Positions 1 through 20,000 of a stretch of DNA of 20,000 nt are shown here, in pieces. Source of the DNA: an uncultured virus (IMG/VR IMGVR_UViG_3300007722_002942) (taxonomy: Duplodnaviria; Heunggongvirae; Uroviricota; Caudoviricetes); IMG/VR virus record IMGVR_UViG_3300007722_002942. One strand, 5' to 3'. The number at the start of each line of letters is the position of its first letter. Position 1 is the stretch's first letter. The notes under the pieces were generated by a model. That model was not told the origin of the DNA, made no database searches, and was given only the letters and a program-made list of their open reading frames with translations. The translations under genes were made by a program, and so were the position numbers.

Positions 1-97
1 ACATGAAGGTTAATGAGAGCGTATATAAAGGTAGAGTTACAAGCACTAAGGGAATTATGAATAATTTATTCGATTCTCTTATTAAAAAGGAAGAGTA

Positions 98-2278
98 ATG
101 CCAAGTAAGTCAGCACAACAATATAATTTACCTACAAAGCTTAGGCAACCAATGACCGATCTAGGTCAGGCTGTTAAGACCAATCCTATGTCTCCAAAAG
201 ATTTGGCAGATGCCGCTGGAATAGAATTTGATCCTAACGATCCAAATAGTCAATCTCAATTCGCTACGGCTTTACCGGCATTAACTGAACAACATAATCA
301 GGGTATTAAATCAAATGAGCAGATTTTAGAAGATCAAAAGAAGGTCGAACAAGGATTAATTAACATGCAAAATGTTCAAAAAGATTTAAGTACGGTTTCT
401 TCAAGAAAGTCTTTTAATTTTAAAAAGGCTCAATTTAGCCCTGTTAGTCCTATGGACCAGAATATGGGAGACTTTCATGAGGTTGGACAAATGCAAGAAC
501 CAGAAATGCCACATGAAAATAATCCTAAATTTAAAAGTCATGTAGAATTAAAAGAGTTCTTGGTTAGCAATATGGGAGATCAGGAAGAAATAAGACATAT
601 GTTTTTTAATGATGCAGGAGATGATAATTTAGATAACATTAAAATGGCTCTTGAAAATTTCTTTTCTAAAGCAGCTATTAAGGAAGTCGGAGAGGAAGTA
701 TTACTAGATGCAGCAAATATAGTTTATGATTTTATTCCTGAAAGTATGAAAGCTGCTAATCCTGATGGACAGCAAACTATAGTTACAGAAAAAACATCTC
801 CAGATAGATTTTCTAATATTATGTCATGTTTAGAAAAAACAGCTAATCATATTAAGAAGCTTGCGGAAGAATATGTATCTAAAAAAATCAATCAAAAAAA
901 GGCTTCCTATAATCAAAAGAAGATAGCACAGCACAAGACAGTTGATAATATGCTCCTATGGGGACCAGGCAACCCTAGACCTGATCCTTTTTTAAGAGGA
1001 CAACCTGTTTCTGATTGGCATATCGTTGAGAGAAATAAGGGATTTGGTCAAGATATTGATGGTGTTTGGAATATAGATTGGGAAGCAATGTGGAGAGGAA
1101 ATGTTATGGACAAATATAGTCGTCCATACAGAGATAAAGAGGGCAACTGGGTTGGTGGGTATTTAGAAAAAAGATTTGAAGTTGATAAAAATATTCCAGA
1201 AGCTAATAATTATCAATTAAAGCCAGGTCAACGTCGTCGCCCATATCTTCCAGAATTTGGGTCTACAGAAGCTAGACTGGAAGATGCTAGAAAAAAGAAT
1301 AAAGAAGGCGGAAAGACAGAAGATTGGAGTAAGTCGGAATTTTCAGAAATGAAAGTTGCTTCACTTCGCTCATCTTCTGCTAAATGGCAGGGAATAAAAA
1401 AATTAGCCAATAGTAGTAGCAAGGGGCAAAGTAGCAAGGGGCAATTACTGTGGGATGCCCTAGGTGATCATCCAAATACTCAATCTTTAAGCCTTGCCGA
1501 ATTTGGTAAGTTGTATAATTATCTTTTGAAACATATAGATAGTATTGTAAAATTTGATATGGAAACTCTAAGTATGGAAATAAGATCTTATTTAGGAGAC
1601 GAAAATTCTAATACTGTATCAACAAGTCCAATGGTTGCATCTTCTGGTTTTAATTTAAAGAAGATAGCATCTTTGGATAAAAAAAAAAGTGAACTAAAAG
1701 AATCTCAAATAGGATCTGGAATAGGCGGCGGGAGGCCTCCTAAAGATCCTTTCTCTATGACTTTACCTGGAGAAGAAGTAAAAGATACATCTCCTCAAAA
1801 AGCATGTGCAGTATGCGGCAGACATTGTAGTAAAAATGACGCTAAATGCCCATATTGTAATGGTCAAGTTGTTGATATTGGGCAAAAGGCAACACAACCT
1901 GCTGCTACAGGTGTACAAAAGCCACATAACGAATATCTAAACCAGAATATGCCTATAACTGCAAGTGAAGTTGTCTATGACAGCAGATCTGGTAAGTTTA
2001 CTATAGCACAGGTCGGTGTTATAAATCCTGGTGATGCTCAGTTAAGAAGATTTAGAGGCAGAAAAAAAGGCTATCCATTAACAGACAAGGACGGAAAGCC
2101 AGTAAAACCACTACCTCAGCTTAATGATTTTGTTGGTAAAGAATTTCAAACAAGTAAGGATATGGCCGATCCTAACGATCCGGATTATTGGAAAATAAAA
2201 TCTAATGACGATAGTAAGTGTAGGCCAAATCAGGATGAAATTAGTCATTCCTGTACATCTTTGGCTATAGACGGATAA
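98..2278 (+). CDS. Hypothetical 726-aa protein, probable virion/head-associated; Trp-rich central domain and CxxC..CxxC zinc ribbon
   Basis: Long ORF with SD-like AAGGAAG upstream, directly before the portal gene. Contains CAVC..CPYC and several FNxKKxA[Q/S] motifs. No family recognised. Confidence 0.6.
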   Translation: MPSKSAQQYNLPTKLRQPMTDLGQAVKTNPMSPKDLADAAGIEFDPNDPNSQSQFATALPALTEQHNQGIKSNEQILEDQKKVEQGLINMQNVQKDLSTVSSRKSFNFKKAQFSPVSPMDQNMGDFHEVGQMQEPEMPHENNPKFKSHVELKEFLVSNMGDQEEIRHMFFNDAGDDNLDNIKMALENFFSKAAIKEVGEEVLLDAANIVYDFIPESMKAANPDGQQTIVTEKTSPDRFSNIMSCLEKTANHIKKLAEEYVSKKINQKKASYNQKKIAQHKTVDNMLLWGPGNPRPDPFLRGQPVSDWHIVERNKGFGQDIDGVWNIDWEAMWRGNVMDKYSRPYRDKEGNWVGGYLEKRFEVDKNIPEANNYQLKPGQRRRPYLPEFGSTEARLEDARKKNKEGGKTEDWSKSEFSEMKVASLRSSSAKWQGIKKLANSSSKGQSSKGQLLWDALGDHPNTQSLSLAEFGKLYNYLLKHIDSIVKFDMETLSMEIRSYLGDENSNTVSTSPMVASSGFNLKKIASLDKKKSELKESQIGSGIGGGRPPKDPFSMTLPGEEVKDTSPQKACAVCGRHCSKNDAKCPYCNGQVVDIGQKATQPAATGVQKPHNEYLNQNMPITASEVVYDSRSGKFTIAQVGVINPGDAQLRRFRGRKKGYPLTDKDGKPVKPLPQLNDFVGKEFQTSKDMADPNDPDYWKIKSNDDSKCRPNQDEISHSCTSLAIDG
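1415..1444 (+). repeat. Perfect 15-bp tandem duplication AGTAGCAAGGGGCAA x2 (encodes SSKGQ twice)
   Basis: Read directly at 1415-1429 and 1430-1444; in frame. Confidence 0.9.
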
Positions 2279-2288
2279 GGAATAAATT

Positions 2289-4556
2289 ATGCCCATAAGA
2301 ATGATAGTAGGAGATAGTTCTGAAAAGGGAAAAAAAAGATTAACAGCCTCTTCTGGAGCTTTTAATAAAGATGCAGTTAAGCCAATATCTGGTAAAAATA
2401 TACCTTACGCAAAGACATCTGTATCTTTTACTCCTATAACTAAAAATTCTCAGTTTGCAGGTTCGGCTGCAAATAGTATTTTTACACAGCCCATGTTCTT
2501 TTCTCCAATGCATACGCCACAAAACTGGCAGATTGCATCTAAGAGGAGAGAGATCTATCAGTGGTCGAGATTCTATTACGAAAATGAACCAAAAGTTGCC
2601 GCCGGTGTAGATTTTTACGCTGGTTTTCCGATGAATGGTTTCAAATTAGAATGTAAATCTAAACAAATATTAGAGTATTATGAGCAGGCTGTAGAAGATC
2701 TAGATTTGGCAGACTGGGTTGGTCATATAAGTCATGAGTATTTTCTTATTGGAGATGTATTTCCATTTTTAGAAATAGGATGTCCTGAATGTGAAGGCAA
2801 AAATCCAAAATGTAATCATCCTGGAGGATATTTTAAATCTATTAGACTTATGAATCCTGATTACATAGAAGTTCAAGATAGTGTTTTGGCTGACCAGCCA
2901 TCTATAGCTATGGTTCCTGATGAAGAACTTAGAATGCTAGTTCAAAGAAGAGAGCCTAAGAAGATTTATGACAAACTTCCTAGAGAATTGATAGAGATGG
3001 TTTCAACTGGAAAGCCAGTTCCATTATCTAATAGAAGTATAAGCCATCTGAAATATAACGGTAGTGCCTACGGTGTATACGGGACATCCATGTTACGTAG
3101 GTTATTTACTATACTTGCATATAAAACAAAGTTAATGACAGCTAACTGGATTGTTGCAGAAAGACTTATTCTTCCTGTAAGAGTTGTTAAGGTTGGAGAT
3201 AAGGATCGTCCTGCGAGTGAGGAAGATTTGGCTGATGTTGCAAACCAGCTAGCAGCGGTTGTTAATGATCCTAACTTATCTATTATTACCCATCATGCTT
3301 TTGAGTACGAGTGGTTCGGAGCTAGTGGCAAGATACATAATCTTACAAATGAGATGGAAGAAATAGGAAAAGAAATTCTAGATGGGTTGATGTTAAACCA
3401 GTCTCTTTTAAACGGAGAAATGCCTGGCTATAATTCGGCACAGGTTGGTGTTGAGATTATGATTCGCAGAGTTGAGAATTGGAGAAATAAGCTTTCTAAA
3501 TGGGTAGAAAATAAGATATTTAAACCTATTGCTATGATGCAGGGATTTGTTGACGAGGAAAGATCGGCAAATCTTGGAAAAACTGTTTATATGTATCCAA
3601 CCGTCAAGTGGAATGATTTGCGACTCAGAGATAAAACAAATTGGGTACAGCTTCTTATGCAGGGTTACGATAAGGGTATGGTATCTCTACAGACGGTACT
3701 TGAAGAAATGAATCTTGATTACGATGTTGAAATTGAAAGACGTAGAGAGGAAACAATGGTTACTTCTGCTACTGGACAAGCTATGCCAGGAGGTCCAGGA
3801 GGCGGAGCAGGAGCTCCTATGGGTGGCGGACCAGGTGGTGGACCACCTCCGGGAGGCCCTATGGGTGGAGATCCAGGAATGCCTCCCCCACCAGGTCCAG
3901 AAGCAGGCGGCGCTCCTCCAGGAGGAGATATGGGAGCAGGCGGAGCACCAGGTGGAGCTCCAGGAATGGGAGCTGCTGCTGGAATTGGTATGAATCCAGG
4001 AGAGTCCGGACCTCCTCCAAAGGTTATGAAAAAAGGTAAATCATCCAAGGATGAAGTTGAAGCACCTGCTCCTAGGATATTCAAGCTTACAAAGCTAGAA
4101 CAAAAGATGAAGAAAATGCTTGAGACTATGGATATTCCATATACTATGTTTGGTCAATACGAAATTAAGATGCCTGGACATCCTCAGCCATTTCTTTTAG
4201 ATTTTGCATATCCAAAAATAGGAGTTGGAATAGAAACAGATGGTGCTATATGGCATGAGAGAGCAGATTTAAAAGCAAGAGATAAGCAAAGAGATCAGAT
4301 ATTGGCAAATGTAGGATGGAGAGTTTTAAGATTTAGTGAGCAAGCTATAAATGAGCATATGGATGTTATTAGAGATATAGTTTCTAAAAATATAGCAGAA
4401 GCTGCTAGAACTAGAAAAAAGGCTGAATCTGAGAATATTATTACAAAAAATGCATCTGTTTCTTCATTTGTTGAAGATAATTTAGAGGAATTTCATGTTA
4501 CCAGAGATGAATTAGATAATGGTATGGGGTATCGTCTTATTATAAGTCATAAATAA
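2289..4556 (+). CDS. Phage portal protein with Gly/Pro-rich linker and C-terminal DUF559/Vsr-like PD-(D/E)xK nuclease domain
   Basis: Portal-like segments (ENEPKVAAGVDFY, EYFLIGDVF, LMNPDYIEV, ISHLK..YGTSMLRR) and position upstream of protease and capsid genes. C-terminus LDFAYPKIGVGIETDGAIWH..RDKQRDQILANVGWRVLRF matches the DUF559 pattern. Confidence 0.82.
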   Translation: MPIRMIVGDSSEKGKKRLTASSGAFNKDAVKPISGKNIPYAKTSVSFTPITKNSQFAGSAANSIFTQPMFFSPMHTPQNWQIASKRREIYQWSRFYYENEPKVAAGVDFYAGFPMNGFKLECKSKQILEYYEQAVEDLDLADWVGHISHEYFLIGDVFPFLEIGCPECEGKNPKCNHPGGYFKSIRLMNPDYIEVQDSVLADQPSIAMVPDEELRMLVQRREPKKIYDKLPRELIEMVSTGKPVPLSNRSISHLKYNGSAYGVYGTSMLRRLFTILAYKTKLMTANWIVAERLILPVRVVKVGDKDRPASEEDLADVANQLAAVVNDPNLSIITHHAFEYEWFGASGKIHNLTNEMEEIGKEILDGLMLNQSLLNGEMPGYNSAQVGVEIMIRRVENWRNKLSKWVENKIFKPIAMMQGFVDEERSANLGKTVYMYPTVKWNDLRLRDKTNWVQLLMQGYDKGMVSLQTVLEEMNLDYDVEIERRREETMVTSATGQAMPGGPGGGAGAPMGGGPGGGPPPGGPMGGDPGMPPPPGPEAGGAPPGGDMGAGGAPGGAPGMGAAAGIGMNPGESGPPPKVMKKGKSSKDEVEAPAPRIFKLTKLEQKMKKMLETMDIPYTMFGQYEIKMPGHPQPFLLDFAYPKIGVGIETDGAIWHERADLKARDKQRDQILANVGWRVLRFSEQAINEHMDVIRDIVSKNIAEAARTRKKAESENIITKNASVSSFVEDNLEEFHVTRDELDNGMGYRLIISHK

Positions 4557-4557
4557 T

Positions 4558-5028
4558 ATGAAATTTAATTTAAAAAAATACGCTGGTCCTCATCGAATTA
4601 AAGATAGAGGTATCAATTGGAAAGAAGCTTATCAGGAAAAATCTGATGACTTAAAGATACGTTTCGACTCGATGCTTGGACCTGGTGGATATTTTAGATG
4701 GGAAGGACATGACTATACAACAAATAGTAATTACTTTGTTGTTGTTGGCCCAGCTATTACGAAAAACGGTAAGAAAATGTTTTTTGCCGGAATTAAAAAA
4801 CTTCCCAAAAATAAAGATCAAAAACATCACTATGCGCCATATGGAGAATACTTTGGATCAATGCATAGTGCATTAAGTCATTGCGGTGAAAAGTGGGGTG
4901 TTCCTTTTCCAAAGGGAAGTCCTAACTATATAATGGCACAACTTGAACCATTAGATATTCCAAGACACGTAAAAGGATCTAGCTATAATTTTATAAAAAC
5001 ATCACGAATTGATGCAGAATTATTATAA
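4558..5028 (+). CDS. Hypothetical protein between portal and protease, begins MKFNLKKYAG
   Basis: Starts 1 nt after the portal stop (TAATATG), consistent with translational coupling. No family recognised. Confidence 0.7.
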   Translation: MKFNLKKYAGPHRIKDRGINWKEAYQEKSDDLKIRFDSMLGPGGYFRWEGHDYTTNSNYFVVVGPAITKNGKKMFFAGIKKLPKNKDQKHHYAPYGEYFGSMHSALSHCGEKWGVPFPKGSPNYIMAQLEPLDIPRHVKGSSYNFIKTSRIDAELL

Positions 5029-5056
5029 CAAATTAATAAATATGCGTCTTAAAGAT

Positions 5057-5090
5057 AAAGGTTAATTACTACAATATATATAATGTAGTA
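5057..5090 (+). promoter_or_regulatory. Putative phage promoter AAAGG-N18-ATAA overlapping inverted repeat TACTACA/TGTAGTA
   Basis: Same bipartite motif recurs at 6388, 13847, 14904(-), 14938 and 19472; lies upstream of the protease gene. Confidence 0.55.
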
Positions 5091-5134
5091 TATTAACGTT
5101 GTATAAAATTTTTTACTAATATACGAGGATTTTA

Positions 5135-8100
5135 ATGGCTTTTAAAAAAATAGCTCAATTACAAAATTATAAAATTGAAGCATTGAATAACCCAGGTTGG
5201 GATATTTATAATATGCCAGCAATGGTTAAAACAGCTTCTATTGAGAAATCAAAGGAACAAGATCTAGGAGGTTTCGATATCGAGGCTGCTGTAACTAAGC
5301 ACCCAGATAACTTGTTTATTAAAATTTTTGCAATTAAAGAAGATGAGACAAATGACAATGGAGATTATTTCTCCGCTGATGAATTAGAGAAGTCAGCTCA
5401 GACGTTTGTTGGTGTTCCTATCTTTACAAATCATCAAAATGATGATATTGAAAAGTCAAGAGGAGAGTGTGTTCACTCGTGGTACGATAAGGAATTAAAA
5501 GGTATTTTTATTGTAGCTAGGGTTGATAAGGTAGCATATCCCAAATTAGCCAGAGGCGTAGAAGAGGGTTATGTTAAAGGAACATCGATGGGATGCTCTG
5601 TTGATCACTCTGTCTGTTCAATATGTCATAATAAGGCTCACACAGCTGATGAATATTGTACACATATTAAAAATCAAAAGACAAGAAAGTTATCTACTTC
5701 TTGCAAATGTAAATATCATGAAAGCAAAGTTCAAGTAGATGAAAAATGCCCTATTTGTTCTTGCACTAAAAAAGAAGCTAGTTCTCTAAAGCATGATAAT
5801 CAGCAAGTATTTGAATATAATTACGGATTAAAGTTTATTGAGAATTCATTTGTCGTTAATCCAGCATGTCATACTTGCGGAGTCGAATGTATTCTTAATG
5901 AGCCAGAGCTTAATAAGAAGGTTGCAAGTCTTAGAGCAAGTGTAACAAAGTTATCTTCCAAATATGAAAATAATCCAAAATCAGTTAAAAATGCCGGACA
6001 AAATGAGATAGTATCATTAAAGCAGGCTATGGATCAAATTGAGAAAGTAGCAAGAAGTATGCTAGCTCAAAAAGATCAAGTAGATATGGAATTTGTTAGC
6101 GAGCTTGTTAAATTAATGTCAGATTTACAGGGAACTACTGATGAGCTTATAGAAGTAGGATATGGTCAATTACCATCTCCTCCTATATCTACAGCTTCTA
6201 ATGTAGGGGATGTATCTTTTCCAAGTATACAGTCAGGAAATGCACAGCCTCAACAAGCATCTTCGGCTCCTAGTGGACAAACAATGCAAAGTCATACGAC
6301 TAAGACACCTAATGCGATACAAACAGATTTAGGTGGCGGTATTGGTTCAATAACAAAACCAGCTAGCACTACTGTTGTAAATAAAAAGAAGGATTTTATT
6401 CGTATATCTTCTAACTTACTAAGCAAGATATATAATCTTCAGAATAAAGTATCAAAGTCCGCAAGGAGAACTACTGTGTCAGATAGCATAATTCATATAT
6501 GGGATGATTCAGAGGATGTTTCTTCTCTAAACGTATCTTTAGATAAAGAGCATGTAACTCTGGCACAGGGCGATAAGATTTTGAAAATAGCCCATGTTTC
6601 ACAGTTTTCCCCTGAGCTTCAGGATTTAATCAAATCTAATCCTTTTGAAGCTGTTCAAAGAATTCTAAATATTTCGAAGGAGTCTACAACTAACATGTCA
6701 GATAATCAAAACAAAACTGCCGCTATTGGCCCAGCGGATTCAGACAGTCCCGCTCAAAGAGAAGTTATTACTGAAAAACAATTAAAAAGTAGTCCTCCAA
6801 CGCTCCATCCAAGATGGGGTGATACTTACGAGCAGACAACTGAATCAAAGGATCAGATCGGAAGAAGTGATGATAAGAGTAATGATACAACTTCCGATAG
6901 TCCTCAGAAGAGACTTGGAACTTACGAAACCATAACTGAAGATCAGATGAGTACTATATCCAGTGGACATGTTGTTAGAACCAACGACTGGCCAGAAGTT
7001 ATTACTGAAAAGCAATGGACAGATATGAGCAGATTAGTTTCTGCTGATTTGTCTGATGATTGGGATTCTAGAATTACAGAGTCTCAAATAAAAGATCTAT
7101 TAAGCAGTCATTCTTTTGTTGGACCTTATGAAACAACAACTGAAGATCAATTGAAAAAGCAAGATTCCGGCGTTAAAAGATGGGCAAGCAAAAATTATGT
7201 AGATGCCATCACTAAGGTCGCTGTAGAGTCTATCTCTGATGCAATCGCATTGTTCAACAAGTCTCCAAATGATTTATCTAAAGTTGTTTCATCTTGTATG
7301 AATGATTCTGCATTGAAGAATAAAGTAGCTTTCTTATCGGTTGTTAATTCTCTTCCAAGAAAAAATGAAGATATTCATAATTTAATTAACAATGTTAATT
7401 ATTTTAGCAAGAAAGCATCTAAGAGTCTGGACACACCAGAGTCAGTAGATGCTTTGATTATTTCAATCGCAAATAATGCCAAGTCAGGAATTAAGTCAGA
7501 AGATATTATTGATACCATTAGCTATATTCTTTCTAAGAAAGAAGCGATGGCAAAGGTAGAAAATAGAGTACAAACAAAGATAGCTTCTAAGAAAGCTAAT
7601 ATTGAGACTGTTTTTGATAAATTTTCATCTATTGACAGTTCGTTAGCAACGCTTGATCGTCCAAAGGATGGCCTTTGGAGAATTGAAGCTACATTGAAAG
7701 AAGTTAAGGCAATGGCTAAGGGCGAGGGCAAAAAGGCTTTTGTTTCTGCTGCTAAGAGATTTGCAATTGCTCAAATAGGTCCAGAATTAGGCGGAAAAGA
7801 CTTAACACTTTTAAGTATTAAGTTTGATCCAGCTACTGGCTCGGTAACAATTGATGCAGGCGATGCTTCTATGCTTGGTAATAAAGAGCCAGAAGTTGAT
7901 GAACTATTAGAAGATAATAATGTTATGGACAGTAACGGCCACGACGATGACGATATTTTGGCAGATGATCTAGTATCTGATGAAATGGATGACATGGATG
8001 ACATGGACGACTATGGCGACAATCTTGGCGATGAAGGCATGGAAGAGGATAATGATTGTGGCATGGGTATGGGCAAACCAGCAATGCCAGGCATTGGCTC

Positions 8101-11100
8101 GGGCGGTGCAGGTATGGGTGATACTGGAATGGGTCAAACAAAGCCAGCAATGCCAGGTTCGTTATCTCCAATGGCTTCAAAAAGAAATGGTATTAAGAAA
8201 CAAGCACAGATGATGGGTGGAGAAATGGGTGGACAGGGCGGAGCTTCTCAAGCACCAGGAGCAGGAGCTACTTTACCTCAGCCTCCTATGGCAGATGCAG
8301 GAATGGAATCAATAAGCGGTGGAGATGAAGAGTTGGCAGGAGAAGAAGAATTAGGAGATATGCAGCCAAAACCACCAGGTTCTATCTGTCCAGTTTGCGG
8401 TAGCGAAGATGTTGATATCGTAAGCGGAGAGGGTCATTGCTCCAATTGCGGATCCCAATTTAAATTTAAGGTTACATTGGAAGTATCTAAATGGAGCGGA
8501 CTTCTTGGTGAAGATCAGGAAGATGGCGAGGAAGAAGGAGATGGCTTAACTGAAGGAGAAGGATTCGAGATGCCAGGCGAAGAGGCTATGCCTCCAGCTG
8601 CTGGCGGAATGGGAGCACCAGGACCAGAGGTTCCTGTTGCCGCTATGACTCGTCTTTCACCAGAATCATTGCAAAAAATTGCAAAAATGATTTATAAGAT
8701 TAAGGCTACTTCCGGTAGCAAAAATGCAACTAAGTCAGTTTCCGAAGGCGGATATGGTCTGAATAATACTATGTTACAAAGCTATGCTTCTAAAGATAGC
8801 GTAAAACTTGGATCAATTAGTCCATTAACAGGAACAGATAATACTTTACATCTTGGCGGAAGCGAATACGTATGTCTTTCTACAGGAACAAAATATAAAG
8901 TTAGCTTTATTGCTGATAAAAAGAATCCCAAGTATGTATATGCTCAATGGTCATATACTCCAAAAAGCGATGCAAATGCTTGCCCAACATGTCAGAGAAT
9001 GAGAAACAAGTTTACTAAGCAATTAGCAGGCTTTGGGGTGTCTGAGACACAATGGGATCAAATGAGTATTGCAGAAAGATCTAAGACATTAGTTAATATG
9101 AAGAAAGCAGGATCTCTTAAGGAAATTAAGACCGCTGATAAATTAGGAAGCGTTCTTGGAGATTATAAGAAAGCATATTCAATTTTCGGAGATAAATTCC
9201 CAGTTGAAAGTTGCAGAGAGAAGATTGCTCGCAGATATGGCGAAAACTCTCTTGCTATTAGCGGACCATGCGAAGGTCAGCCATTGGTAAATTGCGTATG
9301 CGACCAGTTGAAAAATGCTGGCGTATATACAGACAGATTAGCTATTAAGGTTGCTCAAATTTGGAGCGAAGTTGATGGTTATGAAGAATGCGTTACAGAT
9401 CAGGTTAGAACAAAGCTTACACTTAGAGAAGCTGCCGTTGTCTGCACAGCATTAAAGTCTGCCTTAGCATCTGATGAAGATTTCTTCGCAGACGATTTAG
9501 GGGAAAGCAATAATGAACCAGATAACGATACAGATAATGATTCAGATGATTCAAATCTAGATGTATCTGATGACTCTGATCCTTTTGATGGAAATGATAC
9601 AGACTCTGGAGACTCATTCGGTGAAGAATCTAGTACCCCTGTAGTAGAAGATGGTCTTGGAGAAAAGAAAATAGTAATTGAACTTTCAGAACAAGCAGCT
9701 AAGGAATTAGATGCCAAATTGGATGCTTCTTTAGGTAGCGATCCTACTGACGACTTGGGAGGAGAAGGGGAGATAGGGGGAGCAGAGAGTGTTGGTCTTG
9801 AAGGAGATATGGGATCTGGCGGAGATTTAGATTCATTAAACACAGATCCATCAGTTCCTTCCGATGGAGGATTAGACGAAGTTCCAGGAATTGGAGCAGC
9901 AACAACAGAAGAAGCTGTTAGCGGTCTTGGTGATTTAGAGACATCAAAGCCAGCACTTGACCCAATGCAGGTAAAAAATAAAGGAATTCCAGGTGGAAAT
10001 ATGGTAAGTAATCAGAACAACCCCGCTTTGCAACAGCCAGGCGATTTAAGAGGCGTTCAAGGCAGATTGGCCTCTGAAAATGTTAGTACTGAGAAGGAAG
10101 CTAATCATATGAGAAGCAGCTTTAATAGAACTGGAAAAATTGAACTTGATTTGCTTGCAGTAGCAAATAGTCTTAATTTGAAGAAAAAAGCTGGAGAAAA
10201 GCAAGTTTCAGTTGAGCTTGTTCAGGATTCTAAAGATATTGGAAAGATTAGCGATGGAGACCCTTTAGGAAAAGATCTTCCAGGGGCAATGGGGCATGAG
10301 AAAGAATCAGTTCCAACAGCAGTTCATCCTAGCGTTCCTCGTTCTGATGCACGTATGGGTCATGAAAAAGAAAATATTGATAAAGAAGAATCTCTTCCTT
10401 CTATTCCTTCTGATAAGGGGGCTATTGGACATGAAGATGAACAAGACCTATCAGGCGGAGATGTTCGCATGACAGGTGGAGTTGGCGCAACTGGAAAAAG
10501 TGAAGTAGAAGCTTCTAACGACGAGATTACCAAGGAAGCACAGATTCTTGATGAAGTTGCTTCTATGAGAGGTTTCGGAGGCGGAAGATCAAGTATAATA
10601 GTACATAATTTAGTAAATAGATTAGTTGCAGCTTCTCAGAAGAAGCAGGCAGATAAGGTAAAAGATGCAAAGCCAGTATCCGATAGCGATTCAATTGGCA
10701 AGGTTGATGGTGGCGGAAAGGGTATGGCTAATGAGGAAAGCTTTTCCGCAGAAGAACCAAAGAATGTAAAGTCTGATGGTAATGGAAGTATGATGGGACA
10801 TGAAAAGGAAACTCTTGGTGATAAGCCAGATTCTCCAAAAGACCATCCTGATATTCCAGCAGGCAATGCTCTTATGGGACATGAAGAAGACAGTATAAAT
10901 TCAGAAAAACAAACAGATATTAAAGGTACAGTCATTGCTGGTAGCAATGCAGAGTCCGAGGCCAGAGTTAAATTAGCAACACAGGTTGCAGCTGAGATGA
11001 TGCAAGCCGGTTTAATATCCGGTCAAAATCTTTATCAGAAGATTAATGAACTTAAACAATATGGGCCTAGCCAAATAAGGGATTACAGAAAGGCAATTTT

Positions 11101-11296
11101 TGCCAATCGTAAGGGACTCGACACAGTATCAGACGGGATTGAGAGACCCGTAATAATCAGCGAAGCAAGTAATCAGCATGGTGGACAGGGTGAGTTGTCC
11201 AGCAGGATTAAGTCAATGTTTACCCTTTCAAAGCAGACCGAAGAAGCTTTGAGAGACCCTGATTTCGCTCTCAAGTTTGCTCACAGAAGAATGTAA
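5135..11296 (+). CDS. Prohead (maturation) protease fused to a very large scaffold/core region, 2053 aa
   Basis: N-terminal ~245 aa has HK97/assemblin-fold protease hallmarks: NGDYF..EL, PIFTNH (His), GTSMG (Ser), FIENSFVVNPA, with a Cys/His-rich insert. The remainder is acidic, low-complexity and repeat-rich. Lies between portal and capsid; SD GAGGA upstream. Confidence 0.8.
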   Translation: MAFKKIAQLQNYKIEALNNPGWDIYNMPAMVKTASIEKSKEQDLGGFDIEAAVTKHPDNLFIKIFAIKEDETNDNGDYFSADELEKSAQTFVGVPIFTNHQNDDIEKSRGECVHSWYDKELKGIFIVARVDKVAYPKLARGVEEGYVKGTSMGCSVDHSVCSICHNKAHTADEYCTHIKNQKTRKLSTSCKCKYHESKVQVDEKCPICSCTKKEASSLKHDNQQVFEYNYGLKFIENSFVVNPACHTCGVECILNEPELNKKVASLRASVTKLSSKYENNPKSVKNAGQNEIVSLKQAMDQIEKVARSMLAQKDQVDMEFVSELVKLMSDLQGTTDELIEVGYGQLPSPPISTASNVGDVSFPSIQSGNAQPQQASSAPSGQTMQSHTTKTPNAIQTDLGGGIGSITKPASTTVVNKKKDFIRISSNLLSKIYNLQNKVSKSARRTTVSDSIIHIWDDSEDVSSLNVSLDKEHVTLAQGDKILKIAHVSQFSPELQDLIKSNPFEAVQRILNISKESTTNMSDNQNKTAAIGPADSDSPAQREVITEKQLKSSPPTLHPRWGDTYEQTTESKDQIGRSDDKSNDTTSDSPQKRLGTYETITEDQMSTISSGHVVRTNDWPEVITEKQWTDMSRLVSADLSDDWDSRITESQIKDLLSSHSFVGPYETTTEDQLKKQDSGVKRWASKNYVDAITKVAVESISDAIALFNKSPNDLSKVVSSCMNDSALKNKVAFLSVVNSLPRKNEDIHNLINNVNYFSKKASKSLDTPESVDALIISIANNAKSGIKSEDIIDTISYILSKKEAMAKVENRVQTKIASKKANIETVFDKFSSIDSSLATLDRPKDGLWRIEATLKEVKAMAKGEGKKAFVSAAKRFAIAQIGPELGGKDLTLLSIKFDPATGSVTIDAGDASMLGNKEPEVDELLEDNNVMDSNGHDDDDILADDLVSDEMDDMDDMDDYGDNLGDEGMEEDNDCGMGMGKPAMPGIGSGGAGMGDTGMGQTKPAMPGSLSPMASKRNGIKKQAQMMGGEMGGQGGASQAPGAGATLPQPPMADAGMESISGGDEELAGEEELGDMQPKPPGSICPVCGSEDVDIVSGEGHCSNCGSQFKFKVTLEVSKWSGLLGEDQEDGEEEGDGLTEGEGFEMPGEEAMPPAAGGMGAPGPEVPVAAMTRLSPESLQKIAKMIYKIKATSGSKNATKSVSEGGYGLNNTMLQSYASKDSVKLGSISPLTGTDNTLHLGGSEYVCLSTGTKYKVSFIADKKNPKYVYAQWSYTPKSDANACPTCQRMRNKFTKQLAGFGVSETQWDQMSIAERSKTLVNMKKAGSLKEIKTADKLGSVLGDYKKAYSIFGDKFPVESCREKIARRYGENSLAISGPCEGQPLVNCVCDQLKNAGVYTDRLAIKVAQIWSEVDGYEECVTDQVRTKLTLREAAVVCTALKSALASDEDFFADDLGESNNEPDNDTDNDSDDSNLDVSDDSDPFDGNDTDSGDSFGEESSTPVVEDGLGEKKIVIELSEQAAKELDAKLDASLGSDPTDDLGGEGEIGGAESVGLEGDMGSGGDLDSLNTDPSVPSDGGLDEVPGIGAATTEEAVSGLGDLETSKPALDPMQVKNKGIPGGNMVSNQNNPALQQPGDLRGVQGRLASENVSTEKEANHMRSSFNRTGKIELDLLAVANSLNLKKKAGEKQVSVELVQDSKDIGKISDGDPLGKDLPGAMGHEKESVPTAVHPSVPRSDARMGHEKENIDKEESLPSIPSDKGAIGHEDEQDLSGGDVRMTGGVGATGKSEVEASNDEITKEAQILDEVASMRGFGGGRSSIIVHNLVNRLVAASQKKQADKVKDAKPVSDSDSIGKVDGGGKGMANEESFSAEEPKNVKSDGNGSMMGHEKETLGDKPDSPKDHPDIPAGNALMGHEEDSINSEKQTDIKGTVIAGSNAESEARVKLATQVAAEMMQAGLISGQNLYQKINELKQYGPSQIRDYRKAIFANRKGLDTVSDGIERPVIISEASNQHGGQGELSSRIKSMFTLSKQTEEALRDPDFALKFAHRRM
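6388..6478 (+). promoter_or_regulatory. Putative internal promoter (GAAGG-N18-CTAA) plus SD AAGGAG and in-frame GTG at 6476
   Basis: Motif at 6388-6414 in a locally AT-rich patch; AAGGAG at 6463-6468 is 7 nt before GTG (codon 448 of the protease ORF). Confidence 0.5.
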
Positions 11297-11326
11297 TGTA
11301 AAGCCAAAATTTAGGAGAAATTAACT

Positions 11327-11920
11327 ATGGCTCTTATTCCCGTATATCATCAATTCGCAGGTAACTTTAATGTTAATCCAAGCTCAACCTGGCAGGCACT
11401 TTCAGGATCTTGGGTTAGATTAACAGAGCTTGACAGCAACACGTATATTCAGCCAATTACTGTAGCTACACAATCAACCCTTGGTGTCTTGGGTGATTCT
11501 CGCCACAGTTCCGCTTCAGGATCAGGGTATTCAGCAGATTTAATTATCGGTGCTTATCCTCTTTCCCCACCAGTAGGAAGAGTTCGTCCTACACAGAACA
11601 GAGCCAGCGACATGTTCGATGAGACTCTATCTTCAGGTATGGCAACTGTATACTTTGGCGGTGGAGATTTCTGGACCGATCAGTTTGAAACACTAACCGG
11701 CGGAAGCCCAATTGATTATAACCCAGGCGATGATCTCTATCTTTCTGCCAATGGTATTATTACCAATGTAGGTACTACAGGCACAAATCCAAGAGTAGGT
11801 ATTCTTATCGAAGATCCAAAGGCTTATCCAAGTGGAGTCCCAGGAACAGATACTCCTGATGGCTCTTTGTCTCTTGGAACGTTCATGCACTTTGTTATGA
11901 ACATCCAGAACCCTAACTAA
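11327..11920 (+). CDS. Probable capsid decoration/cement protein
   Basis: Strong SD AGGAG; Gly/Thr/Ser-rich beta-type sequence (GMATVYFGGG, YNPGDDLYLSANGIIT); sits immediately before the major capsid gene as lambda D does. Assignment mostly by synteny. Confidence 0.6.
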   Translation: MALIPVYHQFAGNFNVNPSSTWQALSGSWVRLTELDSNTYIQPITVATQSTLGVLGDSRHSSASGSGYSADLIIGAYPLSPPVGRVRPTQNRASDMFDETLSSGMATVYFGGGDFWTDQFETLTGGSPIDYNPGDDLYLSANGIITNVGTTGTNPRVGILIEDPKAYPSGVPGTDTPDGSLSLGTFMHFVMNIQNPN

Positions 11921-11938
11921 TTCGTAGAAATTAGTTGG
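11913..11938 (+). other. Stem-loop CTAACTAATT-cgtaga-AATTAGTTGG between decoration and capsid genes
   Basis: 10-bp stem with one G-U pair overlapping the stop codon; no U-tract follows. Confidence 0.5.
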
Positions 11939-12016
11939 AATGTATTAAAATTATTATCTACTATTATTAAGGTTTAAGGCAACTTGAGGATTTAATAATA
12001 GATAGGAGAACGTATT

Positions 12017-12889
12017 ATGAGTCTTGCAAAAAATGGTCTTTCTGACCAAGAAAAAGAAATGGTAATCGCTCAGGCTTTGGAAACAGATGAAGGTCGTACC
12101 GCTCTAGCCCAGGCTATGGTTGAGCCAATCCGTCGCTCGCTTGAGTATCAGGCAGTAGGTCGTAAGCTTCTTATGGTTGACGAGTTGCCACAGGGCGCAC
12201 TCGCTCGCTATGAGAGAGATATAGCTTCTATCGCTCATGTTATCGGACGTAGAGGTGCTGTACCTGACCAGATCGTAGAAGGCGAAGAAATTCTTGTTCC
12301 AACATTTGAAATTGCTGCTAACCCAACAATTCGTTTGTCGGAAATCAAGGCTCGTCGTTTCTACATCGTTGATAGAGCTCAGATTAAGGCTAAAGAAGCT
12401 ATCCAGAAGGAAGAGGATACCAATATTTTCAACGCACTTATTGCTGCCGCTGATACCAGAGGCGATCAAGTAGTTGCTAACATAGGTACTTTGACAACTG
12501 CATCCTTAAACACAGCATTCCGCTTGATCGAACAGCATGACTTAGTTGCCGCTAAGATCGTTCTTCATGCTAATCAGTATGCAACAATCAGAGCTTTCGG
12601 TAAGGATTTCTACGATGAGGCAACAACCCGCGAAATCATCACCACTGGCCTCTACGGACACCTTTGGACTGCTGATATTCACGTATCATCTCGTATGGAT
12701 TCTACAACTGTTCTTGTTGTAGCTTCCGCTGAGAACGTAGGTGCGTTCCCAATTCGTCAGGATATAACAGTTCTTCCTGCTGACGATCCAAAGAAGCTTC
12801 GTCTTGGTTGGGTTATTTATGAAGAAATTGGAATTGTAGTAGTAAATGATTACGCTATCAGCAAAATCGAAGTAACTTCCGCTACCTAA
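12017..12889 (+). CDS. Major capsid protein, HK97 fold (compact, encapsulin-sized, 290 aa)
   Basis: Strong SD AGGAG; HK97-like pattern (IRRSLEYQAVGRKLL, E-loop, long spine helix AQIKAKEAIQKEEDTNIFNAL, IVLH, GHLWTADIHVS, terminal GIVVVNDYAISKIEV). Frequent CGT Arg codons, and followed by a terminator. Confidence 0.88.
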   Translation: MSLAKNGLSDQEKEMVIAQALETDEGRTALAQAMVEPIRRSLEYQAVGRKLLMVDELPQGALARYERDIASIAHVIGRRGAVPDQIVEGEEILVPTFEIAANPTIRLSEIKARRFYIVDRAQIKAKEAIQKEEDTNIFNALIAAADTRGDQVVANIGTLTTASLNTAFRLIEQHDLVAAKIVLHANQYATIRAFGKDFYDEATTREIITTGLYGHLWTADIHVSSRMDSTTVLVVASAENVGAFPIRQDITVLPADDPKKLRLGWVIYEEIGIVVVNDYAISKIEVTSAT

Positions 12890-12916
12890 TAATTAAATAA
12901 CTGCGTTTTTACGCTG

Positions 12917-12953
12917 AAAAGTCCATCTGGAAACAGGTGGGCTTTTTATTTTT
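12917..12953 (+). terminator. Rho-independent terminator after the capsid gene
   Basis: AAAAGTCCATCTG-GAAA-CAGGTGGGCTTTT hairpin (GNRA loop, G-U pairs) followed by a T-rich tract. Confidence 0.85.
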
Positions 12954-13114
12954 AAAATATGATTTCAGTCATCCTTTCTAAAATAACACTAGAAAAAGAA
13001 GGTTTTGATCCTCAGAAAATAGGATATCAGAAAAAACATAAAAAAGTGAATAATACTACAGTAGAATTATAAATTATATTTCTATTATTGTAAATATCTT
13101 AAAAAGGAAATAAT

Positions 13115-13792
13115 ATGAATCTGTTAAGAAGGTATTTTGTATCAGCTATTGGTTCGTTATGTCTCTTGCCTAGTAGGATATTTTCATCTATCTTTACAGA
13201 ATATGCTGTTGCGGTAGTTCCTGAAATTGCAGTAGCACAAAAATTAGGAAAATTTCCATTTTACATAGACGAGTGGACGAATCTTGAAATAGAAGAAGGA
13301 TTGAATTATGATAATAGAATTCATATGAATGAATCTATATCTAATTATATAGACAGATTTTTAGAAAAGAATTCTATTTATAGAAAATATTTAACTCATC
13401 TTCCTCTTGAAGAAGATGTAATTCCTAATGTTGAAATGAAACCAGGATATGATTCATATTGTATTCATGAAAACAGAATAGATATTTTCAGAGAAGGTCA
13501 GTTAATGTTCATGCCTAAGAATAAAGTAGTATTACGTACGAAAGTAGGACTTAGTTATTTCAAATACGGAAGAAAAAAAGTAATAATAAGATTGGTAGAT
13601 ATTATATGTAATTCATTTTTGGAAAAAGAAAAATCCATGATAAAATATTTTTTCCAAGAAACTAATACTAGAGAAATAAAAACAGGATATAGATGGTTTG
13701 AAAAAGTAACTGTTTTAATAGATGATGAGTATGAAAATTTAGGGTTTTTGGCATTTTATAGGGATTCTATTGGAATAACTGAGGCCATTTAA
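13115..13792 (+). CDS. Divergent, internally deleted paralogue of the major capsid protein with N-terminal twin-arginine-like segment
   Basis: By-eye alignment to the MCP: IDRFLEKNSIYRKYL/IRRSLEYQAVGRKLL, REGQLMFMP/VEGEEILVP, VTVLIDDE..LGF..IGI/ITVLPADD..LGW..IGI. SD AAGGA upstream. Confidence 0.65.
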   Translation: MNLLRRYFVSAIGSLCLLPSRIFSSIFTEYAVAVVPEIAVAQKLGKFPFYIDEWTNLEIEEGLNYDNRIHMNESISNYIDRFLEKNSIYRKYLTHLPLEEDVIPNVEMKPGYDSYCIHENRIDIFREGQLMFMPKNKVVLRTKVGLSYFKYGRKKVIIRLVDIICNSFLEKEKSMIKYFFQETNTREIKTGYRWFEKVTVLIDDEYENLGFLAFYRDSIGITEAI

Positions 13793-13846
13793 TGAGAATT
13801 TCAAGACGTATAAGGACTATCTGTAATAGTGACATCATAAGTTCTA

Positions 13847-13872
13847 AAAGGAATATGCAGATTATTATATAA
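13847..13872 (+). promoter_or_regulatory. Putative promoter AAAGG-N17-ATAA, 9 nt before ATG 13882
   Basis: Recurring motif; no SD between the motif and the ATG. Confidence 0.6.
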
Positions 13873-13881
13873 ATTAATTTT

Positions 13882-14118
13882 ATGAATTGGTATAAAACAT
13901 CTCAAAAAGTCGTTCAATTTTCAAGATGGGACACATCCGGGACTTTAGTTATACTTATAGATGGTAAAAGATATGAGTATTCTGGAGTTCCCCAACACCA
14001 ATCATCATATATAAGGCTTTTAATTAATAAGAAAAATTTGACGAGATTGTTTCCAATTTTGAAATCTCTTAAAATGGTAGATACTAAGCCTGATGAATCT
14101 CAGCTGTCATTATTTTAA
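13882..14118 (+). CDS. KTSC-like small protein with MNWYK leader and C-terminal beta-clamp-binding motif QLSLF
   Basis: WDTSGTLVILIDGKRYEYSGVP resembles the KTSC pattern (Yd..L.v.F..G..Y.Y.gVP). The last five residues match the QL[SD]LF consensus exactly. Confidence 0.65.
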   Translation: MNWYKTSQKVVQFSRWDTSGTLVILIDGKRYEYSGVPQHQSSYIRLLINKKNLTRLFPILKSLKMVDTKPDESQLSLF

Positions 14119-14153
14119 TCGTATCCAGACGAGTATAATCTAGGTCTATCTAA

Positions 14154-14894
14154 TTATATCCACTTTATACCTTTCTCATCTTCCTCATCAGTTTCGATTG
14201 GTATAACTCTAGGTCTATTTCTAGCTTTATAAATTTTTTCTGCGTATTCTCTTTCCTGTCTTAATTGTTCTTCCCTTCGAGATTTGTAATCTTCATAACT
14301 TTGTTGAGGCTGAGCAGGTCGAGCAGGTTGAGTAGGTCGAGCAGGTCGAGCAGGTTGCGTAGGTTGAGTAGGTTGAGTAGGTTGAGTAGGTTGAGTAGAT
14401 TGAGTAGATTGAGTAGATTGAGTAGATTGAGCAGGTTGAGTAGGTCGAGTAGGTCGAGCAGGTTGAGTAGATTGAGCAGGTTGAGCAGGTTGAGCAGGTT
14501 GAGAAGCAGTTATATTACTCAGTACTTGAAAATTATGTATTCTACCCAGATCACCGTAATCAGTACTTTGGATCTGAATAGTTTTATCTCTACGAACGTC
14601 GGATACTCTAGCTTTTAATTCAGGATATTTCGGAGTTGCTTTTCCTAATCCGGATTTTGTATATGTTATAATGTCTCCAATATCAACTTTAATATCAGGT
14701 GGAAAGGGGCGAGTTTCATTACTTAATACCTGTTCAGGAACTAATTTCAACTGTCTACGGCTATAATCTCTTACATTTACTGATCCATCTTCATCGATAC
14801 TAATAGCCTCTGCTTTTTCGTTAGGGAATCTCATTGTGAATGTTACAGTGTCTCCTTTATTGACTCTATTAGCGTATTTTTTAAACCAATTCAT
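14154..14894 (-). CDS. Hypothetical protein with two tandem SH3/KOW-like domains, a 21x tripeptide linker and charged tail
   Basis: MNWFKKYA leader; two units starting VNKGDTVTF and VDIGDIITY, both ending QVLSN; promoter motif directly upstream. Confidence 0.7.
   Translation of the reverse strand: MNWFKKYANRVNKGDTVTFTMRFPNEKAEAISIDEDGSVNVRDYSRRQLKLVPEQVLSNETRPFPPDIKVDIGDIITYTKSGLGKATPKYPELKARVSDVRRDKTIQIQSTDYGDLGRIHNFQVLSNITASQPAQPAQPAQSTQPARPTRPTQPAQSTQSTQSTQSTQPTQPTQPTQPTQPARPARPTQPARPAQPQQSYEDYKSRREEQLRQEREYAEKIYKARNRPRVIPIETDEEDEKGIKWI
14311..14499 (+). repeat. 9-bp minisatellite, 21 units (consensus YGAGYAGRT), encoding PAQ/PTQ/STQ/PAR on the minus strand
   Basis: Read directly; 189 bp, frame-preserving. 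Confidence 0.95.
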
Positions 14895-14903
14895 ATATAG
14901 TAT

Positions 14904-14929
14904 TTCGAAGAATATATAATATTACCTTT
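14904..14929 (-). promoter_or_regulatory. Putative promoter AAAGG-N17-CGAA, 9 nt before ATG 14894
   Basis: Reverse complement reads AAAGG taatattatatattctt CGAA atactatat ATG. Confidence 0.6.
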
Positions 14930-14937
14930 TTTTTGAA

Positions 14938-14963
14938 AAAGGAATACTCGTTTATTCGAAGAA
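14938..14963 (+). promoter_or_regulatory. Putative promoter AAAGG-N17-AGAA for the helicase gene (divergent pair)
   Basis: Back-to-back with the minus-strand copy; SD AGGA lies downstream before ATG 14996. Confidence 0.6.
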
Positions 14964-14995
14964 TATATAGTATACTTTGTCAATAGGAATATCTT

Positions 14996-17593
14996 ATGAG
15001 CTGGTGGAAATCTAATATAATAAGAAAAATTGCAAAACACATATTATCCGGAATAGAATTATCAAAAAAGATGTCTAATTTTAATTGGTATAGAAAATAT
15101 GTTTTAGCCGCAGGTTTTACCGCCTGGGTTGATAACGATGTTGCATCTAAAAATAGAAGGGGAAATGGTCCTGCTTTCGTTATTGGTAATTCATATTCTA
15201 TAAAGGATCAATTAAGTGCAATGGGATTCAGATGGGATATGGCTGGAAGATCAGGATGGTTTCTGGATGTAAATACCTTAAAAGGAAACCAGCAAGCAAT
15301 AAATAAGCTGCAATCTCTAGGAGTCCCATTAAATACCATAGGGATGCCTGTAAATATACAACCTGTTCGTCCCTCTCAGCCTGTGCAGAGATATCCTCAA
15401 AGACCTGTTGTTGACAATCCTTCTAATTCAGTTGCTGACAGTCCTTCAGGACAAATCTGGTACTTGGCGAAAGTCAAAAATTTAAAAGAGATTCCTACAG
15501 GATCTCCGGTAATTTTATCAGCTCAGAAAGATGGGTCTTGGAAATGGGTTGACAAGTCTTATATACCAAATTTATCAGGGCAGGTTGATTCTAATATCCC
15601 TACTGGCCTTTCTGGATTACTATCAAAGTCAGAAGTATCTAGTTCAGTAGTATCAATTAAGGATGAAAACGGAACAGAAATTTCTTCTACTAATCCATCT
15701 GAATTATTTGCCATATTCGAAAATATGAATAAAAAAACAGAAGATACAGTAGTTGATCCAGAAAAATATAAAGATAGATCATCTGCTGAGGATGCGAGAA
15801 TGAAACCTGAGCATGTTACTGTGTATAATGCGGCTATTAGAGAAAAGTTTTTAAAGACGAGCGATAATATTATGATTAACGCTCTGGCCGGAACAGGAAA
15901 AACAGCACAATTAAAAGATATTGCATCTTTCAAAAATCCAAATGAAAGATGGCTTTACTTAGTTTTCAATAAAAAGAATCAAGTCGAGAGTCAGAATAAT
16001 TTTCCTGCTGGTGTAGATGTGATGACTACGCATTCTTTTTTAGGTCAGGTATTAGACATGTCTGATAAATCTGTTGGAGGAGATATGAGATTGCAGCAGT
16101 CTCGACCTGGACAGAAATCTCCTCCACGAAAGATAGGAGTTATAGCAAAAGCAATTATAAGTCCAACATGGCCAGATCCTTATGCTCTTAATAAAAAAGG
16201 AAATAGATGCATATTTAATTGGAATGCGAGCAGAAAGGCGATGAAGGTGGCTGAACTTTCTAAGCAATTTGGTGTCAATCCTAATGATTCCGATGCTATG
16301 AATAGGATGCTTGAAATAGTTAGAAAGTATCAAATAGATATGGATGTTTCAACTTTGAAAGAGACAGCTACTAGAGATTATACAAAAGATATTTTACAGA
16401 AGTCTTTAGAAATACTTCAAGGATGTATGCCAGGGCAGCTTCCAAGGGGAGTAGATAAGAGATATGCTTCCGTTAGGGATCATGATGATACGCTATGGTT
16501 GCCAACTATCTTTACAAATCAAATAGACTGGGCAGCTAAAAAATTAGGATATGATGTTGTTTTAATGGATGAGGTTCAGGATTTTAATATATGCCAGATT
16601 AATATGGCTCAAAATCTTAAAAATGCAGGATCAAGAATGGTTGGCGTAGGCGATCCGAACCAGGCATTATATTATTTTAGAGGCGCGGATAATGATGCCT
16701 TTGATAAGCTGATTGATATTTTAACAGATGGAAAGTCTGAGCCTATGCCCTTACCTATCAACTGGAGAAGCGATGAGGCTATTCTTGACTATACTAAGCA
16801 GAGAACTGGTATAGAGGTAGAAGTGGCTCCTCACAAAAAAGGGAAGGGGATGATTAATACAGTTACTAAAAGTACTGATTTCTTGGATAATTTAATAACC
16901 GGGTATAAGAATAATAATAATATGCTTGAAAGATCTACGGCCATTATTTCTCCTACAAATGCTCCCCTTATTGGCGTTGCATTGCATCTTCTAAAAAATA
17001 ATGTGGAATTTGAAATTGTTGGTAGAGACTTATATCAGAATCTTGAAAGAGTTATAAAAGAAGCTGTATTTAGTGCAGATCAGGTTGGTATTGATGATAT
17101 GAGATGGAAGCTTGGAGACCATCTTGATAAGGTTAAAGGAAGATGGGGTAGAGATTTAAGTAAACAGGATGAGGTTAAGGAGACAGAAGAGTTTGTAACA
17201 GCAATCGCTTCTATATTAGACTATTTAGATCAGAGTGAATATAAAGACCCATCTAATCCTAATTCCAGACCTATGAGAAATGGTGGAGATTTTCTTTTGT
17301 ATTTGAAATCCAAGATCGGCGGAGTTAATGTAGATAATGGAGAAGCAGCAGCCGAAATGAGTGCAAGACTGAATGATGAAAATGCTAAGAAAAAGAAAGT
17401 ACAGTTAACAACTGCTCATAGATCAAAAGGTTTTGAATATGACGCAGTAGGCGTTTTGGGAGATAAGAAATTTACTCCAAATAAGAAAGGTATCCCAGAT
17501 TGGGAAAAAAGACAATTAAAAAATGCTCAGTATGTTGCATACACTCGTGCTAAGAATGAGCTCTGGGTATTCTCTGATGATGATAAAGAATAA
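14996..17593 (+). CDS. UvrD/Rep-like superfamily 1A helicase with ~270-aa N-terminal extension
   Basis: Motifs ALAGTGKT (I), LVFNKK (Ia), TTHSF (Ib), MDEVQD (II), VGDPNQALYYFRGA (III), NWRS (IV), TAHRSKGFEYD (V), YVAYTRAK (VI). Alternative in-frame start at 15071. Confidence 0.93.
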   Translation: MSWWKSNIIRKIAKHILSGIELSKKMSNFNWYRKYVLAAGFTAWVDNDVASKNRRGNGPAFVIGNSYSIKDQLSAMGFRWDMAGRSGWFLDVNTLKGNQQAINKLQSLGVPLNTIGMPVNIQPVRPSQPVQRYPQRPVVDNPSNSVADSPSGQIWYLAKVKNLKEIPTGSPVILSAQKDGSWKWVDKSYIPNLSGQVDSNIPTGLSGLLSKSEVSSSVVSIKDENGTEISSTNPSELFAIFENMNKKTEDTVVDPEKYKDRSSAEDARMKPEHVTVYNAAIREKFLKTSDNIMINALAGTGKTAQLKDIASFKNPNERWLYLVFNKKNQVESQNNFPAGVDVMTTHSFLGQVLDMSDKSVGGDMRLQQSRPGQKSPPRKIGVIAKAIISPTWPDPYALNKKGNRCIFNWNASRKAMKVAELSKQFGVNPNDSDAMNRMLEIVRKYQIDMDVSTLKETATRDYTKDILQKSLEILQGCMPGQLPRGVDKRYASVRDHDDTLWLPTIFTNQIDWAAKKLGYDVVLMDEVQDFNICQINMAQNLKNAGSRMVGVGDPNQALYYFRGADNDAFDKLIDILTDGKSEPMPLPINWRSDEAILDYTKQRTGIEVEVAPHKKGKGMINTVTKSTDFLDNLITGYKNNNNMLERSTAIISPTNAPLIGVALHLLKNNVEFEIVGRDLYQNLERVIKEAVFSADQVGIDDMRWKLGDHLDKVKGRWGRDLSKQDEVKETEEFVTAIASILDYLDQSEYKDPSNPNSRPMRNGGDFLLYLKSKIGGVNVDNGEAAAEMSARLNDENAKKKKVQLTTAHRSKGFEYDAVGVLGDKKFTPNKKGIPDWEKRQLKNAQYVAYTRAKNELWVFSDDDKE

Positions 17594-17595
17594 AC

Positions 17596-17650
17596 ATGTG
17601 ATAGAAAAAAAATAGATTATAAATATGTGATAGAAAAATAGATTATAAAT
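17596..17650 (+). repeat. Intergenic tandem direct repeat ATGTGATAG(A8/A5)TAGATTATAAAT x2
   Basis: Units at 17596-17624 and 17625-17650 differ only in A-run length. Confidence 0.9.
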
Positions 17651-17699
17651 ATATTCTTAATGTATCAATATCTGAATGGTGATTTTAAGGAGTAGCGGT

Positions 17700-18071
17700 A
17701 TGAAAAGAGATATGGGATTATTAAGAAAGATTCTTTTTCTTGCAGAGCAAAAAATAGTTCCACTTTCAGTGGATGAAGTATATTTAGAAGATTACGAAAA
17801 AGATATGATTTCATATCACTTCTATTTAGCTGGAGATGCAGGATTAGTAAGATTAGCAGAAGAAGTTAGTCAAAAGACAAAAGGTTTAATTAGACCATAT
17901 ATTTTAGCTATGACATGGATTGGGCATGAATTCATAGACTCATCAAGAGATGAATTGGTTTGGGAAAAAGCAATGCGAAGAATGGTAAAAGTCAGTGGTT
18001 CTATGCCATTTGATGAACTGATGAAATTATTAAAAAATCTTATACATGAAATAATTTATGATAAGAAATAA
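17700..18071 (+). CDS. DUF2513 family protein
   Basis: MKRDMGLLRKIL..ISYH..DAGLV..MTWIGHEFIDSSRDELVWEK matches the family pattern. SD AAGGAG at 17687-17692 favours ATG 17700 over 17676. Confidence 0.8.
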   Translation: MKRDMGLLRKILFLAEQKIVPLSVDEVYLEDYEKDMISYHFYLAGDAGLVRLAEEVSQKTKGLIRPYILAMTWIGHEFIDSSRDELVWEKAMRRMVKVSGSMPFDELMKLLKNLIHEIIYDKK

Positions 18072-18148
18072 ATTATCTCTTAATAATATCACTGAGTTTA
18101 CGGTATTTAATGTGAAGAATTTTCATGATTTTGAATAAGGATAATAAA

Positions 18149-18889
18149 ATGCCAAAAATGTCAAAAATGTCAAAAATGTCAAAAAGGCATCTTTTAATTT
18201 CAAAGAATTCAGAAGGATATTGTAAAATAGGATACAAAGATAGAGATTACTTTGCCACATGGGATGACTACGGAGTTGAGACAGACTATCGCACTGAAAC
18301 CTCTTGTTCAGAAAGCGGTTGTTATGAGGATAATATATGTCGCTGTGGGACTATTTTAGATGCAAAAGTAATAAGTGTTGATATTAGATCAATAGCGAAT
18401 GCTCTTGCAAATAATTCTGATTCTATAATTGACACATATTGCATTGATCGCATTTTAGTTGCAAACCATATCTGGAGCGAAGACTTATGGGATATAGATA
18501 TATCTAATGGGTATTATGGTCAAGAAATGGATGGAGTTTATTTAGACCAATCTCTAGCGGCAAAGTGTGAAGAGCAGATTGAGCATATCCGAAAACTTAA
18601 AGAAAATATGGATAAGATTGAATTTGTTTTAAATTTGGAGTATGGTTATATTCTTGAAGAAGCTAAAAATAGAAAATGGTCTATAGTTAACATACCTTTT
18701 GAAAAATTAGATTTCGGTAAGGATCATTATAGAAAATTAGATAAAAATATTGTTCTTAAATATAAAGATTACTCTTTGCCAAAAGGTATTTGTTTAATAA
18801 AAGGTGATAGATATAGGCTAATCGATGGATACCATAGATGCTCAGCTTCTGAAAAAGATAATATAAATATAGATGTAATTGTTGGTTAA
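18149..18889 (+). CDS. Protein with Cys-rich N-terminal region and C-terminal ParB/Srx-like domain
   Basis: YRLIDGYHR matches the ParB-N DGxHR motif; CSESGC..CRC cluster. SD AAGGA favours ATG 18149, but the start is uncertain. Confidence 0.6.
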   Translation: MPKMSKMSKMSKRHLLISKNSEGYCKIGYKDRDYFATWDDYGVETDYRTETSCSESGCYEDNICRCGTILDAKVISVDIRSIANALANNSDSIIDTYCIDRILVANHIWSEDLWDIDISNGYYGQEMDGVYLDQSLAAKCEEQIEHIRKLKENMDKIEFVLNLEYGYILEEAKNRKWSIVNIPFEKLDFGKDHYRKLDKNIVLKYKDYSLPKGICLIKGDRYRLIDGYHRCSASEKDNINIDVIVG

Positions 18890-19106
18890 AATTTTCTATA
18901 GACAATATATGATGATAAGAATTATACAAGAGTCTGAGGAGTGGCTTGGTAACTTTATAAGCGAGGATGAAACTTTCGTAACGGTTGCGGATATTCAATA
19001 TCCTGATGAAAGAGAATGGGTTATTCCTAGAGATATTGCTAGATTTGAGAAATTAGAGATTATAATAGAGAAAAAGAAATTCCGTTTCAAAAATAAAAAG
19101 AGATAA
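18879..19106 (+). CDS. Small hypothetical protein (start uncertain, possibly 18909)
   Basis: Fills the gap between co-oriented genes; stop lies 2 nt before the next ATG. Confidence 0.5.
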   Translation: MLVKIFYRQYMMIRIIQESEEWLGNFISEDETFVTVADIQYPDEREWVIPRDIARFEKLEIIIEKKKFRFKNKKR

Positions 19107-19108
19107 TT

Positions 19109-19468
19109 ATGACAGATAACACAGATAACGAAGTAATATCTATAGGAGATATAGTTCTTGTAGAAGTAGAAGATGGTATAATGAAAGAAGATGATAAGAG
19201 ATATGACATTGGTATAAGAGATGATTCCAACGGATATTGGCAAATATTTTTTACAGACAATTTTTTTCCAAATGTCTATATTAATAGGAAGTACAAATAT
19301 AATAAGATGATTAAAATACAAGATGGAGATATATCAAAGTATTTTAAGAGTCTTGCTAACGCTTATTATAAATTAAAAAAAGAAGATTTAGATAAGAGTT
19401 ATAAAGAGTTCATAGGGAATATAGGAAATATCATTCCTAAATTGGAAAAGATGAAAATAGGTATGTAA
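19109..19468 (+). CDS. Hypothetical protein
   Basis: Tightly packed co-oriented ORF; no family recognised. Confidence 0.6.
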   Translation: MTDNTDNEVISIGDIVLVEVEDGIMKEDDKRYDIGIRDDSNGYWQIFFTDNFFPNVYINRKYKYNKMIKIQDGDISKYFKSLANAYYKLKKEDLDKSYKEFIGNIGNIIPKLEKMKIGM

Positions 19469-19471
19469 CAA

Positions 19472-19497
19472 AGAGGAAATACTAAATATAAATAGAA
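19472..19497 (+). promoter_or_regulatory. Putative promoter AGAGG-N17-AGAA, 9 nt before ATG 19507
   Basis: Same geometry as the copies at 13847 and 14904(-). Confidence 0.55.
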
Positions 19498-19506
19498 TCT
19501 TAAATT

Positions 19507-19986
19507 ATGATTAAGATGCAAATTTATATATTCATTGTAGCATTAAGTCTTGTTATATTATTTTCTTTTATGGATTCTAATTCCGGAAAAGATACGGAAA
19601 TAGATATAGTAATAACCACTTCTCCTGAAGTTATTTCAAATCCGGTGTATCCAGTAAAAACTGTTGAACTAAATCCGGAATTAACAGACAATTCTAATAA
19701 AGTATGGATTGATAATTTCACAAAAGCTTCCATAAGATCTAATGTATCCGATGCAAGAAAGATAGTAGGTATTCCTAAAGGTATTCCTTTGCATATTCTT
19801 CATGGATGGGCTGTTGCTCATGTTTTAGCTTTTAACGGATTCACTGACGAAGAAAAAATAAGATTCTGTGCCGAAATGTCTATTGAGGTTCTTGATAATG
19901 AGAACATAGAAAGCGATAATCTAAAGAGTAGATTAAAACAAATGATTGGAAGATACGAAGATTTGAAGAACGGAGAAAATAAGTGA
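19507..19986 (+). CDS. Hypothetical protein with N-terminal transmembrane/signal segment
   Basis: Hydrophobic stretch IYIFIVALSLVILFSFM follows a short basic N-terminus. Confidence 0.65.
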   Translation: MIKMQIYIFIVALSLVILFSFMDSNSGKDTEIDIVITTSPEVISNPVYPVKTVELNPELTDNSNKVWIDNFTKASIRSNVSDARKIVGIPKGIPLHILHGWAVAHVLAFNGFTDEEKIRFCAEMSIEVLDNENIESDNLKSRLKQMIGRYEDLKNGENK

Positions 19987-20000
19987 ACTGGTACGCAAGA
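19983..20000 (+). CDS. Start of a gene truncated by the window edge, MNWYAR..
   Basis: GTG overlaps the previous TGA (GTGA), GGAG lies at 19972-19975, and it begins with the same MNWY leader as other genes here. Confidence 0.55.

Follow-up and report, generated by a model that had tools for sequence, protein, structure and literature searches.

A strongly diverged, probable partial copy of the major capsid protein gene in a giant relative of Bacillus phage G

An open reading frame (ORF) of 225 codons, designated P0001, lies downstream of the major capsid protein (MCP) gene of an uncultured tailed phage. A first-pass annotation described it as a second, degenerate capsid protein copy that lacks the A-domain region and carries a leader resembling a twin-arginine (Tat) signal. 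The locus raises the question of whether P0001 was derived from a capsid protein and, if so, what a phage might gain from it. The window referred to below is the whole 20,000-nucleotide stretch of DNA that was analyzed. We conclude that P0001 is an intact, strongly diverged accessory gene, old and fast-evolving, that is very probably a partial copy of an MCP of the phage-G type.

The gene and its surroundings

The window covers the head module of a large tailed phage, a giant relative of Bacillus phage G (Table 1). The window MCP scored above the NF042927 cut-off. It is 55% identical to gp27 of Bacillus phage G, for which a structure is available (PDB 6WKK), and 70-89% identical to its best 80 IMG/VR relatives, which are found on contigs of up to 548 kb. 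MCPs of this clade are conserved at 70-99%. The candidate decoration gene upstream had no family match. The stretch was found in freshwater, microbial-mat, sediment, and aquatic metagenomes, with 9 of 21 rows containing at least half of its words. Among the matches listed, only two were RNA runs with the stretch, at a share of 0.05.

Table 1. Features of the window, with coordinates, strand, and basis of assignment
Feature	Position	Strand	Basis or remark
Portal gene	head module		phrog_16240
Protease-containing protein, 2,053 aa	head module		
Probable capsid decoration gene, 197 aa	11327..11920	+	place of phage G gp26; gene order only
MCP, phage-G type, HK97 fold	12017..12889	+	phrog_2522, E 1e-65
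Intrinsic-terminator-like hairpin after MCP	12915-12948	+	only such site in 12700-14200
Stub of deleted 524-aa DUF7487/nuclease-like gene	12965..13038	+	74 nt left; comparison with sister strains
Ribosome-binding site AAGGA	13104..13108	+	6 nt before P0001 ATG
P0001, 225-aa ORF, probable diverged partial MCP paralogue	13115..13792	+	stop-free frame, codon-position GC, intact allele
P0001 residues 1-40, degenerate RR-x-F leader and hydrophobic stretch	13115..13234	+	sequence, hydropathy
P0001 residues 52-175, probable homologue of MCP ~10-135	13268..13639	+	BLASTP, shuffles, profiles
P0001 residues 176-225, weak match to MCP C-terminal P-domain hairpin	13640..13789	+	register ambiguous

P0001 was confirmed as a real ORF. 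The probability of such an open frame arising by chance at its base composition is about 1e-10, and GC content falls from the first codon position to the third (GC1>GC2>GC3), as in other genes. It lies past the terminator, as first annotated. It is also, as had been noted, much more AT-rich than the MCP gene (GC of 27.7% versus 44.4%), but this is not special. Five other downstream accessory ORFs have a GC content of 26-31%, and thus the AT-richness of P0001 is ordinary for the accessory genes of this phage.

The frame and the ribosome-binding site are intact in the window, in strain L095, and in run X6. The L095 gene is a 99% allele that differs from the window by two nonsynonymous and zero synonymous changes, one of which is A31D in the hydrophobic stretch. 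The X6 contig has no difference over the whole of P0001 and 11 differences in the next gene, a contrast that points to mosaic exchange rather than selection.

Orthologue searches of a set of 5.8 billion sequences, 1.84 billion representatives, and IMG/VR recovered only P0001 itself or the 99% allele. INPHARED yielded no orthologue (one chance match, E=9), and neither did 39 related records or PDB sequences. A search of the ESM Atlas gave no match at 0.9 or above and none to a capsid. Among 160 loci with a G-type MCP, 111 of which had at least 2.5 kb of downstream sequence, counterparts were found in the same species only. P0001 thus appears, from these collections, to be confined to one phage species, represented by near-identical strains.

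Comparison with near-identical strains revealed that the region between the MCP terminator and P0001 was once longer. In L094 and L095 it holds a gene for a 524-aa DUF7487/nuclease-like protein (L095:1152-2723), and in L095 P0001 starts about 75 nt past the stop of that gene. Two deletions distinguish the window from this form: one of 99 nt, lying between short TCAGT repeats, removed the start of the nuclease-like gene, and one of about 1.47 kb removed body sequence as far as the stop. Loose ends in runs X5 and X10 also show the long form, and similar DUF7487/nuclease-like genes follow the MCP gene in L097, L098, and L101. A promoter-like motif, AGG(A/T)-N17/18-GAA, which resembles sigma-H-type promoters, is enriched ahead of conserved phage genes with M-N-W starts (17 of 79, versus 224 of 3,961). 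Sites are found upstream of window positions 14894 (-), 14996, and 19507 and of L095:1152. The best site (score of 17, above all 600 controls) sits in the 99 nt deleted from the window, and no clear site was found within 100 nt of the P0001 start (score of 2.3). P0001 may have been cotranscribed behind the inserted nuclease gene.

Several other features of these genomes were recorded. The C-terminus of the portal (window 4060-4400) has a DUF559/REase-like domain behind a Gly/Pro-rich linker. A 246-aa ORF (window 14154-14894, -) contains a long Q-P-(A/T) tandem repeat (14300-14500) of variable length; the ORF is 240 aa in strain L095. Starts of the form M-(N/S)-W-(Y/F/W)-K are common to many unrelated ORFs (69 in 2.0 Mb, including a helicase-like gene), with three in the window at 13882, 14894 (-), and 14996, and are possibly a head-loading tag. 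The MCP genes of L093 (G027:34711-36743) and L074 are each interrupted, close to the N-terminus, by an insertion that contains a nuclease-like ORF and is likely an intron.

Relation to the major capsid protein

Residues 52-175 of P0001 can be aligned with the MCP of the same phage with 27 of 124 aligned residues identical (about 22%). BLASTP aligned residues 52-173 with MCP 10-133 (27/125 identities, E=0.002). The by-eye alignment of residues 71-180 in the first-pass annotation holds 22 of the 27 identities but has two short gaps rather than the one it described. Shuffling supported the match: in pairwise local alignment with three matrices 0-2 of 2000 shuffles reached the observed score (z of 4.5-6.4), and in global mode 0-41 of 2000 did. 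When P0001 was compared with 12 single MCPs, five aligned over the same N-terminal stretch with 0/500 shuffles reaching the score, and seven gave nothing. The z values of the five were 6.4 for its own MCP, 10.7 for L024, which had been picked beforehand as the best match of an earlier profile search, 7.7 for phage G, 4.2 for LR745208, and 4.2 for RSL1.

Profiles became more sensitive as they became more diverse. A profile of 81 close MCPs matched P0001 at P=0.005 and missed it at E<10 among 8,103 ORFs. A profile of 21 diverse MCPs gave P=3.4e-5 (0/1000 shuffles), and in a search of 5,391 ORFs taken from 2.0 Mb of relatives this paralogue-free profile assigned P0001 E=0.18. Addition of three long natural paralogues (L085, L263, and L262), which had themselves been found by MCP searches, gave P=3e-7 (0/1000 shuffles), with P0001 69-170 aligned to profile positions 28-131. 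With this widened profile P0001 ranked second among non-MCP matches in the 5,391 ORFs (E=0.0016), and among 28,100 six-frame ORFs (E=0.0089) only evident capsid pieces ranked above it. A profile of two paralogues alone, with no true MCP, still gave 10.3 bits (0/1000 shuffles). On P0001, four MCP profiles and the profile of paralogues alone each scored above 998-1000 of 1000 shuffles. Profiles with the A-domain deleted gave P values of 2.5e-8 and 6.7e-10; they were cut after the alignment had been seen and are not counted as tests.

The curated models phrog_2522, NF042927, and Pfam gave no match to P0001; NF042927, a full-length MCP model with a cut-off of 80 bits, gave none at E<=1. Profile-profile comparison with the MCP did not recover the relation either (hhalign probability of 0.9%). 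P0001 keeps 21 of 84 clade-invariant MCP positions and has changed the other 63, and of 37 deeply conserved positions it keeps 9 and has lost 28. We consider it very probable, from the profile evidence, that P0001 residues ~52-175 and the N-terminal half of the MCP are distantly homologous. By HK97 anatomy the matched region, MCP ~10-135, presumably comprises the N-arm helices, the E-loop, the following P-domain strand, and most of the spine helix.

Structure prediction could not show a similarity to the HK97 fold. AlphaFold models had a pLDDT of 31.7 for P0001 alone and 36.0 with N-half MCP rows, and Foldseek found no fold match with either. The order of helices and strands in these low-confidence models fits an HK97 P-domain, the second model having been fed MCP rows. 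Both models draw a hairpin at residues 197-202/209-214, a region for which the alignment supplied only two MCP residues, both misplaced. Because none of the curated families, hhalign, AlphaFold, or Foldseek detected the relation, the HK97 fold of P0001 remains putative.

Sequence comparison agreed with the claim that most of the middle of the MCP is missing from P0001. There was no signal against MCP 146-242 (470 and 623 of 1000 shuffles reached the score), and only 50 P0001 residues remain after the spine-helix match. The ~100-residue middle of the MCP is, we assume from HK97 anatomy, the A-domain. The missing middle is consistent with loss of the A-domain from P0001, and an architecture without an A-domain is reasonably likely.

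The C-terminus was also said to align with the MCP end, for which there is a modest signal; the register, however, is ambiguous. The scores of the last 50 residues were reached by 1-5 of 1000 shuffles against MCP 243-290 and by 2-18 of 1000 against MCP 146-290. HMMER placed P0001 182-204 on MCP ~257-277 (ungapped score of 15.2 for 184-204), whereas BLAST placed 177-217 on MCP 196-249. The first-pass register, reproduced by MAFFT, places 197-222 on MCP 249-274 as blocks scoring 9.4, 9.3, and 10.3 with two gaps, and by topology it would be the register expected from clean removal of the A-domain. An MCP copy from which the A-domain was deleted and in which the C-terminal hairpin was kept would likely yield a P-domain/E-loop mini-protein.

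P0001 also contains an 18-nt in-frame repeat (window 13433-13450 and 13673-13690, 89% identical, 80 codons apart) that joins codons 107-112 and 187-192. It may be due to chance, and by chance it could feed the HMMER register of the C-terminus.

The leader and other capsid-derived genes

The case for a Tat-like leader is weak. R5-R6-Y7-F8 is encoded at 13127-13138 and is followed by a hydrophobic stretch (13-residue Kyte-Doolittle (KD) mean of 1.75 from residue 8), but TIGR01409 and PF10518 do not match, with nothing at E<=10. The curated test is strict because only two of eight related phage leaders pass a cut-off. On two profiles of ten related RR-x-F phage leaders P0001 scored 3.4-4.1 bits and ranked 10 and 35 of 2,991 N-termini; the ten leaders themselves scored 6.6-29 bits in leave-one-out comparisons, so P0001 is below all of them. 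A leader with RR-x-F and a hydrophobic stretch is uncommon, as only 3 of the 2,375 ORFs with a length of 100 aa or more in the 2.0-Mb set have one, P0001 included. Tat export of P0001 is unsupported. Membrane association is possible, and the leader may be an eroded member of the RR-x-F class or a plain membrane anchor.

A survey by whole-record searches, 50 records each, revealed further paralogues, and the capsid lineage of phage G appears from these sequences to shed them often. In two G-type phages a DNA-binding-like N-terminal domain is fused to a whole diverged MCP (L085:1474-2577 and L263:1002-2231, -). N-arm and C-terminal MCP scraps occur in L086, L087, and L270. In phages like Tunturi_5, RR-x-F leaders are fused to short MCP pieces (L264, L267, L269, L375, L386, and L092), which vary among N-arm, P-strand, and A-domain. 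In 400 kb of Tunturi_5-like phages, MCP pieces were detected at P<1e-3 in six of eight distinct RR-x-F ORFs (10 rows before removal of 2 duplicates); four of the six were earlier matches around which regions had been chosen. One of these genes, L092:1434-1724 (-), is identical to PP885688.1 gp172, that is, gp172 of the cultured phage Tunturi_5 (XOB77615.1), where it is annotated as hypothetical; the host of Tunturi_5 is known and belongs to the Acidobacteriota. In the G-type group none of the three RR-x-F ORFs near an MCP or paralogue shows a capsid piece (L098, L104, which is partial, and L174).

A conserved ~275-aa protein with an internal copy of the MCP N-arm (MCP ~5-46) was observed in L088:1673-2497 (-), L089, and L091. 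The copy is perhaps a capsid-binding or scaffold motif.

In a tree of the N-terminal half (26 rows; L074 left out as truncated), P0001 has a branch length of 2.27 changes per site and groups with L263 and L085 (support of 82/94, unstarred); its composition was flagged as biased. Shared derived residues gave no support for a special kinship with these DNA-binding fusions, as there was no excess of them (2 versus 1.6 and 1 versus 0.9 expected). Descent of P0001 from the adjacent MCP is compatible with the tree (p-AU of 0.21 and 0.38); no DNA similarity between the two genes remains.

Possible roles and known systems

The A-domain forms the centers of hexons and pentons, as described in bioRxiv 10.64898/2026.01.04.697583; therefore, the P0001 product should not build shells. 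If P0001 is without an A-domain, it would form neither hexons nor pentons and would not serve as a shell subunit, and it probably cannot build shells. The long branch of P0001 together with its open frame argues for long past selection for something other than shells.

The explanation that we tentatively favor is that the product is a nonvirion capsid mimic. Its hydrophobic RR-F leader would tether it to the inner membrane rather than export it, and in the infected cell it might bind host sensors without triggering them. It is proven that bacterial immunity can be triggered by capsid proteins (PMC9712102; bioRxiv 10.64898/2026.01.04.697583), and because MCPs of the clade are conserved at the levels given above, they are too constrained for mutational escape. 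Dispensable, fast-evolving partial capsid copies would offer a neat way past capsid sensing. The bound sensors might be host proteins that recognize nascent capsid protein by its P-domain sheet and spine helix; CapRel has been modeled to bind these elements (PMC9712102). P0001 could not act as a decoy for Avs7, Avs8, and Avs10 because these bind the A-domain (bioRxiv 10.64898/2026.01.04.697583), which P0001 appears to lack. The loss of most deeply conserved MCP positions is poor for a mimic, and the A31D change in the L095 hydrophobic stretch and the weak leader score count against a tethered one. We regard the mechanism as a whole as tentative.

An extension of this idea is that fusions of Tat-type leaders to pieces of a phage's own capsid protein have arisen repeatedly across lineages. 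In this view P0001, which would form a P-domain, is the longest such fusion of the phage-G group, and by displaying a copy of self at the membrane it would disarm either immunity that senses capsids or the head assembly of competitors. This generalization is speculative and in our view unlikely to hold in full. P0001 alone is a weak witness for a class of capsid mimics. No paper on leader-fused or A-domain-less phage capsid paralogues was found in the literature searched, as far as its accessible text goes; supplementary gene tables may annotate such genes. The accessible text of PMC12484599 does not contain "paralog," "twin-arginine," or "signal peptide," and a term search of that of PMC11924767 found no mention of gp172 or twin-arginine. 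Antidefense by a membrane-displayed capsid self-mimic was likewise not found in the accessible portions of the literature searched.

P0001 might instead be a relic in decay, a once-useful paralogue that now drifts, its leader eroded and its function lost. The nonsynonymous nature of both differences from L095, including A31D, is what decay would produce, although two changes are too few to measure selection. The loss of the best promoter-like site of the unit with the 99-nt deletion and the restriction of the gene to one phage species point the same way. However, the frame and ribosome-binding site are intact in all three sources, and neutral drift over about 2.3 changes per site would have introduced stops. 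Decay is a rather unlikely explanation.

Another explanation is that the leader is the working part, inserting into the membrane or occupying the host Tat machinery, and that the capsid half is a captured scaffold with a new noncapsid function. RR-x-F leaders of this lineage do carry different MCP pieces or none detectable, and most conserved MCP residues are gone from P0001. Yet the P0001 leader scores lowest of the set and matches neither curated model, and we consider a leader-driven role unlikely.

A role in assembly, as a minor head component, a procapsid membrane anchor, or a dominant-negative subunit that poisons the heads of competing phages, is quite unlikely. P0001 comes directly after the decoration-MCP gene pair and keeps the N-arm and E-loop region, which in HK97 makes intersubunit contacts. 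However, it is past the terminator, 63 of 84 clade-invariant positions are changed, and none of the 160 G-type MCP loci has a counterpart outside the same species even though the MCP itself is well conserved.

It is improbable that P0001 is an unrelated AT-rich ORFan whose helix/strand pattern resembles the MCP by chance, as the negative curated, profile-profile, language-model, and structure searches, the biased composition, and the weak pairwise E values might suggest, because all four MCP profiles and the paralogue-only profile outscored nearly all shuffles, only evident capsid pieces outrank P0001 among real ORFs of relatives, and the alignment is collinear over 124 columns with two short gaps.

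As a probable partial MCP copy, P0001 can be compared with several known systems. It resembles the phage-G-type MCP (gp27, PDB 6WKK; phrog_2522; NF042927) in residues 52-175 and weakly at the C-terminus, but differs in its low identity (about 22%), the absence of the middle ~100 residues, and the added hydrophobic leader. The T4 vertex protein gp24, a paralogue of gp23, is likewise a second, diverged capsid-derived gene near the MCP gene. In contrast to P0001, which is truncated and confined to one species, gp24 is a conserved, full-length protein that retains the A-domain and forms pentons. Tat signal peptides (TIGR01409, PF10518) share with P0001 an N-terminal RR-x-F followed by hydrophobic residues. 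The Tat consensus is S/T-R-R-x-F-L-K, with polar residues at the two places where P0001 has Leu before RR and Tyr after it, and P0001 matches neither model. The L085 and L263 DNA-binding fusions are, like P0001, fast-evolving MCP paralogues, and their profile matches P0001. They keep the A-domain, which P0001 appears to lack, and the profile of their N-terminal ribbon-helix-helix-like domain did not match P0001 residues 1-55. The Tunturi_5-like mini-genes of leader plus capsid piece are like P0001 in design and share its capsid lineage. The mini-genes differ from P0001 in having pieces of 30-90 residues and clearer leaders, one of which passes TIGR01409, and their sequence link with P0001 is through the MCP alone. 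Tunturi_5 gp172 offers this design in a cultured phage whose Acidobacteriota host is known, so that the class can be tested.
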